DNA of 64,000 nucleotides, taken from NCBI GenBank assembly GCA_046329115.1, contig JAXLVG010000010.1, forward strand, positions 84,482 to 148,481, written 5' to 3'. Shown here piece after piece: positions 1 through 64,000 of the stretch (positions within the stretch are counted from its first letter, which is position 1; every line of letters starts with the position of its first letter). Source of the stretch: Flavobacteriales bacterium. Lineage in GTDB: Bacteria > Bacteroidota > Bacteroidia > Flavobacteriales_F > PHOS-HE28. The notes under the pieces are model-generated. The model ran no database searches and was not told the origin of the DNA. It saw only the letters and a list, made by a program, of their open reading frames with translations. The position numbers and the translations under genes were made by a program.

Positions 1-72
1 CACGGGGCCTTGGAAGCGCGCGGCCATGCGTGCGGTAAGGTCGCGCCAGCGTTTTTCGAAGACCAGGTCCAT
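1..72 (-). CDS. hypothetical protein, N-terminal fragment only (gene continues beyond the window start)
   Basis: Minus-strand ATG near position 72 opens a GC3-rich frame (MDLVFEKRWRDLTARMAARFQGPV...) that runs to position 1. It is divergent from the cvpA-like gene. No family recognised. Confidence 0.3.
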   Translation of the reverse strand, partial: MDLVFEKRWRDLTARMAARFQGPV

Positions 73-158
73 AGCGGGGCGCGAAGATGGGGCGCGTATC
101 GGCTGCCACCGATCGCCGGGTGTTCGCCACATTCGCCCCGGAACGATCGTTGCCTGCG

Positions 159-695
159 ATGAACTGGTTGGACTGGGTGCTGCTGATCCTGGTGGCGATC
201 GCTGCCGTGCGGGGCTTCATGCGCGGGTTCATCCTGGAGCTGTGCGGCCTCATCGGGCTGGTGCTCGGCATCTGGGGGGCCATCCACCTGAACGACAGGG
301 TGGCGGCCTGGCTGGGCCTTGACGTGGCGAACGAAGCCCTGAGCTTCCTGGTGACCCTCGGGCTCATCGTTGCGCTGGTACACCTGCTGGGGCTCCTGCT
401 CACCAAGGTGCTCGAGGCGGCCCAGTTGGAGCTGCCCAATCGCTTGGGCGGCCTGCTCTTCGGGGCGGTGCGCAAGGCCTTCCTCCTGAGCGTGGTGCTG
501 AACGTGCTGCTCGCCTGGCGGGCCGCGCCGTGGGGGCCGTCCGCAGGCATCCTGGAGGGAAGCGCCCTGTTCCGGCCCCTGCGGGCCTTTGCACCGGCCG
601 TACTTCCCGATCTCGCGGGCTCCAAATGGCTTGCCGGGGCGCTGGAGGAACTGAACGGCCTGGAACAGCGCATCGACGAGCAGCGCGCGGACTGA
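159..695 (+). CDS. CvpA family membrane protein (colicin V production protein-like)
   Basis: ORF 87..695. The internal ATG at 159 (MNWLDWVLLILVAIAAVRGF...) starts a ~178 aa protein with 4 predicted TM helices, typical CvpA N-terminus. The upstream 24 codons are probably not coding. Confidence 0.7.
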   Translation: MNWLDWVLLILVAIAAVRGFMRGFILELCGLIGLVLGIWGAIHLNDRVAAWLGLDVANEALSFLVTLGLIVALVHLLGLLLTKVLEAAQLELPNRLGGLLFGAVRKAFLLSVVLNVLLAWRAAPWGPSAGILEGSALFRPLRAFAPAVLPDLAGSKWLAGALEELNGLEQRIDEQRAD

Positions 696-742
696 CGCTC
701 GTCACCACCGCCGCGCGCGCGGTAAGGGACCTTTGCAGGGCC

Positions 743-2095
743 ATGGATATCGAGCTCGTTCGCAAGTACAACGTCCCCGGACCGCGCTACACCAGCTACC
801 CCACCGTGCCGTACTGGACGCGCACGCCCAGCACGCAGGGTTGGCTGGGCCATGCGAAACGTGCGTTCGACCGGTGCAACGGCAGCGAGGGCATCAGCCT
901 CTACGTGCATCTGCCCTACTGCGAGAGCCTCTGCACCTATTGCGGCTGCAACACGCGCATCACCGTGAACCATGCGGTGGAGGGCCCGTACATCGATAGT
1001 GTGCTGGCCGAATGGCGCATCTACCGGGCAACGTTCGGTGAGGCACCGCGAATCCGTGAACTGCACCTGGGCGGCGGCACGCCGACCTTCTTCGCGCCGG
1101 CACAACTGAAGCGCCTGGTGGAGGGACTGCTTGACGGTTGCACGGTGGCCCGGGATGTGGAAATGGGGTTCGAAGGCCACCCGAACAACACCACGCGCGA
1201 GCACTTGGACACGCTGTACGCTCTGGGCTTCCGGCGCGTGAGCTACGGCATCCAGGACTTCGACGAACGCGTACAGCACATCATCAACCGGGTCCAGCCT
1301 TTCGAACGGGTCGCGCAGGCCTTCGCCGATGCGCGTGCCGCCGGGTTCACGGGCATCAACGCCGATCTGGTGTTCGGGCTTCCCTTCCAGACGCCGGAGA
1401 GCATGGAGCGCACCATCGCGCTCACCAACCGCCTCCGCCCGGACCGGATCGCCTTTTACAGCTACGCGCACGTGCCCTGGATCAAGCCCGGCCAACGGCG
1501 CTTCACCGAGGCCGATCTGCCGGCGGACGCGGAGAAGCGCACCTTGTACGAACTGGGCAAGCGGCGATTCGAGGAAGCCGGATACCTGGAGATCGGCATG
1601 GACCATTTCGCGCTGCCGCACGATGCGCTCTCCATCGCCATGGAGCGCGGCACGCTGCACCGCAACTTCATGGGCTACACGCCCGTGCGCACCGGGCTGA
1701 TGATCGGGCTGGGCGTGTCCGCCATCGGTGATGCGTGGACCTGCTTCGCGCAGAACCTGAAGACGGTGGAGCAATACCAGGATGCGGTGAACAGCGGAAC
1801 GCTGCCCATGCTCCGAGGGCACGTGCTCACGGATGATGACCTGCATGTGCGGCGCGCCATCCTCGACGTGATGTGCCGCTTCAGCACGGACCTCGCGGGC
1901 ATCGGCTGGGATGCGGATGATGTGGAGGCCCACTTCTTCGACCTGGCCGCGGACGGACTGGTGGAACAGGAGGGCACGCGCATCCATGTCACACGGAAGG
2001 GCCGCCCGTTCGTACGCAACGTGTGCATGGCCTTCGACCCCGACCTCGGGCGGGAACGCGATGGCGACCGGCCGCGGTTCAGCATGACCGTGTGA
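743..2095 (+). CDS. hemN: oxygen-independent coproporphyrinogen III oxidase (radical SAM), HemN
   Basis: ORF 530..2095. Conserved start MDIELVRKYNVPGPRYTSYPT at 743. Radical SAM CxxxCxxC motif (LPYCESLCTYCGC). ~450 aa, HemN-length rather than HemW. Confidence 0.9.
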   Translation: MDIELVRKYNVPGPRYTSYPTVPYWTRTPSTQGWLGHAKRAFDRCNGSEGISLYVHLPYCESLCTYCGCNTRITVNHAVEGPYIDSVLAEWRIYRATFGEAPRIRELHLGGGTPTFFAPAQLKRLVEGLLDGCTVARDVEMGFEGHPNNTTREHLDTLYALGFRRVSYGIQDFDERVQHIINRVQPFERVAQAFADARAAGFTGINADLVFGLPFQTPESMERTIALTNRLRPDRIAFYSYAHVPWIKPGQRRFTEADLPADAEKRTLYELGKRRFEEAGYLEIGMDHFALPHDALSIAMERGTLHRNFMGYTPVRTGLMIGLGVSAIGDAWTCFAQNLKTVEQYQDAVNSGTLPMLRGHVLTDDDLHVRRAILDVMCRFSTDLAGIGWDADDVEAHFFDLAADGLVEQEGTRIHVTRKGRPFVRNVCMAFDPDLGRERDGDRPRFSMTV

Positions 2096-2176
2096 GGAAG
2101 GCATTACCCATTATCAAGTAGTTGCTTCCGGCCCGAAGGGCGGTCATCAACCACCGATCGTGGACAGCACCGTACC

Positions 2177-2977
2177 GTGGTGCCCGTCACGCACGACCTG
2201 TTCGGATATCTTGCCCGAACAACCGGTCGCACAATGGACGAACGCGCATGGGACAAGGTGGCGGTCTCCTTCGAGGAGGAGATCTTCAACGTACCGGCCA
2301 ACGATCGCAAGGGCCTGATCATGGCACGCATCGATGCGTTGGCCTCATCAACGGCCACGGCCACCGACCTGGGATGCGGCGTGGGCCGCACGCTGCCGAT
2401 GCTGGCCCCCCGGTTCGGGCATGTGTACGCCGTGGACGTGAGCAGCCTGTGCCTCAACGAGGCCGCGGCCGGCTGCCAGGCATACGACAACATCACCTAC
2501 GTGCACGCCGACCTGACGAAGCCGCGGAGCGGGTATCCAACGGCCGACGTGGTGCTCTGCATCAATACCTGGTTGATGGCATCCCTGGAGGGACGCACGC
2601 GCATGATCGAGCACACGTGCGCAAGCGTGAAGCGCGGCGGCCACCTGCTGCTGGTGGTGCCTTCGCTCAACTCCGTCCTGCTCACCAACTTCCGGAAGCT
2701 CCAATGGAACCTGCGCGACGGCATGAGCGCACGCCGCGCGGAGCGTGAGGCAGCCCTGGACGACACCGGGCTGGCCGGCGGGCTCGTCACCATCGACAAG
2801 GTGCCCACCAAGCACTACCTCGCCGAGGAACTGGAAGCCCTGCTCGACGAACATGGACTGGACACCCTTGCGGTGGAGAAGATCGAATACCCGTGGAGCA
2901 CCGAGTTCCAGGCACCGCCGCGGTGGATGAAGGCGCCCTACCCCTGGGACTGGTTCGTCACAGCCCGTCGCCGCTGA
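2177..2977 (+). CDS. class I SAM-dependent methyltransferase
   Basis: Motif I LGCGVGRTLPMLAP and a Rossmann-fold layout. An alternative ATG lies at 2234 (MDERAWDK). Confidence 0.7.
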   Translation: MVPVTHDLFGYLARTTGRTMDERAWDKVAVSFEEEIFNVPANDRKGLIMARIDALASSTATATDLGCGVGRTLPMLAPRFGHVYAVDVSSLCLNEAAAGCQAYDNITYVHADLTKPRSGYPTADVVLCINTWLMASLEGRTRMIEHTCASVKRGGHLLLVVPSLNSVLLTNFRKLQWNLRDGMSARRAEREAALDDTGLAGGLVTIDKVPTKHYLAEELEALLDEHGLDTLAVEKIEYPWSTEFQAPPRWMKAPYPWDWFVTARRR

Positions 2978-2984
2978 TCCACCG

Positions 2985-3395
2985 ATGAAGACCGACAAAC
3001 GTTCCATCACCGCTACGCTCGACGGCGAGCCCTACGCCACGCGGCTGAGCACACGGGGCATCAGCATCCTGGCCGACGAACCCGCGGAACATGGAGGCAA
3101 GGACCTCGGACCTCGGCCGCACGAACTGCTGCTGGGGGCATTGGCCTCCTGCACCGCCATCACCCTGCGCATGTACGCGGACCGGAAGCAATGGAACGTG
3201 GGCCCCATTGAAGTGACCGCCGTGATGGACCGGTCCCAGGAAGGGAACAAGGTGGATACCCGCATCCGCCTGGAGGTCGCCTTGCGACCCGACCTGCCGG
3301 AGGACCAGCGGGCGCGTCTGCTGCAGATCGCGGCCATGTGCCCGGTGCACCGCACGTTGGAGAACCCGGTGCACATGGAGATCGTGGCCGCCTGA
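2985..3395 (+). CDS. OsmC/Ohr family peroxiredoxin-like protein
   Basis: 136 aa. Conserved OsmC Cys pair (ASCTAITL ... AAMCPVHRTL). Confidence 0.8.
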   Translation: MKTDKRSITATLDGEPYATRLSTRGISILADEPAEHGGKDLGPRPHELLLGALASCTAITLRMYADRKQWNVGPIEVTAVMDRSQEGNKVDTRIRLEVALRPDLPEDQRARLLQIAAMCPVHRTLENPVHMEIVAA

Positions 3396-3896
3396 TCAGG
3401 TCGCGAGCTTGGCGTAGACATCCAGGCTGATCCACCGGCCGTCCTTGCGCTCGCATTCGCGTAACGTGCCCTCGTGCCGGAACCCGTGCTTCAGCAGCAC
3501 CCGGGCGCTGGCGGTGTTCTCCGGCTCCACCTCGGCCGTCACGCGATGCAGCCCCAGGGTGTGGAAGGCATGGTCCAGCACGCGGCCGAGCGCCTCGTTG
3601 ACGATGCCCTTGCCCCAATGCTCCGGCAGCAGCCAGTAGCCCAGTTCGCAACGCTTGTGCACCGGGTGGATGTTGTTGATGCCGATGGCGCCCAGGAACT
3701 CCCCGTCCGCCGCAGACCGGATCGCCCACCACTTGCCCGTGCCATCGCGCTCTATGGTGGCGTACCAGTCCATCTGCTCCTGCGTGGCCTCCAGCGTCAT
3801 GAAACGCACGGCGTAGTAGCGGATCACCTCCGGGTGCGACAGGCCGCGGTGGATGTGCGTGATGTCCGCGGGGGTGATGGGGAGGAGGTCGATCAT
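3396..3896 (-). CDS. GNAT family N-acetyltransferase (RimJ/RimL-like)
   Basis: 167 aa with a GNAT fold (GYWLLPEHWGKGIVNEAL). The track ORF begins with GTG at 3899 followed directly by ATG at 3896. Its 5' end is duplicated downstream (see repeat at 4674..4729). Confidence 0.8.
   Translation of the reverse strand: MIDLLPITPADITHIHRGLSHPEVIRYYAVRFMTLEATQEQMDWYATIERDGTGKWWAIRSAADGEFLGAIGINNIHPVHKRCELGYWLLPEHWGKGIVNEALGRVLDHAFHTLGLHRVTAEVEPENTASARVLLKHGFRHEGTLRECERKDGRWISLDVYAKLAT
3823..3878. repeat. direct repeat copy A (inside the 5' end of the GNAT gene)
   Basis: atcacctccgggtgcgacaggccgcggtggatgtgcgtgatgtccgcgggggtgat matches 4674..4729 with 3 mismatches in 56 bp. Confidence 0.85.
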
Positions 3897-3902
3897 CACT
3901 GA

Positions 3903-4343
3903 TCATCGAAGAAGCTGAACGGGCACATCTCCGAACTGCTTGAACGCCTTGTCGTTGGTCACCAACACGTAGCCACCCGTTCGAGCGAAAGCGGCCAGAT
4001 AGGCATCCATCCAAAGCTTGGGCGACGCGGTGCTGGTCGCAGCGAGCTCCATCCAGACGGAATGAAGACCTACGGGCTCATCTGCGAACACGATGCGCGG
4101 ATCGTCCAGCATCCCTTGCATGGCCTTGATGGCCCCCTTGTTGGTGAGCGGGCTCAAACCGAGCGGGCTGGTAAGGGCAGCCGTGGTCAGCAGTCGCAGG
4201 GTGCTCTGCTGGGTGTATCGGCAGAAGTGAACGGAGCCGGTCCGCGCACCTTCGAACCAGTGCATGGCCTGCGGATGCAGCGGATGTGCCTCCAGGCTCA
4301 ATGCGAGCCAGACGTTGACATCGGGAAGGGTGGGCTTGCTCAT
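3903..4343 (-). CDS. vapC: type II toxin-antitoxin system VapC family toxin (PIN domain ribonuclease)
   Basis: 146 aa PIN domain: N-terminal acidic residue (LPDVNVWLAL) and C-terminal TNDKAF motif. It overlaps the upstream antitoxin gene by 4 bp (ATGA). Confidence 0.75.
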   Translation of the reverse strand: MSKPTLPDVNVWLALSLEAHPLHPQAMHWFEGARTGSVHFCRYTQQSTLRLLTTAALTSPLGLSPLTNKGAIKAMQGMLDDPRIVFADEPVGLHSVWMELAATSTASPKLWMDAYLAAFARTGGYVLVTNDKAFKQFGDVPVQLLR

Positions 4344-4588
4344 CGCATTCCGCCCCAGAGCAGTTCGTCCACCCGGTCCGGGGAAAAGTCCTCCGCATTT
4401 TTCGACTTGCCGCCCTTGATCACCGGAAAGGGGCTCCCCCGGGGCTTGCGCTTCCTGGGGCGCTCCTCCTCGGCCAGCAGGCGGCGACAGGCCTCCGCGA
4501 TCAGGTCCTTCAGCTTGGCCCCGTCCTGCGCGGCCTTCATCTTCAACCGGGTCACCAGGTCGGGCGGGAGCTCAAAGGTCATTTTCAT
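4340..4588 (-). CDS. vapB: type II antitoxin, VapB-like (small DNA-binding protein preceding VapC)
   Basis: ORF 4340..4657. Probable start MKMTFELPPDLVTRLKMKAAQDGAKLKDLIAEA at 4588 (82 aa). Placed immediately upstream of the PIN toxin with a 4-bp overlap, the classic vapBC operon layout. Confidence 0.6.
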   Translation of the reverse strand: MKMTFELPPDLVTRLKMKAAQDGAKLKDLIAEACRRLLAEEERPRKRKPRGSPFPVIKGGKSKNAEDFSPDRVDELLWGGMR

Positions 4589-4673
4589 GACCCGAAGGTA
4601 AGGCCTTTGAGGACGGCCAGCAAGCTGGGAAGCTGGTAAACCAGCTTCGCGGGACACCGTTCAGGCCAGGCTC

Positions 4674-4729
4674 ATCACCTCCCGGTGCGACAGGCCGAGG
4701 TGGATGTGCGTGATGTCCGCGGGGGTTAT
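4674..4729. repeat. direct repeat copy B (orphan duplicate of the GNAT 5' coding end)
   Basis: atcacctcccggtgcgacaggccgaggtggatgtgcgtgatgtccgcgggggttat. On the minus strand it translates to ...TPADITHIHLGLSHREVMS, mirroring GNAT residues 8-27. The two copies bracket the vapBC cassette. Confidence 0.85.
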
Positions 4730-4755
4730 TGAGCAAAGTTGGAGCCGAGAAGTTC

Positions 4756-5109
4756 TCACCGCCTCGCAAGTTCGCTCCGCAGGAAGGCCACTTCGCCCTC
4801 CAGGTGCTTGATGCGCTCCTCGTATTGCGCCATCAGCTTCTCCGGGATCTGGTTGTAGATCGTGTTCGCTTTACCCGACTGCGTGCAGTTGTGGAAGACC
4901 AGGTTGTCGTCGAAGGAGACGAGGTCCATGGGATCCATCTCGAAGACCTGCGAGATCTGGTTGATCCGTTCCCAGTCCAGTTTGGTCTCGTCCCGCTCGA
5001 GCTTGCTGTAGCCCCGCTGGCTCAGGCCGAGTGCATGGGCCATGTACTCCTGCGAGAAGCCCTTCAACTCGCGCACCATGCGGATCTTCTGGCCAAGCTT
5101 CTTCTCCAT
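4756..5109 (-). CDS. XRE family helix-turn-helix transcriptional regulator
   Basis: ORF 4756..5319. Likely start MEKKLGQKIRMVRELKGFSQEYMAHALGLSQRGYSKLERDE (HTH_XRE) at 5109; an alternative ATG lies at 5136. The C-terminal half is coiled-coil. Confidence 0.7.
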   Translation of the reverse strand: MEKKLGQKIRMVRELKGFSQEYMAHALGLSQRGYSKLERDETKLDWERINQISQVFEMDPMDLVSFDDNLVFHNCTQSGKANTIYNQIPEKLMAQYEERIKHLEGEVAFLRSELARR

Positions 5110-5164
5110 GCGTCGTCCGGATTTAGAACCAAACATAAGGCGAATAGAACGAATCGGGTGAGCG

Positions 5165-5195
5165 GCGAACAAGCGCACTGTTGAGCTTTGTTCGC
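5165..5195. promoter_or_regulatory. inverted repeat GCGAACAA-N15-TTGTTCGC between the divergent XRE regulator and LamG/T9SS genes (candidate operator)
   Basis: Perfect 8-bp arms at 5165-5172 and 5188-5195, ~20 bp upstream of the ATG at 5214. Confidence 0.45.
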
Positions 5196-5213
5196 ACCGA
5201 ACCGACCACGACG

Positions 5214-6455
5214 ATGAAACAGATTCTATCCGCACTTCTTGTAGTCGCAAGCACCTCCTGCGCGATCGGCCAGGTGCCGAGCTATGTGCCCACCAACGGA
5301 CTTGTTGGTTGGTGGCCATTCAATGGGAATGCAAATGACGAAAGCGGGAACGCCAATCACGGCACGCCTTATGGCCCAATACTCACTACAGATCGCAATA
5401 ACGTAGCGGACAACGCCTATGCGTTCAACCGCAGCGCGGTCCAAACCATCGACGTGTCGCAATCACCCACGCTGAATGGGTGTCCGGCTCTGACCATCTC
5501 CTTATGGACAATCCTGAACAGCTACGCAGCAAACGGCCAGGCCGGGTACAATCACTTCGTGAACAAGAGCCCCGGGGGATCAGACTACCAATACGCCCTA
5601 GCCAATAATACCACCGGCCTATACTTCTACTACGGCAGTGGTGGCGCCTACTTCCAGACAAGCACGCTGCCCTCGCTGAACGCATGGCACCATCTGGCGC
5701 TCACCTATACCTACGATGGTACACCGACCAATTCCTGGTGCCGGTTCTATGTGGACGGTGCTTGCACGGACAGTTTCCCCACCACCACCGTCCTTCAGCC
5801 TACGACGCATCCGTTGCGCTTCGGGTCCTTTCCAGGGGGCACGTACAACACGGTGGATGGTAAGGTGGATGACCTAGGGATCTGGAACCGTATGTTGACT
5901 GCGAACGAAGTAAGTGGGCTCTTCTCAGAGACTCCAGTGTCGCCCTGCATTAGTAGCACCCCCGTCAGCTTCATCGGGTTGAACACCTCGTACACCATTA
6001 ATGACGGCCCGTCCACCTTGGTCGGAACGCCTTCCGGCGGTGTGTTCATCGGCCTGGGAGTGAGCGGCAATAGCTTCGACCCTGCGGTGGCCGGTATCGG
6101 CATCCACAGCATCACGTACACCTACCTCGATGGCACCAATTGTGTGAACACCGCAGGCTTCTGCACCGAGGTGGCCCAGAACGTGGGAATGGGTGGCGCA
6201 GCTATGATCGCAGGCAGGGTGCATGTGTTCCCCAACCCGAACCGTGGCGTGTTCACGGTGGAGTTGGAACTTGATGGGTTGGTGTCCATGCGGGTGACCG
6301 ATGCAGTTGGGCGTCTCATGCACAGCGAGGTCTTCCATGCTAGTGGTGGGCGCACTGCGCGGACACTTGACCTTTCGATGTTAGCCAAGGGCCATTACAC
6401 CCTTCAAGTTCATAATGCCGGAGGTGTGATTGAACAGGGGATTGTCTTGGAGTAG
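5214..6455 (+). CDS. secreted LamG/concanavalin-A-like lectin domain protein with T9SS C-terminal sorting domain
   Basis: ORF 5181..6455. Signal peptide MKQILSALLVVASTSCAIGQ from the ATG at 5214. C-terminal ~80 aa (VFPNPNRGVFTVELELDG...LAKGHYTLQVHNAGG) matches the Por/T9SS type A CTD. The gene has visibly lower GC than its surroundings. Confidence 0.75.
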   Translation: MKQILSALLVVASTSCAIGQVPSYVPTNGLVGWWPFNGNANDESGNANHGTPYGPILTTDRNNVADNAYAFNRSAVQTIDVSQSPTLNGCPALTISLWTILNSYAANGQAGYNHFVNKSPGGSDYQYALANNTTGLYFYYGSGGAYFQTSTLPSLNAWHHLALTYTYDGTPTNSWCRFYVDGACTDSFPTTTVLQPTTHPLRFGSFPGGTYNTVDGKVDDLGIWNRMLTANEVSGLFSETPVSPCISSTPVSFIGLNTSYTINDGPSTLVGTPSGGVFIGLGVSGNSFDPAVAGIGIHSITYTYLDGTNCVNTAGFCTEVAQNVGMGGAAMIAGRVHVFPNPNRGVFTVELELDGLVSMRVTDAVGRLMHSEVFHASGGRTARTLDLSMLAKGHYTLQVHNAGGVIEQGIVLE

Positions 6456-6505
6456 ACCCGCAAGCGACCAAGGCGAGCGGGAGGTAGCGCATCGTTCAAC
6501 CGGGA

Positions 6506-7696
6506 TCAACCCTGCACCGCCGCGATCCCCGGCAGCACCTTGCCTTCGAGGTACTCGAGCATGGCGCCGCCGCCGGTGCTCACGTAGCTGATCTTGTCGG
6601 CCAGGCCGAACTGGTTCACCGCAGCCACGCTGTCGCCGCCGCCCACCAGAGAGAACGCCCCTTTGCTTGTAGCCTCGGCCACGGCCTGTGCGATGGCGAT
6701 GGTGCCCTGCTGGAAGGGCTTCATCTCGAACACGCCCATGGGGCCGTTCCACAGCAGCGTCTTGCTGCGGAGGATGGCGGCGCGGCAGGCCTCGATGCTC
6801 TTGGGGCCGATGTCCAGGGCCATCCAGCCGTCGGGCACGGCGTTGGCCGCGCACTGGTCGGTGTTCGCGGTCTCGGCGAAGGCGTCGGCCACCACGGCGT
6901 CGGTGGGGATGTGCAGTTTCACGCCCTTCGCCTCTGCCTCCTTGATGATGCCGCGCGCGGTGTCGAGCAGGTCGTCCTCCACGAGGCTGGCGCCGGTGCG
7001 GCCGCCCATGGCCTTCACGAAGGTGTTGGCCATGCCGCCGCCGATGATCAGCTCATCGCATTTGCCGATGAGGTTCTGCAGGACCTCGATCTTGCTGCTC
7101 ACCTTGCTACCGCCCACGATCGCCGTCATGGGGCGCTGGGGGTTCCCGAGCACCTTGCCCACACTGTCGATCTCGGCCTGCATCAGGTAGCCGAAGAGCT
7201 TGTCCTTGGGGAAGAACTTCGCCACGATGGTGGTGCTGGCATGGGCGCGGTGGGCCGTGCCGAAAGCGTCGTTCACGTAAACGTCGCCAAGCTCGCTGAG
7301 CGCCTTGCTGAAGGCTTCGTCGCCGCCCTCCTCCTCGGGGTGGAAGCGCAGGTTCTCCAGCACCAGCACCTCGCCGGGCTTCAGGGCCGCGGCCTTGGCC
7401 TTGGCGTCAGGGCCGACACAATCCGTTGCGAAGGTGACCACCTTGCCCAGCAGACCGGCCAGGTGTTCGGCGACCGGTCGCAGGCTCATGCCCGGGTTCA
7501 CCTTGCCCTTCGGGCGGCCGAGGTGGCTCATCAGCACGGCGCAGCCGCCATCCCCCAGGATCTTGTTCAAGGTGGGCAGGATGGCCCGTGCCCGGGTATC
7601 GTCGGTCACCTTGCCGCTGGCATCCTGCGGCACGTTCAAGTCCACGCGTACCAAGGCCTTGCGCCCCTTGAAGTCGAAAGCGTTCATGTTCAACAT
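6506..7696 (-). CDS. pgk: phosphoglycerate kinase
   Basis: C-terminal 396 aa of track ORF 6506..9958. [23 protein letters not shown]...GGGDSVAAV...[10 protein letters not shown] are classic Pgk motifs. Start at ATG 7696, or 7687 (MNAFDF). The upstream 750 codons of the ORF are a high-GC artefact. Confidence 0.92.
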
Positions 7697-7708
7697 GGCG
7701 GCGAAAGT

Positions 7709-7815
7709 ATCATGTGCCCATGTGTCCATGTGGGCCGCGCACGAGCGAACGCACCATGTGCCCATAGAAGCATGCCCGGATGGGCACATGCGCACATGGA
7801 GACATGGGCACATGT
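7709..7815. promoter_or_regulatory. array of CATGTGCCCATG / CATGGGCACATG palindromic motifs in the divergent pgk-holB intergenic region
   Basis: ATGTGCCCAT at 7712 and 7756; its reverse complement ATGGGCACAT at 7780 and 7804; related half-sites (catgtggg, gcacatgg, catgcccgg) in between. 7756..7789 is itself a near-perfect inverted repeat with a 14-bp spacer. Confidence 0.5.
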
Positions 7816-8953
7816 TCAGTTCCTTTGCCCCGTGCTTTTCTCCTCGGTCATCGGACATGCGGCCCTGAAGGCCAAGCTCATCGGCAATGTGCGCGAAGGC
7901 CGGATACCGCACGCACAGTTCTTCCTGGGTCCGCGCGGTAGCGGGGCCCTGCCCCTGGCGCTGGCCTACGCCCAATACCTGCTGTGCACGGACAAGGGTC
8001 CGGCGGACAGTTGCGGCCAATGCCCCAGCTGCCAGATGCTGGCCAAGCTGGCGCACCCAGACCTGCACCTGGCCTACCCCATCTTCCTGAGCGAGAAGCA
8101 GAAGACCTGCGATGGCGTGATCGCCGAATGGCGCGAGGCGGTGCGGAAGGAGCCCTACCTGGACGACGAGCGGTGGCGGGCCCAGTTGGAGGGCGAGAAC
8201 AAGCAGCTCCGCATGGGGGTGGACATCGCCGCGGAGATCCAGCGCAAGCTGAGCCTGAAGGCGTTCCAGGGCGGTTGGAAGGTGATGCTGATCTGGCTGC
8301 CGGAGTTGATGGACGCAGCGGCGGCGAACAAGCTCTTGAAGGTGCTGGAGGAGCCGGAGCCGATGACCGCCTTCCTGTTGGTAGGGTCCAGCAATGGGCA
8401 GATGCTCCCCACCATCCTGAGCCGCACTCAACTGGTGAAGGTGCCCGCCCTGAACCCCGGGGAAGTGGCCGACGGCCTGCGGACGCGCTACCCCGACCTG
8501 CCCGATGCGGAAGTGCGGGCCATCGCCGGGCGGAGCGAGGGGGACCTGCTGGAGGCCTGCGCAATCGCCGAGAAGGACGAGGAGGAGATGTTCGTGTTCT
8601 TCCGCGACTGGCTGCGGGCCTGCTACGGCAACAAGGTGCCCGATGCCGTGGAGTTCGGCGAGTACTTCGGCAAGCTGGGCCGCGAGCGGCAGAAGTCCTT
8701 CATGCGCTACGCCCTCTACCTGATCCGGCAGTGCATGCTCTTCGGCCAGCAGGTGCCCCAATTGGTGAACGTGCACGGGGAGGAGCTGGTCTTCGTGGAG
8801 AAGTTCAGCAAGCTGCTCAACCCGGGCAACGCCGGGGCCATCCGCCAGGAGCTGGAGACGGCCCACGGCCACCTGGAACGCAACGCCAACCCCAAGGTGC
8901 TCTTCATGGACCTGAGCTACCGGGTGGGGGGGCTGCTGCGGGGCCGGGCGTGA
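7796..8953 (+). CDS. holB: DNA polymerase III subunit delta' (AAA+ clamp-loader subunit)
   Basis: Downstream part of track ORF 6911..8953. [48 protein letters not shown] plus a zinc module CGQCPSCQ and the SRT-like box ILSRTQ. ATG at 7796 (METWAH) lies inside a repeat-motif array, so an in-frame GTG at 7832 (VLFSSVIGH) is an equally plausible start. Confidence 0.8.
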
Positions 8954-9031
8954 ACCCGGAGCGGGGTGCATGCGTTCATCCGGCAGGGCTGCGTACCCTT
9001 GCACCGCTTTTCTTTGCCGACCACTGAGCGC

Positions 9032-10045
9032 ATGCCGAAGGTCACCATCGACAACATCGAGATCGAGGTCCCGGACGGGACCACGATCCTGCAGGCCGCC
9101 CGCATGATCGGCGAGCGCAACAAGGCCGACCGGCACGTGGTGCCCCCGGCCATGTGCTACTACAGCAAGCTGAAGACCAGCGGGGGCTACTGCCGCACCT
9201 GCATCGTGAAGGTGACCAAGGGCAGCGAGAAGGACCCGCGCCCCATGCCCAAGCCGGTGGCCAGCTGCCGCACGGCGGTGATGGACGGAATGGTGGTGGA
9301 GAACACCACCAACCCCGACCTGCTGGATGCCCGCAAGGGCGTGGTGGAGTTCCTGCTGATCAACCACCCGCTGGACTGCCCGATCTGCGACCAGGCCGGC
9401 GAGTGCCACCTGCAGGACCTGAGCTACGAGAACGGCAAGGAGAGCAGCCGCTACCAGTTCGAGCGCCGCACCTTCGACCCCATCGACATCGGTGAGACGA
9501 TCAAGCTGCACATGACGCGGTGCATCCTCTGCTACCGCTGCGTGAAGGTGGCCGAGCAGATCACGGACGGGCGCGTGCACGGCGTGATCAACCGCGGCGA
9601 TGTGGCGGAGATCAGCACCTACATCGAGAACGCGATCGCGAACGACTTCAGCGGCAACATGATCGACGTGTGCCCCGTGGGCGCGCTCACCGACCGCACC
9701 TTCCGCTTCGCCAGCCGCGTGTGGTTCACCAACCCGCAGGACGCCCACCGGAACTGCGAGAACCCCAAGTGCAGCGGCAAGGCCGTGGTGTGGCTGAAGG
9801 GCAACGAGATCCTCCGCGTCACCGGCCGCAAGGACCAGTGGGGCGAGGTGGAGGAGTTCATCTGCAACACCTGCCGCTTCGAGAAGAAGAAGCTGAGCGA
9901 CTGGACCATCGAGGGCCCGCGGAAGATCGACCGCCACAGCGTGATCGGCCAGGGCCACTACGAGCGCAGGAACCAGCAGAAGCTGCTGAGCTCGGCCGCG
10001 CCGCAGGCACCGGACATCGAACCGTTCGACTTCACCAAGCGCTGA
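9032..10045 (+). CDS. nuoG: NADH-quinone oxidoreductase subunit G (short Bacteroidota-type, 2Fe-2S/4Fe-4S N-terminal module)
   Basis: ORF 8966..10045. Start [23 protein letters not shown] at 9032. Cys clusters CRTC...C and [14 protein letters not shown]. ~337 aa. Confidence 0.85.
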
Positions 10046-11070
10046 TGCTCACCACGCTCATCTTCCTTGCCGTGCTCCTGCTCATCACGCTGGGGGTGGC
10101 GGCGTACGAGACCTACGGGGAGCGCAAGGTGGCGGCCTTCATGCAGGACCGCATCGGTCCGGACCGCGCGGGGCCCTTCGGGTTGCTGCAGCCGATCGCC
10201 GATGGCACCAAGATGTTCATGAAGGAGGATTTCGTGCCGGCGAACGCCATCCGCTGGCTCTACTTCCTCGGCCCGGCCATCGCCATGAGCACCGCGCTGC
10301 TCACCGGGGTGGTGATCCCCTGGGGCGGCACCGTCACCGTGGGCGACTTCACCATGAACCTGCAGGCGGCGGACCCGGAGATCGGGATCCTCTACGTGTT
10401 CGCCATGGTGAGCATCGGCGTGTACGGCATCATGCTGGGCGGCTGGGCGAGCAACAACAAGTTCGCCCTGTACGGCGCCATCCGCGCCAGCAGCCAGATG
10501 ATCAGCTACGAACTGGCCATGGGCCTGAGCATCGTGGCGCTGGTGCTGCACACGGGCACCCTGAGCATGGGCGGCATCGTGGCCCAGCAGCTGGACGGGG
10601 TGTGGAACATCGTGTACCAGCCGTTCGGCTTCCTGCTCTTCATCACCTGCGCCTTCGCCGAGTGCAACCGCGCACCGTTCGACCTGCCGGAGTGCGAGAC
10701 GGAGCTGGTGGGCGGGTACCACACGGAGTTCAGCAGCATGAAGCTCGGCTTCTACCTCTTCGCCGAGTACGTGAACATGTTCATCAGCAGCGCGGTGATG
10801 AGCACGCTCTACTTCGGCGGCTACGACATCCCCTTCCTGGCGCAGACGGGCGACACCAGCGTGCTGACGGTGGCGCTGGGCACGCTGGCCCTGTTCCTGA
10901 AGATCGGCTTCTTCATCTTCCTCTTCATGTGGATCCGCTGGACGCTGCCGCGCTTCCGCTACGACCAACTGATGGACCTGGGCTGGCGCAAGCTGATCCC
11001 CCTGGCCATCCTGAACCTGCTGATCACCGGCCTCATCGCGCAGCGCCACGCGCTGCTGGCCCTCTTCTGA
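10045..11070 (+). CDS. nuoH: NADH-quinone oxidoreductase subunit H
   Basis: [39 protein letters not shown]... Its ATG overlaps the nuoG stop (TGATG). 341 aa, 8 TM helices. The track ORF 9520..11070 carries a spurious upstream extension. Confidence 0.92.
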
Positions 11071-11080
11071 CCGACGCGCC

Positions 11081-11668
11081 ATGGACAGCCCGATGCGATT
11101 GACGCAGCGCTCGCGCCAGGTGAGCAACAAGCAGATGACGCTCATGGAGCGCATCTACCTGCCGGCCATCCTGAAAGGGATGAGCATCACGCTCAAGCAC
11201 TTCTTCATCCCGAAGAAGGCCACCATCAAGTACCCGGAACAGGAGAAGCCGCGCAGCGGGGTGTACCGCGGCATGCACGTGCTGAAGCGGGACGAGCAGG
11301 GCCGGGAGCGTTGCACCGCCTGCGGGCTGTGCGCCGTGGCCTGTCCGGCCGAGGCCATCACCATGGTGGCCGCCGAACGGAAGAAGGGCGAGGAGAAGCT
11401 CTACCGCGAGGAGAAGTACGCCAGCGTCTACGAGATCAACATGCTGCGCTGCATCTTCTGCGGCGACTGCGAGGAGGCCTGCCCGAAGGAGGCCATCTTC
11501 CTGACGGACCGCCTGGTGCCCACGGACTACGAGCGGCGCCCCTTCGTGTACGGCAAGCAGTGGCTGGTGGAGCCGCTGGACCCCAGCCTGCGTGTGGACG
11601 TGAGCAAGCGGCAGACGCCCGAGGTGCTCAAGTTCAAGGAGCAGAAGCAGTACGCGCACAACCGCTGA
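11081..11668 (+). CDS. nuoI: NADH-quinone oxidoreductase subunit I (2x4Fe-4S ferredoxin)
   Basis: Two CxxCxxCxxxCP motifs (CTACGLCAVACP, CIFCGDCEEACP). The start could instead be the internal MTLMERIYLP at 11135. Confidence 0.9.
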   Translation: MDSPMRLTQRSRQVSNKQMTLMERIYLPAILKGMSITLKHFFIPKKATIKYPEQEKPRSGVYRGMHVLKRDEQGRERCTACGLCAVACPAEAITMVAAERKKGEEKLYREEKYASVYEINMLRCIFCGDCEEACPKEAIFLTDRLVPTDYERRPFVYGKQWLVEPLDPSLRVDVSKRQTPEVLKFKEQKQYAHNR

Positions 11669-11680
11669 GCGGGGCGCGGC

Positions 11681-12973
11681 TCAGTGCCAGAGCAACCAGA
11701 AGGCGGCCAGGCCGCCGAAATAGCCGATCGCGGCCGGTACGCTCATGCGCTTCAGGTACCACATGAAGTCGATACCCAGCACGCCCATGACGGCCACGCC
11801 TGCCGCGGAGCCGATGATGAGCATGCTGCCCCCCGTGCCGGCGCAATAGGCCAAAAGCTCCCAGAAGGCGTGATCGGGGGGAAAGGTCTGCAGGGAGTAC
11901 ATCCCCTGGGCCGCCGCCACCAAGGGCACGTTGTCCACCACGGCGCTCAGCACACCGATGGCGGCATTGATCACGTAGATGCTGCCGAGCGTATCGCTGA
12001 GCCAGGTGCTCAACAGGGTGAGGTGACCGGCCGTCTCCAGCCCCGCCACGGCGATCAGGATGCCCAGGAAGAAGAGGATGCCCGTGTGGTCCACCTTGCG
12101 CAGGATGGCGGTCACTTGGTACTGCCCGCGGTCCTCCATGCTGCGGGTGTGGATGAACTCGGTGTAGGCCCACAGTATCGCCAGGCCGAACATGATGCCC
12201 ATGAACGGCGGCAGGTGCGTTGCGGCCTTGAAGAGCGGAACGCCCAGCAGGGTGGCCAGGCCCAGGAAAAAGACGGTGTACTGTTCGCGTTTCGAGACCC
12301 GGGCCACGTTCGGGTCCTCCTGCACCTCCCGGCGGGTGATGTTCCCTTTCATGGAAAGGCCGATCCACAACAAGGGCAGCACCAGGCAGACCAGGCTGGG
12401 CACGATCAGCTTCAGGATGATGTTCCATGTGGTCACCTGGCCATCGATCCAGAGCATGATGGTGGTGACGTCCCCGATCGGGCTCCAGGCCCCCCCGGCA
12501 TTGGCCGCGATGATCACCACCCCGGCGTAGGTCCACAGGTCGTTGCGGTCGGCCACCAGCTTGCGGAGCAGCGCGGCCATCACGATGGCGGTGGTGAGGT
12601 TGTCCAGCATGGCCGAGAGGAAGAAGGTGAGCACCCCCACGAGCCAGAGCAGCACCCGGCGGTCGCGGGTGTTGATGCGGTCCGTGATCACCTGGAAGCC
12701 GGCGTGGGCGTCCATCAGCTCCACCACGGTCATGGCGCCCAGCAGGAAGAAGAGGATGCTGGCGATGCCGGAGAGGTGGTGGTACAGTTCATCCACCAGG
12801 TGTTCGGGCCCTCCGTGCCCTGCCGGAAAGAGCTGCGCATGGCCCAGCATGATGCAGGTCCACACCGCCATGCCGGTGAGGATGGCGGGGGCGGCCTTGT
12901 TCACCTTCAGCGGGTGCTCGAAGGCGATGGCGGCGTAGCCCAGAACGAAGAGGATGACGATCAGCGTGAACAT
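11681..12973 (-). CDS. nhaD: NhaD family Na+/H+ antiporter (ArsB/NhaD permease superfamily)
   Basis: ORF 11681..13057. Start MFTLIVILFVLGYAAIAFEHPLKVNKAAPAILTG at 12973. ~430 aa polytopic protein. It lies on the opposite strand between nuoI and nuoJ. Confidence 0.8.
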   Translation of the reverse strand: MFTLIVILFVLGYAAIAFEHPLKVNKAAPAILTGMAVWTCIMLGHAQLFPAGHGGPEHLVDELYHHLSGIASILFFLLGAMTVVELMDAHAGFQVITDRINTRDRRVLLWLVGVLTFFLSAMLDNLTTAIVMAALLRKLVADRNDLWTYAGVVIIAANAGGAWSPIGDVTTIMLWIDGQVTTWNIILKLIVPSLVCLVLPLLWIGLSMKGNITRREVQEDPNVARVSKREQYTVFFLGLATLLGVPLFKAATHLPPFMGIMFGLAILWAYTEFIHTRSMEDRGQYQVTAILRKVDHTGILFFLGILIAVAGLETAGHLTLLSTWLSDTLGSIYVINAAIGVLSAVVDNVPLVAAAQGMYSLQTFPPDHAFWELLAYCAGTGGSMLIIGSAAGVAVMGVLGIDFMWYLKRMSVPAAIGYFGGLAAFWLLWH

Positions 12974-13082
12974 GGTCGCGGAACTTGGCAGGTCCAAGGA
13001 TAGGGAACAGCGCGGCGCATGTGGTGTTGTTTCCGGGCAGCGGGCTACATTCGCCACCGTTCCGAAAAGGCCCTTCCGGGGG

Positions 13083-13595
13083 ATGCAATACCTCTTCTAC
13101 ATCTTCGCGGCGATATCGGTGCTGAGCGCCCTGGTGGTGGTGGCCGCGCGCAGCCCCGTCAACAGCGTGATCGCGCTGATCGTGTGCTTCCTCAGCATCG
13201 CCGGCCACTACATCCTGCTGAACGCCCAGTTCCTGGCGGCCGTGCAGGTGATCGTGTACACCGGGGCCATCATGGTCCTCTTCCTCTTCGTGATCATGCT
13301 GCTGAACCTGAACAAGGCCACGGAGACGCACAAGACGCTGGGCGCGCGCATCGCTGCGGTGGCCGCAGGGGGGCTCTTCCTGCTCACGCTGCTCGGGGCC
13401 GTGCGCCATGGCCTGTCCATCGCACCGCCGGCCGGGGGCTACAACCTGTCCGTGGGCTTGGTGAAGAGCGTGGGGCAGAGCCTGTTCGGTCCCTTCCTGC
13501 TCCCCTTTGAGGTGAGCAGCGTGCTCTTCCTCAGCGCCATGATCGGTGCGGTGATGCTCGGCCGCAAGGACAAAAACCCCGCACCCCAGGCATGA
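13083..13595 (+). CDS. nuoJ: NADH-quinone oxidoreductase subunit J
   Basis: ORF 12954..13595. Start MQYLFYIFAAISVLSALVVVAARSPVNSVIALI at 13083. 170 aa. Confidence 0.85.
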   Translation: MQYLFYIFAAISVLSALVVVAARSPVNSVIALIVCFLSIAGHYILLNAQFLAAVQVIVYTGAIMVLFLFVIMLLNLNKATETHKTLGARIAAVAAGGLFLLTLLGAVRHGLSIAPPAGGYNLSVGLVKSVGQSLFGPFLLPFEVSSVLFLSAMIGAVMLGRKDKNPAPQA

Positions 13596-13921
13596 ACGGC
13601 GTGGTGAGCGCGATCCAGGCGGTACCCCTGCAGCACTATGTGGTGCTCAGCTTCATCCTGTTCAGCATCGGGCTGGCGGGCGTGCTGTTCCGCCGCAACA
13701 CCATCATCATCCTGATGTGCCTGGAGATGATGTTCAACAGTGTGAACCTGCTCCTCACCGCCTTCAGCGCGCACCATGGTGATGCGGGCGGCCAGGTGTT
13801 CGTGTTCTTCATCATGCTGGTGGCCGCGGCGGAAGTGACCGTGGGCCTGGCCATCCTGGTGACCATGAAGCGCAACGTGGACAGCGTGGACATCAACCAA
13901 CTGAACCGGCTGAAATGGTGA
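13592..13921 (+). CDS. nuoK: NADH-quinone oxidoreductase subunit K
   Basis: 109 aa, VPLQHYVVLSFILFSIGLAGVLFRRN...CLEMMFNSVNLLL. 4-bp overlap with nuoJ. Confidence 0.9.
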   Translation: MNGVVSAIQAVPLQHYVVLSFILFSIGLAGVLFRRNTIIILMCLEMMFNSVNLLLTAFSAHHGDAGGQVFVFFIMLVAAAEVTVGLAILVTMKRNVDSVDINQLNRLKW

Positions 13922-15801
13922 CCACCGACCTGCTCACAGCGCTGGTGCCCGGGCTGCCCCTACTGGGCGCGGTGGTGATCGCCGTGCTGCGCCGCAAGCT
14001 CTCCGGCAACAGCGCGGGCATGCTGGCCACGGCCATGATCGCCGGGGCCTTCGTCTGCGCGCTCACCCTCTTCCTGGGCTTCGATGCGCAGGCCGGTGCG
14101 CGCACGGTGGAGCTCTTCCGCTGGATCGACATCGGGCCCATGCACGTGCCCTTCGCCTTCCGGATCGACGCCCTCTCCCTGACGATGATGCTCATCGTCA
14201 CCGGCATCGGCTCGCTCATCCACCTCTACTCCATCGGGTACATGCACGATGATGCGCGGGTGGCCACCTTCTTCGCGCAGCTCAACCTCTTCACCTTCGC
14301 CATGCTGCTGCTGGTGATGGGGGCCAACTTCGTGATGACCTTCATCGGCTGGGAGGGGGTGGGCCTCTGCAGCTACCTGCTGATCGGCTTCTGGTACACG
14401 AACCCGGCCTACAACTATGCGGCCCGCAAGGCCTTCGTGATGAACCGCATCGGCGACCTGGGCTTCGTGCTCGGGCTGGCCTGGCTCTTCGCCTCCACCG
14501 GCACGTTGGACTATGCGGAAGTGTTCGGCAAGGCCGGTGCCCTGTCCACCCCGGCGATCACTGGCATCACCCTGCTGCTCTTCGTGGGCGCCATGGGCAA
14601 GAGCGCCCAGCTGCCGCTGTTCACCTGGCTTCCGGACGCCATGGCCGGCCCCACACCGGTGAGCGCGCTGATCCACGCGGCCACGATGGTCACGGCCGGC
14701 ATCTTCCTGCTGGTGCGCAGCAGCGCCCTCTTCATGCTGGCGCCGTTCACGCAGGACGTGGTGCTGTGGGTGGGCTTGATCACCTCCCTGCTCACCGCCA
14801 GCATCGGCGTGTTCCAGAACGACATCAAGAAGGTGCTCGCCTACTCCACGGTGAGCCAGCTCGGCCTGATGTTCGTGGCGCTGGGCGTGGGGGCGTACAG
14901 CGCGGCCATGTTCCACGTCACCACCCACGCCTTCTTCAAGGCCCTGCTCTTCCTGGGCGCCGGCAGCGTGATCCACGCGCTGGGCGGCGAGCAGGACATC
15001 CGGAAGATGGGCGGTTTGAAGGGCGTTACCAAGGTGACGTACGTGACCTTCCTCATCGGCACGCTGGCCATCGCCGGCATCCCGGGCTTCAGCGGCTTCT
15101 TCAGCAAGGACGCCATCCTGATGGCCGCCTACCAGGAGCACCCATTGCTGTACGCGGCCACGCTGGGCGTGAGCCTGCTCACCTGCTTCTACATGTTCCG
15201 CCTGCTGTTCCTCACCTTCTTCGGCAGCTACCGTGGCAAGGCCCATGCGCACGAGAGCCCGGCGGTGATGACCGTGCCGCTGATGGTGCTCGCGGTGCTG
15301 AGCGTGGTGGGCGGCGCGCTCAACCTGCCGCACCTGGTGGGCGGGCACGAAACGATGAAGCACTTCCTGGCAACGGCCTCGGACGGGGTGAACGCCGAGC
15401 ACATGCACTTGGATGCCACCACGGAATGGACGCTCATGGGCATCACCGTGGCGCTGATCGCGGTGGTGATCGTGCTGGCGTGGAACCGCTTCGGCAAGCG
15501 CGCCACGCTGGATGCCGAGCCCGAACAGCTGCCCCTGCTCCAGCGCCTCATCGCGCGCAAGTGGCTGCTGGACGAGCTGTACGCCTACCTCTTCGAGCGC
15601 CCCTACACCTGGCTGAGCGACCACTTCTCCAGCATCGGCGAACGCACCCTGATGGGTCCGATGGTGGCCGGAGCGGGCCGGGGCACGCAACAGCTGGGCG
15701 ACCTTCTGCGGCGCGTGCAGACCGGCAACATGAGCGTTTACCTGTTCGGCATGGTGGTGGGCATCATCGTGCTGCTGGCATGGACCCTTTCCAACGTGTG
15801 A
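13915..15801 (+). CDS. nuoL: NADH-quinone oxidoreductase subunit L
   Basis: 628 aa antiporter-like subunit (WEGVGLCSYLLIGFWY...). Start overlaps the nuoK stop. Confidence 0.92.
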   Translation: MVTTDLLTALVPGLPLLGAVVIAVLRRKLSGNSAGMLATAMIAGAFVCALTLFLGFDAQAGARTVELFRWIDIGPMHVPFAFRIDALSLTMMLIVTGIGSLIHLYSIGYMHDDARVATFFAQLNLFTFAMLLLVMGANFVMTFIGWEGVGLCSYLLIGFWYTNPAYNYAARKAFVMNRIGDLGFVLGLAWLFASTGTLDYAEVFGKAGALSTPAITGITLLLFVGAMGKSAQLPLFTWLPDAMAGPTPVSALIHAATMVTAGIFLLVRSSALFMLAPFTQDVVLWVGLITSLLTASIGVFQNDIKKVLAYSTVSQLGLMFVALGVGAYSAAMFHVTTHAFFKALLFLGAGSVIHALGGEQDIRKMGGLKGVTKVTYVTFLIGTLAIAGIPGFSGFFSKDAILMAAYQEHPLLYAATLGVSLLTCFYMFRLLFLTFFGSYRGKAHAHESPAVMTVPLMVLAVLSVVGGALNLPHLVGGHETMKHFLATASDGVNAEHMHLDATTEWTLMGITVALIAVVIVLAWNRFGKRATLDAEPEQLPLLQRLIARKWLLDELYAYLFERPYTWLSDHFSSIGERTLMGPMVAGAGRGTQQLGDLLRRVQTGNMSVYLFGMVVGIIVLLAWTLSNV

Positions 15802-15802
15802 G

Positions 15803-17275
15803 ATGATCCTCGCTGCGCTGATCGCCATCCCCTTCCTCGCCGGCCTGGTGCTGCTGGTGGCCCGCCCGCATGCGCAGGCCCGCCCCATCGCGCTGGTGGC
15901 CGCGCTCACCTGCACGGTGGTGGTGCTGGCACAGGCCTTCCGCTATGGCGGTGGCGAGCTCACCTTCCTGGAGCACGACTGGGTGCCGGATTGGGGGCTG
16001 CGCCTGAAGCTCGGGTACGATGGCATCGGCCTGCTGATGCTGGTGCTCACGGCCGTCATCTTCCCCTTCATCATCGGCGCCGGCGCGAAGGAGGACCAAA
16101 AGGATCCGGCCGTGGCCAACGGGCTGCTGCTGCTCACCCAGAGCTTCCTCTTCGGCGTGTTCAGCGCGCAGAACGCCTTCCTCTTCTACATCTTCTACGA
16201 GCTCAGCCTGGTGCCGCTGTTCTTTTACCTGCTCTTCTGGTCCGCCCCGGTGGACCCGGCCACGGGCAAGGCGGTGGACGTGCGCGGCACCACGATGCGC
16301 TTCTTCATCTACACCCTGCTCGGGGGCCTGGCGCTGCTCTTCGGCATCGCCTATTGCGTGGTGCAGGAGCCCACCCACAGCGCCGACTTCAGCGCGCTGC
16401 ACGCACTTCAGCTGCCGGGCGATACGCAGGCCTGGTTGTTCTGGGCGTTGTTCCTGGCCTTCGCGGTGAAGCTGCCCATCTTCCCCTTCCACGGCTGGCA
16501 GCCGGACACCTACACCATGGCTCCCTTGCAGGGCACCATGACGCTGGGCGGCGTACTGCTGAAGATGGGTCTCTTCGGCGTGCTGCGCTTCGTGTTCCCC
16601 ATCGTTCCGCAGGGCACGGACCAGTGGAGCAGCACCGTGATCTGGCTGAGCATCATCGGCGCCATCTACGCCGGGTGGATCGCCTTCCGCCAGACGGACC
16701 TGAAGCGGCTGGTCGCCTACTCCTCGCTGAGCCACGTGGGCATCCTGTGCGCCGGGCTCTTCGCACGCAACACCTATGGCATTTCCGGCTCGCTCTACCA
16801 AGCCTTCGCGCACGCCGTGCTGGTGGTGAGCATGCTGTACATGGTGGGCGCCGTGCAGCGCCGCACCGGCACCACGGACCTGGGTGTCATGGGCGGACTG
16901 AAGCTGCGTTCGCCCAAGTTGGCCGCGCTCTTCTTCCTGATCATGATCAACGCCGTGGCGCTGCCGCTCACGCAGAGCTTCGTGGGCGAGTGGCTCATGT
17001 TCAACGGCCTGTGGCAGACGGACGGCGGGCGCTGGATGGCGGCTGCGGCCGTGGTCACCATCATCCTGGGCGCGGTGTACATGCTGTACGCCTACCAGCG
17101 CGTGATGCTCGGTCCGGAGAACACGCGTCTGGCGAACGTGGCCGATGCCGACCAGGCCGACCACCTGTTCCTGGTCCCGCTCATCGCCATCACCTTGGTG
17201 CTGGGCTTCCACCCCGCCCCGGTGCTGGACCTGGTGGAGGGCTCCGTGCAAACCCTGCTGAACAGCCTGAACTGA
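15803..17275 (+). CDS. nuoM: NADH-quinone oxidoreductase subunit M
   Basis: 490 aa antiporter-like subunit, immediately after nuoL. Confidence 0.92.
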   Translation: MILAALIAIPFLAGLVLLVARPHAQARPIALVAALTCTVVVLAQAFRYGGGELTFLEHDWVPDWGLRLKLGYDGIGLLMLVLTAVIFPFIIGAGAKEDQKDPAVANGLLLLTQSFLFGVFSAQNAFLFYIFYELSLVPLFFYLLFWSAPVDPATGKAVDVRGTTMRFFIYTLLGGLALLFGIAYCVVQEPTHSADFSALHALQLPGDTQAWLFWALFLAFAVKLPIFPFHGWQPDTYTMAPLQGTMTLGGVLLKMGLFGVLRFVFPIVPQGTDQWSSTVIWLSIIGAIYAGWIAFRQTDLKRLVAYSSLSHVGILCAGLFARNTYGISGSLYQAFAHAVLVVSMLYMVGAVQRRTGTTDLGVMGGLKLRSPKLAALFFLIMINAVALPLTQSFVGEWLMFNGLWQTDGGRWMAAAAVVTIILGAVYMLYAYQRVMLGPENTRLANVADADQADHLFLVPLIAITLVLGFHPAPVLDLVEGSVQTLLNSLN

Positions 17276-17276
17276 T

Positions 17277-18638
17277 ATGAGCGCGCTGATCCTCACCTCC
17301 GTGCTGGGCGTGCTGGTCCTGTACCTCGGGCTCTTCGGTCGCAAGGAGTGGCTGGCCCCCGTGGGCGTGCTGGGCCTGCTGGGCGCCATCGCCCTGCTCG
17401 CCTTCGACGGTCGTTGGACGGACCTGGCCCAATTCCACCACATGATCCGCTTCGATGGGCCGGCCGTGCTCTTCGGCATGGGGCTGCTGGCCCTCACGGC
17501 GCTCATCTTCCTCTTCGGCGTGGACTACTACGCGCGCGAGACCGAGAACGTGGCTGAGCAGTACGCGTTGATGATCTTCAGCGTGACGGGCGCACTGGTG
17601 CTGGTGAGCTACACCAACCTGCTGATGCTCTTCCTCGGCATCGAGGTGCTGAGCATCCCGCTCTACATCCTGGCCGGCGCGAAGAAGCGCAGCTACCGCA
17701 GCGGGGAGGCCAGCTTCAAGTACTTCCTGCTGGGCTCCTTCGCCAGCGCCTTCATCCTCATGGGCATCGCGCTCATGTACGGCGTGTGCGGCTCCTTTGA
17801 GCTGGAGAAGATCGCCGCCGTGGTGGCACAGGGCACCGAGCCCGCGCTGCTGCTGATGGGCGGCTTCTTCGTGCTGATCGGCCTCACATTCAAGGTGGCC
17901 GCCGTGCCCTTCCATTTCTGGAGCCCCGATGTGTACGAGGGTGCGCCCACCCTGGTCACGACCTTCATGGCCACGGTGGTGAAGATGGCGGCCTTCGCCG
18001 CGCTGTTGCGGCTGGTGCTGCTGGGCGGTCTGCCCGCCGACCTCGGCTACGCTCTGCTGGGCATCACGGCCATCACCCTGCTGGTGGGCAACCTGATCGC
18101 GGTGGTGCAGGAGCGTTTCAAGCGCCTGATGGCCTACAGCAGCGTCGCGCACAGCGGCTTCCTGCTGATGGCCGTGCTGAGCGGTGGCGCGGAGGTGCCG
18201 CAGGCGCTGTTCTACTACACCTTCACCTACGGCCTGGCCACGCTCGGGCTCTTCATGCTCATGACCATCGCCAAGCGCGCGGCCAATGGGGATGAGCACC
18301 TCAGCATCTTCCGTGGCCTCTTCCGCAGCAACGCATGGCTGGGCGTGGTGGCGCTGCTGCTGCTGCTGTCGCTGGCGGGCATCCCGCTCACGGCAGGTTT
18401 CATGGCCAAGTTCAAGGTGTTCCAGCTCGCGCTGACCGCCGGCCACGTGAAGCTCACGGTGCTGGCCGTGGCCATGGCGCTGGTAGGCATCTACTACTAC
18501 GCCGTGGTGATCCGCGAGGCCTTCTCGCCCGCGGAGCAGGCCCCTGCATTGGTGGTGTCGCCCCTCAACCTGCTGGTGATCTCCCTGTGCGGGATCGCGG
18601 TGGTGGTGCTGGGTGTGATGCCGGGGTTGGTGATGTAG
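17277..18638 (+). CDS. nuoN: NADH-quinone oxidoreductase subunit N
   Basis: 453 aa antiporter-like subunit. Its last ~130 bp is duplicated, diverged, at 19294..19425. Confidence 0.9.
   Translation: MSALILTSVLGVLVLYLGLFGRKEWLAPVGVLGLLGAIALLAFDGRWTDLAQFHHMIRFDGPAVLFGMGLLALTALIFLFGVDYYARETENVAEQYALMIFSVTGALVLVSYTNLLMLFLGIEVLSIPLYILAGAKKRSYRSGEASFKYFLLGSFASAFILMGIALMYGVCGSFELEKIAAVVAQGTEPALLLMGGFFVLIGLTFKVAAVPFHFWSPDVYEGAPTLVTTFMATVVKMAAFAALLRLVLLGGLPADLGYALLGITAITLLVGNLIAVVQERFKRLMAYSSVAHSGFLLMAVLSGGAEVPQALFYYTFTYGLATLGLFMLMTIAKRAANGDEHLSIFRGLFRSNAWLGVVALLLLLSLAGIPLTAGFMAKFKVFQLALTAGHVKLTVLAVAMALVGIYYYAVVIREAFSPAEQAPALVVSPLNLLVISLCGIAVVVLGVMPGLVM
18507..18638. repeat. direct repeat copy A = native 3' end of nuoN
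   Basis: 132 bp ending at the nuoN stop. A diverged copy (~76% nt identity, with an identical 27-bp core tcgcccctcaacctgctggtgatctcc) lies at 19294..19425. Confidence 0.8.
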
Positions 18639-19293
18639 GGCTCCACCTCCGCGCTTCCGGCGGTAAGCGATGGCCTTGCGTTCGTGTTATGGCCGGTGAT
18701 CTTGAGCTGAGGCCAGGGTATCCCGTCGCCGCCCGGCTATCTTTGAATGAACACACGGCCCCATGGGAAAGCTCGCCGAAAAGAAGGTCGCTCTGGCGGC
18801 CCAGATCCTTCGATCCGATGATGAAGGCCTGCTTCGTTCCGTGGACGAGCTGCTGAATGGCCGATCATTCCGGCTCTCTTCAGAGGAACTGAAGGACTTG
18901 GAACGCATGCGCAAGCGCTACTTGGCTGGCGACGGCAAGTCGAGCCCGTGGCCTGAGGTGGAGAAACGTCTGCGCAAGAAGCTGCGCGGATGAGCTGGCG
19001 GCTGGAGGTCCATGAAGTGGCCGAAAGCGACATCGCCTCGGCCGCTAGTTGGTACGCTCAGCAACAACCTGGCTTGGAGTCCCGGTTCATCCAAGAGGTG
19101 AAGGCCTGTTGCGCGTTCATCCTGAAGAATCCCCACGGACCAGCAAGGCAGGTGGGCCCTACCGGCAGTTCCGCCTGGAGACCTTCCCCTTCCATGTGAT
19201 CTACCTCATCATGGATGATCTCGTGCTGGTCATGCGGGTCTATCACATGAGCCGTGACCAGCGCCGCAAACTTCCGCGAGGGAGAAGGCCGCG
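18639..19293. mobile_element. integrase-less toxin-antitoxin cassette (addiction-module antitoxin plus frameshifted ParE) bounded by nuoN 3'-end duplications
   Basis: A 655-bp segment between the two nuoN-end copies, an attL/attR-like arrangement. Confidence 0.35.
18763..18993 (+). CDS. putative addiction-module antitoxin component (RelE/ParE-partner family)
   Basis: 76 aa. LSSEELKDLERMRKRYLAGDGKSSPWPEVEKRL resembles the 'putative addiction module component' antitoxins. Its stop overlaps the start of a ParE-like gene (ATGA). Confidence 0.6.
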   Translation: MGKLAEKKVALAAQILRSDDEGLLRSVDELLNGRSFRLSSEELKDLERMRKRYLAGDGKSSPWPEVEKRLRKKLRG

Positions 19294-19297
19294 ATGA
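18990..19297 (+). pseudogene. RelE/ParE family toxin gene disrupted by a frameshift
   Basis: The N-terminal 56 aa (MSWRLEVHEVAESDIASAASWYAQQQPGLESRFIQEVKACCAFILKNPHGPARQVG) are in frame 0, which ends at 19199. The conserved ParE C-terminus (YRQFRLETFPFHVIYLIMDDLVLVMRVYHMSRD) continues in the -1 frame of track ORF 19049..19297. The shift maps to ~19155-19162 (ggccctaccgg). Confidence 0.55.
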
Positions 19298-19425
19298 TCA
19301 TCGAAGCCTTCACGCCCGCCGAACAGGCACCCGCGCTCGTGGAGTCGCCCCTCAACCTGCTGGTGATCTCCTTGTGAGGGACGCGGGGGAGTGGTGCCGG
19401 GGTGATGCTGGGATCGGTGATGTAG
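19294..19425. repeat. direct repeat copy B = degenerate pseudo-copy of the nuoN 3' end
   Basis: Translates to MIIEAFTPAEQAPALVESPLNLLVISL*, versus nuoN ...IREAFSPAEQAPALVVSPLNLLVISLCGIAVVVLGVMPGLVM*. Interrupted by a stop; both copies end ...ggtgatgtag. Confidence 0.8.
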
Positions 19426-19453
19426 CCTTGCCTCGACGGTCATCCCGCAGGGC

Positions 19454-20686
19454 TCAATGCCCCAATTCCCCCTCCCACTTGCTCACCACGCTCGTGGCGA
19501 TGGCGTTACCCACCACGTTGGTGGCGCTGCGGCCCATGTCGCAGAAGTGATCGATCGGCAGGATGAGCGCGAGGCCCTCCACCGGCACACCGAACATGCC
19601 GAGCGTAGCGGCCACCACAACGAGTGATGCGCGCGGCACTCCGGCGATGCCCTTGCTGGTGAGCATGAGCGTGAGCAGCATGGTCACCTGCGTGCCGAAG
19701 TCGAGGGTGATACCGTAGACCTGGGCGATGAAGAGGCTGGCGAAGGTCATGTACATCATGCTGCCGTCCAGGTTGAAGCTGTAGCCCAGGGGCAGCACGA
19801 AGCTCACCACCTTGTCCTTGCAGCCGAAGCGCTCCAGCTCTTCCATGAGCTTGGGCATCACGGCCTCGCTGCTGGTGGTGCTGAAGGCGATGGTGATGGG
19901 CTGCAGGATGCGGCGCATCAGCTCCTTCATGCGCGCGCCGAGGAAGAGGAAGCCCACACCAAGCAGGATGGCCCACAGGATGGCGAGGCCGATGTAGAAC
20001 TGGCCGATGTAGACGGCGTAGGTGCTCAGCACGCCCAGGCCGTGGATGGCGATCACCGCCGCGATGGCGCCGAAGACGCCGAGCGGAGCGAAGTTCATCA
20101 CGTAGCCCACCATCTTCAGGATCACGTGGGCCACGCTCTCCAGCAGGTACACCACGGGCTTCGCGTAGTCGCCGATGCTGGCGCAGGCCACACCGAAGAA
20201 GATGCTGAACACCACGATCTGGAGCACTTCGTTCCGCGCCATGGCCTCCACCATGCTGCTGGGGAACACGTGGGCGATGAAGTCCTTCAAGGTGAACGCC
20301 TTCGTCTTGTCGAGCACATCGGCCACATCACCGCTCGCCTCCAGGTGCAGGCCCACACCGGGCTGCAGCAGGTTCACCAGGAACATGCCCAGGGCTAGCG
20401 ATACCAGGGATGCGGTGATGAACCACAGCAGCGCACGGCCCCCCACACGTCCCACGGTCCTCATGTCGCCCAGCTTGGCGATGCCCACCACCAGCGTGCT
20501 GAACACCAGCGGCGCGATGATCATCTTGACCAGGCGCAGGAAGATGTCCGTGAGCAGTTTGAGGTTGTCGGCCACGCCTTTGCGCGCCACCTCCTCCATG
20601 TTCACGTGCATCACATAGCCCAGCGCGATGCCCAAGGCCATGGCCACTAGGATGTAGAGCGTGAGCCGGTTGGTCTTCGAGAGCAT
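19454..20686 (-). CDS. dicarboxylate/amino acid:cation symporter (DAACS family, GltP/DctA-like)
   Basis: 410 aa, ~8 TM helices plus re-entrant hairpins. Conserved SSEAVMP and NLDG motifs of the sodium:dicarboxylate symporter family. Confidence 0.85.
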   Translation of the reverse strand: MLSKTNRLTLYILVAMALGIALGYVMHVNMEEVARKGVADNLKLLTDIFLRLVKMIIAPLVFSTLVVGIAKLGDMRTVGRVGGRALLWFITASLVSLALGMFLVNLLQPGVGLHLEASGDVADVLDKTKAFTLKDFIAHVFPSSMVEAMARNEVLQIVVFSIFFGVACASIGDYAKPVVYLLESVAHVILKMVGYVMNFAPLGVFGAIAAVIAIHGLGVLSTYAVYIGQFYIGLAILWAILLGVGFLFLGARMKELMRRILQPITIAFSTTSSEAVMPKLMEELERFGCKDKVVSFVLPLGYSFNLDGSMMYMTFASLFIAQVYGITLDFGTQVTMLLTLMLTSKGIAGVPRASLVVVAATLGMFGVPVEGLALILPIDHFCDMGRSATNVVGNAIATSVVSKWEGELGH

Positions 20687-20794
20687 GGCGTGAAAGTAGG
20701 AGGCCTGGAATGAACGCAGGGTCCCTTGCGGAGACCCTGCGTAAGGTGATGATCCACGGCACGCGGAAACACCGGCTGGAAGCCGGTGGCCCCA

Positions 20795-22447
20795 CTAGTC
20801 GCAGGTGCCGGGCGTCACGTCCTTCAGCTCCTTGGTCTTCAGCATCACGTCCGTCACCTGCTTGGTAATGCTCGTACCGGCGTTGAGCGCCACGATCTTC
20901 TCGAAGTAGCACTTCGAACGGGGCAGGTCGCGCGCGTCCTTGCTGTACAGGTAGAAGAGGCCCATGTAGTTCAGTGCCTCCTCCAGATCGGCCTTGTACT
21001 TCTCCTTCTCCTCCGGCTTCATCTTCAGCAGCATCTCGTCGTAGAAGGGCTTCGCCACGAAGGTCTTCGTCTCGGTGCTGTCCATGCCGTTCTGGGCGCG
21101 GGCCCGGAACTTGTAGCCTTGATAGGCGTTCGGGTTGCGCTCGATGTAGGTGGCCCAGGCGCTGTCGGCGGTCATCCAGCGTTTGCCCTTGTTGGCAGCA
21201 TCGCCCAGGTAGTAGTAGTCGTTGGTCTCGGGCTTGCCGGCCGCGATCTTCTCTTTCATCGCCGCAACGGCCTGGTCGTACCGCTTCGCCTTGCTGAACG
21301 CCTTGCTCGCCTCCACGAAGAGGTAATCCTTGGTGCGGTCCATGCGGGCACCCTTCAGCATGCTCTCGCCGGCCAGCGAATCGTTTCCGAGGGCGGCCAG
21401 CGCCTTGCCGTAGTACTCATGGTCGGTGGCCACGTGCTTGTCCGCCGGCTGCTCGCTGAAGTAGGCATCGAGCGTGGCCTTTCCGGCCGTAGCGTCCTTC
21501 ATCTCCACCTGGTCGTAGCCCTTCAGGCGCTTCAGCACGATGTTCTTCACGCCCTCCCCTTCGAGCGCGCTGATCTCGTTGAGGCTCTCCTGGTACTTGC
21601 CGGTGAGGAAGAGGAACTGGGCGTTGCGGATGCGCGCGCTCTGGTTGCCCTTGTTCAGCTCCAGGTACTTGTTCATGTCAGCTGTGGCCTTGTCGAAGTC
21701 ACGCTTCTTGAACCAGGCCTCGGCACGACCACGGTAGGCGGGCGCGAACGCTGCATCCACGGCGATGGCATTGTCGTACTCGCTGATGGCCGCATCCAGG
21801 TTGTTGGCGCGGTAGTACATGAAAGCCTTGCGCGTCACCGGCTTCGGGTTCAGCGCGTCCATGTTGATGGCGGTCTTGTAGTTCTCCAGCGGTGCCGAGC
21901 CATCGCGCGGGTTCTGGTCGAACAGCACATCGCCCTTGAGCACATAGGTCTCCGGGTTCTTGGGGTCCATCTCCAGCGCTTTGGCGATGAACTCCTGCGC
22001 CTTGATCAGGTCCTTGCTGTTGCCCTGGGCGATGGCCTCGGCCACCTCGCGATAGGTGTTGCCCTGGAGGGGCTTGGGGAACTTGTTGGCCTTGTCGCAG
22101 GCGGTGGAGACCGCCTCGGTGAACAGGGCCTGCGCATCGGCGGTGCGGCCCTGCGACCACAGCACCTTGCCGAGGCCCACCTTGTTCAGCGGATACTTCG
22201 GGTTGGCGCCCACACCCATGCGGTAGCAGGCCTCGGCACTGTCGGCCCGTTCGTTCTCCCAATAGCTCTCGCCGAAGTAGAACCAGGCCTCCGCGTTCTG
22301 CGGCTCGGCCGTCACCAGCTTGCGGAACGCACCGGTGGCCTTCTCGAACTGTTCCTTGTCCGTCAGCTTGATCGCATCGCCCAGGGTCTGGGCCGTAGCG
22401 CCAGCAGCCGTGACCAGCACGGCCACCGTCATCAGCAACTTCTTCAT
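20795..22447 (-). CDS. tetratricopeptide repeat (TPR) protein, secreted
   Basis: The track ORF starts with TTG at 22462; the first ATG is at 22447 (MKKLLMTVAVLVTAAGATAQ, signal peptide). Multiple TPR-like AEAWF/YxxA repeats. Final gene of the exbB-exbD-tonB cluster, as in other Bacteroidota. Confidence 0.7.
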   Translation of the reverse strand: MKKLLMTVAVLVTAAGATAQTLGDAIKLTDKEQFEKATGAFRKLVTAEPQNAEAWFYFGESYWENERADSAEACYRMGVGANPKYPLNKVGLGKVLWSQGRTADAQALFTEAVSTACDKANKFPKPLQGNTYREVAEAIAQGNSKDLIKAQEFIAKALEMDPKNPETYVLKGDVLFDQNPRDGSAPLENYKTAINMDALNPKPVTRKAFMYYRANNLDAAISEYDNAIAVDAAFAPAYRGRAEAWFKKRDFDKATADMNKYLELNKGNQSARIRNAQFLFLTGKYQESLNEISALEGEGVKNIVLKRLKGYDQVEMKDATAGKATLDAYFSEQPADKHVATDHEYYGKALAALGNDSLAGESMLKGARMDRTKDYLFVEASKAFSKAKRYDQAVAAMKEKIAAGKPETNDYYYLGDAANKGKRWMTADSAWATYIERNPNAYQGYKFRARAQNGMDSTETKTFVAKPFYDEMLLKMKPEEKEKYKADLEEALNYMGLFYLYSKDARDLPRSKCYFEKIVALNAGTSITKQVTDVMLKTKELKDVTPGTCD

Positions 22448-22462
22448 CGTCAGAGGGTTCAA

Positions 22463-23416
22463 CTAGGGTGCAACGACCTGGATCTCGCGGGGGGGCACCT
22501 TGTTCGGTGCGATGCCGTGCTTCAGGATGATGCGTTGTCCTTTATGGTTCGCCACAAAGGAAACAAACCCGGTGCCAAGACCGCTTTTGCCCTCGGCCAG
22601 CACCATGTACACGGGTCGCCGGAGCGGGTAGGAACCGTCGGCCAGTGTGCTTTGCGAGGGCATCACCGCAGGGGAGGCTGCATCGCGGGCCACGGGGAGG
22701 ATCCGCACCTGCTGCCGCAGGGGCAGCACGGCCGGATCATCCAGGTCGCTGATGGCCGAGAACGGAATGAGCCCGATGGCGTGGGGGTCGCGCGCCACCA
22801 AGGCCACCACCGAGTCCACCGAGGCGCCGGCCTGGGCGCGCAGGATGTTGGCACCGGCCAGCAAACTGTCCACCAGCGATCGCGCCACCCCGCTGCCCCG
22901 GCCCGCCACCACCGCGGTAGGCAGGGCGTGGGTGGGCATGGCCGGATCGCAGACACCCCAGCCGGATGACTTGTCGTGCTCCTGGGAGAGCAGCTCCCGC
23001 AGCTCCTGCAGCGTGGGCGGCCGCAGTGCACAACCTGCGTTCACCACCACGGCGATCGCGTCCATGGCGATGGGCACCACGTGCGCCTTCACGTTCCGCT
23101 CAGCGTAGTAGGCCTCCTGCTCCCCTCCCGGCCGCACCGTGGCGATGTAGCATCGCACGCTGTCGTTCCGCACGGACTTGAGCAGCTCGGCCTCTGGCAG
23201 GTAGCGCACATGCAGATGCGCCTTCGAGTAGAGCGCCTCGAACATGGTGCGCTCCGCTTCCACCAGCGCACGCAGATCCTCATCCGCCAGGATCAGCACC
23301 TCGCCACTGGTGGGCGTGTCGTCGGTCCAGGGGTCCTTGGGCGTAGAGCATCCCCAAAGGACAAAGGCCGCAGCTGCGGCCATGCCCGGGAAAAGAAGCT
23401 GTGCGAGGCGTTGCAC
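22463..23416 (-). CDS. PstS-like periplasmic substrate-binding lipoprotein (PBP superfamily)
   Basis: GTG start at 23416 (ATG alternative at 23383). Lipobox FVLWGCS, PBP type-2 fold. This is the conserved position downstream of tonB in Bacteroidota exbBD-tonB clusters. Confidence 0.65.
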   Translation of the reverse strand: MQRLAQLLFPGMAAAAAFVLWGCSTPKDPWTDDTPTSGEVLILADEDLRALVEAERTMFEALYSKAHLHVRYLPEAELLKSVRNDSVRCYIATVRPGGEQEAYYAERNVKAHVVPIAMDAIAVVVNAGCALRPPTLQELRELLSQEHDKSSGWGVCDPAMPTHALPTAVVAGRGSGVARSLVDSLLAGANILRAQAGASVDSVVALVARDPHAIGLIPFSAISDLDDPAVLPLRQQVRILPVARDAASPAVMPSQSTLADGSYPLRRPVYMVLAEGKSGLGTGFVSFVANHKGQRIILKHGIAPNKVPPREIQVVAP

Positions 23417-23601
23417 TAGGTGTTGGCGTCATCGGCGTACTTACGGCGCCAGAGGTAGGCCCGCACCACGCCATAGCCCACCAGCAGCAGGCCGAGGGGG
23501 GCGCGGAAGCGGGGGATCACCTCGCCGAACGCGTCGGTGAAGAGGAAGGCGGCACCGACCCCCACATAGAACGCGCACATGAACAGCCCGAAGTACTTCA
23601 C
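23416..23601 (-). CDS. small hydrophobic protein (hypothetical)
   Basis: 61 aa: one TM helix then a basic tail (MKYFGLFMCAFYVGVGAAFLFT...WRRKYADDANT). GTG start, with an ATG at 23580. Tightly packed between tonB and the PstS-like gene. Confidence 0.3.
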   Translation of the reverse strand: MKYFGLFMCAFYVGVGAAFLFTDAFGEVIPRFRAPLGLLLVGYGVVRAYLWRRKYADDANT

Positions 23602-23610
23602 GGCGCGAAG

Positions 23611-24477
23611 CTACTTGGTGCGGAACTCGATGGGGAGCACGAGCACGCAGGCCACCCGCTTGCCCTTCCGCACGGCGGGCTTCCACTTGGGCATGCCGGA
23701 CACCACGCGTTCCGCAGCGGCACCGTGCGCCTTGCTGGCCCGGCCCTTGGCCTTCACCTGCACAACGGTGCCGTCCGCATCCACCACGAACTGGACGAAC
23801 TCCTTCTGCGCACCGGGGTCGTCCTCCGGGAACCGGATGTGGTCCTGCACGTAGCGCACCATGGCGCCATAGCCACCGATGAACTCGGGCATGGAGTCCA
23901 CATCGGCCGCGGAGGCCGGGTTTGTGCTGGTGCCCAGGTCGGAACCGAAGGGCGATCCGCCCGTCCCCGGGTCACCACCCGGATCGGTGGGTCCTCCGGA
24001 AGGGCCGGTGACCGCCGGGCCGGGGTCCGGCTGTGGAGCGGGGCCGGGATCCGTCGGGAGGCTGTCCACCACCAGGGGAATGGCCGCCGGCGAGGGCTGA
24101 GGAGCCGGTGCGGGTGATGGCGGTGCTGGAGCGGTGGCTTTCACCGGAGCGGCCTTGGGCAGTTCGATCGGCGGCACCTCCACTTCCACCACGATCTCAC
24201 CCCTCGTCCGTTCGACCGCCGCGCTGACATGCCCGAACAAGCGCACCCAGGCCGTGGGCACCAGTACGGCAGAGCCCAGCAGGGCCATGGCGCCAACGAA
24301 CGCGAAGAGGAAGCGCCGGTCATACTCCCGGCGCAGCACAAAGGCCCCATAGGAGCGGTTGCGCCCTTCGAAAACCAGGTCGTTGCGACCGCGCATGGTG
24401 ACATTGTCCCATGCTCGATCGCCACTGAGGAGGAGGCACACGAGGGTGAACGCGAGCAGCACGAACAGGGTGATCAT
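23611..24477 (-). CDS. tonB: energy transducer TonB (copy 1)
   Basis: 288 aa: N-terminal TM anchor, Pro-rich linker (PAPPSPAPAPQPSPAA...) and a C-terminal TonB domain. Confidence 0.8.
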   Translation of the reverse strand: MITLFVLLAFTLVCLLLSGDRAWDNVTMRGRNDLVFEGRNRSYGAFVLRREYDRRFLFAFVGAMALLGSAVLVPTAWVRLFGHVSAAVERTRGEIVVEVEVPPIELPKAAPVKATAPAPPSPAPAPQPSPAAIPLVVDSLPTDPGPAPQPDPGPAVTGPSGGPTDPGGDPGTGGSPFGSDLGTSTNPASAADVDSMPEFIGGYGAMVRYVQDHIRFPEDDPGAQKEFVQFVVDADGTVVQVKAKGRASKAHGAAAERVVSGMPKWKPAVRKGKRVACVLVLPIEFRTK

Positions 24478-24592
24478 GGCAACTTGGGTTTAAGCGTGAA
24501 GCGTAGCGGTGTCCCCATCGAGCAGTACAACCGTGGTGCGTCCGGGTTCATTGCCGGGGCGGGCGGCGGACACCAGCAACGGTGCGCACGGT

Positions 24593-25078
24593 TCAAGGAA
24601 CGGCCGTTGGGGCCATCCCCGCCACGGCGTTCTGTTCGGCCTGGGACCAGCCCTCCTGCACCGCACGGCGCCGCAGTCCGTGCCGTTCCAGCAGGTCCAC
24701 CATGCGCACCAGGTCCTGATAGCGGGTGCGGTCAAGCGGCTTCACCACCACCTGCAGATCGGTGGTATCCGGTATGGCCTTCAAGGCCGCGTTCACCTGA
24801 TCGCGGCCCAGCCGCTTGGGCGGGGTGGTCACTGGATCGAAAGGTCCTGCGTAGCCGAAGATGGAATCGCGCCCGGCCAGCAGGAAGGTGAGCGAACGGT
24901 GCTCCATGCCCGGACCGGCGCCGAGCGGCACCAGCAGGTCGAGCCCCTCCAGGCGCCGCAAGCTGGTGGTGAGCACGAAGAAGGTGAGCAGCAGGAAGGC
25001 CAGGTCCACCATCGGCGTCATGTCGATGCGGATCGCGGGCGCACGGCCCGGAGCGGGATGAACAGGAAGGTCGGCCAT
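24593..25078 (-). CDS. exbD: biopolymer transporter ExbD/TolR (copy paired with TonB copy 1)
   Basis: ORF 24593..25297. Start MADLPVHPAPGRAPAIRIDMTPMVDLAFLLLTFFVL at 25078. The TM segment is almost identical to that of the ExbD at 27320..27952. Confidence 0.8.
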   Translation of the reverse strand: MADLPVHPAPGRAPAIRIDMTPMVDLAFLLLTFFVLTTSLRRLEGLDLLVPLGAGPGMEHRSLTFLLAGRDSIFGYAGPFDPVTTPPKRLGRDQVNAALKAIPDTTDLQVVVKPLDRTRYQDLVRMVDLLERHGLRRRAVQEGWSQAEQNAVAGMAPTAVP

Positions 25079-25302
25079 CGGTGTTCGTACGGGTGATGCG
25101 AGGAGAACCGCCTGCTCCACTGGATCCGTATGCGGCGTTGCGCCACGTGCACGAGGTCCGCTACAGGTCCAACGGACCAGCGCATGCATCGGACCCAGGT
25201 CGTCAACCATCCTTCCCACTTCATCCACCGCCAGTTGCCCAGTAGGTCCGGCTCCATGAACCTTGTCCTTTGAACGGTGTTCTACCGACATACCCATTCT
25301 GC

Positions 25303-26163
25303 ATGCTCAAGCGCCGAACCCTGCAAATACTCTCCATTCCAGCCGCGATCGTGCTCACGGCGGGGGTCATGAGCGACGATGGCAAAGCCGGCCGGACCGG
25401 CTCACCGGGCGAGCTTACCTGCATCGAATGCCACGATGACTTCACGCAGAACTCGGGCGGTGGGTCCATCGCTCTTTCCTCCACGAACATGACCGGGTGG
25501 GAGTACGTGCCGGGCACGACCTACCACATGACCGCGACCGTCAGCCGCGCTGGCAACGCGCTCTTCGGTCTGGGCTTGGAAGCGCTGAACAGTACGAACG
25601 GAAATGCCGGCACCCTGGTGATCACCAACACCGCTTCCACGCAGATCAAGAACGCTGTGGTGAACGGGGTATCACGCCGGAACGTGGTGCACACACTGGA
25701 CGGCGGTGTCGGCACGGGATCGAAGGCCTTCCAGTTCGATTGGAACGCACCCTCGAGCAACATTGGCAACGTGACGTTCTACTATGCCGGTGTGGCCGCG
25801 AACGGCGATGGCAACGAGGAGGTCGGGGACCATGTGTACACCGGCAGCCAGGTGGTGACCCCCGCCGTGAACACGGGCCTGGAAGAGGTTGCGCTCGATG
25901 CCGTGATGCGCATGGAGCCGAACCCGGTGACGGACCGCTTGACCCTCAGCTATGGGCTGATCAGCCCGGACCATGTGACCGTGGACCTGTACGCCATGAA
26001 CGGCGCGCTGGTGCGGGGTCTGGTGAACGCCGAACGCGGGTACGGTCGTCATGTGGAAACGATCACCGGCCTGTCCGATCTGCAAGCTGGCGTATACATG
26101 CTGCGCACCGCCATCGGCAGCAAGGTGAAGGTGACGCGTATTGTGATCGAGCCGATGCACTAG
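25303..26163 (+). CDS. T9SS C-terminal-domain cargo protein with a CXXCH motif (function unknown)
   Basis: The track ORF starts with TTG at 25270; the ATG is at 25303 (MLKRRTLQILSIPAAIVLTAG signal peptide). TCIECHDD is a single c-type heme-binding-like CXXCH motif. C-terminal ~75 aa (MEPNPVTDRLTLSYGL...LQAGVYMLRTAIGSKVKVTRIV) match the T9SS CTD. Lower GC than its neighbours. Confidence 0.65.
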   Translation: MLKRRTLQILSIPAAIVLTAGVMSDDGKAGRTGSPGELTCIECHDDFTQNSGGGSIALSSTNMTGWEYVPGTTYHMTATVSRAGNALFGLGLEALNSTNGNAGTLVITNTASTQIKNAVVNGVSRRNVVHTLDGGVGTGSKAFQFDWNAPSSNIGNVTFYYAGVAANGDGNEEVGDHVYTGSQVVTPAVNTGLEEVALDAVMRMEPNPVTDRLTLSYGLISPDHVTVDLYAMNGALVRGLVNAERGYGRHVETITGLSDLQAGVYMLRTAIGSKVKVTRIVIEPMH

Positions 26164-26442
26164 GCGCGACCGAGGTCATTACGATGTGTGTTGGTAGGGG
26201 CTGCTTCCTTCGGGAGGTGGCTCCTTCCATGTTGAGCGGGGACAAGCGGGCTGCGGAAGTGTGCTCACCGCATTCGCCGTGGAAGCCGGGCACGCGCTCA
26301 ACCGGGACGATCGCATGTGCGCCACTTCAGCATCGCACACGATGGCCCGCGCGTGAACGCCGAACGCAGTGCTCAGCCCAGGACAGGCTTGTAACGAACG
26401 AGGCCCGCATGTGCGGGCCTCGTAGGAGATCATGGGGTCGGT

Positions 26443-27282
26443 TCACTTCAGCTTGAACACCACCGGCAGGTTGAAGCGGCACTTCACGGGCTTGCCCCCC
26501 ATTTTGCCGGGGCTCCACTTGGGCATGCTCTTCACCAGGCGCAGGGCTTCCTTGTCCAGGCCATCGCTCACGCTGCGGAGCACCTTGGCCTCCTCGATGG
26601 AGCCGTCCTTCGCTACGGTGAACTGCACGTACACCTTGCCCTGGATGCCGGCCTCGTACTCCATGTCGGGGTACTTCTGGGTGCGCTGCATGAACTCGTA
26701 CATCTTCTCCATGCCACCGGGGAACTCGGGCTGCTCCTGAACGGCGGCGAGGTCGAAGGTCTCCTCCTCCACCGGGGGCGGGGGCGGGGGCGCATCGATG
26801 TTCTGGCCCTCCTGCGTGGTGGTACTGGCCGTGGTCTCCTGCAGTTCGTTCTGGGTGGGGGGCGGCTCCTCCACGGGCTCGTCCGCAGCCTCCACGGCCA
26901 CGAACTGCACGGTCTCGATCTGGGGCTGCGGCGGCGGGATCACCTCGGGGGGCGGGGGCGGTTCCTCGGGCTGCTCCTCGAAGAGCTCGAGGTTCACGTC
27001 CACGATCTTCTTCTTCTTCTCCTCCTCCACCTCGCCCGAGCCGAGCTTGTTGAGCACATAGGGCGTGCCCACGGCCACGATCATGAAGCCGACGGCACAG
27101 GCCAGCGCCAGACCGAGCCGCTTGTTGTAGTCGCGGCGCAGGACGAAGGCACCGTATGCCTTGTTGTGGTTGGCGAAGACCACGTCGTTGCGCACGGCCT
27201 GCAACACGTTCATCCAACTGTTGTCCATGGTGAGCAGGATGCTCAGCACAAGGAGAACGACGATGGCGATCAAAGCGACCAT
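26443..27282 (-). CDS. tonB: energy transducer TonB (copy 2)
   Basis: 279 aa. The N-terminus parallels copy 1 (MVALIAIVVLLVLSILLTMDNSWMNVLQAVRNDVVFANHNKAYGAFVLRR). Glu/Pro-rich linker and a TonB C-terminal domain. Confidence 0.8.
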   Translation of the reverse strand: MVALIAIVVLLVLSILLTMDNSWMNVLQAVRNDVVFANHNKAYGAFVLRRDYNKRLGLALACAVGFMIVAVGTPYVLNKLGSGEVEEEKKKKIVDVNLELFEEQPEEPPPPPEVIPPPQPQIETVQFVAVEAADEPVEEPPPTQNELQETTASTTTQEGQNIDAPPPPPPVEEETFDLAAVQEQPEFPGGMEKMYEFMQRTQKYPDMEYEAGIQGKVYVQFTVAKDGSIEEAKVLRSVSDGLDKEALRLVKSMPKWSPGKMGGKPVKCRFNLPVVFKLK

Positions 27283-27319
27283 GGGGCTGTGCGCCGAAGC
27301 CCGGCGCAGGCGTTTCGGT

Positions 27320-27952
27320 TCAGAACTTGGCTTTCTCGATGTCGATCAGGGCCTGCTCGTCGGGCTTGATGGTATCCTGCACGGCGTATTTGCCGATGCC
27401 CGTGATGTCCATCTCGTCCACGATGTCGATCATGTTCCGGTAGCGCGCGTCCTTCTCGGGCTTGATGATCACGTACAGGGCCTCCTTCTTCTTCTGCGCC
27501 TCGTTCTTCAGGCTGTCGAACACCTCCTCGGTGATCTTCTTCTCGTTGAACTGGCGGGCCAGATCATTGATCCGGTCGAAGGTGCTCTTGTTCATCTCCA
27601 CGAGCATCTTGCGCACGTCCTTGAAGTTGGTCACGCTCATCTGGGTCTCCCCGGGCTTGAAGGCATCCTTGTAGTACACGATGCGATCGGCCTTGGTGAG
27701 GAACAGGGTGAGCGCGTTGTTCACCTTGTCGAGCTCCTTGGGCTGGTCCTCCTCCGGCGGCACCGGGAAGGTGAGCTGCAGGGTGCTCGGCTTGTACATC
27801 GTGGTGGTAAGGATGAAGAACGTGAGCAGCAGGAAGGCCAGGTCCACCATCGGCGTCATGTCGATGCGCGTGCTGCCCTTCTTGGCGCGTTTCTTCTGGT
27901 GTCGTCCCCCGCCTGGGGCTCCTCCACCGTCTCCTCCTGGTGCTTCTGCCAT
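27320..27952 (-). CDS. exbD: biopolymer transporter ExbD/TolR
   Basis: 210 aa, RIDMTPMVDLAFLLLTFFIL TM segment with an extended C-terminal periplasmic domain. Confidence 0.8.
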   Translation of the reverse strand: MAEAPGGDGGGAPGGGRHQKKRAKKGSTRIDMTPMVDLAFLLLTFFILTTTMYKPSTLQLTFPVPPEEDQPKELDKVNNALTLFLTKADRIVYYKDAFKPGETQMSVTNFKDVRKMLVEMNKSTFDRINDLARQFNEKKITEEVFDSLKNEAQKKKEALYVIIKPEKDARYRNMIDIVDEMDITGIGKYAVQDTIKPDEQALIDIEKAKF

Positions 27953-28066
27953 GGTCGTCAGCGGCCTGCGCCGCCGGGTCCGTTAGGTTGGTCCGTTGAT
28001 CCGATCAGGTCTTCCACCCGGTTCCCAAGACGCTGTACACGCCAGCGGGATCCGGGTTCAAAGGGT

Positions 28067-28702
28067 TCACATCCGGCTCTCCTCCAGGTCCGTGATCATC
28101 TTGAAGCGGTTGATCTTTATCGTCGGCCCCTGGAAGATCTTGATCACTTCGTTGATCGTGGAATACTTCGCGTTGCCATCGCCCTTCAGCGCCACCAACG
28201 GGTTCTTCCCCCCGCCTTCGCTGCTGAAGATCATCTGGGTCACGCGGATCCAGTCCTGCAACTGGTTGTTCGCATCGTCGTAGGGGATGCCTTTGGACTG
28301 CTGGTCCACCTCCTTGCGCTCGGTGCCGTTGTCCAGGTCCAGGTAGCCCGGCAGCATGGCCATGGGCACCCCGATGTTGTTCAGGTTGGTGAAGCGGGTC
28401 ACCTGGTCTTCCGTAAGCGGCGGCAGGTTGTAGCGCTTGGCCATCTCCACCACCACCGCGGTGCGCACCTTCTTGTCCGTGAAGTCCCAGAACACGCGTC
28501 CGGCACTGTCCACGGTGATGGTCATCAGGTTCTCCGTGGGGATGGGGCTCTGGCTCATGCTGCTCGGCGTGTCCACGGCAACGGCCTCCTCCGGCCGGAA
28601 CTGCGCGGTGAGCATGAAGAAGGTCACCAACAGGAAGGCCAGGTCCACCATCGGGGTCATGTCCAGCGAGGGACTGCTCCGGGGCATCTTGATCTTCGGC
28701 AT
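28067..28702 (-). CDS. exbD: biopolymer transporter ExbD/TolR (second ExbD type of the cluster)
   Basis: 211 aa, LDMTPMVDLAFLLVTFFML. Confidence 0.8.
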   Translation of the reverse strand: MPKIKMPRSSPSLDMTPMVDLAFLLVTFFMLTAQFRPEEAVAVDTPSSMSQSPIPTENLMTITVDSAGRVFWDFTDKKVRTAVVVEMAKRYNLPPLTEDQVTRFTNLNNIGVPMAMLPGYLDLDNGTERKEVDQQSKGIPYDDANNQLQDWIRVTQMIFSSEGGGKNPLVALKGDGNAKYSTINEVIKIFQGPTIKINRFKMITDLEESRM

Positions 28703-28770
28703 GATGCGTCAGATGGGGTTGGTTGGTTCCTTGTGCGTCCGTCCGCCACAACAGCGGCACGGGATGTTCA

Positions 28771-29586
28771 TCACTTGTGGCTGGCGAGGGTCTGGCTCAC
28801 GCTGAAGCCGGCCTCGTCGATGCCGTGGGTGATGGCATCGATCTTCGTGCTGAAGTAGTTGAACATGATGATCGCGATGCACGAGCCGGTGATGCCGAGG
28901 GCCGTGTTGATCAGGGCCTCGGAGATACCGGTGGACAGTGCGGTGGCGTCGGGCGTACCGGCGGTGGCCAGCGCGGAGAACGAACGGATCATCCCCAGCA
29001 CCGTACCGATCAGACCCAGCAGGGTGCTGATACTGGCGCAGGTGGAGAGGATCACCAGGTTCTTGCTGAGCATGGGGAGCTCCAGCGCAGTGGCCTCCTC
29101 CAGTTCCTGCTTCACGGCCTGCAGGCGGGTCTCTTTGTCATGGCTGGCATCATACAGCACCCGCTTGTACTTCTCCAGGCCGCTGCGCATCACGTTGGCC
29201 ACACTGCCCTTCTGCTCATCGCAGCTGCCGATGGCCTCGTCGACCTGGTCGTTGGCCAGGTACTGGCGCACCTTGCCAAGGAAGGCCTCGATACGGCCGC
29301 TGCCCTTGGCCTTGCTGAGGGTGAGGAAACGCTCGATGCTGAAAATGATCACCAGCAGGTTCACCGTGATCAGGATGGGAACGATGAAGCCCCCCTTGTG
29401 GATGATACCGAAGGTATGGGCCGGTTCAGCCTCCACCGGGTGCCCCTTGATCGGGTCGCCGCCTTCGAAGTTGGCCGGGTCGCCCAACACGAACATGTAG
29501 AAGAGGATACTCACCAGCAGGGCCAGGGGGATCACAATGGCCACGAACATGCTGGACATCTTTCCGTCTTTGCTTTCAGCGCTCAT
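28771..29586 (-). CDS. exbB: MotA/TolQ/ExbB proton-channel family protein
   Basis: 271 aa, 3 TM helices. Conserved C-terminal region TALGITGSCIAIIMFNYF. First gene of the exbB-exbD-exbD-tonB cluster. Confidence 0.85.
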   Translation of the reverse strand: MSAESKDGKMSSMFVAIVIPLALLVSILFYMFVLGDPANFEGGDPIKGHPVEAEPAHTFGIIHKGGFIVPILITVNLLVIIFSIERFLTLSKAKGSGRIEAFLGKVRQYLANDQVDEAIGSCDEQKGSVANVMRSGLEKYKRVLYDASHDKETRLQAVKQELEEATALELPMLSKNLVILSTCASISTLLGLIGTVLGMIRSFSALATAGTPDATALSTGISEALINTALGITGSCIAIIMFNYFSTKIDAITHGIDEAGFSVSQTLASHK

Positions 29587-29908
29587 CGGTGGAGGGGTTG
29601 CGTTTCGGGGTTGCTTATGCCGCAGTGCGGCGTGATCGCGGTGGTCCGCCTTTTTTTCAGGCTGGCAAACATAGCAAAGGGTACGTTCGGCCTATGTTAC
29701 CGTTCTGTGCACCCAAGTGCCCGCCCGGACCCGCGCGCGGAGCCCCCCATTGCGCTGGGAGGCCGCTCCGGACAAGGGTGTATGGCGGTTCCGGTGGACA
29801 GGTGGAACGAACGGCACGTCCCACCGGCCTGGTACGTCCGATGCGGCCGGTCCGGGGAACGGTACGGGGCCGGCAGGGAACGGCGTGGCGGACAAGCTCC
29901 CTTCCGAG

Positions 29909-31507
29909 ATGAGCGCACGCATGGAGAAGGTCCCGTGGTCATCCCTGCTGGCCTGGCTCATCCTTGGAGCCACGGCCACCGCCCCCTTGTGGTTCACCTA
30001 CTTCCTCACCCTGGACGGCCCCATGCACGTGCTCCACACCTGCGCGCTGAAGGCCCAGTGGTTCAGCGGGCGCTATGACACGGCACAGGTCAGCTACGAT
30101 GCCAGCGACCGTTTCGATCCGAGCGACCTACTGCTGATGCCGCTCACGGTGCTGTGTTCGCCGGAACAGGCCCATGCCGCCTATGCGTCGCTCGCGCTGC
30201 TCACGCTGTTCGCAGGGATCGGCCTCGCCACCCGGTCCCTTGGGCGGAGTTCCGCATGGGCCATGGCCTGGTGCGCACCGCTCGCATGGAGCTACGTCCT
30301 CATCCTGGGCTTCCTTCCATTCGTGTTCGCCGTGGGCTGGGCGCTGGTGGTGGTGGGCTGGTGGAACGGCCTGCGCCGCGTGGAGGGCCGCCATGCCTGG
30401 TCGCTGTTGCTTGGTGCCGCCATCGCCCAATGGCTGCACCGCAGCGGTGGCACCGTGCTATTGCTCGGTCTGTGCACCACCGAACTGATGCGGTGGGCAG
30501 GTGACCGCGTTACGGCCCGCGAACGCCTCGCGTCGCTGCCCATGGGCTGGCGCTGGGCGGCCGTGTTGGCGGTCTTGGGGGCCTTGCTGTATACCGGGCT
30601 GGTGCTGGCACGCACACCGATCACGGAGATGCCGGCGCCCCGCGATGCGATGCAGGGCTTGCTCAGCTTGCGTGCGTTCCTGCTGCTGCATGCGGAGGCG
30701 GAAGCGCCCCACTTGCTGGTCCTGGGCGGCCTGTTGATCACGGCCGTGAGCGTGTCCATTGTCCGCAGGCTTCGAGGAATGGCCCCGCGCGGCGCAGCGG
30801 ATGGGCTGTGGGTGGCAGCGCTGCTCCTGTTCGCGGCCTCCGTGCTGGTGGACACCCCCTACGCCCGGTTGCTGTTCCTGCCCATCAGGGCGCAATGGCT
30901 CGCGTGGGTGCTGCTGGGGTGCTGGACCATCGTGTCACTTCCGCGGACATGGTGGGCGCATGCGCTCGTCGCGGGCATGGTGGTGGCGCACGGCCTGCGG
31001 ATCGTCGATGTGGAGCAGCGCATGGCCGGCTCCCGTATCACGCACGAAGAACTGCTCGCCGCCGTGGACCACCTGAAGCCCCACGGCGTGGTGATGCCCT
31101 TCAACCGCGACGACAACTGGCTCCATGATCACCTGGGCGCCTACCTCGCCGCACGGTATGAAGGTGTCCTCTTCAGCCCGCACGATCACCTGCGGTTCCG
31201 ATACGCGCAACCGGTCGCAACGCCCGTCCGTCTGTTCGGCACGGGCCCGCAGCACGGCCTGCGCTGGCTGGAGGCACATGTGGCCGGCGGTGGGCCGCCC
31301 GTGATCGACCACGTGGTCCTGATCGGCCACGGCGACCGGCCGGATGAGCGGTACCGCAACCTGGAGCGTGTGCTCGTGCGACACTTCGGGCTCACCTGGC
31401 GCAACCGGTATGTGGAGATCTGGACGAGGAACGGTGCGGGAACCACCGCGGACCACAAGGACCCCGGCCTTAACCTTGCGCCGCCACCAAGGGGTCGCGC
31501 CGAATGA
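29909..31507 (+). CDS. hypothetical polytopic membrane protein (possibly a GT-C-like glycosyltransferase)
   Basis: ORF 29717..31507. Likely start at ATG 29909 or 29921 (MEKVPWSSLLAWLILG). Numerous TM helices rich in W/R. Translationally coupled (ATGA) to the downstream GT61-like gene. Confidence 0.5.
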   Translation: MSARMEKVPWSSLLAWLILGATATAPLWFTYFLTLDGPMHVLHTCALKAQWFSGRYDTAQVSYDASDRFDPSDLLLMPLTVLCSPEQAHAAYASLALLTLFAGIGLATRSLGRSSAWAMAWCAPLAWSYVLILGFLPFVFAVGWALVVVGWWNGLRRVEGRHAWSLLLGAAIAQWLHRSGGTVLLLGLCTTELMRWAGDRVTARERLASLPMGWRWAAVLAVLGALLYTGLVLARTPITEMPAPRDAMQGLLSLRAFLLLHAEAEAPHLLVLGGLLITAVSVSIVRRLRGMAPRGAADGLWVAALLLFAASVLVDTPYARLLFLPIRAQWLAWVLLGCWTIVSLPRTWWAHALVAGMVVAHGLRIVDVEQRMAGSRITHEELLAAVDHLKPHGVVMPFNRDDNWLHDHLGAYLAARYEGVLFSPHDHLRFRYAQPVATPVRLFGTGPQHGLRWLEAHVAGGGPPVIDHVVLIGHGDRPDERYRNLERVLVRHFGLTWRNRYVEIWTRNGAGTTADHKDPGLNLAPPPRGRAE

Positions 31508-32550
31508 CCATCCTGCTCAAGGGCCACACGGCTCACCGACGCCCGCCGCTCAACCTGGTGGAGGCCGACAGGCACTTGTTCGCCCACGAGCAGACACGCC
31601 GGATCGGAGACACGCGGCTCCACCACCTGCGCAACGCGCACATCCTGGACGGCCTGGTGTGCACCGTGCTGCCCCCCTGGCACTACGCACGCCTCACCTA
31701 CCTCACCGGGCAGGGCTGGCGCCCGCATGCGCGCGGCTGGCGCATGGCCCTGACCACGGCCCCGGGCCTGTTCCGCCCAGCAACGGTGATCGAGCGCGGT
31801 GTGTGGATCTGCGATGCCGGAAGCGGGAACTTCTTCCATTGGATGCTCGATGCCCTGCCGCGCCTGCTGGCAGCGGAAAGCGTGTCGGCCGGGTATGAAC
31901 TGCTGCTCCCCGAGCCGTTCGCCCGCGCCGGCTTCATCAAGTCCTCACTGGCCCGCCTGGGCATCGATCGGTACCGCGTGATCCCGACCGGCCAGCACGT
32001 GGTGGTGCGGGAACTACTGGTTCCTGACTACACGGCGGAGTCCGGCAACTTCAACGAGCCGCACGTCCGCGGTCTGCGCGATCGGTTCCGGCGGGAGTTC
32101 AACGCCGTGCGGAAGGACCGGCGCATCTTCATCAGCCGGGCCAAGGCGGCCACCCGGAGGATCAAGAACGAAGAGGCCCTGCTTCCCTTATTGCACGATC
32201 ACGGATTCGAGATCCACCACTTCGAGGACCTCCGGTTCGAGCAGCAGGCGGCGCTCATGGTGGAGGCAAGCCACCTGGTGGGCGTGCACGGCGCCGGGCT
32301 GACCAACATGCTGTACATGGAGGATGGCGGCTCCGTGCTGGAATTGCGGATACAGGACGATTCCCACAACAACTGCTATTTCGCCCTCGCATCGGCGATG
32401 GGGCTGGACTATTGGTACGTGCAGGCCACTGCCGGTCACAAGCTCACCCAACTTGCTGACCTTGAGGTGGATGTGGCGGCGTTTGCGAAGGCCTTGGAAG
32501 CCATGATGGCGGGCGGCCGTCCGGCCACGGTGAACATCCAAGGACGGTAA
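31504..32550 (+). CDS. glycosyltransferase family 61 / DUF563 protein
   Basis: 348 aa. GSGNFFHWMLDALPRL ... ISRAKAATRRIKNEEALLPLLHDHGF ... HLVGVHGAGLTNMLYM are the characteristic DUF563 blocks. Confidence 0.7.
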   Translation: MTILLKGHTAHRRPPLNLVEADRHLFAHEQTRRIGDTRLHHLRNAHILDGLVCTVLPPWHYARLTYLTGQGWRPHARGWRMALTTAPGLFRPATVIERGVWICDAGSGNFFHWMLDALPRLLAAESVSAGYELLLPEPFARAGFIKSSLARLGIDRYRVIPTGQHVVVRELLVPDYTAESGNFNEPHVRGLRDRFRREFNAVRKDRRIFISRAKAATRRIKNEEALLPLLHDHGFEIHHFEDLRFEQQAALMVEASHLVGVHGAGLTNMLYMEDGGSVLELRIQDDSHNNCYFALASAMGLDYWYVQATAGHKLTQLADLEVDVAAFAKALEAMMAGGRPATVNIQGR

Positions 32551-32641
32551 CGCCTTTTAACAGGGTGTGGCATACACCCCGGTACTGTCACCACGTCATA
32601 AGGGTGACGATCGGCATGGGAAGTGCCGTGAACTGAACACC

Positions 32642-33109
32642 ATGGACAAGCAAACAACGGTCGAACGGACACTGTACATCGACGCGCCCCCTGGCGTTGT
32701 GTGGAAGGCGATGACGGAGAGCCACTTGATCCGGCTCTACCGGCTGAACTCCTCCATCCAGGGCGAGTGGCGGAAGGGCGCCATGATCCAGTGGTTCGAA
32801 CTGAAGGACGGTAAGGAAGTGCTGCAGGCCAAGGGCAAGGTGATGGAGCTGATGCCGGGTCACCGGCTGCGCCACACGACCTACACGCCCGCATCCGGCC
32901 TGCCGGACGAGCCCGCGAACTACACCACCGTGGACATCACCTTGGATGTGGAGAAGGACGGTCGCACACGCCTGCAGCTCTGGCAGGGCGAGTTCGCTGG
33001 ACTGCCGCACGCCGAGCGCATGGCGCGTGAAGCGGGCCGCCGCTGGGTGGAGGCCTTGGTGGGCCTGAAGCGGGTCGCCGAGGAGGAGGCGCGCGACATG
33101 GCCGCTTAG
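32642..33109 (+). CDS. SRPBCC domain protein (Aha1/AHSA1-like)
   Basis: ORF 32567..33109. ATG at 32642 (MDKQTTVERTLYIDAPPGVVWKAMTESHLIRLY). ~155 aa. Confidence 0.7.
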   Translation: MDKQTTVERTLYIDAPPGVVWKAMTESHLIRLYRLNSSIQGEWRKGAMIQWFELKDGKEVLQAKGKVMELMPGHRLRHTTYTPASGLPDEPANYTTVDITLDVEKDGRTRLQLWQGEFAGLPHAERMAREAGRRWVEALVGLKRVAEEEARDMAA

Positions 33110-33181
33110 TTGGCTCCGTAGGCGCTCGGACCGTAGCTTCCGACCGTGCCATCTAACTTCGCGGCCCTTTCAGAAGCCGCG

Positions 33182-36100
33182 ATGGACAAGCGTTTCCCGC
33201 AGTACGACGAGCTCGACCTGCCCAAGGTCGCCGAGGAGGTGTTGACCCAGTGGGAGGCCGAGGACACCTTCGGCCAGAGCCTGCAGCTGCGCAAGGACGC
33301 GCCGCCCTTCGTGTTCTACGAGGGCCCGCCCAGCGCCAACGGCCTGCCCGGCATCCACCACGTGATGGCGCGCACCATCAAGGACATCTTCTGCCGCTAC
33401 CAGACGCAGAAGGGCCACCGCGTGGACCGCAAGGCCGGCTGGGACACGCACGGCCTGCCGATCGAGCTGGGTGTGGAGAAGGAGCTCGGCATCACCAAGG
33501 AGGACATCGGCAAGACCATCAGCATCGAGGAGTACAATGCCGCGTGCCGCAAGGCCGTGATGCGCTACACCGATGTGTGGAACGACCTCACCAAGCGCAT
33601 CGGCTTCTGGCTCGACCTGGAGAAGCCCTACGTCACCTACCACACGAAGTACATCGAGAGCGTATGGCACCTCTTGAAGCAGCTCTACGACCAGGATCTG
33701 CTGTACAAGGGCTACACCATCCAACCGTACAGCCCCGCTGCGGGTACGGGCCTTTCCTCGCACGAACTGAACCAGCCCGGCACCTACAAGCCGGTGAAGG
33801 ACACCAGCGTGGTGGCGCAGTTCAAGGTGAAGCGTGATGCGAACAGTGAGTGGCTGTTCAAGGACGCGTTCGGGGAGGTCTTCATCCTCGCGTGGACGAC
33901 CACACCGTGGACCCTGCCCAGCAACTGCGCGCTCACCGTGGGCCCCAAGCTGGACTATGTGCGGGTGAAAACCTTTAACCCGTACACGCATGCGCCACAG
34001 ACCGTGGTGCTGGCGAAGGCCCGGTTGAACGCGTACTTCAAGCCGGACAATCAGAACGCTTCGTTCGAGGACTACAAGAAGGACGGCAAGAACATCCCCT
34101 GGAGCATCCTCGATGAGTTCTACGGCCACCAGCTGGAAGGCGTCCGCTACGAGCAATTGCTGCCCTACGCCCAGCCCGAAGGCGGCGATGCCTTCAAGGT
34201 CATCGGCGGGGATTTCGTCACCACGGAGGACGGCACCGGCGTGGTGCACACGGCGCCCAGCTTCGGTGCGGATGACCAACGCGTGGCGCGCCAGCACGGC
34301 ATCGGTTCGCTGACGCTTGTGGACCTGCGCGGCCGCTTCAAGCCCGAGGTCACGGACTTCGCGGGCGAGTACGTGAAGGCCGAGTACCTCAACGCGGAGG
34401 AGCAGGCCGCTGAGGCGAAGAAGCAGGGGCGCGACAAGTACCTCAGCGTGGACGAGCGCATCGCCATCAAGCTGAAGACCGAAGGCCGCGCCTTCAAGGT
34501 GGAGAAGTACGAGCACAACTACCCGCACTGCTGGCGGACCGACAAGCCCGTGCTCTACTACCCGCTCGACAGCTGGTTCGTGCGTGTGACCGCGAAGAAG
34601 GACCGGTTGATCGCGCTCAACAAGACCATCACCTGGAAGCCCGAGAGCACCGGCACCGGCCGCTTCGGCAACTGGCTGGAGAACCTGCAGGACTGGAACC
34701 TCTCGCGCAGCCGCTACTGGGGCATCCCGCTGCCCATCTGGCGCACGGAGGACGGCAGCGAGGAGCTCTGCATCGGTTCGTTGAAACAACTGAAGGAGGA
34801 GATCGCCCGCAGCGTACAGGCAGGCATCCTGCCTGCCGATCCGTACGCTGCGTTCGATCCACAAGACATGAGCGATGCCAACTACGACCGCATCGACATC
34901 CACCGTCCGTACGTTGACAACATCGTGCTGGTGAGCCCCAGCGGCAAGCCCATGCACCGCGAGACCGACCTGATCGACGTATGGTTCGACAGCGGCGCGA
35001 TGCCCTACGCGCAGTGGCACTATCCCTTCGAGAACGAGGCCACCTTCAAGGAGAAGTTCCCAGCAGCCTTCATCGCCGAGGGCGTGGACCAGACGCGCGG
35101 CTGGTTCTACACGTTGCACGCCATCGCCACGCTCACGCAGGACAGCGTGGCCTACCGGACCGTGGTGAGCAACGGCCTGGTGCTCGACAAGGTGGGCCAG
35201 AAGATGAGCAAGCGCCTGGGCAACGCCGTTGATCCGTTCAAGACACTGGACCAGTACGGTGCCGATGCCGTGCGTTGGTACATGATCAGCAACGCTTCGC
35301 CGTGGGACAACCTGAAGTTCGACGCCGAGGGCATCACCGAGGTGCAACGCAAGTTCTTCCGCGCGCTCTTCAACACCTACAACTTCTTCGCGCTGTACGC
35401 GAACATCGATGGATTCGACGGGAAGGGCGAGGCGATGTTGACGGAGAGCGACCGCTGGATCCTCTCGCGCCTCAACAGCGTGCTGAAGCTGGCCGACGCG
35501 AGCTACGCCGATTACGAGCCCACCATCGCCGCGCGCGCCATCCAGGATTTCGTGGTGGAGGACCTCAGCAACTGGTACGTGCGCCTCAATCGCCGTCGCT
35601 TCTGGAAAGGTGAGCTCGGCGCCGACAAGAACGCGGCGTTCCGCACGTTGCACCGCTGCCTGGAAGTGATCGCGATGCTGAGCGCGCCCATCGCGCCCTT
35701 CTTCAGTGATCGCCTGTACCGGGACCTGAAGGGCACGAGCGTTCACCTGAGCGATTGGCCGAAGCACGACGAGTCACTCATCGACACCGAGCTCGAGCAG
35801 CGCACCGCGCTCGCACAGAAGCTCACCTCGCTCGTGCTCAGCATCCGCAAGAAGGAAGGCCACCGCGTGCGCCAGCCCTTGCAGAAGATGCTGGTGCCCG
35901 TGACCGACGCAGCGATACGCACGCGCCTGGAGGCCATCCGCGACCTCGTGCTGAGCGAAGTGAACGTGAAGGAGCTGGTGATCCTCGACGCCAGCGAGAG
36001 CAAGCTCACCAAGAAGATCAAGCCCGACTTCAAGAAGCTGGGCGCCCGCATGGGCAAATTGATGAAGAGCGTGGCCGCTGCGGTGAACGCGTTCTCGCAA

Positions 36101-36565
36101 GCGCAGATCGCCGAATTGGAGGCGAACGGCAGCATGAAGCTGAGCGTGGAGGGTCAGGAGGTGGAGCTGCTGCGCGACGACGTGGAGATCACCGCCGAGA
36201 ACGTGCCGGGGCTGAGCGTGGCCAGCGATGGGGCGCTTACCGTAGCGCTCGACATCACCCTCACCGATGAGCTGGTGCAGGAGGGCATTGCCCGCGAGCT
36301 GGTGAGCCGGATCCAGACCCTTCGGAAGGAGAGCGGCTTCGAAGTGACGGACCGTGTACAGCTGCACATCCATGACAACGGCGATCCGCGCCTTCGGTCG
36401 GCGGTGGTGGGCCACGCCTCGTGGATACTGGCGGAGACCCTGGCCACAACCCCTGTGGATCAAGTACTTGTGAGCACCCTGCCAGCGGAAGGGGCCGGGG
36501 TGCACGAGGTTGAGCTGGACGAGACCTTGCGCTGCGGGCTGATGCTGGTGCGTTCCGTGAACTGA
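33182..36565 (+). CDS. ileS: isoleucine--tRNA ligase
   Basis: ORF 33146..36565 (GTG). The conserved N-terminus begins MDKRFPQYDELDLPKVAEEVL at ATG 33182. HIGH-type motif (PSANGLPGIHH) and KMSKR-type motif (KMSKRLGN). ~1127 aa, Bacteroidota-type long IleS. Confidence 0.95.
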   Translation: MDKRFPQYDELDLPKVAEEVLTQWEAEDTFGQSLQLRKDAPPFVFYEGPPSANGLPGIHHVMARTIKDIFCRYQTQKGHRVDRKAGWDTHGLPIELGVEKELGITKEDIGKTISIEEYNAACRKAVMRYTDVWNDLTKRIGFWLDLEKPYVTYHTKYIESVWHLLKQLYDQDLLYKGYTIQPYSPAAGTGLSSHELNQPGTYKPVKDTSVVAQFKVKRDANSEWLFKDAFGEVFILAWTTTPWTLPSNCALTVGPKLDYVRVKTFNPYTHAPQTVVLAKARLNAYFKPDNQNASFEDYKKDGKNIPWSILDEFYGHQLEGVRYEQLLPYAQPEGGDAFKVIGGDFVTTEDGTGVVHTAPSFGADDQRVARQHGIGSLTLVDLRGRFKPEVTDFAGEYVKAEYLNAEEQAAEAKKQGRDKYLSVDERIAIKLKTEGRAFKVEKYEHNYPHCWRTDKPVLYYPLDSWFVRVTAKKDRLIALNKTITWKPESTGTGRFGNWLENLQDWNLSRSRYWGIPLPIWRTEDGSEELCIGSLKQLKEEIARSVQAGILPADPYAAFDPQDMSDANYDRIDIHRPYVDNIVLVSPSGKPMHRETDLIDVWFDSGAMPYAQWHYPFENEATFKEKFPAAFIAEGVDQTRGWFYTLHAIATLTQDSVAYRTVVSNGLVLDKVGQKMSKRLGNAVDPFKTLDQYGADAVRWYMISNASPWDNLKFDAEGITEVQRKFFRALFNTYNFFALYANIDGFDGKGEAMLTESDRWILSRLNSVLKLADASYADYEPTIAARAIQDFVVEDLSNWYVRLNRRRFWKGELGADKNAAFRTLHRCLEVIAMLSAPIAPFFSDRLYRDLKGTSVHLSDWPKHDESLIDTELEQRTALAQKLTSLVLSIRKKEGHRVRQPLQKMLVPVTDAAIRTRLEAIRDLVLSEVNVKELVILDASESKLTKKIKPDFKKLGARMGKLMKSVAAAVNAFSQAQIAELEANGSMKLSVEGQEVELLRDDVEITAENVPGLSVASDGALTVALDITLTDELVQEGIARELVSRIQTLRKESGFEVTDRVQLHIHDNGDPRLRSAVVGHASWILAETLATTPVDQVLVSTLPAEGAGVHEVELDETLRCGLMLVRSVN

Positions 36566-36613
36566 GGGCCTGAAGCCTCTATATTCGCGGATCCTTTCAA
36601 AAAGGGGTACGCC

Positions 36614-37516
36614 ATGGCCAAGAAACCCGCACCCAAAAAGGCCGCCAAGCCTGTGAAGAAGGCGGCCACGAAGCCGGTCAAGAAGGCGGCACCGGCGAAG
36701 AAGCCTGCTGCCAAGAAGCCGGTATCGAAGCCCAAGCCGAAGCCTGCGGCGAAGAAACCGGTGAAGGCCGCGGCCAAGCCTGTTGCGCCCAAGAAGGTCG
36801 CCAAGCCGGCCCCCCCGAAGAAGGCAGCGCCCGCGCCGAAGAAGGCCGTGGCCAAACCCGCGCCCAAGTCGGCACCGAAAGCGGCACCGAAGCCCGTTGC
36901 GAAAGCACCGGCACCCGCCCCGAAGGCACCGGCCAAGCCGGCTCCCGCCGCCAAACCGGCGCCGGCCCCGAAGCCTGTCGCCACCAAGCCTGTAGCAGAG
37001 AAACCCGTAGCGAAAGCCACCGTGAAGAAGGAAGAGACCTCGAAGACCGCGGCCAAGCCGCTCGTTACGCAGACCAGCGCCCCCATGATCCACAAGGCAG
37101 CGCCGATGGTCAAGAAGCAGGTGAGCACGCTGGAGTCCTCCGGCAAGGAGCGCTACAGCGACGCCGAGCTGGATGAGTTCAAGAAGATCATCCTGTCCAA
37201 GCTGGAGGAGGCCCGTAAGGATTACGACCTGCTGAAGCAGACGCTGGCGAACACGGACAACAACGGCACGGAGGACACGAGCCCCTCGTTCAAGATGATC
37301 GAGGACGGCAGCGAGACCCTGAGCCGCGAGGAGACCGCCCAGCTGGCCGCCCGCCAGGAGAAGTTCATCAAGCACTTGGAGGACGCGCTGCTGCGCATCC
37401 GCAACAAGACCTACGGGATCTGCCGCGTCACCGGCCGCCTGATCAGCAAGGAGCGCCTGCGCCTCGTGCCGCACGCCACCCTCAGCATCGAGGCGAAGCA
37501 GCAGATGAGCAGCTAG
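36614..37516 (+). CDS. DksA/TraR family C4-type zinc-finger regulator with a ~150 aa histone-H1-like Lys/Ala/Pro-rich N-terminal extension
   Basis: The C-terminal 135 aa (ERYSDAELDEFKKIILSKLEEA...NKTYGICRVTGRLISKERLRLVPHATLSIEAK) form the DksA/TraR domain found downstream of ileS in Bacteroidota. The upstream in-frame region 36614..37084 encodes AKKP/AKPA repeats with GC3-biased codons. Alternative starts lie at 37085 and 37106. Confidence 0.65.
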   Translation: MAKKPAPKKAAKPVKKAATKPVKKAAPAKKPAAKKPVSKPKPKPAAKKPVKAAAKPVAPKKVAKPAPPKKAAPAPKKAVAKPAPKSAPKAAPKPVAKAPAPAPKAPAKPAPAAKPAPAPKPVATKPVAEKPVAKATVKKEETSKTAAKPLVTQTSAPMIHKAAPMVKKQVSTLESSGKERYSDAELDEFKKIILSKLEEARKDYDLLKQTLANTDNNGTEDTSPSFKMIEDGSETLSREETAQLAARQEKFIKHLEDALLRIRNKTYGICRVTGRLISKERLRLVPHATLSIEAKQQMSS

Positions 37517-37538
37517 GGCGCACCGCACCGGCGAAGCC

Positions 37539-38306
37539 TTGAAGCGCGCGCTGATCGTTGTCCTGCTGGTCATCGTGGCCGACCAGGTCCTGAAGATCTG
37601 GGTGAAGACCCATTTCCAACTGGGCGAGTACATCCGCCTGTTCGGACCGGACAGCAACAAGGCCTACCTGCAGTTCGTGGAGAACGACGGCATGGCCTTC
37701 GGCCTGCGCTTCGGTGGTTCCGCGGGCAAGCCCCTGCTCACCCTGTTCCGCATCGTGGCCGTGGTGGTGATCGGCATGATCATGCGCCAGATGGCGCGCC
37801 AGGGGCGCAGCACCTGGCAGGTGGTGAGCATGGCCCTGATCTTCGCCGGCGCATTGGGCAACATCATCGACAGCGCCTTCTACGGGATCCTGTTCGACAA
37901 GGGGACGGTATACGATCCGGTGACGGACACGGCCATCGGCTACAAGGGACTGGCCGCCTTCGGTCAACCGGGCTATGCATCGTTCCTGCACGGCTCGGTG
38001 GTGGACATGTTCTACTTCCCGCTCTGGCAAGGGCGGTTCCCGGACTGGCTGCCGATCTGGGGTGGCACCTACTTCGAGTTCTTCAAGCCCGTGTTCAACA
38101 TCGCCGATGCGGCGATCAGTGTGGGCGTTGTGCTGATGCTGCTGACCAGCGGGCACCGCAGCGAGCCGGAGCCCGCGAGCGCGGCCGCACCGGACAAGGG
38201 GACAACACCTGCTGACGCGCTGGCTCCGGCTGCCGATGCGCACAGCGGGCAGGTATCCGACAGTGACCGCACGGACCGGGACCCCGGCGCGGTCGACCCG
38301 AAATGA
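37539..38306 (+). CDS. lspA: signal peptidase II (lipoprotein signal peptidase)
   Basis: TTG start per the track. Conserved LspA motifs (GNIIDSAFYG, FNIADAAISVG). Sits in the ileS-dksA-lspA arrangement. Pro/Ala-rich acidic C-terminal tail. Confidence 0.85.
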   Translation: MKRALIVVLLVIVADQVLKIWVKTHFQLGEYIRLFGPDSNKAYLQFVENDGMAFGLRFGGSAGKPLLTLFRIVAVVVIGMIMRQMARQGRSTWQVVSMALIFAGALGNIIDSAFYGILFDKGTVYDPVTDTAIGYKGLAAFGQPGYASFLHGSVVDMFYFPLWQGRFPDWLPIWGGTYFEFFKPVFNIADAAISVGVVLMLLTSGHRSEPEPASAAAPDKGTTPADALAPAADAHSGQVSDSDRTDRDPGAVDPK

Positions 38307-38380
38307 AAGCTTCACCCCGGCGCACCATCAATGGCGGCCGGGCGCATTCGCCGACGGATGCGGCATGAACCTGTCCCTGC

Positions 38381-39388
38381 TCAGGCGACCGCCTGCCGCA
38401 TCCCCACCAACCCCTTCTTTACCAACAGTTCTGCTATCTGCACCGCATTGGTCGCAGCGCCTTTTCGGAGGTTGTCCGCCACGATCCACAGGTTGAGGGT
38501 GCGCGGCTGGGTCTCGTCGCGGCGGATGCGGCCCACGAACACCGCGTCGCGGTCGTGCGCGATCAGCGGCATGGGGTACTCGTCCTTCGCGGGGTCGTCC
38601 AGCACCACCACGCCCGGTGCTTCGCGCAGCAGGCGGCGGGCCTCCTCGATCTCGAATTCGCGCGTGCACTCGATGTTCACCGCCTCGCTGTGGCCGCCGG
38701 TCACGGGCACGCGCACGGCCGTGGCGGTAACGCGGATCGCGGGGTCCAGGATCTTCTTCGTCTCGTTCACCAGCTTCATCTCCTCCTTCGTGTACCCGTT
38801 CTCGATGAACACGTCGCAGCGCGGGATCACGTTGCGGTCGATCGGGAAGGGATAGGCCATGTCGCCGCTGATGCCCTTGCGCTCGTTCTCCAGCTGCTGC
38901 ACGGCCTTCATGCCGGTGCCGGTGACGGCCTGGTAGGTGCTTACGATCACGCGTTCAACGCCGAAGGCCTTGTGTAGCGGCGCCAGGGCCATAACCAGTT
39001 GGATGGTGCTGCAGTTCGGGTTGGCGATGATGCGGTCGTCAGCCATCAGGACCTCACCGTTCACCTCGGGCACCACGAGCTTCTTGTCGGGGAACATGCG
39101 CCAGGCACTGCTGTTGTCCACCACGGTGCAGCCCACCTCGGCGAAGCGGGGTGCCCACTCCAGCGAGGTGGTGCCACCAGCGGAGAACAGGGCGATATCG
39201 GGCCGGGCCGCGATGGCCGCTTCCATGCCGATCACGGAAACGTCCATGCCACGGAAGCGGACCACCTTGCCGGCGCTCCGATCGCTGGCCACGGCCAGCA
39301 GTTCATCCACAGGGAAGCGGCGCTCCTCGAGCACCTTGAGCATGACCCCACCGACCAGCCCGGTGGCACCGACGACAGCGACCTTCAT
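38381..39388 (-). CDS. asd: aspartate-semialdehyde dehydrogenase
   Basis: 335 aa. MKVAVVGATGLVGGVMLKVLEERRFP (NAD-binding) and the active-site Cys region (NPNCSTIQLVMALAPL). Confidence 0.92.
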   Translation of the reverse strand: MKVAVVGATGLVGGVMLKVLEERRFPVDELLAVASDRSAGKVVRFRGMDVSVIGMEAAIAARPDIALFSAGGTTSLEWAPRFAEVGCTVVDNSSAWRMFPDKKLVVPEVNGEVLMADDRIIANPNCSTIQLVMALAPLHKAFGVERVIVSTYQAVTGTGMKAVQQLENERKGISGDMAYPFPIDRNVIPRCDVFIENGYTKEEMKLVNETKKILDPAIRVTATAVRVPVTGGHSEAVNIECTREFEIEEARRLLREAPGVVVLDDPAKDEYPMPLIAHDRDAVFVGRIRRDETQPRTLNLWIVADNLRKGAATNAVQIAELLVKKGLVGMRQAVA

Positions 39389-39449
39389 GATGTCCGGTTA
39401 ACGTTCAACGATGGCCGAAAGTACTACCTTGCCTGCCACGCTGAAGTCC

Positions 39450-42041
39450 ATGATCCGCGCCACTTTCCGGGCATCCTTGGGTCCGCTCGCCGCACTGCTC
39501 GCCTTGGCGGCAACGGCCCAGGTGGCCGATGATTTCACCGACAACGACTTCACCAACGCGCCCACGTGGAGCGGCAACGATGCGCTCTTCACCTGTGTGG
39601 GCGGACAGCTGCGCAGCAACAGCCCCGGCGCAGCGAACTACCACCTGAGCACACCCAGTACACAAGCCACGCTGGCCCGGTGGGAGTTCTTCGTGAACCT
39701 GAAGTTCAGCACCAGCGGCGCCAACTACGCGGACGTATACCTGATGAGCAGCGCGGCCGACCTGGCCAGCGGGGTGAACGGCTACTTCGTGCGCATCGGC
39801 GGTACGGCCGACCGCGTGGAGCTGTTCCGCAGCGACGGAGGCTCGGCCAGCAGCCTTGTGGCCAGCGCGGACGGGATCGTGAACAGCAGCAGCGACAACC
39901 CCTTCCGGATCCGCGTGGAACGCGATGCGGCGGACCTCTGGACCCTGTGGACCGATGATGGCAACACGGGCATATGGACCGTTGCCGGCAGCGTGACCGA
40001 CGCCACCCATGGCAGCTGCACCCACTTCGGCATCCGCATCGAACAGAGCACCGCGGCCAGTGCGGTGAACAACCACTTCTTCGACGACGTGAGCGTGGGG
40101 CCGATCCCGGTGGACCTGACGCCGCCGACGGTGGTGAGCGTGACGGCCACCAGCGCCACCAACGTGGACGTGGTGTTCAGCGAGCCCCTGAACGGAGCGG
40201 CGCTCGGCAGCTTCGACATCATCCCGTTCATCGGTGTGAGCGCTTCCGTGCTGGATGGCACGGACCCCACGCTTGTGCATGTGACGCCGGCCATCGCGCT
40301 CACCAGTGGGAACACGTACAGCCTGCTGACCAGCGGTGCAGAGGATCCGGCCGGCAATGCTGCAGCGAGCGCCTCCACGGACTTCGCGTGGATCGTGCCG
40401 GCCGTAGCGGGCTTCCGCGATGTGGTGATCAATGAACTGATGCCCGACCCTTCCCCGGTCGTTGGTCTGCCGGATGCCGAGTTCGTGGAGCTGTACAACC
40501 CCGGCACCGAGGCCTATGCGCTTGCCGGCTGGACCTTCACCGACGGGAGCACCACGGCCACCCTGCCCAGCTTCCTGCTCGGCCCCGGGGCCTACTGCAT
40601 CATCGTGGATGACGCGGTGGCCGCGCTCTTCAGCGCGTTCCCGAACGTGGTGGTGGTCAGCAGCTTCCCCAGCATGAACAACGACGGCGACCCGCTGGAA
40701 CTGCGGAACGCGGGGGGCGTGCTGATCGACGCAGTGACCTACGACCTCACCTGGTACCAGGATGCGTTGAAGTCCCTGGGGGGCTGGTCCTTGGAACAGG
40801 TGGACCCCACCACGCCGTGCAGTGCGGCGGTGAACTGGCGCGCCAGCAATGCCGGCGCAGGTGGCACCCCGTCCGCGCAGAACAGTGTGTTCGCCATCGT
40901 TCCGGACAACACGGCGCCGGCGCTGATCTCCGTGCTGGTGAACAGCGCCACCTCGATCGAGCTCGTGTTCGACGAGGCGATGAACACCGCCAGCCTGGCC
41001 GCCGGTTCCTACGTGATCACCCCAACTGTGGGCGTGAACAACGCCATCGCGAACGGGACAACCAACGTGGTGCTCACGCTCGCCGCACCGCTCACCGTCG
41101 GTCAGCTTTACACCATCACGGTGGGCGGGGTTACCGATTGTCCCGGCAACGGCATCGGCGCGGCGAACGCGGCCACTTTCGCACTGCCGGAGCCTGTACT
41201 GCCGGGCGATGTGGTGATCAACGAAGTGCTGTACGACCCGCCCACCGGCGGGAGCGATCTGGTGGAACTGTACAACCGGAGCCAGAAGGTGCTGAGCCTG
41301 GCAGGCTGGAAACTGGCCAATGAAACGAATGGCGTCATCGACGATGTGTCCGTGATCACCAACAACGCGTTCCTGCTGATGCCCGGGGAATACGTACTGA
41401 TCACGGAGGACGCCGCCAACATCGCCCAGGCCTATCCCGGTTCGCGCACGGACCGGTTCGTTCAAGCGGACATGCCGGGCTACAACAATGGCGAAGGTGT
41501 GGTGGTGCTCCAGGATCCCCTGGGCGACACGCTGGACCGCTTCGCCTACAATGACGACCTGCACTTCGAACTGCTGAACAGCACCGAAGGCGTGAGCCTT
41601 GAGCGTGTGAGCCCGGACCGCCCCGCGGACGATCCCACCAACTGGCACAGCGCATCGGAACAGGTGGGCTATGCCACACCGGGCTATCGCAACTCACAAT
41701 ACACGCCCGACCCGATCGCCAGTGGTGCGCTGAACATCGATCCCCGCATCTTCTCGCCGGACAACGATGGCTTCCAGGACCTGATCACCATCGGCTACCG
41801 GTTCGACGCCCCGGGGTTCACGGGCACCCTGTCCATCTTCGACGTGGCCGGGCGCGAGGTGGTGAAGCTGCTGGACAACGAGCTGCTTGGCACTTCAGGG
41901 GCGGTGAGCTGGAACGGGATCATGAGCGGCGGAGAACTGGCCCGGATGGGCGCCTACGTGGTGGTGTTCGAGGCCTTCGACCTGAACGGGAACGTGGAGC
42001 GGTTCCGCGAGACCATCGCCCTGGCCCAAAAGCTGAACTGA
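39450..42041 (+). CDS. secreted protein with two lamin-tail domains (LTD) and Ig-like domains, T9SS type B (gliding-motility-associated) C-terminal domain
   Basis: ORF 39411..42041. Signal peptide from ATG 39450 (MIRATFRASLGPLAALLALAATAQ). Two LTD signatures (VVINELMPDPSP...EFVELYNPG and VVINEVLYDPPTGGSDLVELYNRS). C-terminus IFSPDNDGFQDLITIGYRF...TLSIFDVAGREVVKL matches the T9SS type B CTD. Confidence 0.75.
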   Translation: MIRATFRASLGPLAALLALAATAQVADDFTDNDFTNAPTWSGNDALFTCVGGQLRSNSPGAANYHLSTPSTQATLARWEFFVNLKFSTSGANYADVYLMSSAADLASGVNGYFVRIGGTADRVELFRSDGGSASSLVASADGIVNSSSDNPFRIRVERDAADLWTLWTDDGNTGIWTVAGSVTDATHGSCTHFGIRIEQSTAASAVNNHFFDDVSVGPIPVDLTPPTVVSVTATSATNVDVVFSEPLNGAALGSFDIIPFIGVSASVLDGTDPTLVHVTPAIALTSGNTYSLLTSGAEDPAGNAAASASTDFAWIVPAVAGFRDVVINELMPDPSPVVGLPDAEFVELYNPGTEAYALAGWTFTDGSTTATLPSFLLGPGAYCIIVDDAVAALFSAFPNVVVVSSFPSMNNDGDPLELRNAGGVLIDAVTYDLTWYQDALKSLGGWSLEQVDPTTPCSAAVNWRASNAGAGGTPSAQNSVFAIVPDNTAPALISVLVNSATSIELVFDEAMNTASLAAGSYVITPTVGVNNAIANGTTNVVLTLAAPLTVGQLYTITVGGVTDCPGNGIGAANAATFALPEPVLPGDVVINEVLYDPPTGGSDLVELYNRSQKVLSLAGWKLANETNGVIDDVSVITNNAFLLMPGEYVLITEDAANIAQAYPGSRTDRFVQADMPGYNNGEGVVVLQDPLGDTLDRFAYNDDLHFELLNSTEGVSLERVSPDRPADDPTNWHSASEQVGYATPGYRNSQYTPDPIASGALNIDPRIFSPDNDGFQDLITIGYRFDAPGFTGTLSIFDVAGREVVKLLDNELLGTSGAVSWNGIMSGGELARMGAYVVVFEAFDLNGNVERFRETIALAQKLN

Positions 42042-42098
42042 TCCGACCGGTCGGCTGTTGGAATTCCATGGGAACGAGCTGCTGCGCCGGGCCCGGCA

Positions 42099-43430
42099 AT
42101 GCACAACTTCGTCGCCGAAATGACCGAGCAACTTACCCGGAGCCAGGAGCTCATCGCCCGCCGCAAGGCCGCCATCCCGAACGGCGTGGGCATGTTCAAC
42201 CACGCCACGGCCGCGCAGGCCAGCGGTGCCACCATCATCGATGCGGACGGCCGCGAACTGATCGACTTCGCCGGGGGCATCGGCGTGGTGAACGCGGGGC
42301 ACTGCCCACCGCCGGTGGTGAAGGCCATCCAGGAGCAGGCCGCGAAGTTCCTGCATGTGAGCTTCAACGTGGCCAGCTACGAGCCGTACATCGCGCTCTG
42401 CGAGAAGCTGAACGCCCTGCTGCCCCACGGCGGCCCCACCAAGACCATGCTGGTGAACACCGGCGCCGAGGCGGTGGAGAACGCCATCAAGATCGCACGC
42501 CAGGCGACCAAGCGTCAGGGGGTGCTCTGCTTCACCGATGCCTTCCACGGCCGCACCATGATGGCCATGACGCTCACCAGCAAGGTGGGCTACAAACCCG
42601 ACTGCGGTCCGTTCGCACCCGAGGTGTACCGCACGCAATACCCCAACTTCTTCCGCTACGGCGCGGGGCGCAGCGAGGCCGAGTTCGCGAAGGCGGAGCT
42701 GCATCGCCTGGAGGAGCTCTCCCACAACCTCGTCGACCCGAAGAACCTCGCCTGCGTGATCATCGAGCTGGTGCAGGGCGAGGGCGGCTTCAACGTGGCG
42801 CCCAAGGCCTATGTGGAGGGCCTCCGGAAGTGGTGCGACCAGCATGGCATCCTGCTCATCTTCGACGAGGTGCAGGCGGGCTTCGGCCGCACCGGTGCCT
42901 GGAGCGCTTACGAGCACTTCGGCGTGATCCCCGACCTGAGCACCTGGGCCAAGAGCCTGGGCAGCGGCATGCCTATCGGCTGCGTGATGGGCAAGGCGGA
43001 GCTCATGGACAAGGCGGCGCCCAGCAGCATCGGCGGCACCTACATCGGCAACCCGGTGAGCTGCGCTGCGGCCCTGGCCACGCTGCAGTACATGGAGGAG
43101 ATCGACATCAACGCCAAGGGGCGCCATGTGGGCGAGGTGATCCGCAAGCGTTTCGAGAAGATGAAGGCGAAGCACGCCTGCATCGGCGATGTGCGCGGGC
43201 TCGGTGCCATGATGGCCATGGAGTTCAACGTGAACCGCGACCCTTTGCGGCCCGATGCGGACACCTGCACCAAGCTGATGAACGCCTGCGCCAAGCGTGA
43301 CCTGGTGGTGATCACCGCCGGCACCGACAAGAACGTGATCCGCGTGCTCAGCCCCCTCGTGATCAGCGACGAGCTCCTGAACAAGGGGCTGGACATCATG
43401 GAGGAGGAGCTGGAGAAGATCTGCGGGTGA
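42099..43430 (+). CDS. class III PLP-dependent aminotransferase (4-aminobutyrate/putrescine aminotransferase-like)
   Basis: 443 aa. DEVQAGFGRTG and PLP-lysine region (TWAKSLGSGMPIG). Alternative start at 42120. Confidence 0.85.
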   Translation: MHNFVAEMTEQLTRSQELIARRKAAIPNGVGMFNHATAAQASGATIIDADGRELIDFAGGIGVVNAGHCPPPVVKAIQEQAAKFLHVSFNVASYEPYIALCEKLNALLPHGGPTKTMLVNTGAEAVENAIKIARQATKRQGVLCFTDAFHGRTMMAMTLTSKVGYKPDCGPFAPEVYRTQYPNFFRYGAGRSEAEFAKAELHRLEELSHNLVDPKNLACVIIELVQGEGGFNVAPKAYVEGLRKWCDQHGILLIFDEVQAGFGRTGAWSAYEHFGVIPDLSTWAKSLGSGMPIGCVMGKAELMDKAAPSSIGGTYIGNPVSCAAALATLQYMEEIDINAKGRHVGEVIRKRFEKMKAKHACIGDVRGLGAMMAMEFNVNRDPLRPDADTCTKLMNACAKRDLVVITAGTDKNVIRVLSPLVISDELLNKGLDIMEEELEKICG

Positions 43431-43433
43431 GGA

Positions 43434-43546
43434 AACCACAGAGGCCACACAGAACACAGAGAGATCCACATCCCACCCGCACACGCCCAAAGCCTCACAC
43501 GCGTGCATCGCGCATTGCCTCTGTGACCTCTGTGGCCTCTGTGGTT
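43434..43546. repeat. palindromic intergenic repeat element, CACAGAG-heptamer family, copy 1
   Basis: Left arm aaccacagaggccacacagaacacagagag, right arm cctctgtgacctctgtggcctctgtggtt, ~55-bp spacer. Lies between the aminotransferase and C-N hydrolase genes. Confidence 0.8.
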
Positions 43547-43557
43547 GATCGATCGAC

Positions 43558-44532
43558 ATGAAACCCTTCTCCATCGCCGGCATCCAGATGCGCACCAGCG
43601 CCGCCTACCCCAACGTGGAGGCGATGAAGACCAAGCTGGACCTGCTCATGGCCATCTACCCGTGGGTGGACATGGTGATGTTCAGTGAGCTGTGCGCTTA
43701 CGGCCCGCACATCCAGCATGCCCAGCCGGTGCCCGGCGAGTTCGAACAGGAGATGTGCGCGATGGCCGCCAAACACGGGATCTGGCTGCTGCCCGGCAGC
43801 ATCTTCGAGAAGAGGGACGGCAAGGTGTACAACACCGCGAGCGTGATCGATCCCGAAGGCAGTGTGGTGACGCGCTACCGCAAGATGTTCCCCTTCTATC
43901 CGTACGAGGTGGGCGTCACCGGAGGCGATCAGTTCTGCGTGTTCGACGTGCCGGATGTGGGCCGCTTCGGCGTGAGCATCTGCTACGACATGTGGTTCCC
44001 CGAGACCACGCGCACCCTGGCCGTGATGGGCGCCGAGGTGATCCTGCATCCCACGCTCACCGGCACCATCGACCGCGACATCGAGCTGAGCATCGCGCGT
44101 ACCAGCGCCGCGGTGAACCAGTGCTACTTCTTCGACATCAACGGGCTCGACGCAGGCGGCAGCGGTCGCAGCATCGTGTGCGGTCCGGAGGGGCGGGTGA
44201 TCTACCAGGCCGACGTGAACGAGGAGTTCATCCCGATCGAGATCAACCTGGAGAAGGTGCGCCGCAGCCGCGAGCTGGGCGTGCTGCGTCTGGGCCAGCC
44301 GCTGAAGAGCTTCCGCGACCGGCCGGTGGATTTCGGCATCTACACCCCCGGCGTGAAGCACCCTGCGCTCGAGAGCCTGGGTCCGCTGATCAAGCCCGCG
44401 CGCGTGCAGGAACTGAGCGAGCTGGAAGTGAAGGACGAAACGCGCAGCCCGCACGAGCCGCCGAAGCATGACCTGTCCCGCCACAGCGGGATCATCACCT
44501 CGTTCCGACCGCCGAGCGAACAAACCGAGTGA
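43558..44532 (+). CDS. carbon-nitrogen hydrolase family protein (nitrilase/amidase superfamily)
   Basis: 324 aa. Catalytic E-K-C triad context (FSELCAYG, RYRKMFP, GVSICYDMWFPE). Confidence 0.85.
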   Translation: MKPFSIAGIQMRTSAAYPNVEAMKTKLDLLMAIYPWVDMVMFSELCAYGPHIQHAQPVPGEFEQEMCAMAAKHGIWLLPGSIFEKRDGKVYNTASVIDPEGSVVTRYRKMFPFYPYEVGVTGGDQFCVFDVPDVGRFGVSICYDMWFPETTRTLAVMGAEVILHPTLTGTIDRDIELSIARTSAAVNQCYFFDINGLDAGGSGRSIVCGPEGRVIYQADVNEEFIPIEINLEKVRRSRELGVLRLGQPLKSFRDRPVDFGIYTPGVKHPALESLGPLIKPARVQELSELEVKDETRSPHEPPKHDLSRHSGIITSFRPPSEQTE

Positions 44533-45017
44533 CCATGGGAAGCCTTGCCGGACAACGCCACATCAAGCTGAAGGACTTCGTCAGCTGGTTCGAGATCCCC
44601 GTGTACGACATCCGTCGTGCTGCGCGGTTCTATGGCACCCTCTACAACATGGAGATGGAGGTGAGCGTGAACGGGGAGTTCGCCATGGCCTACTTCCCCG
44701 CCGACAAGGGCATCGGGGGCGCGTTGATCTACGGTCCGGGCTGCGTGCCCAACGACACCGGCACGCTCGTGTACCTCAACGCAGGGAACGACCTGGACGG
44801 CATCCTGAGCCGCGTGGAGCTCGCGGGCGGCCGCGTGATCATGCCAAGGACCCTGATCAGCGAGGAGGCCGGCTGGTTCGCCCTTTTCATCGATTGCGAG
44901 GGCAACCGTGTCGCGTTGCACGAAGGCACGGCCACCAAGGCTCCGGCCAAGCCCGCCACCAAGCCTGCGGTGAAGAAGGCCCCCGCGAAAAAGGCGGCCC
45001 CGGGCAGGAAGCGCTGA
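44529..45017 (+). CDS. VOC (glyoxalase/bleomycin-resistance fold) family protein with a C-terminal Lys/Ala/Pro-rich tail
   Basis: GTG at 44529, ATG at 44535. VOC-like beta-alpha-beta-beta-beta core, followed by ATKAPAKPATKPAVKKAPAKKAAPGRKR. Confidence 0.65.
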   Translation: MTMGSLAGQRHIKLKDFVSWFEIPVYDIRRAARFYGTLYNMEMEVSVNGEFAMAYFPADKGIGGALIYGPGCVPNDTGTLVYLNAGNDLDGILSRVELAGGRVIMPRTLISEEAGWFALFIDCEGNRVALHEGTATKAPAKPATKPAVKKAPAKKAAPGRKR

Positions 45018-45029
45018 GGCCGCGAGCCC

Positions 45030-48000
45030 TCAGGCCGTGACCACGCGGGCCTCGACCTTCCTGCGCTTGCGCCCGAAGCGGAACCCCGACACCTTCTCCA
45101 TCAACCGGGTCATGATGTAGTACATCGCCGGCACGATGAAGAGGGTGAGGATGAGCGAGCTGGTGAGCCCGCCGATGATCACCCAGGCCATGCCGTTCTT
45201 CACCTCGGCGCCGTCGCCGCTGGCCAACGCGATGGGCAGCATGCCGAAGATCATCGCCACGGTGGTCATGAGGATCGGGCGCAAACGCTCGCGACCCGCC
45301 TCCACCAGGGACTCGATCAGCCCCATGCCCTCGCGCCGCAGGTGGTTGGCGAAGTCGACGATGAGGATGCCGTTCTTGCTAACCAGGCCCAGCAGCATGA
45401 TGAGGCCCACGATCGCGAAGATGCTCAGGGGCTGCATCGAGAGCGCCAGGGCGAGGAAGGCGCCCACCAGCGCCACCGGGATGGAGAAGAGCACCACGAA
45501 GGGATAGAGCGCGTTCTCGTACAGCGCCACCATGATCAGGTACACGAGCAGGATGCCGAGCACGAGCGCCAGGCCCAGGCTGCCGAAGGCCTCGCCCTGG
45601 TTCTTCGCGTCGCCGAGGTAATCGATGATGATGCCGGGAGGCAGCTGCTCCCGGGCCATGGCCTTCTGGATCTCGGCCACGATGGTGCCGCTGGGGCGGC
45701 CCACGGCCGCGCTGTTGATGGTGATGCTGTTCAGGCGGTCGGTGCGTTGCAGCACGCTGTTGCCGAGCGTCTCGTACACATCGGCGAGCTGATCCAGCCG
45801 CACCGTGGCACCGCGGGCGTTCGTCACCATCAGGCCACGCACGCTCTGCACGTCCTGGCGGTCGGCCTGGTCCAGCCGCACGTTGATCGGGTACTCCTCA
45901 CCGGCCTCCTTGAACTTGAAGCGGTCGTTGCCACGGAAGGCGGTCTGCACCGCGATGCCGATGTCGTTGCTGGTGAAGCCGAGCGTGCCCATGCGGTCCT
46001 GGTCCAGGCGCACCTTCACCTCGGGCTTCGGACTGCGGGTGCTGAACTGCACATAGTCCGTGCCGGGCGTGCCCTCGGTGATGCGTTTCACGATGCGGGC
46101 GGCCTTCCACAGGCTGTCCATCTCCACCCCCTTCACCGCGATCTGGATCGGGGTCTGCGCGCTGCCGGTGATGTTGGTCTGCGTCACCGTCACCTTGATG
46201 CCGGGGATGGCGCCCAGTTCATCGCGCAGGAGGGTGCCGAACTGCTCCGAGGTGATCCGGCGGTCGTGCTTCGGCACCAACTTCACGTTGATCTCCGAGA
46301 GGTTGGCGTTCGCGCTCCCCGCAGCACCGCGCTGTCCGCTCTGGGTGCCCACGTTGGTGAAGGCGTCGATCACCTCGGGATACTTGAGGATCACGCGTTC
46401 GGCGGCCAGCGTGAGGCGGTCGGTCTCCGCAAGCGAGGCTTGGGGCGCGGTCTCGAGCTGCACCAGGAACTCGCCACGGTCGCTGGGCGGAATGAAGGTT
46501 GCGCCGATGAAACCCGCGGGCACCAGCGCGATGGCGGCGATGAGGAGCGCGAGGATGGCGGACAATACATAGCGTTTGCGACGAAGTGCCTTGCCCAAGG
46601 CGCGGCCATACCAGTCCTGCAGGGCGGTCACCCCGCGTTCGAAGGTCAGGCTGAAGCGGCCCCAGAGGGTGCCGGTGGTGAGATGCTCGAGCCTGCCCCA
46701 GCGCGAGGCGAGCAGCGGCGTGAGGGTGAAGGCCACCACCAGGCTCATGAGGGTGCTGATCACCACCACCAGGGAGAACTCGCGCAGGATGTTGCCGATG
46801 AGACCGCCGGTGAGCGCCAGGGGCAGGAACACCACCACGTCCACCAAGGTGATGGCCATGGCGGTGAAGCCGATCTCGTTGCGTCCTTCCAGCGCCGCGC
46901 TCCAGCGGGTCTTGCCCATCTCCAGGTGACGGTAGATATTCTCCAGCACCACGATGCTGTCGTCCACCAGGATGCCGACCACCAGCGACAGCGCCATCAG
47001 GGTCATCAGGTTCAGCGAGAAGCCGAGGGCGTACATCAGGATGAACGTGGGGATCATGGCGCTGGGCAGGGCCACCAGCACGAAGAGCGAGCTGCGAACG
47101 CTGTGCAGGAAGAGCAGCATCACCAGGCCCACGATGAGCACCGCGAGCATCAGGTCGTCCATCACGGCGTTGGCGCTGGAGAGCGTGTACAGGCTCTGGT
47201 CGATGGCGATGCGGTAGTCGAAGCCGGTGTCGGCGAGCTGCGTCTTCAGCTCGGCCAGGCGCTTCTTCACCCCCTGGCTCACCTCCACCGCGTTGGCATC
47301 GCTCTGTTTCACGATCTGCATGCCGATGCCGGGCTGCCCGTTGATGCGGTTGAAGGTGGTGGCCTCGCTTAGGCCGTCCATGACGGAGGCGACGTCCTTG
47401 AGCTGGATGCGCGAGCCGTCCGCGCCCTCGCGCACCACGGTGTTGCGCAGGTCCTCCACGGTGCCGGCGCGGGCATCGAGGTTGATGGAGAGCCGGTCGG
47501 CGCGGGTCTCCACGTTGCCAGCGGGGAAGGTGGTGCTGTTGGCGCCCACGGCCTGCGCCACCTGGGCCGGGCTGATGCCGTAGGCCTTGAGCTTGTCGTT
47601 GTCCATCACCACCTGGATCTCGCGCTGCTGCGCACCGATCAGGGTCACGCTGCCCACACCGCCCACGTTGCTGATCATGGGGGCCACGCGGTCGTCCAGC
47701 AGCTGGTACAGGTCGGCGGGCGCGAGGTTGCTGCTGATGCTCAGGCGCAGGATGGGGATCTCGTCGGTGCTGAAGCGGCGCACCACGGGATCATCGGCAT
47801 CCTCCGGCAACAGGGCGCGCACCTGGTCGATGCGGCGCTCGGCATCGCGCTGGGCGTCGTTCACATCGGTGCCCTGCTTCAGCGTGATGGTGAGGGCGGA
47901 CACCCCCTCGGTGCTGGTGCTGGTGATCTGGTCCACCCCTTCGATCGCGCTCACCGCGTCCTCGATGGGCTTGGTGAGCGTGTTCTGGACCTCCTCGGGC

Positions 48001-48164
48001 GACGCACCGCGGTAGGTGGTCTGCACCATGATCACGTTGGCCTCGAACTTGGGCAGCAGGTTGTAGTTGAGCTGCTTGTAGCTGAGGAAGCCGAACAGGA
48101 TCAAGGTGACGAAGATCACCGTGATCAGCAGCGGGCGTTTGATCGCGACTTCGGTAATGGACAT
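45030..48164 (-). CDS. efflux RND transporter permease subunit (AcrB/CzcA-like)
   Basis: The track ORF 45030..48197 starts with TTG; the ATG is at 48164 (MSITEVAIKRPLLITVIFV). ~1044 aa with 12 TM helices and two large periplasmic loops. Confidence 0.9.
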   Translation of the reverse strand: MSITEVAIKRPLLITVIFVTLILFGFLSYKQLNYNLLPKFEANVIMVQTTYRGASPEEVQNTLTKPIEDAVSAIEGVDQITSTSTEGVSALTITLKQGTDVNDAQRDAERRIDQVRALLPEDADDPVVRRFSTDEIPILRLSISSNLAPADLYQLLDDRVAPMISNVGGVGSVTLIGAQQREIQVVMDNDKLKAYGISPAQVAQAVGANSTTFPAGNVETRADRLSINLDARAGTVEDLRNTVVREGADGSRIQLKDVASVMDGLSEATTFNRINGQPGIGMQIVKQSDANAVEVSQGVKKRLAELKTQLADTGFDYRIAIDQSLYTLSSANAVMDDLMLAVLIVGLVMLLFLHSVRSSLFVLVALPSAMIPTFILMYALGFSLNLMTLMALSLVVGILVDDSIVVLENIYRHLEMGKTRWSAALEGRNEIGFTAMAITLVDVVVFLPLALTGGLIGNILREFSLVVVISTLMSLVVAFTLTPLLASRWGRLEHLTTGTLWGRFSLTFERGVTALQDWYGRALGKALRRKRYVLSAILALLIAAIALVPAGFIGATFIPPSDRGEFLVQLETAPQASLAETDRLTLAAERVILKYPEVIDAFTNVGTQSGQRGAAGSANANLSEINVKLVPKHDRRITSEQFGTLLRDELGAIPGIKVTVTQTNITGSAQTPIQIAVKGVEMDSLWKAARIVKRITEGTPGTDYVQFSTRSPKPEVKVRLDQDRMGTLGFTSNDIGIAVQTAFRGNDRFKFKEAGEEYPINVRLDQADRQDVQSVRGLMVTNARGATVRLDQLADVYETLGNSVLQRTDRLNSITINSAAVGRPSGTIVAEIQKAMAREQLPPGIIIDYLGDAKNQGEAFGSLGLALVLGILLVYLIMVALYENALYPFVVLFSIPVALVGAFLALALSMQPLSIFAIVGLIMLLGLVSKNGILIVDFANHLRREGMGLIESLVEAGRERLRPILMTTVAMIFGMLPIALASGDGAEVKNGMAWVIIGGLTSSLILTLFIVPAMYYIMTRLMEKVSGFRFGRKRRKVEARVVTA

Positions 48165-48236
48165 GGTTCCTGTTCTGTTGAACCGCTCGGGGGTCAAAGG
48201 GCTCCGTAGCGGCCGTTCACCTGCGTTGATCGATGA

Positions 48237-49316
48237 TCAGTGCTTGCCGCTCAAGCGCACCTTGCTTCCGTCCGTGAGGTTCAGCTGGCCGCTCAGCACC
48301 ACGGTCTCACCCGCGACCAGTCCCTTCAGCACCTCCACGCGCTCGCCCACTTCTCGGCCCAGTACCAGGTCGCGGCGTGTCGCGCGCAGGTCAATGCTGT
48401 CGCCCGTCACCGCGTACACGTACGGTGTCTTGATCCCTTCCGCCAGGGCCTCCTTGGGGATGGCGAGCATGCGCACGGCCTCGCCACCGGTGAAGCGCAC
48501 GCTGACGAAGGTGCCGCTCTTCAGCGGGTGCGCCTTGCCGTTCTGCACGGCCACCTCCACCAGGTAATTGTGGCTGGCATCGCCCCGCGGGCTCACGAAG
48601 GTCACCTTGCCCTGGAAGGTCTCCCCGGGGAACACATCGCTGGTCACCGACACGGCCAGGCCCTCCTTCACACGGTAGGCATCGCGCTCGCTCACGTGCA
48701 CCCGGGCCTTCAGGCGGCTCACGTCCACCACCTCCACCACGGCCGTGTTGGCGCCCACGTACTCGCCCACCTCCACGTTCTTCGCCACCACCACGCCGGT
48801 GACCGGACTGATCACCTGGGCATCGCGGATCTGTTGACGGATCTGGTCGGTGCGTACCTGCTGGTTCCGGTAGTTGTAGTGCACCTCGTCGTAGTTCGCT
48901 TCGGGCACGGCCTTGCCCTCGAACAGGTCCTTGTAGCGCAGATCGTCCTTCCGCAGCTTCTCCAGCGCGAGTTCGGCCGCCTCCAGTTCAAGCTGCTTCT
49001 GCGCCACGTCCAGGCTGCCGAGCACCTGTCCCTTGCTCACCCGCGAACCAAGGTCCACGTTGAGGCTGGCGAGCTTGCCCTGGGCCTGCACCATCACCTT
49101 TGCATGGTCGTAGGGCTCCAGCGTGCCCGGCACGGTGAAGGTGCCTTCCACGTCGGTGATCGCGGTGGTGAAGGCGGTCACCGGGATGGCGAACCCGCTG
49201 CGGTCCACGGGCTGTTTGGCCGCGTCGAGCTTCTTCTTGTTCGCGGCCAGTTTCAGGCCGATGCCCAGGGCCAGCGCGACCAGCACAAGGGGCAACATCC
49301 ATTTACGGTTCTTCAT
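48237..49316 (-). CDS. efflux RND transporter periplasmic adaptor subunit (membrane fusion protein)
   Basis: C-terminal 359 aa of ORF 48237..49757, from ATG 49316 (MKNRKWMLPLVLVALALGIG). Coiled-coil and beta-barrel MFP domains. The upstream part of the ORF is an artefact. Confidence 0.85.
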   Translation of the reverse strand: MKNRKWMLPLVLVALALGIGLKLAANKKKLDAAKQPVDRSGFAIPVTAFTTAITDVEGTFTVPGTLEPYDHAKVMVQAQGKLASLNVDLGSRVSKGQVLGSLDVAQKQLELEAAELALEKLRKDDLRYKDLFEGKAVPEANYDEVHYNYRNQQVRTDQIRQQIRDAQVISPVTGVVVAKNVEVGEYVGANTAVVEVVDVSRLKARVHVSERDAYRVKEGLAVSVTSDVFPGETFQGKVTFVSPRGDASHNYLVEVAVQNGKAHPLKSGTFVSVRFTGGEAVRMLAIPKEALAEGIKTPYVYAVTGDSIDLRATRRDLVLGREVGERVEVLKGLVAGETVVLSGQLNLTDGSKVRLSGKH

Positions 49317-49342
49317 GGCGCCGTGGCGTCTGTGGGGTTCGA

Positions 49343-50665
49343 TCAAAGTGTCTTGGCGTAGTCGAGCAGGGTGCCCTTCGCCTTCTCCAGGTCGATCAGG
49401 GCGATGATGCGGTTGAGGTGCGAGGTGACCCAGTTGTTGCGGGCCTCCTTCAACTGGTAGTCGGCGTTCAGCAGGTCGCTGAGGGAGGCCGTGCCCTGCT
49501 GGTACTTGAGGTTGGTGTTGGCGAACACGTCCTGGGCCAGTTGCAGGTTGGACTCGTCGCTCTCCACGTTGGCATTGCTGGCGAGCAGGCGCGTGTCGGC
49601 GTTCTGGTAGTCGAGCTGGAACCCGAGGATGTTGTCGCGCTGGCGCTCGCGGGCGTTCTCCAGGGCGATGCGGCTCTGCTGGATCTGGCTGCTGCGGCGC
49701 AGACCGCTGAACACCGGCACGTTCAGCTTCAGGCCGATCGAAGCGAAGTCGTACCACGAGTTGAAGCTGGCGCCCAGATCGTTGCCTTGGGCCATTGTTC
49801 CCACGCGGCCATAGGCGCTCAGGGTGGGGATGAAGGCGTTCCGCTTGCGGCGCAGATCGATGGACTGCATGAGCACGGATTGCTCGTCGAACTGGTAACT
49901 GAGCAGGTTGGCGGGTGCGAAGGAGGTGGCACTGGGCTGGCGCATGTTCTCCGAGGTCCGCTGCGGCTCCGTCAGCTCCAACGGCTCGCTGATGGGCATG
50001 CCGATGATGCGCTTGAGGCGGGCGACCGCGAGGTCGTAATTGGCCTGGGCCACCGTGCGCTGCGAGGCGATGTTCCGCCGTGTCACCTCCACGCGGTCCA
50101 CGTCCAGTTCTTGCACCACGCCCTTCGCCAAGCGCAACTGCAGGATGGGTACCAGCGCATCGTACTGCTTCAGGTTCTCGTCGAGCAGGCGTACCTGCTC
50201 CCGGTAGGTCTGGGCCTGCGCATAGGTGTGTGCCACATCGTACACCAATTGCTCCTCCACCTGCCGGGAACGGATGTCGGCCATCGCCTGGTTCGGGCGG
50301 CTGGCCTGGATACCGTTGAGCTGCGCCACGTCCACGAGCACCTGCTCGGCCTGCAGGTTCACGTTGGTGATGTACTGGGTGCCGAACTGCACCGGCGTGG
50401 GCCGGTCGCTGAACACACCGGCCGGCAGGATGGTGGTCTGGCGCTTCAGGTTGTCGTCCAGCTGCCCGTAGCCGTTCACCTGCGGGAGGTACCCGCTCAC
50501 GGCCTCCTGGGCCTGGGCATCGGCCCGGCGCCGTTCGTTCGCGGCGATGACCATGTTCGCACTGTGCACCCGACCGTAGTCGAGGGCCTCGCGCAGTGTG
50601 AAGGCCTGCTGGGCCTGGATGACAGAGGCACCGAATAAGGCGAGGGAAAGAATGCTGCTCCTCAT
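49343..50665 (-). CDS. TolC family outer-membrane efflux protein
   Basis: 440 aa with a signal peptide (MRSSILSLALFGASVIQAQQ) and two TolC repeat halves. Confidence 0.85.
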   Translation of the reverse strand: MRSSILSLALFGASVIQAQQAFTLREALDYGRVHSANMVIAANERRRADAQAQEAVSGYLPQVNGYGQLDDNLKRQTTILPAGVFSDRPTPVQFGTQYITNVNLQAEQVLVDVAQLNGIQASRPNQAMADIRSRQVEEQLVYDVAHTYAQAQTYREQVRLLDENLKQYDALVPILQLRLAKGVVQELDVDRVEVTRRNIASQRTVAQANYDLAVARLKRIIGMPISEPLELTEPQRTSENMRQPSATSFAPANLLSYQFDEQSVLMQSIDLRRKRNAFIPTLSAYGRVGTMAQGNDLGASFNSWYDFASIGLKLNVPVFSGLRRSSQIQQSRIALENARERQRDNILGFQLDYQNADTRLLASNANVESDESNLQLAQDVFANTNLKYQQGTASLSDLLNADYQLKEARNNWVTSHLNRIIALIDLEKAKGTLLDYAKTL

Positions 50666-51105
50666 TTCACGTCCCCGGAATTGGCTGTTTCATCCATCGT
50701 GCGCAGGACCTTGAGGAAGACCGACAGGTCCTTCTCCCCGATACCGCCGAGCACCTGCGCGAAGACCTTGGAGCGCAGCTTCGAGGCCTTGCGGTGGATC
50801 TCCTGGCCCGACCTGGTCACCACCAGGATCTTCCGCCGCCGGTCGTCCGGGTCCATCTGGCGCTCGATCCAGCCGGCCTGCTCCATCTCGTCGATCTGGC
50901 GCAGCATCACGCTCTTGTCCTTCGCGAAGTGGTTGGCCAGATCCGTCTGCACCGCCCGGCTGTTGGTGAGCAGGAAATCCAGCACGCCGAACTGCGGCAG
51001 CCGCAGCTCGGATCCGTGGCTGTCCAGTTCCACGGCCATGAGGCGCACCACGCTGCGCATGGTGGTGGGCAGAAGCTGTGCGATGTCGTCCGTTAGGATG
51101 CTCAT
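50662..51105 (-). CDS. MarR family transcriptional regulator
   Basis: ORF 50662..51159. ATG at 51105 (MSILTDDIAQLLP). Winged HTH. 4-bp overlap with tolC; first gene of the efflux operon. Confidence 0.8.
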   Translation of the reverse strand: MSILTDDIAQLLPTTMRSVVRLMAVELDSHGSELRLPQFGVLDFLLTNSRAVQTDLANHFAKDKSVMLRQIDEMEQAGWIERQMDPDDRRRKILVVTRSGQEIHRKASKLRSKVFAQVLGGIGEKDLSVFLKVLRTMDETANSGDVK

Positions 51106-51113
51106 GTCGATAG

Positions 51114-51174
51114 TTGCGTTCTGCAACGGCACAAATGTATGCATTGTTGTCTTTTGCAACTATTGCTTTGTGCC
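51114..51174. promoter_or_regulatory. AT-rich operator/promoter region upstream of the marR-tolC-MFP-RND operon with nested inverted repeats
   Basis: gttgcgttctgcaacggcacaaatgtatgcattgttgtcttttgcaactattgctttgtgcc contains GTTGC/GCAAC and GGCACAAA ... TTTGTGCC. Divergent from the decarboxylase gene. Confidence 0.4.
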
Positions 51175-51376
51175 TCTATTTGGGATGGACGGTTCCACAG
51201 GGCCCTCCAGTGGCGTATGCCGGCCATGGGTCCATGCGCCTCCCCCATGGGTCAACGGCGCCACGACCCCCTGACCCTCAAACGGTCCCACACGTATGTT
51301 CGCCCTTGGACCGCACCCGATCGATGGCGGTACCGCTTCCCTATCTTGTCCCGCACGGTCCCAGCCTGCCTTGCCC

Positions 51377-54136
51377 ATGCCCAACGCCACGGCCGTCCAC
51401 ACCCGCTCCCACTACAACGCCGCCCGGCGCCGGTCCCACACCTGGGACCAGTTGAAGCTGGCCTGCATGGACCTCGATGAAGGCCGTGGCACCCCGCAGG
51501 AGGTCGAGGCCATCCTGAAGGACCTCCACGCCATCGAGCTGTATTGGGCCTTCCCCGGCCGGGAAACGGTGCAGCAACTGAGTGACATGCTCCGCAGCAA
51601 GGAGCACCACGGGCTTCATCTTGCGGTGAACCACGTGGTGCGCATGCTCAGCAGCGGCTCGTTCCGCAGCGACACGGTGGCCATGCTCGATCCCCGCTCG
51701 GGGCGCAACGAGCTGCTCGCCGATGAGGCCGAAAAGCCGCGCCCCAACTACTTCGAGGTGCTTTTCGTCGACGACATCGACGACGTGGAGGAGGAGGCGC
51801 TGAAACAGAAGCTGAAGAAGGTCCGCGACAAGAGCGACGAGTTCGTGTACGACACCGTAGTGGTGCGCACCGTGCAGGACGCACTGATCGCACTCCTCTT
51901 CAACCACAACATCCAGGCGGTGGTGGTACGCTTCGGGGTGCCCTACCCCAGCAGCAACCACAAAGGCGTGCTGCGGGAGTTCACCCGTGCCATCGACGCG
52001 CTCAACCCCGGCGACATCGGCCGCGCCAACATGGGCCCCTACCTGGGCCGCATCTGCCGCTGGTTCCGCCCCGAGGTGGACCGCTACTACGTGACCGACA
52101 CGCCGGTGGACGGGCTGAAGGACACCACGCTGGCCACCTTCAAGCGCATCTTCTACCGCACCGAGGACCTCACCGAGTTGCACCTCACCATCCTGCGCGG
52201 CACGATGGAGAAGTTCGAGACGCCCTTCTTCACCGCGCTGAAGGACTACAGCCGCCGGCCCATGGGGGTGTTCCACGCCATGCCCATCAGCCGCGGCAAC
52301 AGCGTGTTCAAGAGCCGGTGGATCCAGGACTTCGGCGAGTTCTACGGCCGCAATCTCTTCCTGGCCGAGACCAGCGCCACCACCGGCGGCCTCGATTCGC
52401 TACTGCAGCCCACCGGTCCGCTGAAGAAGGCGCAGGAGCTGGCCGCGCGCGCCTTCGGTAGCCAGCACACTTTCTTCGCCACCAACGGCACCAGCACCAC
52501 CAACAAGATCGTGGTGCAGGCGCTGGTGGAGCCCGGCGACATCGTGCTCATCGACCGCGACTGCCACAAGAGCCACCACTACGGCATGGTGCTGAGCGGC
52601 GCGTACCCGGTGTACCTGCACAGCTACCCGCTCACCAAGTACAGCATGTACGGCGCGGTGCCGCTGTCGCACATCCGCGAACAGCTCTGCGCGCTGCGGA
52701 AAGGCGGGCGGCTGGACAAGGTGAAGATGCTGCTGCTCACCAACAGCACTTTCGACGGCGTGGTGTACAACGTGGAGCGCGTGATGGAGGAGGTGCTCGC
52801 CATCAAGCCCGACATCGTGTTCCTGTGGGACGAGGCCTGGTGGGCCTTCGCCCGCTTCAGCTACGTGCTGCGCCAGCGCACCGCGATGCACGTGGCCGCC
52901 AAGCTCGCCCGCAAGTACCGCACGCCCGAGTACCGCGCCGAATACGCCGCGCACATCAAGGGCCTGAAGAAGGGCGAGGAGCCGCGCCTGCCCGACCCCG
53001 ACAAGGTGCGCATCCGCGTGTACGCCACGCAGAGCACGCACAAGACGCTCACCTCGCTGCGCCAGGGCAGCATGATCCACATCTGGGACGAGGACTTCGT
53101 GAAGAAGAGCGAGGCCAGCTTCCACGAGGCGTACATGACGCACACCAGCACCAGCGCCAACTACCAGATCCTCGCCAGCATGGACGTGGGCCGGCGGCAG
53201 GTGGAGTTCGAGGGCTTCGAGCTGGTGGAGAAGGCCATCGAGCTGGGGCTGCTGCTGCGGCGTACCATCCGCGAGAACCCGCGGCTGAACAAGTGGTTCG
53301 ACATCATCACCATCGGCGAGCTCATTCCCAGTGAATACCGGCAGAGCGGACTGGACAGCTACTATCGCCGCGACCAGGGCTGGAACGCGATCGAGAAGGC
53401 GTGGGCCACGGACGAGTTCGCGGTGGACCCCACCAAGATCAACCTCTACACGGGCAAGACCGGGATCGACGGGGACACCTTCAAGAACAAGTTCCTGATG
53501 GACAAGCACCAGATCCAGATCAACAAGACCTCGCGGAACTCGGTGCTCTTCATGACCAACATCGGCACGACGCGGGGCTCGCTCGCGTACCTCACCAAGG
53601 TGCTGCTGCACATCGCGGACGAGCTGGAGGCGCGCAACGCCGGTTTCGAGCACGACGACAAGCGCGCACATCTGGCCCGGATCCGTGCGCTCACCGAGGA
53701 GATCCCGCCCCTGCCCGATTTCAGCAGCTTCCACCGCAGTTTCCAAGGCCAGCCCGGCGTGCCCGGCGGTGACCTCCGTTCCGCGTACTTCCTCGCCTAC
53801 GACGAAAAGCGATGCCGGCACGTGAAGCTCGACGCCGCGCTGGCCGAGATGAAACAGGGGGGCGAGCTGGTATCCGCCTCCTTCGTGATCCCCTACCCAC
53901 CGGGCTTCCCCGTGCTGGTGCCGGGGCAGGTCATCAACAAGGAGATCATCGACTTCCTCATCGCCATCGACGTGAAGGAGATCCACGGCTACCGCCCGGA
54001 GCTGGGCCTGCGCGTGTTCACCGATGCAGCACTGGGAAGGCAACGGACCACGACGGCCATGGGGGGGATGAAGCAAATGACAAGCTCCAAGTCCTACGTG
54101 TCAAGCCTCAAGACATCCGCACGCAAGAAGAAGTAA
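51377..54136 (+). CDS. Orn/Lys/Arg decarboxylase family protein, large AAT-fold type (~920 aa)
   Basis: ORF 51296..54136. ATG at 51377 (MPNATAVHT). PLP-binding STHK motif (YATQSTHKTLTSLRQGS) and DRDCHKSHH block typical of CadA/AdiA/SpeF-type decarboxylases. Long N-terminal wing-like region. Confidence 0.8.
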   Translation: MPNATAVHTRSHYNAARRRSHTWDQLKLACMDLDEGRGTPQEVEAILKDLHAIELYWAFPGRETVQQLSDMLRSKEHHGLHLAVNHVVRMLSSGSFRSDTVAMLDPRSGRNELLADEAEKPRPNYFEVLFVDDIDDVEEEALKQKLKKVRDKSDEFVYDTVVVRTVQDALIALLFNHNIQAVVVRFGVPYPSSNHKGVLREFTRAIDALNPGDIGRANMGPYLGRICRWFRPEVDRYYVTDTPVDGLKDTTLATFKRIFYRTEDLTELHLTILRGTMEKFETPFFTALKDYSRRPMGVFHAMPISRGNSVFKSRWIQDFGEFYGRNLFLAETSATTGGLDSLLQPTGPLKKAQELAARAFGSQHTFFATNGTSTTNKIVVQALVEPGDIVLIDRDCHKSHHYGMVLSGAYPVYLHSYPLTKYSMYGAVPLSHIREQLCALRKGGRLDKVKMLLLTNSTFDGVVYNVERVMEEVLAIKPDIVFLWDEAWWAFARFSYVLRQRTAMHVAAKLARKYRTPEYRAEYAAHIKGLKKGEEPRLPDPDKVRIRVYATQSTHKTLTSLRQGSMIHIWDEDFVKKSEASFHEAYMTHTSTSANYQILASMDVGRRQVEFEGFELVEKAIELGLLLRRTIRENPRLNKWFDIITIGELIPSEYRQSGLDSYYRRDQGWNAIEKAWATDEFAVDPTKINLYTGKTGIDGDTFKNKFLMDKHQIQINKTSRNSVLFMTNIGTTRGSLAYLTKVLLHIADELEARNAGFEHDDKRAHLARIRALTEEIPPLPDFSSFHRSFQGQPGVPGGDLRSAYFLAYDEKRCRHVKLDAALAEMKQGGELVSASFVIPYPPGFPVLVPGQVINKEIIDFLIAIDVKEIHGYRPELGLRVFTDAALGRQRTTTAMGGMKQMTSSKSYVSSLKTSARKKK

Positions 54137-54139
54137 GCC

Positions 54140-55843
54140 ATGAGCAAGAAGACCAAGGCGACCGCGAAGAAGACCCCGGCCCGCCGCAAGGCCGCCAAGA
54201 AAGCCCCCGCCAAGCGCACGGCACGCAAGGCTGCGAAGCCCGGAACGAGCCGACCGGTGAAGAAGACCGCTACGAAGAAGAAGGCGCCGGTCAGGAAGCT
54301 GGTAGTGCGCAAGAAGAGCGTTTCGCGACGCCAGCCCAACGGGCGGGTCGAGGCCCGGCGTGGCAGCGCCGCACTCAAGGGCATCAGCGACATCCGGCGC
54401 TTCTTCCACCGCAACGAGGTGCCGCTCTATTTCATCAGCGCCACCAACTTCAACCTGCTGGGCGCGGACGAGTGGATCAAGGGCTTCAAGTTCATCACCT
54501 ACATCGACTGCTTCGACGGGCTGCACCCCAACCTGATGAGCCCGCGCACCGAGGAACCGCACGAGGAGTTCCAGAGCATCGAGGACATCAACAACTACCT
54601 GCTCACGCACAGTGAGGTGCGCGACTTCATCGAGAGCAGGAGGATGAGCGGGAAGACCGCAGGGAAGGCCCTATTCCTGATGTTCGATGAGAAGACCGAA
54701 GCGCTGGCGAAGAAGGCCGGGCTCGAGGTGATCTTCCCGCCCGCCAAGCTGCGCAGCTGGCTGGACAACAAGGTGAACACCAACCGCGTGGCCGAGAAAG
54801 CCGGCGTGCCTTGCGTGCCCTATGTGCTCAGTCCCGTGAAGAACTACGCGCACCTCCTGCAGGTGGCCGCGAAGGGCAAGCTCGGCAGCGACCTGGTGGT
54901 GCAGACCCCCTACGGCGACAGCGGCCACACCACATTCTTCATCAAGAACGAGGCGGAGTACGCCAAGTACGCCAAGGAGATCGAGGCGGAGAAGGAGTGC
55001 AAGATCATGAAGCGCATCAACTGCCGCGGTGCGGCCATGGAGGCCTGCGTCACGCGGCACGGCACCATCGTGGCCCCGTTGATGACGGAGCTGGTGGGCT
55101 TCAAGGAGCTGACCCCGTACAAGGGCGGCTGGTGCGGCAACGAGATCTACGCCGACACCTTCACGCCGGAGATCCGTGCGAAGGCCCGCCGCTATGCGCG
55201 CAAGTTCGGCGACCAGCTGCTGAAGGAGGGCTACAAGGGCTACTTCGAGCTCGACTTCCTGATCGACACCGACAACGGCGAGATCTACCTCGGCGAGCTG
55301 AACCCGCGCGTGACCGGCGCGAGCTCCATCACCAACCACGCCGCCTTCGCCCTGGCGGACGCGCCGCTCCACCTCTTCCATACGCTGGAATGGATGAACG
55401 TGCCGTACGAGCTGAGCGTGAACGCGCTGAACCGGCGTTGGAGCGATGAGCGCAACATCGACAGCTGGGGCCAGATGGTGATCAAGTACACCGCCGATGA
55501 TGTGCAGCGCGTGACCGACGCGCCCCGCAGCGGCATCTGGCGCATGCGCGACGACGGCAGCATCTACTTCTGGCGCATGGACACGCACCGTCGCTATGTG
55601 GAGAAGGACAACGAGGCCTTCTTCCTGCGGATCACGCGTCCCGGCGACTGGTTCTACGAAGGTGCCGACATGGGCATCCTGGTGATGCGCGACCGCATGA
55701 TGACCGACGACTTCCAGCTCACCGAACGCGCCAAGAAGTGGCTGGCGGCCATCCGCGGGCAGTTCAAGAGCATGGCCCCCGGAGCGCATGGCACCAACGG
55801 GCATGAGCACCTGCTGGAGGTGGGCGGGTTCAAGATGATGTAA
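54140..55843 (+). CDS. ATP-grasp domain protein (carboxylate-amine ligase type) with a ~70 aa Lys/Arg/Ala-rich N-terminal tail
   Basis: 567 aa. N-terminus MSKKTKATAKKTPARRKAAKKAPAKRTARKAAKPG... ATP-grasp core with a CPSase-like ELNPRVTGASS motif. Starts 4 bp after the decarboxylase stop. Confidence 0.7.
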   Translation: MSKKTKATAKKTPARRKAAKKAPAKRTARKAAKPGTSRPVKKTATKKKAPVRKLVVRKKSVSRRQPNGRVEARRGSAALKGISDIRRFFHRNEVPLYFISATNFNLLGADEWIKGFKFITYIDCFDGLHPNLMSPRTEEPHEEFQSIEDINNYLLTHSEVRDFIESRRMSGKTAGKALFLMFDEKTEALAKKAGLEVIFPPAKLRSWLDNKVNTNRVAEKAGVPCVPYVLSPVKNYAHLLQVAAKGKLGSDLVVQTPYGDSGHTTFFIKNEAEYAKYAKEIEAEKECKIMKRINCRGAAMEACVTRHGTIVAPLMTELVGFKELTPYKGGWCGNEIYADTFTPEIRAKARRYARKFGDQLLKEGYKGYFELDFLIDTDNGEIYLGELNPRVTGASSITNHAAFALADAPLHLFHTLEWMNVPYELSVNALNRRWSDERNIDSWGQMVIKYTADDVQRVTDAPRSGIWRMRDDGSIYFWRMDTHRRYVEKDNEAFFLRITRPGDWFYEGADMGILVMRDRMMTDDFQLTERAKKWLAAIRGQFKSMAPGAHGTNGHEHLLEVGGFKMM

Positions 55844-55845
55844 AT

Positions 55846-55925
55846 GCGAGTGGCGAGTAGTGAGTGGCGAGTAGTGAGTGGTAGCTGCAGCGGCAGACTC
55901 ACCACTCACTACTCGCCACTCGCCA
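55846..55925. repeat. long GC-rich hairpin built from 7-bp units (gagtggc/gagtagt) between the ATP-grasp and C45 genes
   Basis: gcgagtggcgagtagtgagtggcgagtagtgagtgg [tagctgcagcggcagac] tcaccactcactactcgccactcgccactcc. The arms pair over ~27-34 bp, with no T-run after the stem. Confidence 0.7.
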
Positions 55926-55938
55926 CTCCTCGAACGAA

Positions 55939-56940
55939 GTGAGAGCGATGTACGTCCACCTGAAACTCGTCAAGGAACCCTGGCCCAGCGACCGCTGGCA
56001 GAAGTTCTTCGACCATGCCTGGCCCCTGTTCCGCATCTGGTACGAGAGCGAGGGACTGGAGAAACGCCCCGACCAGGCGACCTGCCGGAACATGCTGGAG
56101 CTGCACATGCCGGAACTGATCCCGGTGTACAACAGCCTGTGCCGCCTGGCGAACAACGACGATGTCGCCTCGCGCTTCCTGAGCATGTGGAACCCGCCGC
56201 CCTACATGGCCGGGTGCTCGCAGGTGGCGTGGACCAAGGGCGCGCCCACCCTCATCCGCAACTACGACTTCGACCCGCGCTACTTCGATGGGCGCCTCCG
56301 CTACACCGAGTACTGCAAGCCCGTCATCGGCATCCAGGACAGCGCCTGGGGCCTGCTCGACGGCATGAACGTAGACGGCCTGGCCGTATCGCTGGCCTTC
56401 GGTGGCCGCAAGGTGTGGGGCTCCGGCTTCGGCATCCCGCTGGTCATCCGCTACGTGCTGGAGACCTGCAGCACCACCGATGAAGCGTGCGCTGTGCTTT
56501 CCCGCATCCCGGTGCACATGGGGTACAACGTCACCGTGGTGGATAAGAGCGGCAAGTACGCCACCGTGTACATGAACCACGACAGGCCGGCCCAGGTGAT
56601 CTACCAGGCCGTGGCCTGCAACCACCAGCACCAGGTGGAGTGGGACGAGTACGCCGCCTTCACCCACACCATCGAGCGCAAGCACCACCTGGAGCACAGC
56701 ATCGCGCAGCCCAAGCTCACTCGGGCCGCGCTCATCAAGCAGTTCCTCAAGCCACCGCTGTACAGCCAGCAATACCTGCGCGGCTTCGGCACGCTGTACA
56801 CCGCAGCCTACGACGTGGCCAAGGGCCGGGTGCAGATCATCTGGCCGGACAAGCAGGTGGAGGCGAGCTTCACGCGTTTCGAGGAGCAGGAGGTGCAGGT
56901 GGTGCTGTTGAGGCCGGTGGGGAGGTACTTGGCGAAGTAG
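55939..56940 (+). CDS. C45 family Ntn-hydrolase (acyl-CoA:6-aminopenicillanic-acid acyltransferase-like)
   Basis: GTG at 55939, ATG at 55948 (MYVHLKL). Probable nucleophile Cys in MAGCSQVAW. ~330 aa, the size of C45 autoproteolytic acyltransferases. Confidence 0.6.
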   Translation: MRAMYVHLKLVKEPWPSDRWQKFFDHAWPLFRIWYESEGLEKRPDQATCRNMLELHMPELIPVYNSLCRLANNDDVASRFLSMWNPPPYMAGCSQVAWTKGAPTLIRNYDFDPRYFDGRLRYTEYCKPVIGIQDSAWGLLDGMNVDGLAVSLAFGGRKVWGSGFGIPLVIRYVLETCSTTDEACAVLSRIPVHMGYNVTVVDKSGKYATVYMNHDRPAQVIYQAVACNHQHQVEWDEYAAFTHTIERKHHLEHSIAQPKLTRAALIKQFLKPPLYSQQYLRGFGTLYTAAYDVAKGRVQIIWPDKQVEASFTRFEEQEVQVVLLRPVGRYLAK

Positions 56941-56968
56941 TGCTCGGGACGGAGAGTTATCATTGTTT

Positions 56969-57055
56969 GAACCACAGAGGCCACAGAGAACACAGAGGAC
57001 AGCGTTCAACACCACTCATGGCATTTCTCTATGCCCTCTGTGCTCTCTGTGGTTC
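56969..57055. repeat. palindromic intergenic repeat element, CACAGAG-heptamer family, copy 2
   Basis: gaaccacagaggccacagagaacacagagg ... cctctgtgctctctgtggttc. Directly upstream of, and overlapping, the GxxExxY track ORF. Confidence 0.8.
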
Positions 57056-57081
57056 AGTTGGATGAGCGCGGCGAATGCACA

Positions 57082-57492
57082 GCGATGAACTCCACCATGA
57101 ACAAGTCCTGGTCATACAATGAGCTCAGTGGAGAGATCATTGGCGCTGCGATCGAAGTGCATCGGGAGCTCGGTCCTGGGTTGCTCGAAAAGGTCTATGA
57201 GGAGGCGCTTTGTCATGAACTACGACTGCGCGGCATCCCGTTCAGGCGTCAGGTCCTTGTGCCTGTTCTTTACAAGGGTGCTGAGCTGAAGGCTCCCTGT
57301 AAATGTGATCTCTGGGTTGCCGGAATGATCATCGTGGAGAACAAAGCGGCATCCGCGTTGACCCCGATCGATGACGCACAATTATTGGGATACCTGAAGC
57401 TCATGGACCAAAGGCTCGGCCTCCTGATGAACTTCAATGTCAAGTTCCTGAAGCAAGGCGTCCGCCGTATTGTGAACGGTTCGTTGGAATGA
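57082..57492 (+). CDS. GxxExxY family protein (PD-(D/E)XK-like small protein)
   Basis: ORF 57031..57492. The first 17 codons lie within a repeat element. Likely start MNSTMNKSWSYNELSGEIIGAAIEVHRELGPGLLEKVYEEAL at 57082 or 57094 (G-x-x-E-x-x-Y signature). GC is clearly lower than in flanking genes. Confidence 0.65.
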   Translation, partial: AMNSTMNKSWSYNELSGEIIGAAIEVHRELGPGLLEKVYEEALCHELRLRGIPFRRQVLVPVLYKGAELKAPCKCDLWVAGMIIVENKAASALTPIDDAQLLGYLKLMDQRLGLLMNFNVKFLKQGVRRIVNGSLE

Positions 57493-57533
57493 TCACTTAG
57501 GTCTTAAAGCGGTTCACTGACTAAGACCCCGGC

Positions 57534-57571
57534 ATTCCTCTGTGCCCTCTGTGCTCTCTGTGGTTGATCCA
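57534..57571. repeat. CACAGAG-heptamer family, copy 3 (single arm)
   Basis: cattcctctgtgccctctgtgctctctgtggttgatcc, directly downstream of the GxxExxY gene. Gives the same spurious MPSVLSVV peptide in the ORF track as copy 2. Confidence 0.75.
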
Positions 57572-57602
57572 AGGCCGCTTCAGCGGCCCATAAATTCGCA
57601 CC

Positions 57603-59048
57603 ATGCCCGCCACGCTCACCTCCCTCTTCACCCCCGCCAACCTGATCAACGGCTCCTGGTCGTTCGAGGGCGATGGCACCTTCAACACGGTCGTGGACAA
57701 GTACCACGGCACCGAGTTGGCCCGGATACCCCACGCCACCGAGGCGCAGATGGAGGAAGCGATCGCCGCGGCATATGCCAGCCGTGACGCGCTCCGGAAG
57801 ACGAGCGCCGGGGAGCGCAGCGCGAAGCTGGATGCGCTTGCTGACCGGATCGCGAAGCATGAAGCGGAGGTCGTCGAGCTGATGGTGAAGGAGGCCGGCA
57901 AGCCGATCGGTGCGGCACGGATCGAGGTCGCGCGCAGCATCACCACGGTGCGGACAGCCGCAGCGGAGGCCCTGCGTTTCAGCGGTGAGGTGACGCCGAT
58001 GGACTTCGGCGCCGGTGCAGGGAAGACCGCCTTCACGAAGCGCTTCCCCATCGGCGTTATCGCCGCTATCACGCCCTTCAACTTCCCGCTCAACCTCGTG
58101 CTGCACAAGGTGGCCCCGGCCATGGCAGTGGGCTGCCCCGTGGTGCTGAAGCCCTCACCCCAGGCGCCGCTCTGCTCCTACGTGCTCGCACGCTTCATGG
58201 AGGAGATCGGGTGGCCGAAGGGCGCCTTCCACGTACTGATGTGCGGTGTGCCCGTGGCCGAGAAGCTGGTGAAGGACGAGCGCGTGGCCATGCTCAGCTT
58301 CACCGGCAGCGACAAGGTGGGCTGGCACCTGAAGAACATCTGCGGCAAGAAGAAGCTCGCCCTGGAGCTCGGTGGCAACGCGGCGGTGATCGTGGACGCC
58401 GGCGTGGACCTCGCCGCAGCGGCGAAGACCGTGGCCGCCGGAGCGAACGCGTACGCGGGCCAGACCTGCATCAGCACACAGCGCATCTATGCGGTGAAGA
58501 GCGTCTCCGCGACTTTCCGTGACCTGCTCGTGAAGGAGTACGCAGCGCTGAAGGCCGGTGATCCGAGCGATACGCAAGTGACGGTGGGCCCCATCATCGA
58601 CAAGGGCCATTTCGAGCGCATCGGCAGCTGGGTGGATGAAGCGGTGAAAGGCGGCGCCACCCTGCTCGCGGGTGGCAAGCCGGTCGATGCGGATCGCAAC
58701 GTTTACGCCCCCACCCTGCTCACCGACACGAAGAACAGTATGCGCGTGAGCTGCGCCGAGGTCTTCGGGCCGGTCGCGGTGATCGAGGAGGTGGCCGACT
58801 TCGACGAGGCCATCGCCCGGGTGAACGACAGCACCTACGGCCTGCAGGCCGGCGTGTTCACCGACTCTGTGGCGCACATGAAGAAGGCCCACGAGGAGCT
58901 GGAGGTGGGCGGCGTGATCATCGGCAATGTGCCGGGCTTCCGCATTGACAGCATGCCCTACGGCGGCATCAAGGACAGCGGCCTGGGGCGTGAAGGCCTG
59001 AAGTACGCGATGGAGGAGATGAGCGAGCCGCGGTTGCTGGTATGCTGA
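57603..59048 (+). CDS. NAD(P)-dependent aldehyde dehydrogenase family protein
   Basis: 481 aa. Catalytic Cys region (GQTCISTQRIY), ELGGNAAVIV, and the Glu-containing LELGG block. Confidence 0.9.
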   Translation: MPATLTSLFTPANLINGSWSFEGDGTFNTVVDKYHGTELARIPHATEAQMEEAIAAAYASRDALRKTSAGERSAKLDALADRIAKHEAEVVELMVKEAGKPIGAARIEVARSITTVRTAAAEALRFSGEVTPMDFGAGAGKTAFTKRFPIGVIAAITPFNFPLNLVLHKVAPAMAVGCPVVLKPSPQAPLCSYVLARFMEEIGWPKGAFHVLMCGVPVAEKLVKDERVAMLSFTGSDKVGWHLKNICGKKKLALELGGNAAVIVDAGVDLAAAAKTVAAGANAYAGQTCISTQRIYAVKSVSATFRDLLVKEYAALKAGDPSDTQVTVGPIIDKGHFERIGSWVDEAVKGGATLLAGGKPVDADRNVYAPTLLTDTKNSMRVSCAEVFGPVAVIEEVADFDEAIARVNDSTYGLQAGVFTDSVAHMKKAHEELEVGGVIIGNVPGFRIDSMPYGGIKDSGLGREGLKYAMEEMSEPRLLVC

Positions 59049-59160
59049 GGTTCACCACAGAGGCACGGAGGGCACAGAGAAATACATCCGCTTGGGCGGT
59101 GTCCGATCTCATAGTCCGATCCGCATTCCTCTGTGTGCTCTGTGGCCTCTGTGGTTCACC
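59043..59160. repeat. palindromic intergenic repeat element, CACAGAG-heptamer family, copy 4
   Basis: ggttcaccacagaggcacggagggcacagag ... cattcctctgtgtgctctgtggcctctgtggttcaccc. Lies between the ALDH gene and the lpxD 3' end; the right arm reaches the lpxD stop codon. Confidence 0.8.
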
Positions 59161-60172
59161 CTTCGCGCTTCTCCAGCTTATCGATCCGCTCCACGATCTT
59201 GTCCAGGTTTCGGAAGTGTATGTAGCTCTTGCGGTACTTCTGCACCTCGAAGGCCGGTGAGCCCATGTAGGCCTCGCCCGGCTTGGTGTCCTTGCTGATG
59301 CCGCTCTGGGCCGCGATGATGGTGCCGTCCGCGATCTTCAGGTGGCCGATGATGCCGACCTGTCCGCTGAACATGCAGTTCTTCCCGATCTTGGTGGAAC
59401 CCGCCACCACGCCGCCAGCCGCGTAGTACGTGTTCTCGCCCACCTCCACGTTGTGCGCGATGTGGATGAGGTTGTCGAACTTGACCCCCTTCCGCAGGAT
59501 GGTGCTGCCCAGCGTGGCGCGGTCGATGGCGCAGTTCGCGCCGATCTCCACATCGTCCTCGATCACCACGTTGCCGATCTGCGGGATCTTGGCACCACCA
59601 TCGGGACCGGTCGCGAAGCGGAAGCCGTCGCTGCCGATCACCGTGCCGCTGTGGATGATGCAATTGGCGCCCACCACGCAGTCCGAATAGATGGTGACGT
59701 TGGCGAACACCGTGGTGTTGTCGCCGATCGTGACGTTGTCCCCGATGTAGCTCTGGGGGTAGATCTTCACGTTGTTCCCCAGCTTCACGTTCTCCCCGAT
59801 GAAGGCCAGCGGACCGATGTAGCAGTTGTCACCGTGGGTGGCGCCGGCGCTGAGCACGGCCTGCGGGGAAATGCCCTTCTTGTCGAGCTTGATCGTATTG
59901 TACATCGCCAGCACCTTGGCGAATGCGCCCTGGGCATCGGCCACGCGCACCAGCGTGGAAGTGACCGGTCCGGTGAGCTCGAAGGCGTTGCCGATGATGA
60001 CCACGCTCGCCGTGGTTGTGTAGAGGTACTGGGCATAGGCCGGGTTGGCCAGGAACGAAAGCGAACCAGGGCCACCCTCCTCGATCTTGGAAAGACGGGA
60101 AACGGTGGCGTTCGGGTCCCCCTCCACGGTGCCTTGGAGGAGCTGGGCGATCTGGGCGGCGGTGAACTGCAT
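59156..60172 (-). CDS. lpxD: UDP-3-O-(3-hydroxyacyl)glucosamine N-acyltransferase
   Basis: 338 aa. Left-handed beta-helix hexapeptide repeats. N-terminus MQFTAAQIAQLLQGTVEGDPNATVSRLSKIEEGGPGSLSFLANPAY. Confidence 0.9.
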   Translation of the reverse strand: MQFTAAQIAQLLQGTVEGDPNATVSRLSKIEEGGPGSLSFLANPAYAQYLYTTTASVVIIGNAFELTGPVTSTLVRVADAQGAFAKVLAMYNTIKLDKKGISPQAVLSAGATHGDNCYIGPLAFIGENVKLGNNVKIYPQSYIGDNVTIGDNTTVFANVTIYSDCVVGANCIIHSGTVIGSDGFRFATGPDGGAKIPQIGNVVIEDDVEIGANCAIDRATLGSTILRKGVKFDNLIHIAHNVEVGENTYYAAGGVVAGSTKIGKNCMFSGQVGIIGHLKIADGTIIAAQSGISKDTKPGEAYMGSPAFEVQKYRKSYIHFRNLDKIVERIDKLEKREG

Positions 60173-60230
60173 GGTGCCAAGGTATCGACCCGTTCAACGC
60201 TGCAAAAGCGGTGTGCGATCTTTGGCGCGT

Positions 60231-62027
60231 ATGACCGAGCTGGACGTCCGTGACAAGGTGAAGCTGCTGCCCCATCAGCCGGGGGTGTACCAGTTCTTCG
60301 ACGTGGAGGGCAAGATCCTCTACGTGGGCAAGGCGAAGGACCTGCGCAACCGCGTCAGCAGCTACTTCGCCAAGTCGCACCTGGACGGCAAGACCGCGGC
60401 GCTGGTGCGCAAGATCGTGGACCTGCGCACCATCGTGGTGCCCACCGAGTTCGAGGCGCTGCTGCTTGAGAACTCGCTGATCAAGGAGCACCAGCCCCGG
60501 TACAACATCCTCCTGCGCGACGACAAGAGCTTCCCGTGGATCCGCATCCGCAACGAGGCCCTGCCCCGTGTGGAGGGCATGCGCAATCCCGAGGAAGACG
60601 GCGCCGAGTACTACGGTCCGTACGCCAGCGTGCGCACCATGCGCACCGTGCTCGACCTCGTGCACAAGCTCTACAAGCTGCGCACCTGCAACTACGACCT
60701 CAGCCCCGCCAACGTGGCCAAGGGAAAGTACAAGCGCTGCCTGGAATACCACATCGGCAACTGCAAGGGTCCGTGCGAAGGGCTGCAGTCGGCGGAGGAA
60801 TACGAGGCGAACGTGGCGCTCGTGAGGCAGATCGTGAAGGGACGCGTGAACGGCGTGCAAAAGCTGCTGAAGGAGCTGATGCATGCACACGCCGAAAAAC
60901 TCGAGTTCGAGGAGGCCGAGGAGCTACGGGAGAAGATCGCGCGGATCGAGCAGTACCGCTCGCGCAGCATCGTGGTGAACCCCGACATCGGCGACGTGGA
61001 CGTGTTCGGCATGGCCGGCGACACCAGTGGCATGTGCGTGAACTACATGCGCGTGATCGATGGCGCGGTGGTGCACGGCATCACCATCGAGCTGAAGCGC
61101 CGGCTCGACGAGACCGAGGAGGAGCTGCTGCAGCTGGCCATCGCCGAGCTGCGCCAGCGCTACCAGAGCAACGCGTCCGAGGCCATCGTGCCCTTCGACC
61201 CGGGGCTGGAGGTGCCAGGCGTGCAATTCACCGTGCCCCAGCGTGGCGACAAGAAGCAGCTGCTGGAGCTCTGCGAGCGCAACGCCAACTTCTTCTTCCT
61301 CGACAAGCAAAAGCAGGAGAAGCTGGTGGATCCCGAGGCCGCCACCAACCGCATCCTTGAGCAGATGAAGCAGGACCTGCGCCTGCAAGAGCTGCCGCGC
61401 CACATCGAGTGCTTCGACAACAGCAACACCCAGGGCACCGACCCGGTGAGCGCCTGCGTGGTGTTCAGGGACGCCAAGCCCAGCAAGAAGGACTATCGGC
61501 ACTTCAACATCCGCACCGTGGAAGGTCCGGATGACTTCGCCAGCATGGAGGAAGCGGTGGAACGGCGCTACAGCAGGTTGATCAAGGAAGGCGAGCCTCT
61601 GCCCCAGTTGGTGGTGATCGACGGCGGCAAGGGTCAGTTGGGTGCCGCGCTGAACGTGTTCGACCGGCTCGGTCTCCGGGGCAAGGTGGCCTTGGTCGGC
61701 ATCGCGAAGCGGCTGGAGGAGCTGTACTTCCCCGGGGACCCCGTTCCCCTGCACATCGACAAGCGCAGCAGCACCCTGAAGGTGATCCAACAGATGCGCG
61801 ACGAGGCGCACCGCTTCGGCATCACGCACCACCGTGGCAAGCGCAGCAAGCGCATCGTGCGTACCGCACTGCAGGACATACCGGGCATCGGTCCGGAGAC
61901 GGCGCGCAAGTTGATCGTGCGCTTCGGCAGTATCAAGGGTGTTCAGGAGGCTTCGCTGGACCAGCTCATCGCCGAGGTGGGCGAGCGCAAGGCGGCGTTG
62001 CTGAAGGAACGCTTGAACGCGCAGTGA
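60231..62027 (+). CDS. uvrC: excinuclease ABC subunit C
   Basis: Part of ORF 60045..62027, from ATG 60231 (MTELDVRDKVKLLPHQPGVYQFFDVEGKILYVGKAKDLRNRVSSYF, GIY-YIG domain). UvrBC-interaction region and C-terminal RNaseH-like/HhH domains. 598 aa. Confidence 0.92.
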   Translation: MTELDVRDKVKLLPHQPGVYQFFDVEGKILYVGKAKDLRNRVSSYFAKSHLDGKTAALVRKIVDLRTIVVPTEFEALLLENSLIKEHQPRYNILLRDDKSFPWIRIRNEALPRVEGMRNPEEDGAEYYGPYASVRTMRTVLDLVHKLYKLRTCNYDLSPANVAKGKYKRCLEYHIGNCKGPCEGLQSAEEYEANVALVRQIVKGRVNGVQKLLKELMHAHAEKLEFEEAEELREKIARIEQYRSRSIVVNPDIGDVDVFGMAGDTSGMCVNYMRVIDGAVVHGITIELKRRLDETEEELLQLAIAELRQRYQSNASEAIVPFDPGLEVPGVQFTVPQRGDKKQLLELCERNANFFFLDKQKQEKLVDPEAATNRILEQMKQDLRLQELPRHIECFDNSNTQGTDPVSACVVFRDAKPSKKDYRHFNIRTVEGPDDFASMEEAVERRYSRLIKEGEPLPQLVVIDGGKGQLGAALNVFDRLGLRGKVALVGIAKRLEELYFPGDPVPLHIDKRSSTLKVIQQMRDEAHRFGITHHRGKRSKRIVRTALQDIPGIGPETARKLIVRFGSIKGVQEASLDQLIAEVGERKAALLKERLNAQ

Positions 62028-63025
62028 TGGCGCAGGTCACCATCCTCCTTCCCTTCCGCAACGCGGCCCGCACCCTGGATGCCGCCATCGCCTCCATCGC
62101 GGAGCAGTCCTTCGGCGACTGGCACCTGTTGCTGATCGACAACGCGAGCACCGACGATGGTCCAGCGATCGCCGCGCGCTGGGCGCGAACGGATGGCCGC
62201 ATCACACTTCTGACCGAACCCACCATCGGGATCGCGCACGCGCTCAATGCCGGACTGGCACACTCGACAACGCCCTTGATCGCCCGGATGGATGCGGATG
62301 ATGTGTGCCATCCTGATCGGCTTGCCCGGCAGGCGGCCTACCTGGACGCGCACCCGGAGGTCGGTGTGCTCGGCACGCGCACGGTGTTCGCCACCACGGT
62401 GGAGAAGAGCAGCGGTATGGCCTGGTACGTTGAATGGCAGAACGCCATCCTCACACCACATGACCACTACGTAAAACGCTTCGTGGATGCTCCGCTGGCG
62501 CACCCCACGGTGATGTTGCGCCGCGCATTGGTGGAGCAGCTTGGCGACTACAGCACGGAGCCCCTTCCCGAGGACCATGAGCTGTGGCTGCGCTGGATGG
62601 ACGCCGGCGTGCGCTTCGCGAAGCTGCCCGAGACCCTGCTCACCTGGAACGACCATGCCGAGCGCCTGAGCCGCACGCACCCCAACTACAGCATCAATGC
62701 CTTCTTCCGTACCAAGGCGAAGTGGCTGGCGCGGTGGATCCGGCGGCAGACCCCTGATCGGCCGGTGATCATCGCGGGCACCAGTGGATTGTGCCAGGCC
62801 CGCACCGCGCTGCTCGAGGCCGAGGGCATCGTGGTAACGGCCTACACCGACGTGAAACCCCGCGAGGTGCCCGGCTATGCGTTCATCCCGCACGATGCGC
62901 TCCCACCGCGTGGCGAGGCCCTGATCGTGTCCTTCATCTCGCAACGGGGAACCGGCGACCGCATCGCGGCATACTTCACCGGCATGGGACTCGTGGAGGG
63001 CGAGGACTTCATCCTGGCCGCCTAG
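62027..63025 (+). CDS. glycosyltransferase family 2 protein
   Basis: The track ORF begins with GTG at 62024; ATG at 62027 overlaps the uvrC stop. VTILLPFRNAARTLDAAIASIAEQSFGDWHLLLIDNASTDD and a DAD-type motif (ARMDADDV). Confidence 0.8.
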   Translation: MAQVTILLPFRNAARTLDAAIASIAEQSFGDWHLLLIDNASTDDGPAIAARWARTDGRITLLTEPTIGIAHALNAGLAHSTTPLIARMDADDVCHPDRLARQAAYLDAHPEVGVLGTRTVFATTVEKSSGMAWYVEWQNAILTPHDHYVKRFVDAPLAHPTVMLRRALVEQLGDYSTEPLPEDHELWLRWMDAGVRFAKLPETLLTWNDHAERLSRTHPNYSINAFFRTKAKWLARWIRRQTPDRPVIIAGTSGLCQARTALLEAEGIVVTAYTDVKPREVPGYAFIPHDALPPRGEALIVSFISQRGTGDRIAAYFTGMGLVEGEDFILAA

Positions 63026-63046
63026 TCGCCAGTACCTTTCCGCACC

Positions 63047-64000
63047 ATGGTCACGCCACCTGTGTTCACGGACCAGCACATGGAACGGCTGCGCGCCTTC
63101 CATGCGAACGGGGCCACACGCCCGGCCACTTTCCGCCGCAAGGCCTTGCAGGCGCTTGACCGGTCGCTACGCGCCGAAGAGAACGCGTTGCTCGCGGCCA
63201 TGCACGCGGACATGGGCAAGCCCGTGTTCGAAGCGTACATGAGCGATGTGGGCCTCGTGTACAAGGAACTGAACCATGCGCTGGAGCATCTGGACGCATG
63301 GATGCGGCCCACCGCGGTGCCCACGCCCACCGCGCTGCAACCCGCGTCCAGCAAGGTGCACAAGGAGCCGCTCGGCGTGGTGCTCATCATCGCACCCTGG
63401 AACTATCCAGCACTGCTGCTCCTGTCCCCGCTCATCGGCGCCATCGCCGCCGGCAACTGCGCCGTGGTGAAGCCGAGCAACGAGGCGCCGCGGACCGCTG
63501 CGGTACTGGAACGCATCGTACGGAACGCGTTCGCGGAAGAGCACGTCACCCTGGTGCAGGGGCCCGGACGATCGATCGGCCCCGCGTTGATCGAACGGCA
63601 TCGCTTCGACCACATCTTCTTCACCGGAAGTGCGGCGGTGGGTGCGCAGGTGATGGCGATGGCCGCGCGGCACCTCACGCCCGTCACCCTGGAGCTGGGT
63701 GGCAAGAGCCCGGCGATCGTGGACCGCCGCGTGGACCTGCGGGTGGCGGCAGGGCGCGTGGCCTGGAGCAAGTTCTTCAACGCCGGACAGACCTGCATCG
63801 CCACCGATCACGCCTTCGTGCACGCGGACGTCCTTGAGCCGTTCCTGCAGGAATTGCAGCGGTCCGTGCAGCGCTTCTACGGCAGCGATCCGCGCCAGAG
63901 CCCGCACTTCGCGAGGCTGGTGAACACGCGGCGCTTCAACACTGTAAAGGGATACCTCGGCGAGGGCCGCATCCACATCGGCGGGGAGCACGATGCGGGT
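63047..64000 (+). CDS. aldehyde dehydrogenase family protein (ALDH3-like), 3' end beyond the window
   Basis: Open frame from ATG 63047 to the window end; it has no stop, so it is absent from the ORF track. MVTPPVFTDQHMERLRAF...EPLGVVLIIAPWNYPA...VTLELGGKSPAIVD...NAGQTCIATDH are ALDH signatures. Confidence 0.8.
   Translation, partial: MVTPPVFTDQHMERLRAFHANGATRPATFRRKALQALDRSLRAEENALLAAMHADMGKPVFEAYMSDVGLVYKELNHALEHLDAWMRPTAVPTPTALQPASSKVHKEPLGVVLIIAPWNYPALLLLSPLIGAIAAGNCAVVKPSNEAPRTAAVLERIVRNAFAEEHVTLVQGPGRSIGPALIERHRFDHIFFTGSAAVGAQVMAMAARHLTPVTLELGGKSPAIVDRRVDLRVAAGRVAWSKFFNAGQTCIATDHAFVHADVLEPFLQELQRSVQRFYGSDPRQSPHFARLVNTRRFNTVKGYLGEGRIHIGGEHDAG

Follow-up and report, generated by a model that had tools for sequence, protein, structure and literature searches.

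Toxin–antitoxin cassettes bracketed by duplicated ends of neighbouring genes at two loci of a Flavobacteriales genome and its relatives

Introduction

How does a toxin–antitoxin (TA) pair come to lie between two copies of the end of the gene beside it? The question is raised by a contig of a Flavobacteriales bacterium, of which a stretch of 64,000 nucleotides (the window) was analysed. A preliminary description had reported that a vapBC pair in this DNA is enclosed by a duplication of the 5′ coding end of a GNAT acetyltransferase gene, and had proposed an insertion that restored the interrupted gene end in the manner of an attL/attR scar. Here the locus is compared with its counterparts in relatives, referred to by L numbers, and with a second cassette in the same window.

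The vapBC cassette and its flanking repeat

The locus contains the following features.

3396–3896/3899, minus strand: functional GNAT N-acetyltransferase gene (RimJ/RimL-like, Acetyltransf_3; PF13302, E 5e-34)
3823–3878, minus strand: repeat copy A, codons 8–26 of the working GNAT gene, ITPADITHIHRGLSHPEVI
3903–4343, minus strand: vapC, PIN-domain toxin of 146 aa (Pfam and NCBIfam matches)
4340–4588, minus strand: vapB, antitoxin of 82 aa, ribbon-helix-helix-like (weak RHH_10 and Antitox_RHH matches)
4619–4649, minus strand: conserved palindrome upstream of vapB, GAAGCTGGT-N2-ACCAGCTTC with a third half-site
4661–4759, minus strand: orphan GNAT 5′ fragment of 32 codons, VRTSRLQLCSITPADITHIHLGLSHREVMSLA and stop, which holds copy B
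4674–4729, minus strand: repeat copy B, inside the orphan ORF
4756–5109, minus strand: XRE-family HTH regulator (Pfam HTH_3)
5214–6455, plus strand: LamG/T9SS gene, forming a variable block with the XRE gene
6506–7696, minus strand: pgk, the left anchor, conserved in relatives

A direct-repeat search pairs 3823–3878 with 4674–4729 over 56 nt, of which 53 are identical (95%, 3 mismatches), with 851 nt between the starts of the copies. Chance would give at least 53 matches in 56 positions with a probability of about 2e-24 for one pair and about 4e-16 over all nearby pairs in the window. As first described, vapC and vapB are the sole genes between the copies, in an insert of ~0.8 kb.

The toxin matches the Pfam PIN family (PF01850, E 2e-7) and the NCBIfam model TIGR00028, 'TA system VapC family ribonuclease toxin' (111 bits, cutoff 73.6). 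By these matches it is assigned to the VapC-family PIN-domain toxins of type II VapBC systems, and its toxicity is predicted. The vapB gene overlaps vapC by 4 nt and is called as an 82-aa gene in all same-strain contigs; its product matches ribbon-helix-helix models below the cutoff (E 2e-3 to 6e-3), and the assignment of this fold is tentative. The pair thus has the predicted layout of a VapBC module, with a small overlapping antitoxin gene just upstream of vapC and a putative operator in front. The palindrome, a likely VapB operator to which we attribute an operator/promoter role, is kept in 5/5 lineages, including L096, which has no orphan; a TAnnTTyG box stands directly before the vapB start codon. 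Both proteins are conserved at 78–96% in L011, L088, L092 and L096. The GC3 of vapC is 0.75 compared with at least 0.9 in the neighbouring genes; that of the GNAT gene is 0.93, as in core genes. The cassette meets the orphan at 4673/4674, where GAGGTGAT is followed by GAGCC.

The GNAT gene and its orphan 5′ end

Copy A lies within the working GNAT gene and is its functional 5′ end, in agreement with the preliminary description. The start codon (ATG at 3896 or GTG at 3899) is 4–6 nt past the vapC stop, as it is in L011 and L092, making co-transcription with vapBC likely. An exact-protein look-up of the 167-aa form (GTG start) gave no match, the gene being called from the ATG. Orthologues in L011, L012, L013, L018 and L092 are 87–91% identical, and a 44-nt core of copy A is identical among the window, L011, L092 and L012.

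Copy B had been described as an orphan duplicate that still encodes the same peptide. The first part stands, and a Pfam search of the ORF at 4661–4759 gave no family match; the second is only approximate, as the copy B peptide ITPADITHIHLGLSHREV and the copy A peptide ITPADITHIHRGLSHPEV differ at two residues. The orphan N-terminus retains the R-h-x-L-x-x-I motif of outgroup GNATs. The orphans of four genomes have accumulated 12 nonsynonymous and 2 synonymous changes, against 1 and 5 in the functional copies of six genomes (Fisher p 0.007). Copy B is a displaced GNAT 5′ end that is decaying under relaxed constraint. A start codon and an identical terminal TGA are kept in four lineages; the L011 orphan carries a 15-nt deletion, and that of L088 is fused to another ORF. 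The four orphans have one common junction and four different N-termini, which would follow from one event with exchange of flanks or from repeated joins at the same microhomology. Over its first 7 codons, GNAT copy A is unlike every orphan and matches the native alleles of L018 and L013.

The first 90 nt of the GNAT gene were also considered as att-like conserved DNA. Their variability is only mildly reduced (4–6 variable columns per 45 nt vs 10–20), which codon bias and a conserved peptide can explain.

Occupied and empty alleles at the pgk–GNAT junction

In relatives, the pgk stop lies 22–28 bp from the GNAT start or from the orphan. An empty site is present in L012, where pgk is followed after 28 bp by an intact GNAT gene with a single repeat copy; L013 is a further example. 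In L011, the pgk-proximal sequence and start codon are as in L012, and are followed by the orphan, vapBC and GNAT; the orphan occupies the exact position of the native GNAT 5′ end of L012. The earlier view of an insertion that left the interrupted gene whole is borne out by this comparison.

The XRE and LamG/T9SS genes form a separate variable block between pgk and the orphan, which is absent from L011, L012, L013 and L092. The preliminary description expected relatives in which GNAT directly adjoins the XRE gene; such an allele, considered as the ancestral one, was never found, the native neighbour of GNAT being pgk. Homologues of the XRE gene (81–82% identical) adjoin LamG, ORF221 or AAA-ATPase genes, never GNAT.

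The same orphan/cassette junction is found in three other species-level lineages (L011, L088 and L092), whose VapC proteins are only 77–94% identical to that of the window. Together with the empty sites, this indicates that the vapBC insertion is old and polymorphic; it is neither recent nor private to the window genome. Relatives with both repeat copies had been named beforehand as a sign of an ancient, fixed structure: they exist, but the arrangement is polymorphic rather than fixed. L088 has no GNAT gene and still has vapBC, and in L096 a cold-shock gene separates vapBC from GNAT.

Identity between the window and L011 is 96% for VapB, 94% for VapC and 91% for GNAT, but 56% for CvpA. The window holB is only 58–69% identical to that of every lineage holding the gene, the L011 contig being without it. 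The near-identical genomes L013 and L092 differ in cassette occupancy. The whole block probably reached the window genome through recombination between lineages.

Precise excision was considered as the origin of the empty sites. The L012 site could have arisen in this way; simple excision from any of the occupied alleles seen would not yield L013 or L018.

A second cassette between nuoN and gltP

The second cassette comprises the following features.

17277–18638, plus strand: nuoN (NADH dehydrogenase subunit N), intact, its 3′ end being repeat copy 1
18501–18638, plus strand: nuoN repeat copy 1, the last 138 nt of nuoN
18763–18993, plus strand: antitoxin of the second cassette, 76 aa
18990–19297, plus strand: ParE-family toxin pseudogene, its frames matching the L118 ParE
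19288–19425, plus strand: nuoN repeat copy 2, the displaced original 3′ end, with an in-frame stop and local indels
19454–20686, minus strand: gltP-type sodium:dicarboxylate symporter, the conserved right anchor (Pfam SDF in relatives)

The two cassettes had been said to be built alike, and they are: 18501–18638 is repeated at 19288–19425 (82% identity over 140 aligned nt) around an antitoxin gene and a ParE-like toxin gene, in an insert of ~0.65 kb holding TA genes only. Relatives match copy 1 at 82–86% identity in their own nuoN 3′ ends. The nearest sequence to copy 2 is copy 1 rather than that of any relative, and the 28 nt between copy 2 and the gltP stop equal the native nuoN–gltP spacing. 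In the empty site of L105, the nuoN stop is 12 nt from the end of the gltP match.

The antitoxin matches no Pfam or NCBIfam family; its homologues (56–84% identical) always precede a ParE toxin downstream of nuoN. In the window, no intact ParE/RelE-fold toxin follows the antitoxin. The toxin gene carries a +1/−1 frameshift near 19150–19165 and takes its final 3 codons from nuoN copy 2, and both of its frames match the intact 104-aa ParE of L118. Intact orthologues match PF05016, ParE_toxin (L118, E 1e-8; L120, E 5e-5), so that the window cassette is a decaying member of its family.

A recent import of a cassette-linked nuoN end from an L118-like donor was considered. There is no identity step at −138, and identity with L118 is uniform (60–87%) over nuoN, cassette and gltP, giving no sign of such an import. 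A 124-nt spacer upstream of the window antitoxin is suggestive, but no more than that, of a decayed gltP stub.

Recurrence with other gene ends

The same two cassette families are bracketed in relatives by duplicated ends of pgk, gltP or nuoN, and the insertion is recurrent, as had been suspected. The vapBC cassette is found with a GNAT 5′ stub (47–62 nt detectable) in the window, L011, L092 and L088, and with a pgk 3′ stub (132 nt, 85.6%) in L126–L133; in L096 it has no stub. The ParE cassette carries a gltP 3′ stub (~160 nt, 90.6%) in L125, nested gltP (61–85 nt) and nuoN (77–90 nt) stubs in L119–L124, and a decayed gltP remnant only in L118. In L119–L124, the insert holds ~70 nt of donor gltP and the recipient neighbour is an amino-acid permease gene; because it carries donor gltP, this insert is a piece of a relative's chromosome and not a free element.

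L127 contains an array of pgk, vapBC, a pgk stub, a second PIN TA pair, another pgk stub and a GNAT pseudogene, which is the result of sequential displacement. Three derived substitutions, found in none of ten pgk genes, are common to its two pgk stubs (stubs 2 and 3).

Not every cassette of the VapC family carries a stub: the homologue P0020 (57% identical) is in another gene context, with a Lactamase_B gene and an FAD monooxygenase gene as neighbours, and has no flanking direct repeat. A short-range direct-repeat scan of 126 loci (1.7 Mb) gave no gene-end stubs in unrelated genomes, where the matches are REP-flanked RAYT transposases, tandem lipoprotein genes and internal protein repeats. 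A search of plasmids and viral contigs with VapC gave no close relative.

Search for a recombinase and a common core

Neither the ORFs of the window nor the gene tables of the occupied loci examined include an integrase or transposase, and scans of the window for tRNA, tmRNA and Rfam families gave no matches. The insert had already been described as free of an integrase, and the observation extends to these regions. The comparison with attL/attR does not hold as a mechanism, since duplication lengths and breaks vary within a cassette family and no common att core is found across the junctions of independent events: breaks lie at −138 and ~−90 in nuoN, ~−160 and ~−70 to −85 in gltP, and −132 and ~−57 to −75 in pgk. 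Nor does the arrangement resemble an integron; there are no inverted repeats bounding the cassettes, and the repeats are coding fragments of the neighbouring genes.

One sequence is shared by the two window loci, the 12-mer TACTACGCCGTG.

3807–3818, minus strand: TACTACGCCGTG, 4 nt beyond the inner end of the GNAT duplication
18495–18506, plus strand: second copy of TACTACGCCGTG, straddling the inner end of the nuoN duplication

These are the only 2 matches in the window, where 0.18 are expected. The probability that two given neighbourhoods of 30–40 nt share a 12-mer is ~4e-4 to 9e-4, or ~3e-3 once four boundary pairs are allowed for. At both inner boundaries TACTACGCCGTG is adjoined by GTGATCCGC, in permuted order. 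The motif is common to the two window events only, the break sites of the other events being without it. Its translation is YYAV, a peptide native to both genes and conserved in cassette-free relatives, and the repeats of the two window cassettes are otherwise unrelated in sequence.

Origin of the duplications

With a probability of roughly 0.55, we favour an origin of both structures in recombination of cassette-bearing with empty alleles, carried out by host functions with no dedicated recombinase. The insertion sites are tight junctions of conserved genes, pgk–GNAT and nuoN–gltP, separated by ~28 bp when empty. On one side, a homologous exchange inside the neighbouring gene would leave no visible trace; on the other, a non-homologous end would be joined inside the same gene, 56–160 nt from its terminus. 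As the join falls inside the gene, the working gene would be continuous with the cassette-linked copy of the gene end, and the copy belonging to the other allele would be displaced to the far side of the cassette and then decay. This could begin with a double-strand break in the gene end and one-ended invasion of a cassette-bearing homologue, after which the fragment would be copied as far as it reaches and the free end closed by end joining. Alternatively, a circularised fragment could recombine through a single crossover. The stub, once formed, could double as a short homology arm, and the whole unit would then be movable between relatives by ordinary homologous recombination. We infer the break-repair steps and the direction of transfer, and toxin addiction may have a role in keeping recombinants.

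There is one visible junction per event, and the gene side is seamless. At the junction region, GTSATS precedes AGTCC in L096, compared with GGTGAT in GNAT. A microhomology (GTSAT) at the junction is plausible, judged solely by comparison with L096. Classical homology-facilitated illegitimate recombination with a single-strand donor normally deletes or replaces recipient DNA rather than duplicating it, so that a duplication would need a break-repair, sister-chromatid or circular-intermediate variant.

Several observations sit uneasily with recombination between alleles, among them the four N-termini behind one junction in the orphans and the uniform identity with L118. The substitutions shared by the L127 stubs better fit an in-situ target duplication of a dead stub, or gene conversion. 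No cassette-bearing allele was found in which vapC abuts GNAT without an orphan. The presence of TACTACGCCGTG at both inner boundaries in the window is left unexplained.

It is possible, and we think unlikely while worth serious consideration, that a free cassette was joined illegitimately at two offset breaks, or to two sister chromatids, 50–160 nt apart, the recipient's own sequence being duplicated by fill-in or segregation. The duplications would then always cover a gene end because only insertions that keep both packed neighbours intact survive, and selection at junctions with spacers of 0–28 nt would enforce the outer boundaries at start or stop codons that are seen in four well-preserved cases. 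The same product has been reported for restriction-modification systems, with no need of an adjacent homologue. Every occupied allele seen has at least one stub, L118 included; stubs 2 and 3 of L127 look as if a dead stub had been duplicated, and nuoN copy 2 is nearest to copy 1 and not to relatives. However, a free cassette cannot account for the 70 nt of donor gltP in the permease-bearing L119–L124, nor for the nuoN stub and native 28-nt spacer of the window, which lie between a long-resident cassette and gltP. Cassette ends also vary between events, and the opening codons of copy A resemble native alleles and no orphan.

A bolder reading, which we put forward as speculative and doubtful when taken as a whole, is that stub-flanked TA cassettes are recombinase-free mobile elements, the gene-end stub serving as a homology arm that homes into the intact housekeeping genes of relatives. 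Addiction, or DNA breaks mediated through gyrase by ParE, would turn attempts of an empty allele to cure the cassette into duplication-bearing survivors, and arrays would hence build up where pgk, nuoN and similar genes end. Sequence-targeted breakage, for instance at TACTACGCCGTG, may assist the process.

Another part of the genome might encode a recombinase or nuclease that acted in trans on a recognised gene-end sequence, by attL/attR integration or targeted cleavage. The geometry is that of islands that regenerate an interrupted gene end, all four GNAT orphans share one junction, and the two copies of TACTACGCCGTG both lie at inner boundaries of duplications; yet the same cassette breaks nuoN, gltP and pgk at differing positions, the 12-mer merely encodes a native peptide, and integrase, transposase and tRNA genes are lacking from the window and the occupied loci examined. 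We consider this quite improbable.

Still less credit is given to a selected functional unit, in which the orphan would be a leader or regulatory peptide or a promoter donor, or vapB-vapC-GNAT a selected operon. The retained start codon and TGA of the orphan and the close spacing of vapC and GNAT, with likely co-transcription, would fit such a unit. Against it stand the nonsynonymous excess, deletion and ORF fusion among the orphans, the retention of vapBC in L088 after GNAT loss, and the L096 arrangement, in which vapBC is apart from GNAT with no orphan; moreover, vapBC has its own conserved putative operator and promoter-like region, and the GNAT is of the RimJ/RimL type and not of the GNAT-toxin type.

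Mixed populations were the source of the metagenome assemblies behind the window and almost every relative, and an assembler might have stitched two strain alleles of a gene end in tandem, but such an artefact can be practically dismissed: the vapBC structure is identical in nine independent contigs of the same strain, which stem from several samples and were built with different assemblers (Logan, MEGAHIT, SPAdes), coherently divergent orthologous versions occur in other species, one of them on a 2.28-Mb contig, and the nuoN duplication is recovered in two further assemblies. The same-strain contigs (L001–L010) share one arrangement and are uninformative on ancestry.

Comparison with known systems

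The closest parallel is the insertion of restriction-modification gene complexes with long target duplication (Nobusato et al. 2000, Gene 259:99; PMC2853133; PMC3874152), a process whose mechanism is unsettled and for which double-strand breaks have been suggested (PMC2853133, PMC3874152). In both cases direct repeats that vary in length, above 30 bp and of the order of 100 bp, enclose a small addiction-type unit lacking mobility genes, and are single in an empty-site relative; in the restriction-modification case they often overlap a gene 3′ end. Measured against the definition of Furuta et al. 2010 (PMC2853133), the repeats of 56 and 138 nt exceed 30 bp and are single in empty sites (L012 and L013 for GNAT, L105 for nuoN), and the inserts of ~0.8 and 0.65 kb are below 20 kb and lack mobility genes; restriction and modification homologues are absent from the inserts, the cargo being type II TA genes (VapBC and ParE-type). 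The mode is described for restriction-modification systems only in the 2014 review (Mruk & Kobayashi, PMC3874152), and the TA cassettes behave like this class and are not members as originally defined. Further differences are that a housekeeping gene, which may be either neighbour, consistently has its end regenerated by the duplication, that nested or arrayed stubs occur, and that donor flank is present in at least one insert, which points to recombination between alleles.

The loci of Rhs, CDI and type VI secretion effector-immunity systems show C-terminal displacement and orphan arrays (Jackson et al. 2009; Kirchberger et al. 2017, PMC5361080). There too, an incoming segment is anchored by homology in a conserved gene and brings a new gene end with its module, the old end and modules are pushed downstream and decay, and arrays are built by successive events, the same logic as in L127. 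What is displaced in those systems is the toxic tip of one and the same polymorphic toxin gene, with retention of the immunity genes. The anchors described here are unrelated housekeeping genes (pgk, GNAT, nuoN, gltP), of which 5′ as well as 3′ ends are used, and a self-contained TA operon forms the module.

Integrase islands and prophages likewise have gene-end direct repeats flanking the insert, with the element's copy keeping the gene functional. In contrast, no integrase, tRNA, tmRNA or constant core was found here, repeat length and breakpoint vary per event, and the inserts are only 0.65–0.8 kb. The superintegrons of Vibrio are chromosomal cassette arrays with TA operons (PMC2654758), and share with the present loci promoter-bearing TA operons as small cassettes between repeated sequence; the repeats here are fragments of neighbouring coding genes and not attC hairpins, and no intI was found.

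Homology-facilitated illegitimate recombination in natural transformation, as summarised in PMC5361080 and PMC3240628 (de Vries & Wackernagel 2002; Prudhomme et al. 2002), combines one homologous anchor with one illegitimate junction at a short microhomology, and acquires foreign DNA with no enzyme supplied by the element; the present loci have one seamless side and one visible junction per event, with a plausible microhomology. The experiments covered by those accounts usually delete or replace recipient DNA, whereas every event described here duplicates it.

Implications

There is little documentation of how chromosomal TA modules spread other than on plasmids, phages, transposons or integrons. 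Long target duplication was described for restriction-modification systems in 2000, and its mechanism has reportedly been open from then on. At two loci, the present clade provides a natural series that includes empty sites and an array, along with single stubs, nested stubs and stubs of either neighbour. The series shows that the process recurs, needs no enzyme encoded by the element and leaves tightly packed housekeeping genes intact. For annotation, a short orphan ORF that repeats the end of the gene next to it is a useful sign that a cassette was once inserted, and should be kept out of gene calls. In their behaviour these TA cassettes are linked to restriction-modification systems and to polymorphic-toxin loci, which supports one shared route for genes of the addiction type.

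The GNAT–vapBC locus

A repeat search places a direct repeat of 56 nt at 3823-3878 and 4674-4729, 851 nt apart and with 3 mismatches, which confirms the pair previously described around vapBC; the chance of such a repeat is about 4e-16 with all nearby pairs allowed for. The features of the locus are as follows.

3396-3896/3899, minus strand: GNAT acetyltransferase of the RimJ/RimL type (Acetyltransf_3, E 5e-34)
3903-4343, minus strand: vapC (PIN domain; NCBIfam VapC family above cutoff)
4340-4588, minus strand: vapB (weak ribbon-helix-helix matches)
4661-4759, minus strand: orphan ORF of 32 codons, holding copy B of the repeat (no family match)
4756-5109, minus strand: XRE regulator

Copy A corresponds to codons 8-26 of the working GNAT gene. 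Nine same-strain contigs, from other samples and other assemblers, have the identical structure, so an assembly artefact is ruled out. The spacing of 4-6 nt between the vapC stop and the working GNAT start, seen in three lineages, makes co-transcription of GNAT with vapBC probable. The vapBC pair comes with a conserved palindrome and a promoter-like box of its own, and at 0.75-0.78 its GC3 falls below the 0.88-0.97 of GNAT and the core genes. The XRE regulator and a gene for a LamG/T9SS-tail protein form a separate variable block (4756-6455) between pgk and the orphan, whose GTG start is overlapped by the XRE stop; homologues of the XRE regulator are found in other lineages together with LamG genes, a homologue of ORF221 and a toxin-antitoxin (TA) pair of the HepT/MNT type.

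Empty and occupied alleles in relatives

Species-representative genomes scanned with the window GNAT protein yielded orthologues 87-91% identical in several uncultured Flavobacteriales. One relative (locus L012) has an empty site, with 28 bp between pgk and an intact GNAT gene that holds the only repeat copy. Another (L011) shares its pgk-proximal sequence and start codon, but there these lead into the orphan, vapB, vapC and GNAT. By this shared sequence the orphan is the original GNAT 5' end, displaced, and the insert consists of vapBC with a replacement GNAT 5' end. The comparison upholds the reading of the preliminary description that an insertion regenerated the interrupted gene end.

VapC homologues in three further relatives (L088, L092 and L096; 88%, 77% and 68% identical) all lie at the same locus downstream of pgk. 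L088 and L092 have the orphan, joined in the same way, by GAGGTGAT and then the GCCTGA of the cassette; L096 has vapBC without the orphan, in the outgroup gene order pgk, CSD, GNAT. Since L011, L088 and L092 carry the orphan or junction as the window does, the insertion is old and common to at least four species-level lineages, and neither its supposed recency nor its supposed restriction to this genome holds. It is also polymorphic: L013, which is empty, and L092, which is occupied, come from almost identical organisms (99% identity in PheS, PPIase and CSD). In the empty-site relative L018 (3967-4459) the GNAT orthologue appears frameshifted after codon 37, as a pseudogene or by assembly error.

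The N-termini and upstream contexts of the orphans all differ and look natural: L011 has the L012 type, L088 the L013 type, and L092 and the window have one further type each. In the seven codons before copy A there is a resemblance to the native GNAT N-termini of L018 and L013. Orphan changes are mostly nonsynonymous (12, against 2 synonymous, in four genomes), while the functional copies show 1 nonsynonymous and 5 synonymous changes in six genomes (Fisher p 0.007). The L011 orphan has a 15-nt deletion and that of L088 is fused to an upstream small ORF; by these signs the orphan is decaying.

Window and L011 are 96, 94 and 91% identical in VapB, VapC and GNAT, while the window CvpA and holB are only 44-56% and 58-69% identical to those of any relative, ingroup or outgroup. 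The flanks of the window block differ: LamG and XRE adjoin it at one end, and OsmC, a methyltransferase and HemN at the opposite end. The orphan-vapBC-GNAT block thus appears to have moved between lineages. The interval from pgk to GNAT or CSD, filled by unrelated small ORFs in other lineages, is a hotspot.

A more distant vapBC (VapC 60% identical; L126-L133) occupies the same pgk locus, bracketed by a duplicated 132-nt pgk 3' end (85.6% identical). In the array downstream of pgk (L127 2287-4500; also L126 and L128-L133) a short decayed stub (a duplicated, displaced gene end) is followed by vapBC, the 132-nt pgk stub, a second TA pair (57 aa and a 124-aa PIN protein), another pgk stub and a GNAT pseudogene, the pgk end having been displaced in successive events. 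Three derived substitutions, found in none of ten pgk genes, are common to the second and third stubs of L127; therefore at least one duplication took as its template a stub that was already dead, or gene conversion acted on the stubs.

The nuoN–gltP locus

The second cassette is built like the first, as had been proposed: the end of nuoN is duplicated, at 82% identity, around a 76-aa antitoxin and a ParE-type toxin.

18501-18638: copy 1, the last 138 nt of intact nuoN
18990-19297: ParE-type toxin, with a frameshift near 19150-19165
19288-19425: copy 2, the displaced nuoN end

The antitoxin is intact in the window; the toxin, frameshifted there and in L125, is intact in L118 and L120. Copy 2 lies 28 nt from the gltP stop, the native spacing, and contains an in-frame stop and indels, for which reasons it is identified as the displaced original nuoN end. 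An imperfect palindrome (29 nt, 79% complementary; 19272-19323) is centred at about 19297, exactly on the toxin/copy-2 junction; there the toxin tail roughly matches, in reverse complement, the opening 25 nt of the nuoN stub. Fold-back or template switching during joining may have left this trace, or it may be due to chance.

A metagenome scan with NuoN found the nuoN-gltP junction empty or otherwise filled in relatives, and the nuoN duplication was absent from these (L099-L102, L104 and L110 included), except in L098 and L107, contigs of the window's own strain. In L105 the two gene ends are 12 nt apart. The gap downstream of nuoN is a general hotspot. It holds a DUF4160/DUF2442 pair in L104 (4762-5870); L100 and L110 carry a transposase of the IS66 family there, and L099, L101 and L102 have unrelated or unknown ORFs.

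A search for antitoxin homologues gave three informative structures. In L118 nuoN, a cassette with intact ParE and gltP follow one another; nuoN is not duplicated there, and the only gltP remnant is a decayed one. The L125 cassette is bracketed by a duplicated gltP 3' end of about 160 nt (90.6% identical). In L119-L124 gltP stubs flank the cassette on both sides, nested within a 77-90-nt nuoN duplication; because the native neighbour there is an amino-acid permease, not gltP, the import must be a piece of a relative's chromosome, in which the cassette is accompanied by the 3' end of nuoN and by 70 nt of gltP. After the nuoN 3' region of L119 (GCA_016705955.1), imperfect repeats of about 45-95 nt, arranged in tandem (4061-4300), lengthen the called ORF to 617 aa.

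Other repeats in the window

An intergenic 35-nt repeat, GCATTyCTCTGTG..CTCTGTG..CTCTGTGGTT, occurs in four copies (57020-57565, 43512-43546 and 59122-59156). Two of them, 94% identical, bracket a gene of low GC3 (0.66) for a 153-aa PD-(D/E)XK 'GxxExxY' nuclease (57031-57492; PF13366, E 1e-38; TIGR04256), a third small cassette between direct repeats; its repeat is a dispersed REP-like element, in contrast to the gene ends of the two TA cassettes. A 79-nt family (77-81% identical) has two copies in paralogous ExbD genes (PF02472) of a TonB-ExbBD cluster (27784-27862 and 28585-28663) and one in an interval without gene assignment (24946-25024), and looks like ordinary paralogy unrelated to the cassettes.

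Origin of the duplications

In each event the sequence runs on without a seam at one side, within a conserved gene, and the other side shows an abrupt junction. As this is the expected product, we favour, at a probability of about 0.55, recombination of an occupied with an empty allele in which one side is homologous and the other illegitimate. If the gene end suffered a double-strand break, repair by one-ended invasion, copying and end joining could produce this structure; alternatively, a single crossover with a circularised fragment could give the same result. ParE-induced DNA breaks might play a role, and addiction could help to retain such recombinants.

The main rival, a true long target duplication formed in situ under selection for insertions sparing the tightly packed neighbours, draws support for at least one event from the shared mutations of the L127 stubs, and we regard it as possible but distinctly less probable. 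Both may have acted in succession, with first entry by in-situ duplication and later reassortment by allele recombination.

A targeted break seems improbable. It is kept alive by TACTACGCCGTG, which occurs exactly twice in 64 kb (0.18 expected), at 3807-3818 (minus) and 18495-18506 (plus), each time at the inner boundary of a duplication and next to GTGATCCGC in permuted order; the probability that two given neighbourhoods have a common 12-mer is about 4e-4 to 9e-4. The motif encodes YYAV, is native to both genes and is absent from the other duplication events, and its position at both boundaries is probably coincidence.

An att-type reaction, suggested by the preliminary description, is not upheld, since neither break positions nor repeat lengths are constant among the events of one cassette family, scans of the 64-kb window for integrases, transposases, tRNA, tmRNA and Rfam elements found none, and the VapC search found no close relatives on plasmids or viral contigs. 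Of that description, the insertion stands, as do the regeneration of the gene end and a mechanism that recurs and works without an integrase; recency, restriction to this genome and the att-like mechanism do not.

Relation to known systems

The closest described phenomenon is the 'insertion with long target duplication' of restriction-modification units, with direct repeats of >30 bp and variable length, present once in empty-site genomes, and without mobility genes (PMC2853133); double-strand breaks are suspected there, the mechanism being unresolved. A 2014 review (PMC3874152) ascribes this mode to restriction-modification systems only. Our literature search, incomplete and hence no proof of absence, found no description of it for TA operons of type II located at the ends of housekeeping genes. 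As TA modules the two cassettes are ordinary, and their mode of insertion is a variation on the long target duplication already described.

Follow-up and report, generated by a model that had tools for sequence, protein, structure and literature searches.

In the Flavobacteriales DNA stretch of 64,000 nucleotides analyzed here (the window), the 3′ end of nuoN occurs a second time behind a small toxin-antitoxin (TA) cassette. We consider it moderately probable that this distal copy is the scar of a homology-anchored illegitimate recombination event beside the cassette, which was retained through addiction. The movement and persistence of chromosomal TA cassettes without mobility genes are poorly understood. 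The slot described below provides a natural series in which one TA family, as well as other TA cassettes, is placed between the same core genes with scars of either wall, of both or of none.

Results

The nuoN gene (17277..18638, + strand) is intact and encodes an NADH-quinone oxidoreductase subunit N of 453 aa (PF00361, E=6e-66) that is identical to P0125, a protein from an NCBI Flavobacteriales MAG. Self-comparison of the window with blastn revealed that 138 bp of the gene end are repeated (E=1.4e-30). The proximal copy at 18501..18638 (+ strand) is the functional 3′ end, and the distal copy at 19288..19425 (+ strand) agrees with it in 115 of 140 aligned columns (82%) with three small indels. 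A repeat of 132 bp and about 76% identity (19294..19425) had been given in a preliminary description of this DNA; the duplication itself is real, and its extent and identity are corrected by our values. The repeat unit measures 787 bp and contains no genes other than the TA pair. With 28 nt, the longest identical run between the copies (18557..18584 and 19344..19371) is one nucleotide longer than the core reported before. It is also conserved in nuoN of L130 and L082, and an identical run of at least 27 nt has a chance probability of about 0.06, given 25 differences in 138 positions.

Both copies share the terminus GGTGATGTAG, as had been described. Translated in the nuoN frame, the distal copy yields AAMIIEAFTPAEQAPALVESPLNLLVISL, a stop codon, and GTRGSGAGVMLGSVM followed by the terminal stop; the frame is broken by this premature TGA (19375..19377), already recognized earlier, and by the indels. 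Substitution divergence from the proximal copy amounts to K of about 0.17. The closest relative of the distal copy is the nuoN end of the window itself, followed by those of L082, L081 and L130. The single nuoN end in relatives and in conspecific alleles supports the assignment of the distal copy as a dead, displaced 3′ end and, in line with the preliminary description, not as part of a nuoN paralogue. The repeat stops exactly at the stop codon and a different spacer lies behind each copy, as is expected if the copies derive from two alleles. Behind the distal copy this is a spacer of 28 nt from the remnant stop to the stop of the next gene (19426..19453), which only L171 has in common with the alleles of the window type. 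Remnant and toxin frameshift are identical in L133 and ten further independent assemblies (L172-L181), so that sequencing artefacts can be dismissed. Other repeats in the self-comparison, at 24964, 27802 and 28607, represent a conserved motif of ExbD paralogues unrelated to the nuoN end. Apparent extra nuoN copies in L009, L081, L087 and L104, seen as long tblastn spans, turned out to be matches to the nuoM paralogue.

The cassette is preceded by a spacer (18639..18762, + strand), the first 47 nt of which are common to the allele of L171 with about 75% identity. Upstream of the antitoxin gene, TATCTTTG at 18738..18745 fits the motif TAnnTTTG, which we take to be the Bacteroidota -7 promoter motif and thus a putative promoter element here. 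Motifs of the same type are located 5′ of the antitoxin in L163 (TACATTTG) and L168 (TACCTTTG). Scans for sigma-70 promoters and intrinsic terminators, which do not cover Bacteroidota promoters, returned nothing. The antitoxin candidate (18763..18993, + strand) is an intact ORF of 76 aa. Similar to ParDE (PF05016) modules, it is located upstream of the toxin gene, and its stop codon overlaps the toxin start in an ATGA at 18990..18993, as would be expected of a small, translationally coupled upstream gene. This pairing is kept in L161, L163 and L168. The antitoxin proposed in the preliminary description is hence retained as an ORF coupled to ParE, but not as a member of a defined family: the window protein has no match in Pfam or NCBIfam, and the homologue in L163 resembles PF09720 (Unstab_antitox) only weakly, with E=0.012 below the cutoff. 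Four homologue clusters were found, one of which is P0001 (99% identical); the neighbourhood look-up covered the other three, all of which are located between nuoN and the symporter gene introduced below.

The toxin gene (18990..19297, + strand) carries a 1-nt deletion between 19143 and 19144 and is split over two frames, the halves of which match PF05016 positions 2-44 and 39-88. With one base restored at this site, positions 2-88 of 89 are matched at E=3.3e-9 and 37.6 bits (cutoff 23), which bears out the frameshifted ParE described before; the intact orthologue in L161 scores 36 bits. Judged from these matches, the cassette is a putative ParDE-like type II TA pair. It differs from typical ParDE modules in the toxin, a pseudogene in the window, and in the family assignment of the antitoxin. 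If the cassette had been transferred recently, an identity step would be expected between the window and L161; none was seen, TA region and flanks alike being 71-75% identical.

A zero-loop quasi-palindrome (19272..19323) extends across the junction at which the ParE tail meets the nuoN remnant; it is centred between 19297 and 19298 and complementary in 20 of 26 positions. Its left arm comprises the last eight ParE codons with the stop codon (19272..19297), its right arm remnant sequence. A value of 20/26 is reached at this one position only in the 64-kb window, and by chance the neighbourhood of the junction should contain about 0.018 such sites. A fold-back quasi-palindrome is what an illegitimate join would leave. 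The palindrome is a single instance and decayed, with 6 mismatches in 26 positions, and no palindromes were seen at the other scar junctions. A selected hairpin or a known RNA was rejected, the stability of the junction hairpin being ordinary (z=-0.72 versus shuffled sequences) and neither remnant nor palindrome matching Rfam. An integron gene cassette was rejected as well: as read from the sequence, the palindrome does not have the RYYYAAC/GTTRRRY ends of attC, and no integron integrase (intI) is present among the neighbouring genes.

The right wall of the slot is formed by a sodium:dicarboxylate symporter (SDF) gene that is convergent with nuoN (19454..20686, - strand; PF00375, E=8e-116) and whose synteny is conserved in the clade. 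In more than 20 related genomes the distance between the nuoN and SDF stops ranges from 50 to 2391 bp and the cargo is unrelated. Near-empty sites of 50-130 bp (L092 with 50 bp, L091) occur in more distant genomes, and the geometry of the 28-nt spacer resembles that of L092. Within the species, taken as a nuoN DNA identity of about 95% or more, at least four alleles were found. The window, L133 and L172-L181 carry the TA family of the window (TA1) with the 138-bp nuoN remnant, and in L171 DUF433/DUF5615 genes are accompanied by a nuoN remnant of 55 bp and by the 28-nt spacer of the window. The remaining alleles contain an ORF of 128 aa (L169) or of 194 aa (L182, L183). Homology between the window and other alleles continues through nuoN and SDF up to the slot; it ends at most 3 nt from both stop codons in L169 and exactly at the stops in L182 and L183. 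The DUF433/DUF5615 cassettes of L171 and L094 share no similarity detectable at the DNA level. For another cassette of the window, a TA-less allele was sought through the exact GNAT protein, but all 24 contigs read carry the cassette.

Over 18501..18638 the proximal copy agrees at every position with the TA-less conspecific allele L169, while its identity is 98% to L171 and 95% to L182. By this comparison, the proximal copy is evidently the species' own nuoN end, and the divergence sits in the decaying distal copy. The divergence had previously been attributed to a gene end brought along by an integrating element. This explanation is not in accordance with the identity to a TA-less allele, nor with the affinities of the copies: the proximal copy falls with its own species, the closest match to the distal copy is the proximal one, and no foreign, element-borne end was found. 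Compared with L169, nuoN is a mosaic: identity is 90% in 17677..18076, but only two positions differ over the 562 bp of 18077..18638, which points to recombination in the flank. The single nuoN end that the preliminary description expected in relatives is present in the conspecific L169 and L182 and in many related genomes, yet the slot holds other cargo there or, in the distant genomes, is near-empty. An empty allele in which nuoN, the 28-nt spacer and SDF directly adjoin was found at none of the fetched loci, so that we infer the state before the event.

Scars of the flanking genes differ strongly among genomes. The TA1 family is scar-free in L161, where the ParE stop overlaps the SDF stop, whereas it is accompanied by a 143-bp SDF remnant in L168 and by two SDF remnants and a nuoN remnant, fused at the microhomology GGTGGCGC, in L163. 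Its junction with the SDF stop is tight and conserved in these three lineages. Other TA cassettes show scars of either wall as well, namely a 335-bp SDF end in L001 (9 bp from the nuoN stop), 57 bp in L148 and a 72-bp nuoN end in L065. The starts of the nuoN remnants vary, lying 138, 99, 77, 72 or 55 bp from the nuoN stop. Altogether, scars were observed in 7/10 TA-bearing slot alleles compared to 0/13 non-TA alleles (Fisher p=4.9e-4), with the 23 alleles being partly of shared ancestry and all from metagenome assemblies.

Discussion

We propose that the cargo of the slot is swapped among related genomes by homologous recombination in both flanking genes and that the distal copy represents the 3′ end of a second nuoN allele, left behind and in decay. 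In the scar-making event, one end would have been homologous, and the other would have been joined illegitimately through a fold-back DNA end beside the cassette. Since such an event is one-ended, a piece of one allele, i.e. the nuoN end with the 28-nt spacer, would be gained while its counterpart was kept. Neither a dedicated recombinase nor an att site would be involved. Concerning the direction, we slightly favour a TA-less allele that came in with its anchor in SDF and did not remove the cassette already in place. The opposite course, in which the cassette itself arrived with its anchor in nuoN, is nearly as probable. Beside TA cargo, scars may persist because addiction penalizes both clean replacement and deletion mediated by the repeats. 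Later, ParE would have been inactivated by the frameshift, and the scar has probably been drifting for long.

Homology-facilitated illegitimate recombination, reportedly described in naturally transformable bacteria by de Vries and Wackernagel and by Prudhomme et al. in 2002, likewise combines one homologous anchor with an illegitimate join at a microhomology. The fusion in L163 and the fold-back junction of the window would fit such a join. In comparison to those laboratory transformations, the outcome here is deduced from old natural scars. Deletions are reportedly more usual than duplications in such experiments, which counts against our proposal.

Turnover by recombination at flanking core genes has been described for hotspots without mobile elements (2017, PMC5635113). 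Similar to those, the slot has core-gene walls, lacks integrase and transposase genes and occurs in numerous alleles unrelated to each other; the homology between alleles is lost at the stop codons, and nuoN in the flank is a mosaic. In contrast to the clean double crossovers reported there, some alleles of this slot keep gene-end scars. This points to one-ended or illegitimate events, which cluster on TA cargo.

The closest precedent for the arrangement is the insertion with long target duplication of restriction-modification gene complexes (Nobusato et al. 2000, as cited in PMC2853133). Restriction-modification modules without mobility genes are flanked by long target duplications of 30 to about 420 bp, where repeats sometimes overlap a gene 3′ end and related genomes have a single copy (Furuta, Abe and Kobayashi 2010, PMC2853133). 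The present case shares with them a small addiction module without mobility genes and long direct target repeats; the repeat unit of 787 bp lies below the 20 kb, and the direct repeat of 138 bp above the 30 bp, used in that study. The cassette could accordingly be supposed to have arrived in an empty site composed of nuoN, the 28-nt spacer and SDF, either as a Campbell-type circle or anchored in nuoN. The distal copy would then be the original end of the recipient, and the functional end would have been supplied or re-formed by the incoming DNA, as in the preliminary description but with no site-specific recombinase. The restriction-modification precedent fits such an arrival, and so does the position of the remnant 28 nt from the SDF stop, like in the near-empty site of L092. 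The same geometry is found in L001 with its SDF remnant close to the nuoN stop. Additionally, recombination would remove direct repeats that surround cargo without an addictive effect, and the link to TA cassettes would be explained in this way as well.

We nevertheless regard an arrival of this kind as possible but rather unlikely. Clean double crossovers in nuoN and SDF should far outnumber one-ended events, yet most TA alleles are scarred. The functional end is identical to that of a TA-less conspecific allele, so the donor must have been conspecific. The tight, conserved SDF junction in three lineages and the slot-only occurrence in three of the four homologue clusters make TA1 look like an old resident, not a frequent arrival. 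Furthermore, Campbell integration does not predict a fold-back junction. The case also departs from the precedent. The cargo is a type II TA pair, not a restriction-modification system, although both are addiction modules; the copies differ by 18% with one of them pseudogenized; one junction is a fold-back palindrome; and the cassette family bears scars of either flanking gene or none. Unlike an inserted module, the scar may record a failed replacement. In a limited literature search we found no paper describing TA systems with such target duplications.

A purely local rearrangement, with the nuoN end copied behind ParE by tandem duplication or template switching in a single chromosome, would agree with the distal copy being nearest to the nuoN end of the window and with a fold-back junction as left by template switching. 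We consider it improbable. The duplication ends exactly at the stop codon, and the spacer behind the distal copy is a different one, common to L171, whereas a local copy would have brought along the downstream sequence of the proximal one. Moreover, other genomes have SDF scars in mirror image, which require a shared cause acting between alleles.

Some integrases that target the 3′ end of a gene bring a replacement end with them, as known from icd of E. coli (e14, phage 21) and from fda of Streptococcus thermophilus (ICESt1, cis-mobilizable elements). Like these elements, the window has a duplicated gene end, a restored ORF and a displaced pseudo-end on the far side of the insert. The copies had been interpreted earlier as attL/attR-like, and they could belong to a tiny integrative element whose tyrosine or serine recombinase is encoded elsewhere and whose crossover took place in the 28-nt core. 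Direct repeats around cargo at a gene 3′ end and the identical run would agree with this; the run is, however, not significant on its own and corresponds to a conserved nuoN coding stretch. As stated in the preliminary description, the cargo consists of a TA pair without a recombinase, and none is encoded by the neighbours either (nuo operon with nuoM upstream; SDF, TPR, phosphate-binding-like and TonB/ExbD genes downstream). In contrast to the icd and fda elements there is neither a fixed core or breakpoint, the repeats starting 55 to 138 bp from the stop, nor an element-specific replacement end. The junction is palindromic, and in other genomes this TA family has SDF ends at its sides or no repeat at all. 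Site-specific integration is therefore very unlikely, and the att interpretation is not supported.

That remnant and palindrome form a selected functional element (terminator, RNA or small ORF) is scarcely credible: the remnant is kept in more than ten assemblies and L171 has a remnant as well, but that of the window contains a stop codon, indels and about 17% substitutions, differs widely from the one in L171, and shows an ordinary hairpin with no Rfam match or terminator-like site.

Conclusion

If the proposed illegitimate recombination beside the cassette is taken one step further, gene-end scars beside TA cassettes might be the footprints of failed chromosome curing by DNA of TA-less relatives, a suggestion that we put forward tentatively and with more doubt than confidence. 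Clean replacement would kill the cell via the toxin, and the survivors would be rare recombinants that added the incoming end beside the cassette. For annotation, a diverged gene-end duplication around small cargo alone is not evidence of an integrase-type element. Should the pattern prove genome-wide, the long target duplication signature would extend from restriction-modification to TA systems, and a gene-end remnant beside a TA pair would be a simple marker of addiction-shaped recombination. The proposed role of TA systems in resisting deletion or curing would then become testable by comparative genomics and transformation. If failed curing is indeed the cause, TA cassettes would serve as anchors at which dated pieces of their would-be replacement alleles accumulate, and the conflict of addiction modules with curing by recombination could be read from the genome.

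The duplicated nuoN end and its cassette

Self-comparison of the window confirmed that the 3' end of the intact nuoN gene (17277..18638, + strand) recurs downstream as a pseudo-copy with a premature stop. The terminal 138 bp of nuoN (proximal copy, 18501..18638) and the distal copy (19288..19425) align over 140 columns, 115 of which are identical (82%), and also differ by three small indels (E=1.4e-30). They share a longest identical run of 28 nt (18557..18584 = 19344..19371) and both terminate in GGTGATGTAG. The recurrence itself was correctly recognized in the preliminary description, but its values of 132 bp, 76% and a 27-bp core have to be replaced by those given here. In the reading frame of nuoN, the distal copy is interrupted by a TGA at 19375..19377 and by frame-breaking indels. 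Also in agreement with the preliminary description, a candidate antitoxin (76-aa ORF, 18763..18993) and a frameshifted ParE toxin lie between the copies. By alignment with the intact orthologue of locus L161, the split of ParE over two frames could be assigned to a single-base deletion between 19143 and 19144. With the missing base put back, PF05016 is matched over its full length (E=3e-9), and antitoxin stop and toxin start overlap in ATGA. This stretch with its frameshift was also found in L133 and ten more assemblies from different samples.

The proximal copy shows no mismatch across 18501..18638 to L169, a conspecific allele free of the toxin-antitoxin (TA) cassette, and is 98% and 95% identical to the conspecific alleles L171 and L182. 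Since it matches conspecific alleles in this way, the functional nuoN end is, judged by sequence, the species' own, and the idea of a diverged gene end carried in by an element was not borne out. A foreign donor would place the distal copy nearer to the nuoN of another lineage; its nearest relative, however, is the nuoN end of the window itself, followed by the same close relatives. With K about 0.17 for substitutions, plus indels, the two copies have diverged further than conspecific nuoN alleles have at four-fold sites (0.10-0.135), and the scar is therefore old.

A hypervariable slot between nuoN and SDF

The source genome belongs to an uncultured high-GC lineage of Flavobacteriales. The window's nuoN protein is identical to one in an NCBI metagenome-assembled genome; the nearest species representatives are 70-75% identical. 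In the clade nuoN and the sodium:dicarboxylate symporter gene (SDF) are convergent neighbours, with stop codons 50 bp to 2391 bp apart and unrelated cargo in the gap. This slot is polymorphic even inside the species, taken here as a nuoN DNA identity of about 95% or more. Besides the TA cassette with the 138-bp nuoN remnant in the window, we found a TA-like DUF433/DUF5615 pair with a 55-bp nuoN-end scar and the same 28-nt spacer as in the window (L171), 868 bp of 47% GC DNA with a 128-aa ORF (L169), and a 194-aa ORF (L182, L183). In a 94%-identical relative (P0005) a 112-aa gene occupies the slot instead.

Compared with the window, homology to L169 is lost no more than 3 nt from the nuoN stop, returning no more than 2 nt from the SDF stop, and for L182 and L183 it breaks exactly at both stop codons. 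The same pattern is known from transfer hotspots without mobile elements, which turn over via recombination in flanking core genes (PMC5635113). nuoN itself is mosaic between window and L169, being 90% identical (41 mismatches) in 17677..18076, whereas the 562 bp from 18077 to 18638 contain just 2 mismatches. This mosaicism between conspecifics suggests recombination breakpoints inside the slot-flanking gene.

The cassette family and scars beside other TA cargo

A large protein collection contains only four homologue clusters of the antitoxin. Neighbourhoods were looked up for three of the four, the other being P0001 (99% identical), and 3/3 belong to this genomic neighbourhood. In L161 the TA pair lies between nuoN and SDF without any remnant, its ParE stop overlapping that of SDF. 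In L168 it is bordered by a second, 143-bp copy of the SDF 3' end. The ParE homologue of L168 (567..868) is frameshifted as well, the break lying near position 780, with an intact antitoxin; this contig begins with an Illumina adapter remnant (TGCTCTTCCGATCT). The toxin is inactivated in two of the four lineages with this TA family. A composite fossil record surrounds the pair in L163 (4895..5685), identically in L162 and L164-L167. One SDF-end remnant lies upstream (4895..4975); downstream, a second one (5540..5611) is directly fused to a 77-bp nuoN-end remnant (5601..5685) at the microhomology GGTGGCGC, and the intact gene beyond is an amino-acid permease, not SDF. A site-specific element would bring the same att everywhere. 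Here, one TA family is accompanied by SDF ends, a nuoN end or no remnant, so that the proposed attL/attR-like reading of the duplication is not supported, whereas the interpretation of the distal copy as a displaced gene end holds.

Scars from one or the other flanking gene also accompany further TA-like pairs in the slot. The arrangement in L001 (7371..8729) is the mirror image of the window's: a 335-bp duplicate of the SDF 3' end (91.6% identical) lies 9 bp past the nuoN stop and is followed by a 58-aa ORF, a PIN toxin and the intact SDF. In L148 a 57-bp SDF end accompanies a PIN pair. In L065 (906..2391) nuoN is followed by a DUF4160-like/DUF2442-like pair, a 72-bp nuoN-end duplicate (96% identical), a T5orf172/MUG113 (GIY-YIG-like) gene and SDF; L012 harbours the same pair family without a duplicate. 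No scars were present in the TA-like alleles L012, L094/L024 and L161. Overall, 7/10 TA alleles are scarred versus 0/13 alleles with non-TA cargo (Fisher p=4.9e-4), based on few and partly non-independent alleles.

A distant low-GC Bacteroidota locus (L049, 3365..3819) has a 99-bp nuoN 3'-end duplicate (87% identical) about 260 bp downstream; the small ORF inside gave no family match. The window also contains a second cassette of the same anatomy (3823..4729, genes on the - strand), composed of VapC (PIN domain, 3903..4343) and an RHH antitoxin (4340..4657). Direct repeats of 56 bp (3823..3878 and 4674..4729, 94.6% identical) enclose this VapBC pair (3903..4657); their sequence is that of an internal segment near the 5' end (about codons 8-27) of the neighbouring GNAT acetyltransferase gene (3396..3899). 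The cassette was present in 24/24 contigs read with an identical GNAT gene.

Junction of ParE and remnant, and other repeats

Where the ParE tail meets the remnant, the sequence forms a zero-loop quasi-palindrome with its centre at 19297|19298 (TTCCGCGAGGGAGAAGGCCGCGATGA | TCATCGAAGCCTTCACGCCCGCCGAA) and 20/26 complementary positions. It is the sole position of the 64-kb window reaching this score; about 0.018 such palindromes are expected by chance near the junction. As ParE similarity to L168 fades past ...CGCAAACT (about 19272), it appears that ParE owes its last eight codons and its stop to an inverted copy of the opening codons of the nuoN remnant. A selected structure was rejected: the hairpin is not more stable than shuffled sequence (z=-0.72) and has no match in Rfam. 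In our reading the palindrome is a fold-back join that has since decayed, and as such would point to illegitimate processing of a DNA end. No comparable palindrome was seen at the other scar junctions.

Elsewhere in the window, an intergenic 74-nt near-perfect palindrome (87%) of GAGTGGCGAGTAGT-type repeats was found at 55855..55928. A dispersed family of short repeats with iterated CTCTGTG heptamers (43408..43550, 56968..57054, 57531..57569 and 59122..59178; consensus ...CTCTGTGCCCTCTGTGGCCTCTGTGGTT) occurs in both direct and inverted orientation and is possibly REP- or MITE-like. A 57-67-bp repeat in three copies (24964..25030, 27802..27868, 28607..28663) was rejected as mobile DNA; its copies encode the conserved IDMTPMVDLAFLLLTFF motif shared by three ExbD-like paralogues.

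Proposed origin of the scar

We interpret the duplicated end as a recombination scar located in a hypervariable slot. The repeated segment extends precisely to the stop codon, the spacers after the two copies differ, and the distal spacer is common to L171, all of which points to two alleles of the locus as the source of the two nuoN ends and not to a local copy. The simplest mechanism would combine a single homologous crossover within one of the flanking core genes with one illegitimate join beside the cassette. The cassette could have come in anchored in nuoN, corresponding to the "insertion with long target duplication" by which restriction-modification modules have been described to integrate (PMC2853133). 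Alternatively, a TA-less allele could have come in anchored in SDF, its far end being joined just outside a resident cassette that survived. Both directions would yield the same product. We slightly favour the arrival of the TA-less allele, because clean double crossovers should dominate arrivals, yet TA alleles are often scarred, and because the cassette family, with its conserved tight junction to SDF, has the appearance of a long-established resident. Further, the L163 structure would result directly from two such events among allele types still present today, one with a MORN-like gene beside SDF (seen in L007 and L090), the other with a permease, and addiction offers a reason why only non-deleting recombinants survive.

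The signature itself is known from restriction-modification modules and is met here as a variant with TA cargo; a description for TA systems was not found in the literature searched. While a single locus of this kind is ordinary, the recurrent TA-specific scars and their possible link to resistance against chromosome curing are worth a systematic survey.

Follow-up and report, generated by a model that had tools for sequence, protein, structure and literature searches.

A DksA-like regulator with a lysine-rich disordered N-terminal tail as a genuine gene of a Flavobacteriales bacterium

The locus considered here raises the question of whether a long Ala-, Lys- and Pro-rich (AKP-rich) region, which stands ahead of a DksA-like domain in the same reading frame, is part of a real protein, and if so, what kind of regulator such a protein would be. 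The open reading frame is complete and in-frame in the ORF list, encodes one 300-aa protein plus a stop codon, and lies in the window, i.e., the whole stretch of 64,000 nucleotides that was analysed. An earlier note on this DNA had read it as a DksA/TraR zinc-finger regulator carrying a histone-H1-like N-terminal domain. The analysis confirmed that a DksA-like regulator with a Lys-rich disordered N-terminal tail is a genuine gene, composed and flanked as follows:

33146..36565, plus strand: ileS (isoleucyl-tRNA synthetase), the upstream neighbour (Pfam PF00133, PF08264, PF19302)
36614..37516, plus strand: the full ORF, with AKP-rich tail, conserved linker and C1-type DksA-like core
36614..37057, plus strand: variable polycationic A/K/P-rich low-complexity region, aa 1-148 (composition, AlphaFold2)
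37058..37132, plus strand: conserved linker P149-L173, PLVTQTSAPMIHKAAPMVKKQVSTL (protein alignment, junction sequences)
37133..37513, plus strand: DksA-like core, aa 174-300, equivalent to the canonical Bacteroidota 127-aa protein (Pfam, PDB matches, AlphaFold2, Foldseek)
37539..38306, plus strand: lspA (signal peptidase II), the downstream neighbour (Pfam PF01252)

A spacer of 48 nt separates the end of ileS from the ATG at 36614, and lspA starts 22 nt past the stop codon of the ORF. The gene sits in a conserved ileS-dksA-lspA order, with ileS upstream in 70 and lspA downstream in 75 of the 80 Bacteroidota loci compared. About 65 of the 80 loci encode a protein of 123-141 aa, which agrees with the expectation in the earlier note that the DksA/TraR protein downstream of ileS normally has about 125 aa. 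The extension itself had been put at about 150 aa; a long AKP part was indeed found, while measured against the canonical 127 aa the extension comes to about 173 aa, made up of 148 variable residues and the 25 residues of the linker.

Translation of the tail and selection upon it are well supported by comparison with relatives and by the coding signatures of the DNA. The five closest GTDB relatives all have the same start, ATG-GCn-AAR-AAR (MAKK), with synonymous variation in the third positions, and a CTATATT[C/T]GCG box is likewise invariant at 23-28 nt upstream of the ATG in the window and these five relatives (L001-L005). The corresponding promoter feature is:

36580..36587, plus strand: TATATTCG, putative Bacteroidota sigma-A -7 element (consensus TAHHTTTG), 26 nt upstream of the ATG

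The pattern TAnnTT[CT]G has its sole copy within 36300..37600 here, is one of 8 on the plus strand of the whole window, and in the same scan gave no box ahead of the internal ATGs at 37085 and 37106. The -7 consensus TAHHTTTG and its spacing to the transcription start were described for Bacteroidota previously (PMC6847099), and from the position of the box transcription is predicted to start near 36592, which would leave about 22 nt of leader. The stretch from -11 to -15 relative to the ATG at 36614 is A-rich, as in Bacteroidota initiation regions, for which enrichment of A ahead of start codons has been reported (PMC6847099). A scan for sigma-70 promoters and terminators returned nothing meaningful on the plus strand, as expected because the consensus of Bacteroidota is a different one, and TAnnTTTG was scanned instead.

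The DNA of the extension behaves as coding sequence. In DNA-only pairwise alignments, 36 of 36 gap runs were multiples of three, and mismatches were enriched at codon position 3 (0.48-0.60 vs. 0.30-0.44). The GC content by codon position over 36614..37084 was 0.64/0.60/0.79, with position 3 the highest only in this frame, so that the GC3-biased in-frame upstream region described earlier was recovered by the codon-periodicity check, and the choice of Lys, Ala and Pro codons in the tail tracks that of the neighbouring genes (AAG 80%, GCC+GCG 76%, CCC+CCG 84%). Relatives whose loci have 35-43% GC carry K-rich extensions of 120-290 aa in which the sense frame contains 0 stops in comparison to 8-17 expected; in low-GC relatives, with tails of 27-48% GC, only the sense frame is stop-free, and GC3 in their tails drops to 0.12-0.31, tracking genome GC. 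The Rfam scan of 36400..37300 at E <= 1 gave one spurious miRNA match only, and there is therefore no structured RNA alternative. The fusion of a DksA/TraR domain to an AKP-rich N-terminal region, as first proposed, is thus supported by the conservation of start and box, the gap pattern, the open sense frame and the linker, and the extension is shared with relatives, as the MAKK start is kept in the five closest of them and tails occur in 13 of the 80 loci.

The opposite strand also holds an open frame, which the earlier note had regarded as implausible:

36460..37146, minus strand: antisense 228-aa G/A/F-rich ORF, a by-product of the AKP codon composition and not a gene

This ORF does exist, and it is open only because AKP codons never give a stop when read on the opposite strand. 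It has its third codon positions in common with the sense frame, and GC3 was rejected as a discriminator between sense and antisense because the wobble position is shared; the distinction was made by stops in low-GC relatives. There the antisense frames contain stops, and the 228-aa ORF, being interrupted as well, was ruled out as a gene.

The core belongs to the DksA/TraR family. Pfam PF01258 (zf-dskA_traR) matched residues 266-296 with an E value of 4.5e-7 (30.2 bits vs. a cutoff of 24.9), while the NCBIfam DksA equivalog models matched at E values of 1e-11 to 1e-12, far below their cutoffs, and the protein therefore belongs to the family without being an E. coli-type equivalog. Sequence matches in the PDB were 6ptg (4e-8), 4ijj (9e-7) and 1tjl (2e-3). 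The core is predicted to adopt the DksA fold of a two-helix antiparallel coiled coil and a small C-terminal globular domain: in the AlphaFold2 model the coiled-coil helices span residues 183-212 and 238-263 with pLDDT of 85-88, the C-terminal globular part being less confident, and the top six Foldseek matches were all DksA or DksA2 (4ijj, 1tjl, 7khi, 5vsw, 6ptg) with probabilities of 0.99-1.00 and target TM-scores of 0.53-0.59. The tip loop of 25 residues is unusually long (pLDDT 51-63) and carries the acidic cluster E230-D231-G-S-E234, of which D231, G232 and S233 show little or no variation in the alignment. HMMER aligned D231-G-S-E234-T-L (DGSETL) to DEADLA, the DxxDxA-type tip of DksA2, while the alignment to E. 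coli DksA places these residues differently. In the alignment to the residues of E. coli ppGpp site 2 (R91, L95, K98, R129 and K139; PMC7676912), R247, F251 and K295 correspond to R91, L95 and K139, and K98 and R129 are replaced by H254 and V285, respectively.

One part of the original description did not hold, namely the zinc finger, as can be seen from the following element:

37421..37495, plus strand: C1-type motif C270-x2-T273-x17-S291-x2-A294 (sequence, alignment invariants)

The motif reads C270-R-V-T273, 17 residues, and S291-I-E-A294, so that only one of four cysteines is kept and the C4 zinc finger is absent. The zinc-independent C2/C1 class has been defined as CxxS/T-x17-C/S/TxxA, as opposed to CxxC-x17-CxxC in the C4 class (PMC9126822); by this motif the core is a zinc-free C1-type DksA-like domain (CxxT-x17-SxxA), and thus no true zinc finger. 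Among solved structures, Chlamydia trachomatis DksA (6ptg) and Pseudomonas aeruginosa DksA2 (4ijj) match best in sequence and fold; they likewise have a one- or two-cysteine motif without zinc, but differ in having no polycationic tail. The chlamydial dksA gene lies immediately upstream of lspA (PMC9126822). Canonical DksA activity is not assured for the window protein, because Chlamydia DksA, its closest solved relative, failed to complement E. coli dksA (PMC9126822).

The N-terminal region is of an entirely different character. Residues 1-156 contain 29% Ala, 28% Lys and 23% Pro, with a net charge of +41 and a pI of 11.0; the first half is K-rich (35% K), while the distal half (aa 81-156) has 21% K and is richer in PAPAPK-type runs. 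AlphaFold2 gave aa 1-148 no secondary structure (pLDDT of about 46-60), and this part is predicted to be intrinsically disordered. The AKKPAPKK and AKPVKK motifs named in the earlier note are present, together with four [AP]PKK, seven KPA and seven AKP, but they are compositional rather than exact repeats; in the tail region Tandem Repeats Finder detected no more than a 24-nt unit at 2.1 copies plus two weaker arrays, and the tail is therefore no product of a recent tandem expansion at the DNA level. Disordered regions of polycationic character can have RNA, polyphosphate or acidic proteins as ligands as well. Among relatives the length of the tail varies from 120 to 290 aa, while the net charge per residue remains constant at +0.25 to +0.33, with a K fraction of 0.27-0.35, in 13 tails from loci of 35-65% GC. 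Charge is thus conserved in the tails despite sequence turnover, i.e., selection acts on charge and not on sequence.

A histone-H1-like nature of the tail had been proposed, and the composition does show this resemblance. Bacterial H1-like Lys/Ala/Pro-rich proteins include Pseudomonas AlgP, the C-terminal tail of mycobacterial HupB/Hlp, Streptomyces HupS, and Chlamydia Hc1/Hc2. In common with these and with the C-terminal domain of histone H1, as far as general knowledge and one published account (PMC3643593) allow the comparison, the tail has about 28-35% K, 25-30% A and 10-23% P, APKK/AKP/KPA motifs, predicted disorder and a very high pI. There is, however, no detectable homology, and the window tail sits on a transcription factor rather than on an architectural DNA-binding fold. 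The search with the tail alone (aa 1-148) gave 0 of 8000 word-sharing candidates at E <= 1e-3, and the AlgP/Hlp/H1 type is therefore one of composition only. Pfam gave no match within residues 1-173 at E <= 1, with neither a PF00538 winged-helix domain nor an HU fold, and the motif count found no [ST]PKK; histone H1 has both a winged-helix globular domain and S/TPKK motifs, which are absent in the window protein.

The closest known protein is DdbA (SCO2075) of Streptomyces coelicolor, in which an H1-like DNA-binding N-terminus is joined to a DksA-like C-terminus (Aldridge et al. 2013, PMC3643593). The N-terminus of DdbA alone binds and condenses DNA, while its DksA-like C-terminus does not bind DNA, and overexpression of DdbA suppresses a relA phenotype (PMC3643593). 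The two proteins, compared by the published description and by gene numbers, share an H1-like tail and a DksA-like domain in one ORF, a tail of variable length between orthologues, and the gene position, given by SCO2076 (isoleucyl-tRNA synthetase), SCO2075 (ddbA) and SCO2074 (lsp). They differ in that DdbA has retained a C4 zinc finger as well as the equivalents of D71/D74, whereas the window protein is of C1 type with D231 and E234, and in that DdbA repeats S/T-A/T-A-K-K pentapeptides, whereas the window motifs are Pro-rich (AKP, KPA, APKK) in a longer tail (148-173 aa). A Chlamydia protein also called DdbA (CTL0322) is a name collision and is unrelated to DksA.

On these grounds we hold it to be fairly probable that the gene encodes a single 300-aa protein, transcribed from its own Bacteroidota promoter, with a C1 DksA module and a disordered polycation tail that most likely binds DNA. 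Transcription would proceed from this promoter, with its -7 box at 36580-36587, and translation would begin with the ATG at 36614. The coiled coil with its acidic tip (E230, D231, E234) would, in analogy to DksA, insert into the secondary channel of RNA polymerase and modulate initiation. The tail, with a charge of about +0.25 per residue, would bind DNA non-specifically through electrostatic contacts, and the DNA-bound tail may concentrate the DksA module on the nucleoid, near transcribing or promoter-bound RNA polymerase; it perhaps also helps to compact the DNA, an effect demonstrated for the analogous DdbA. Binding of RNA polymerase, binding of DNA and the coupling of both by the window protein are what we infer, and a tethering to DNA or the nucleoid would follow the analogy to Streptomyces DdbA (PMC3643593).

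It is less likely, though worth serious consideration, that the long protein is real and its tail is not mainly a DNA tether. The tail could instead engage another polyanion (polyphosphate granules, RNA or ribosomes), form condensates with RNA polymerase, or act as a PA-rich spacer or entropic bristle tuning the access of DksA to the secondary channel. Such roles would fit a tail of pure low complexity, with predicted disorder and no homology signal, and the distal half (aa 81-156), with only 21% K and many PAPAPK runs, could be a spacer and not a binder. Two papers report that the H1-like AlgP organises polyphosphate granules (PMC9239181) and that a disordered region drives the condensation of Bacteroides Rho (PMC13269538). 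However, DdbA, the sole experimentally studied protein of this architecture, binds and condenses DNA through its tail, and DNA binders that resemble the H1 C-terminal domain typically show the charge density of the tail, about +0.3 per residue.

Whether the long form is the only product bears on the linker and on two internal start codons within it:

37085..37108, plus strand: internal ATGs M158 (37085-37087) and M165 (37106-37108), alternative 'short' starts

The 25-aa linker, PLVTQxxxPxxPxxxPxVKKQVSTL, is conserved at the protein level upstream of and across this short start; it is confined to close extended relatives (the window clade), and the canonical 127-aa proteins lack it. It is improbable that two isoforms, one of 300 aa and one of about 136-143 aa from M158 or M165, make up a tethered and a free pool. 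The in-frame ATGs at 37085 and 37106, the A residues at -11, -12 and -14 before the latter, the presence of Met here in some close relatives, and the choice of these starts by NCBI pipelines would all accommodate a short form, but the internal Met is absent from seven relatives (L003, L005, L006, L008, L022, P0014 and P0015), and a short isoform therefore cannot be a conserved feature; moreover, no promoter box or terminator lies between tail and core, and the linker is conserved as protein upstream of the internal Mets. That the AKP region is GC-rich leader or spacer DNA which is not translated, with the true start at 37085 or 37106, is strongly disfavoured and highly improbable: long stop-free frames are common in a genome of 65% GC, sense frame +2 and two antisense frames are also stop-free here, and products of 136-143 aa are called by NCBI in many relatives, but the homologous K-rich tails stay stop-free over 120-280 codons at 35-43% GC, at which 8-17 stops would be expected, and the conserved MAKK start and promoter box add to the other coding evidence.

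The single 300-aa protein can also be placed among its Bacteroidota relatives. Its residues 174-300 are 60-75% identical to the canonical ileS/lspA-linked protein of about 127 aa, as found in Tannerella, Bacteroides, Zobellia and Leeuwenhoekiella (loci L079, L061, L056 and L050), with which it shares the C1 motif, the DDTSPxFK...EDGS tip region and the gene order; the canonical proteins begin with MAEKxKTRYSD and have neither linker nor tail. The tail is patchy yet widespread in Bacteroidota. The loci without a tail encode about 127 aa, and tails fall in at least four patches of the IleS-based tree, occur also in Chitinophagales, e.g., Flavipsychrobacter, with a 393-aa orthologue (MBL7683502.1) in the MAG of a Flavipsychrobacter sp., and surround a nested tail-less member (L017). 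Of the best 150 50%-identity cluster representatives, at least 73 were extended, 61 of these with K >= 20%; the former is a lower bound, as the regex anchoring of the census failed in 57 of the 150, and in clusters formed at 50% identity the proteins with variable tails are over-represented in comparison to the conserved short ones. A single gain of the tail is unsupported, as the tailed lineages are scattered in neighbor-joining trees built from the DksA core and from the IleS C-terminus, both of which are shallow and lack support values. DdbA orthologues were reported in streptomycetes only (PMC3643593), and the fused architecture is best read as convergent with DdbA because most Bacteroidota orthologues are tail-less, the tailed lineages are scattered, and DdbA is reported from streptomycetes only; the Bacteroidota tail was most likely acquired independently, in a different phylum.

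NCBI annotation often drops the tail by using internal starts, with 136-143 aa called for many relatives; protein P0007 (142 aa), for example, corresponds to residues 201-342 of a 342-aa ORF in L001. The tailed architecture is hidden from domain-based surveys because these annotations remove the whole tail in many orthologues. The literature search found no paper on this protein or on any Bacteroidota orthologue; this kind of architecture is already known from Streptomyces DdbA, and its widespread Bacteroidota form is undescribed.

DksA-family factors are usually viewed as small, freely diffusing proteins whose sole route of action is the secondary channel of RNA polymerase. We tentatively suggest, as a possibility at somewhat less than even chances, that tails resembling the H1 C-terminal domain were added repeatedly to one and the same ancient ileS/lspA-linked DksA-like gene, in several Bacteroidota lineages and independently in Streptomyces, and that they define a widespread, largely mis-annotated class of nucleoid-tethered regulators acting at the RNA polymerase secondary channel. 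This reading would take in dozens of 50%-identity clusters from Flavobacteriales, Chitinophagales and other lineages. The Bacteroidota tails of 120-330 residues, together with the independent Streptomyces case at the same gene position, suggest a recurrent selective advantage in keeping the regulator anchored, be it to the nucleoid or to a different polyanion. The sigma factors and promoters of Bacteroidota are unusual, initiation is not led by Shine-Dalgarno sequences in this phylum, and to our knowledge the control of transcription in their stringent response is poorly understood and the function of DksA essentially unstudied. The tailed DksA-like protein offers a concrete handle on this control, and such regulators, if the reading is true, would link the control of transcription initiation with the compaction of the chromosome or with local DNA concentration.

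The DksA-like gene was located as a single open reading frame of 300 aa between ileS and lspA, and its C-terminal part matched Pfam PF01258 (zf-dskA_traR; E 4.5e-7, above the cutoff), so that the gene noticed in the earlier note, described there as a DksA/TraR zinc-finger regulator fused to a histone-H1-like N-terminal domain of about 150 AKP-repeat residues, is real.

Genes of the ileS-dksA-lspA slot
33146..36565, + strand: ileS (Pfam tRNA-synt_1, Anticodon_1)
36614..37516, + strand: 300-aa DksA-like ORF, a single open reading frame
37539..38306, + strand: lspA (Pfam Peptidase_A8)

The spacers are 48 nt from the ileS stop to the DksA-like ORF and 22 nt from its end to lspA, and the internal ATGs at 37085 and 37106 correspond to Met158 and Met165. 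Among 80 Bacteroidota loci fetched from GTDB species representatives, the ileS neighbour was kept in 70 and the lspA neighbour in 75, and in B. subtilis ylyA, whose product we take to be a DksA-like RNA-polymerase-binding protein, adjoins ileS. Together with chlamydial dksA lying directly upstream of lspA (PMC9126822), this conservation means that the slot is old. As for the neighbouring genes, ileS as listed begins at a GTG 12 codons 5' of an ATG (MDKRFPQY...) resembling the conserved N-terminus (33146-33181). LspA has 255 aa, of which the Peptidase_A8 match ends at residue 203, and its last ~50 residues (38149-38303) form an acidic low-complexity tail rich in Pro, Ala, Asp and Ser (SGHRSEPEPASAAAPDKGTTPADALAPAADAHSGQVSDSDRTDRDPGAVDPK), opposite in charge to the neighbouring DksA tail. 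Beyond it lie the divergent asd (38381..39388, minus strand) and, 22 nt past the asd start, a gene unrelated to the DksA-like one (39411-42041, +) for a protein of 876 aa that carries two Lamin Tail Domains and one Big_5 Ig-like domain.

Whether the AKP-rich part is translated could not be settled by composition alone, because the window is 65% GC and stop codons are also lacking from three further frames of this stretch, one sense (+2) and two antisense. The GC3 bias claimed earlier is present (0.79 versus 0.64 and 0.60 at positions 1 and 2), but it does not discriminate against the 228-aa antisense ORF (36460..37146), since both share third codon positions. The deciding evidence is comparative. 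When the core was used as a protein query, metagenome-assembled genomes of Flavobacteriales yielded close relatives (85-93% identical). Their gene calls fall into two sets, one of 136-143 aa, mostly from NCBI, and one of 200-251 aa, mostly from JGI and ENA, whose N-termini are K/A/P-rich; a long in-frame K-rich extension of 120-290 aa was found in 13 of the 80 loci. The MAKK start (ATG-GCn-AAR-AAR) does not vary between the window and its five closest relatives except synonymously at third positions. CTATATT[C/T]GCG, 23-28 nt upstream, is likewise invariant and fits TAHHTTTG, the -7 promoter element of Bacteroidota, in which the last G lies at -5 (PMC6847099). A scan of the + strand across all 64 kb found the relaxed motif TAnnTT[CT]G eight times, in no case before 37085 or 37106. 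Ahead of the ATG at 36614, positions -11 to -15 are a run of A, in keeping with the A-enrichment at -14 to -11 in Bacteroidota initiation regions (PMC6847099).

In DNA-only pairwise alignments with the five relatives, all 36 gap runs in the extension were multiples of three, and the mismatch fraction was 0.48-0.60 at codon position 3 versus 0.30-0.44 at positions 1 and 2. In low-GC relatives (tails of 27-48% GC) the sense frame had no stops versus 8-17 in shuffles, all five other readings contained stops, and GC3 fell to 0.12-0.31 with GC1 still high, which is the pattern expected if selection holds the A/K/P codons and the wobble position follows genome composition. In two low-GC Flavobacteriales relatives, L010 (2470-2523) and L014 (2347-2400), the frame is open for 18 codons upstream of MAKK to another ATG (MGRGRSGAFTINQKPLRP-MAKK...); MAKK was taken as their start by analogy, the upstream ATG being an alternative candidate.

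The 25-residue linker (aa 149-173, PLVTQxxxPxxPxxxPxVKKQVSTL), located upstream of or across the 'short' starts, shows conservation at the protein level among the close relatives, which comprise the window clade and related proteins from metagenomes. The short NCBI annotations are truncations, because the 142-aa NCBI homologue P0007 equals exactly residues 201-342 of a 342-aa ORF in locus L001 (2404-3432, JAEUSU010000005.1). In the source organism, M158 or M165 may also start a minor short isoform; its general conservation is excluded by the lack of the internal methionine in many relatives. With the MAKK start, the gap phase, the open frame at low GC and the linker all pointing to in-frame translation with the DksA part, the 300-aa reading is, on these sequence comparisons, almost certainly correct.

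Alanine makes up 29% of residues 1-156, lysine 28% and proline 23% (net charge +41, pI 11.0). Lys is at 35% in the first 80 residues and at 21% in residues 81-156, where the sequence turns to PAPAPK-type runs. The tail had no Pfam match and a dedicated search returned nothing at E <= 1e-3, so 'histone-H1-like' holds for composition and not for descent; the region also lacked Rfam matches and strong DNA tandem repeats. Among 13 tails from loci with 35-65% GC, both sequence and length vary freely, with lower Ala and Pro and higher Val, Ser and Thr in AT-rich genomes, while Lys (27-35%) and net charge (+0.25 to +0.33 per residue) hold steady and Arg, Asp and Glu are almost absent, a pattern that marks selection for charge density and disorder. 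In locus L016 (2602-3426) the extension is broken by a run of N (X in translation), apparently because repetitive K-rich coding sequence was masked or left a gap in the assembly, and such tails may thus be under-assembled in MAGs.

The core matched the solved structures of Chlamydia DksA (6ptg, 4e-8), P. aeruginosa DksA2 (4ijj, 9e-7) and E. coli DksA (1tjl, 2e-3). An AlphaFold2 model built with 121 aligned sequences placed residues 1-180 without secondary structure (pLDDT ~46-60), followed by two confident helices (183-212 and 238-263, pLDDT 85-88) separated by a low-confidence 25-residue loop, and a less confident C-terminal part. The best six Foldseek hits against the PDB were all DksA/DksA2 (4ijj, 1tjl, 7khi, 5vsw, 6ptg; probability 0.99-1.00, target TM-score 0.53-0.59). 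The fusion stood, but the zinc-finger label did not, as the motif in its place is C270-xx-T273-x17-S291-xx-A294, a one-cysteine motif of the kind classified as the zinc-independent C1 form (PMC9126822). The predicted coiled-coil tip, whose loop is longer than in E. coli DksA, appears to carry conserved acidic residues: HMMER aligned D231-G-S-E234-T-L with DEADLA of DksA2, although the alignment to E. coli DksA places these residues differently, and across 121 relatives D231, G232 and S233 vary little or not at all. Of the E. coli site-2 ppGpp contacts R91, L95, K98, R129 and K139 (PMC7676912), R247, F251 and K295 correspond by alignment, and K98 and R129 are replaced by H254 and V285, so that the site is retained in part.

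The usual length of about 125 aa was borne out, as ~65 of the 80 loci encode 123-141-aa proteins beginning MAEKxKTRYSD. An exhaustive HMMER search with the core against 1.84 billion 50%-identity cluster representatives gave 190 proteins at E <= 1e-30, and at least 73 of the best 150 had an N-terminal extension of at least 60 aa (61 with at least 20% Lys, 60 with net charge of at least +15); since such clustering inflates the share of variable-tail proteins, these counts measure diversity, not frequency. Extended members include a 393-aa Flavipsychrobacter sp. (Chitinophagales) protein and a 354-aa 'Bacteroidia bacterium' protein, whose 90%-identity clusters also hold truncated annotations of near-identical genes, OSZ79622.1 (128 aa, named 'molecular chaperone DnaK') and MBA2582276.1 (134 aa). 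Two neighbour-joining trees were drawn without support values, one from the DksA core and one from the IleS C-terminus, the latter standing in for the species tree. In them, tailed lineages fell in at least four patches among tail-less ones and tail-less L017 was nested among tailed members, which indicates several gains and/or losses. Two other N-terminal states were seen among the homologues. P0033 (214 aa, ENA, 1442-nt contig) has a ClpS-like N-terminus (PF02617) fused straight to the PLVTQ linker and core in place of the AKP tail, and may be either a misassembled chimera or a genuine alternative fusion; P0051, P0052, P0059 and P0049 (76-79% core identity) keep the linker behind basic, non-AKP-rich N-termini of 40-100 aa and may be intermediate or degenerate tail states.

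The one earlier example of such an architecture that full-text searching turned up is Streptomyces coelicolor DdbA (SCO2075), which by gene number occupies the same slot, because SCO2076 is isoleucyl-tRNA synthetase (PMC3276577) and SCO2074 is lsp (PMC4941574). Its isolated N-terminal part binds and condenses DNA and its C-terminal part does not bind DNA, the mutant has altered nucleoid condensation and supercoiling responses, overexpression suppresses a relA phenotype, and orthologues were found by its authors only in streptomycetes (PMC3643593). A Chlamydia protein also named DdbA was rejected as unrelated. The two fusions are best read as convergent, since most Bacteroidota orthologues lack the tail and DdbA has a C4 core and repeats of another type.

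One promoter-proximal ORF thus combines three parts: a polycation predicted to be disordered, the conserved linker, and a DksA fold of C1 type whose tip appears acidic. By family membership the core would bind the RNA polymerase secondary channel, although its closest solved relative, chlamydial DksA, failed to complement E. coli dksA (PMC9126822). The tail would bind DNA non-specifically, following DdbA and general knowledge of H1-CTD-like tails, and once DNA-bound would enrich the factor at the nucleoid and perhaps also compact DNA. The combined picture of core in the channel and tail on the nucleoid is probable. The main rival keeps the gene structure and has the tail bind polyphosphate or RNA, form condensates or act as a spacer; the PA-rich distal half and reports on AlgP (PMC9239181) and Bacteroides Rho condensates (PMC13269538) speak for it, and we consider it rather unlikely.

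The design is not categorically new, because it is known from DdbA and full-length sequences stand in databases under generic names. The searches made found no paper describing the Bacteroidota tailed form, which is a new, apparently convergent variant in another phylum, widespread and systematically truncated by annotation, so that domain surveys on short NCBI records will miss the tail in the many genomes where the gene is truncated.
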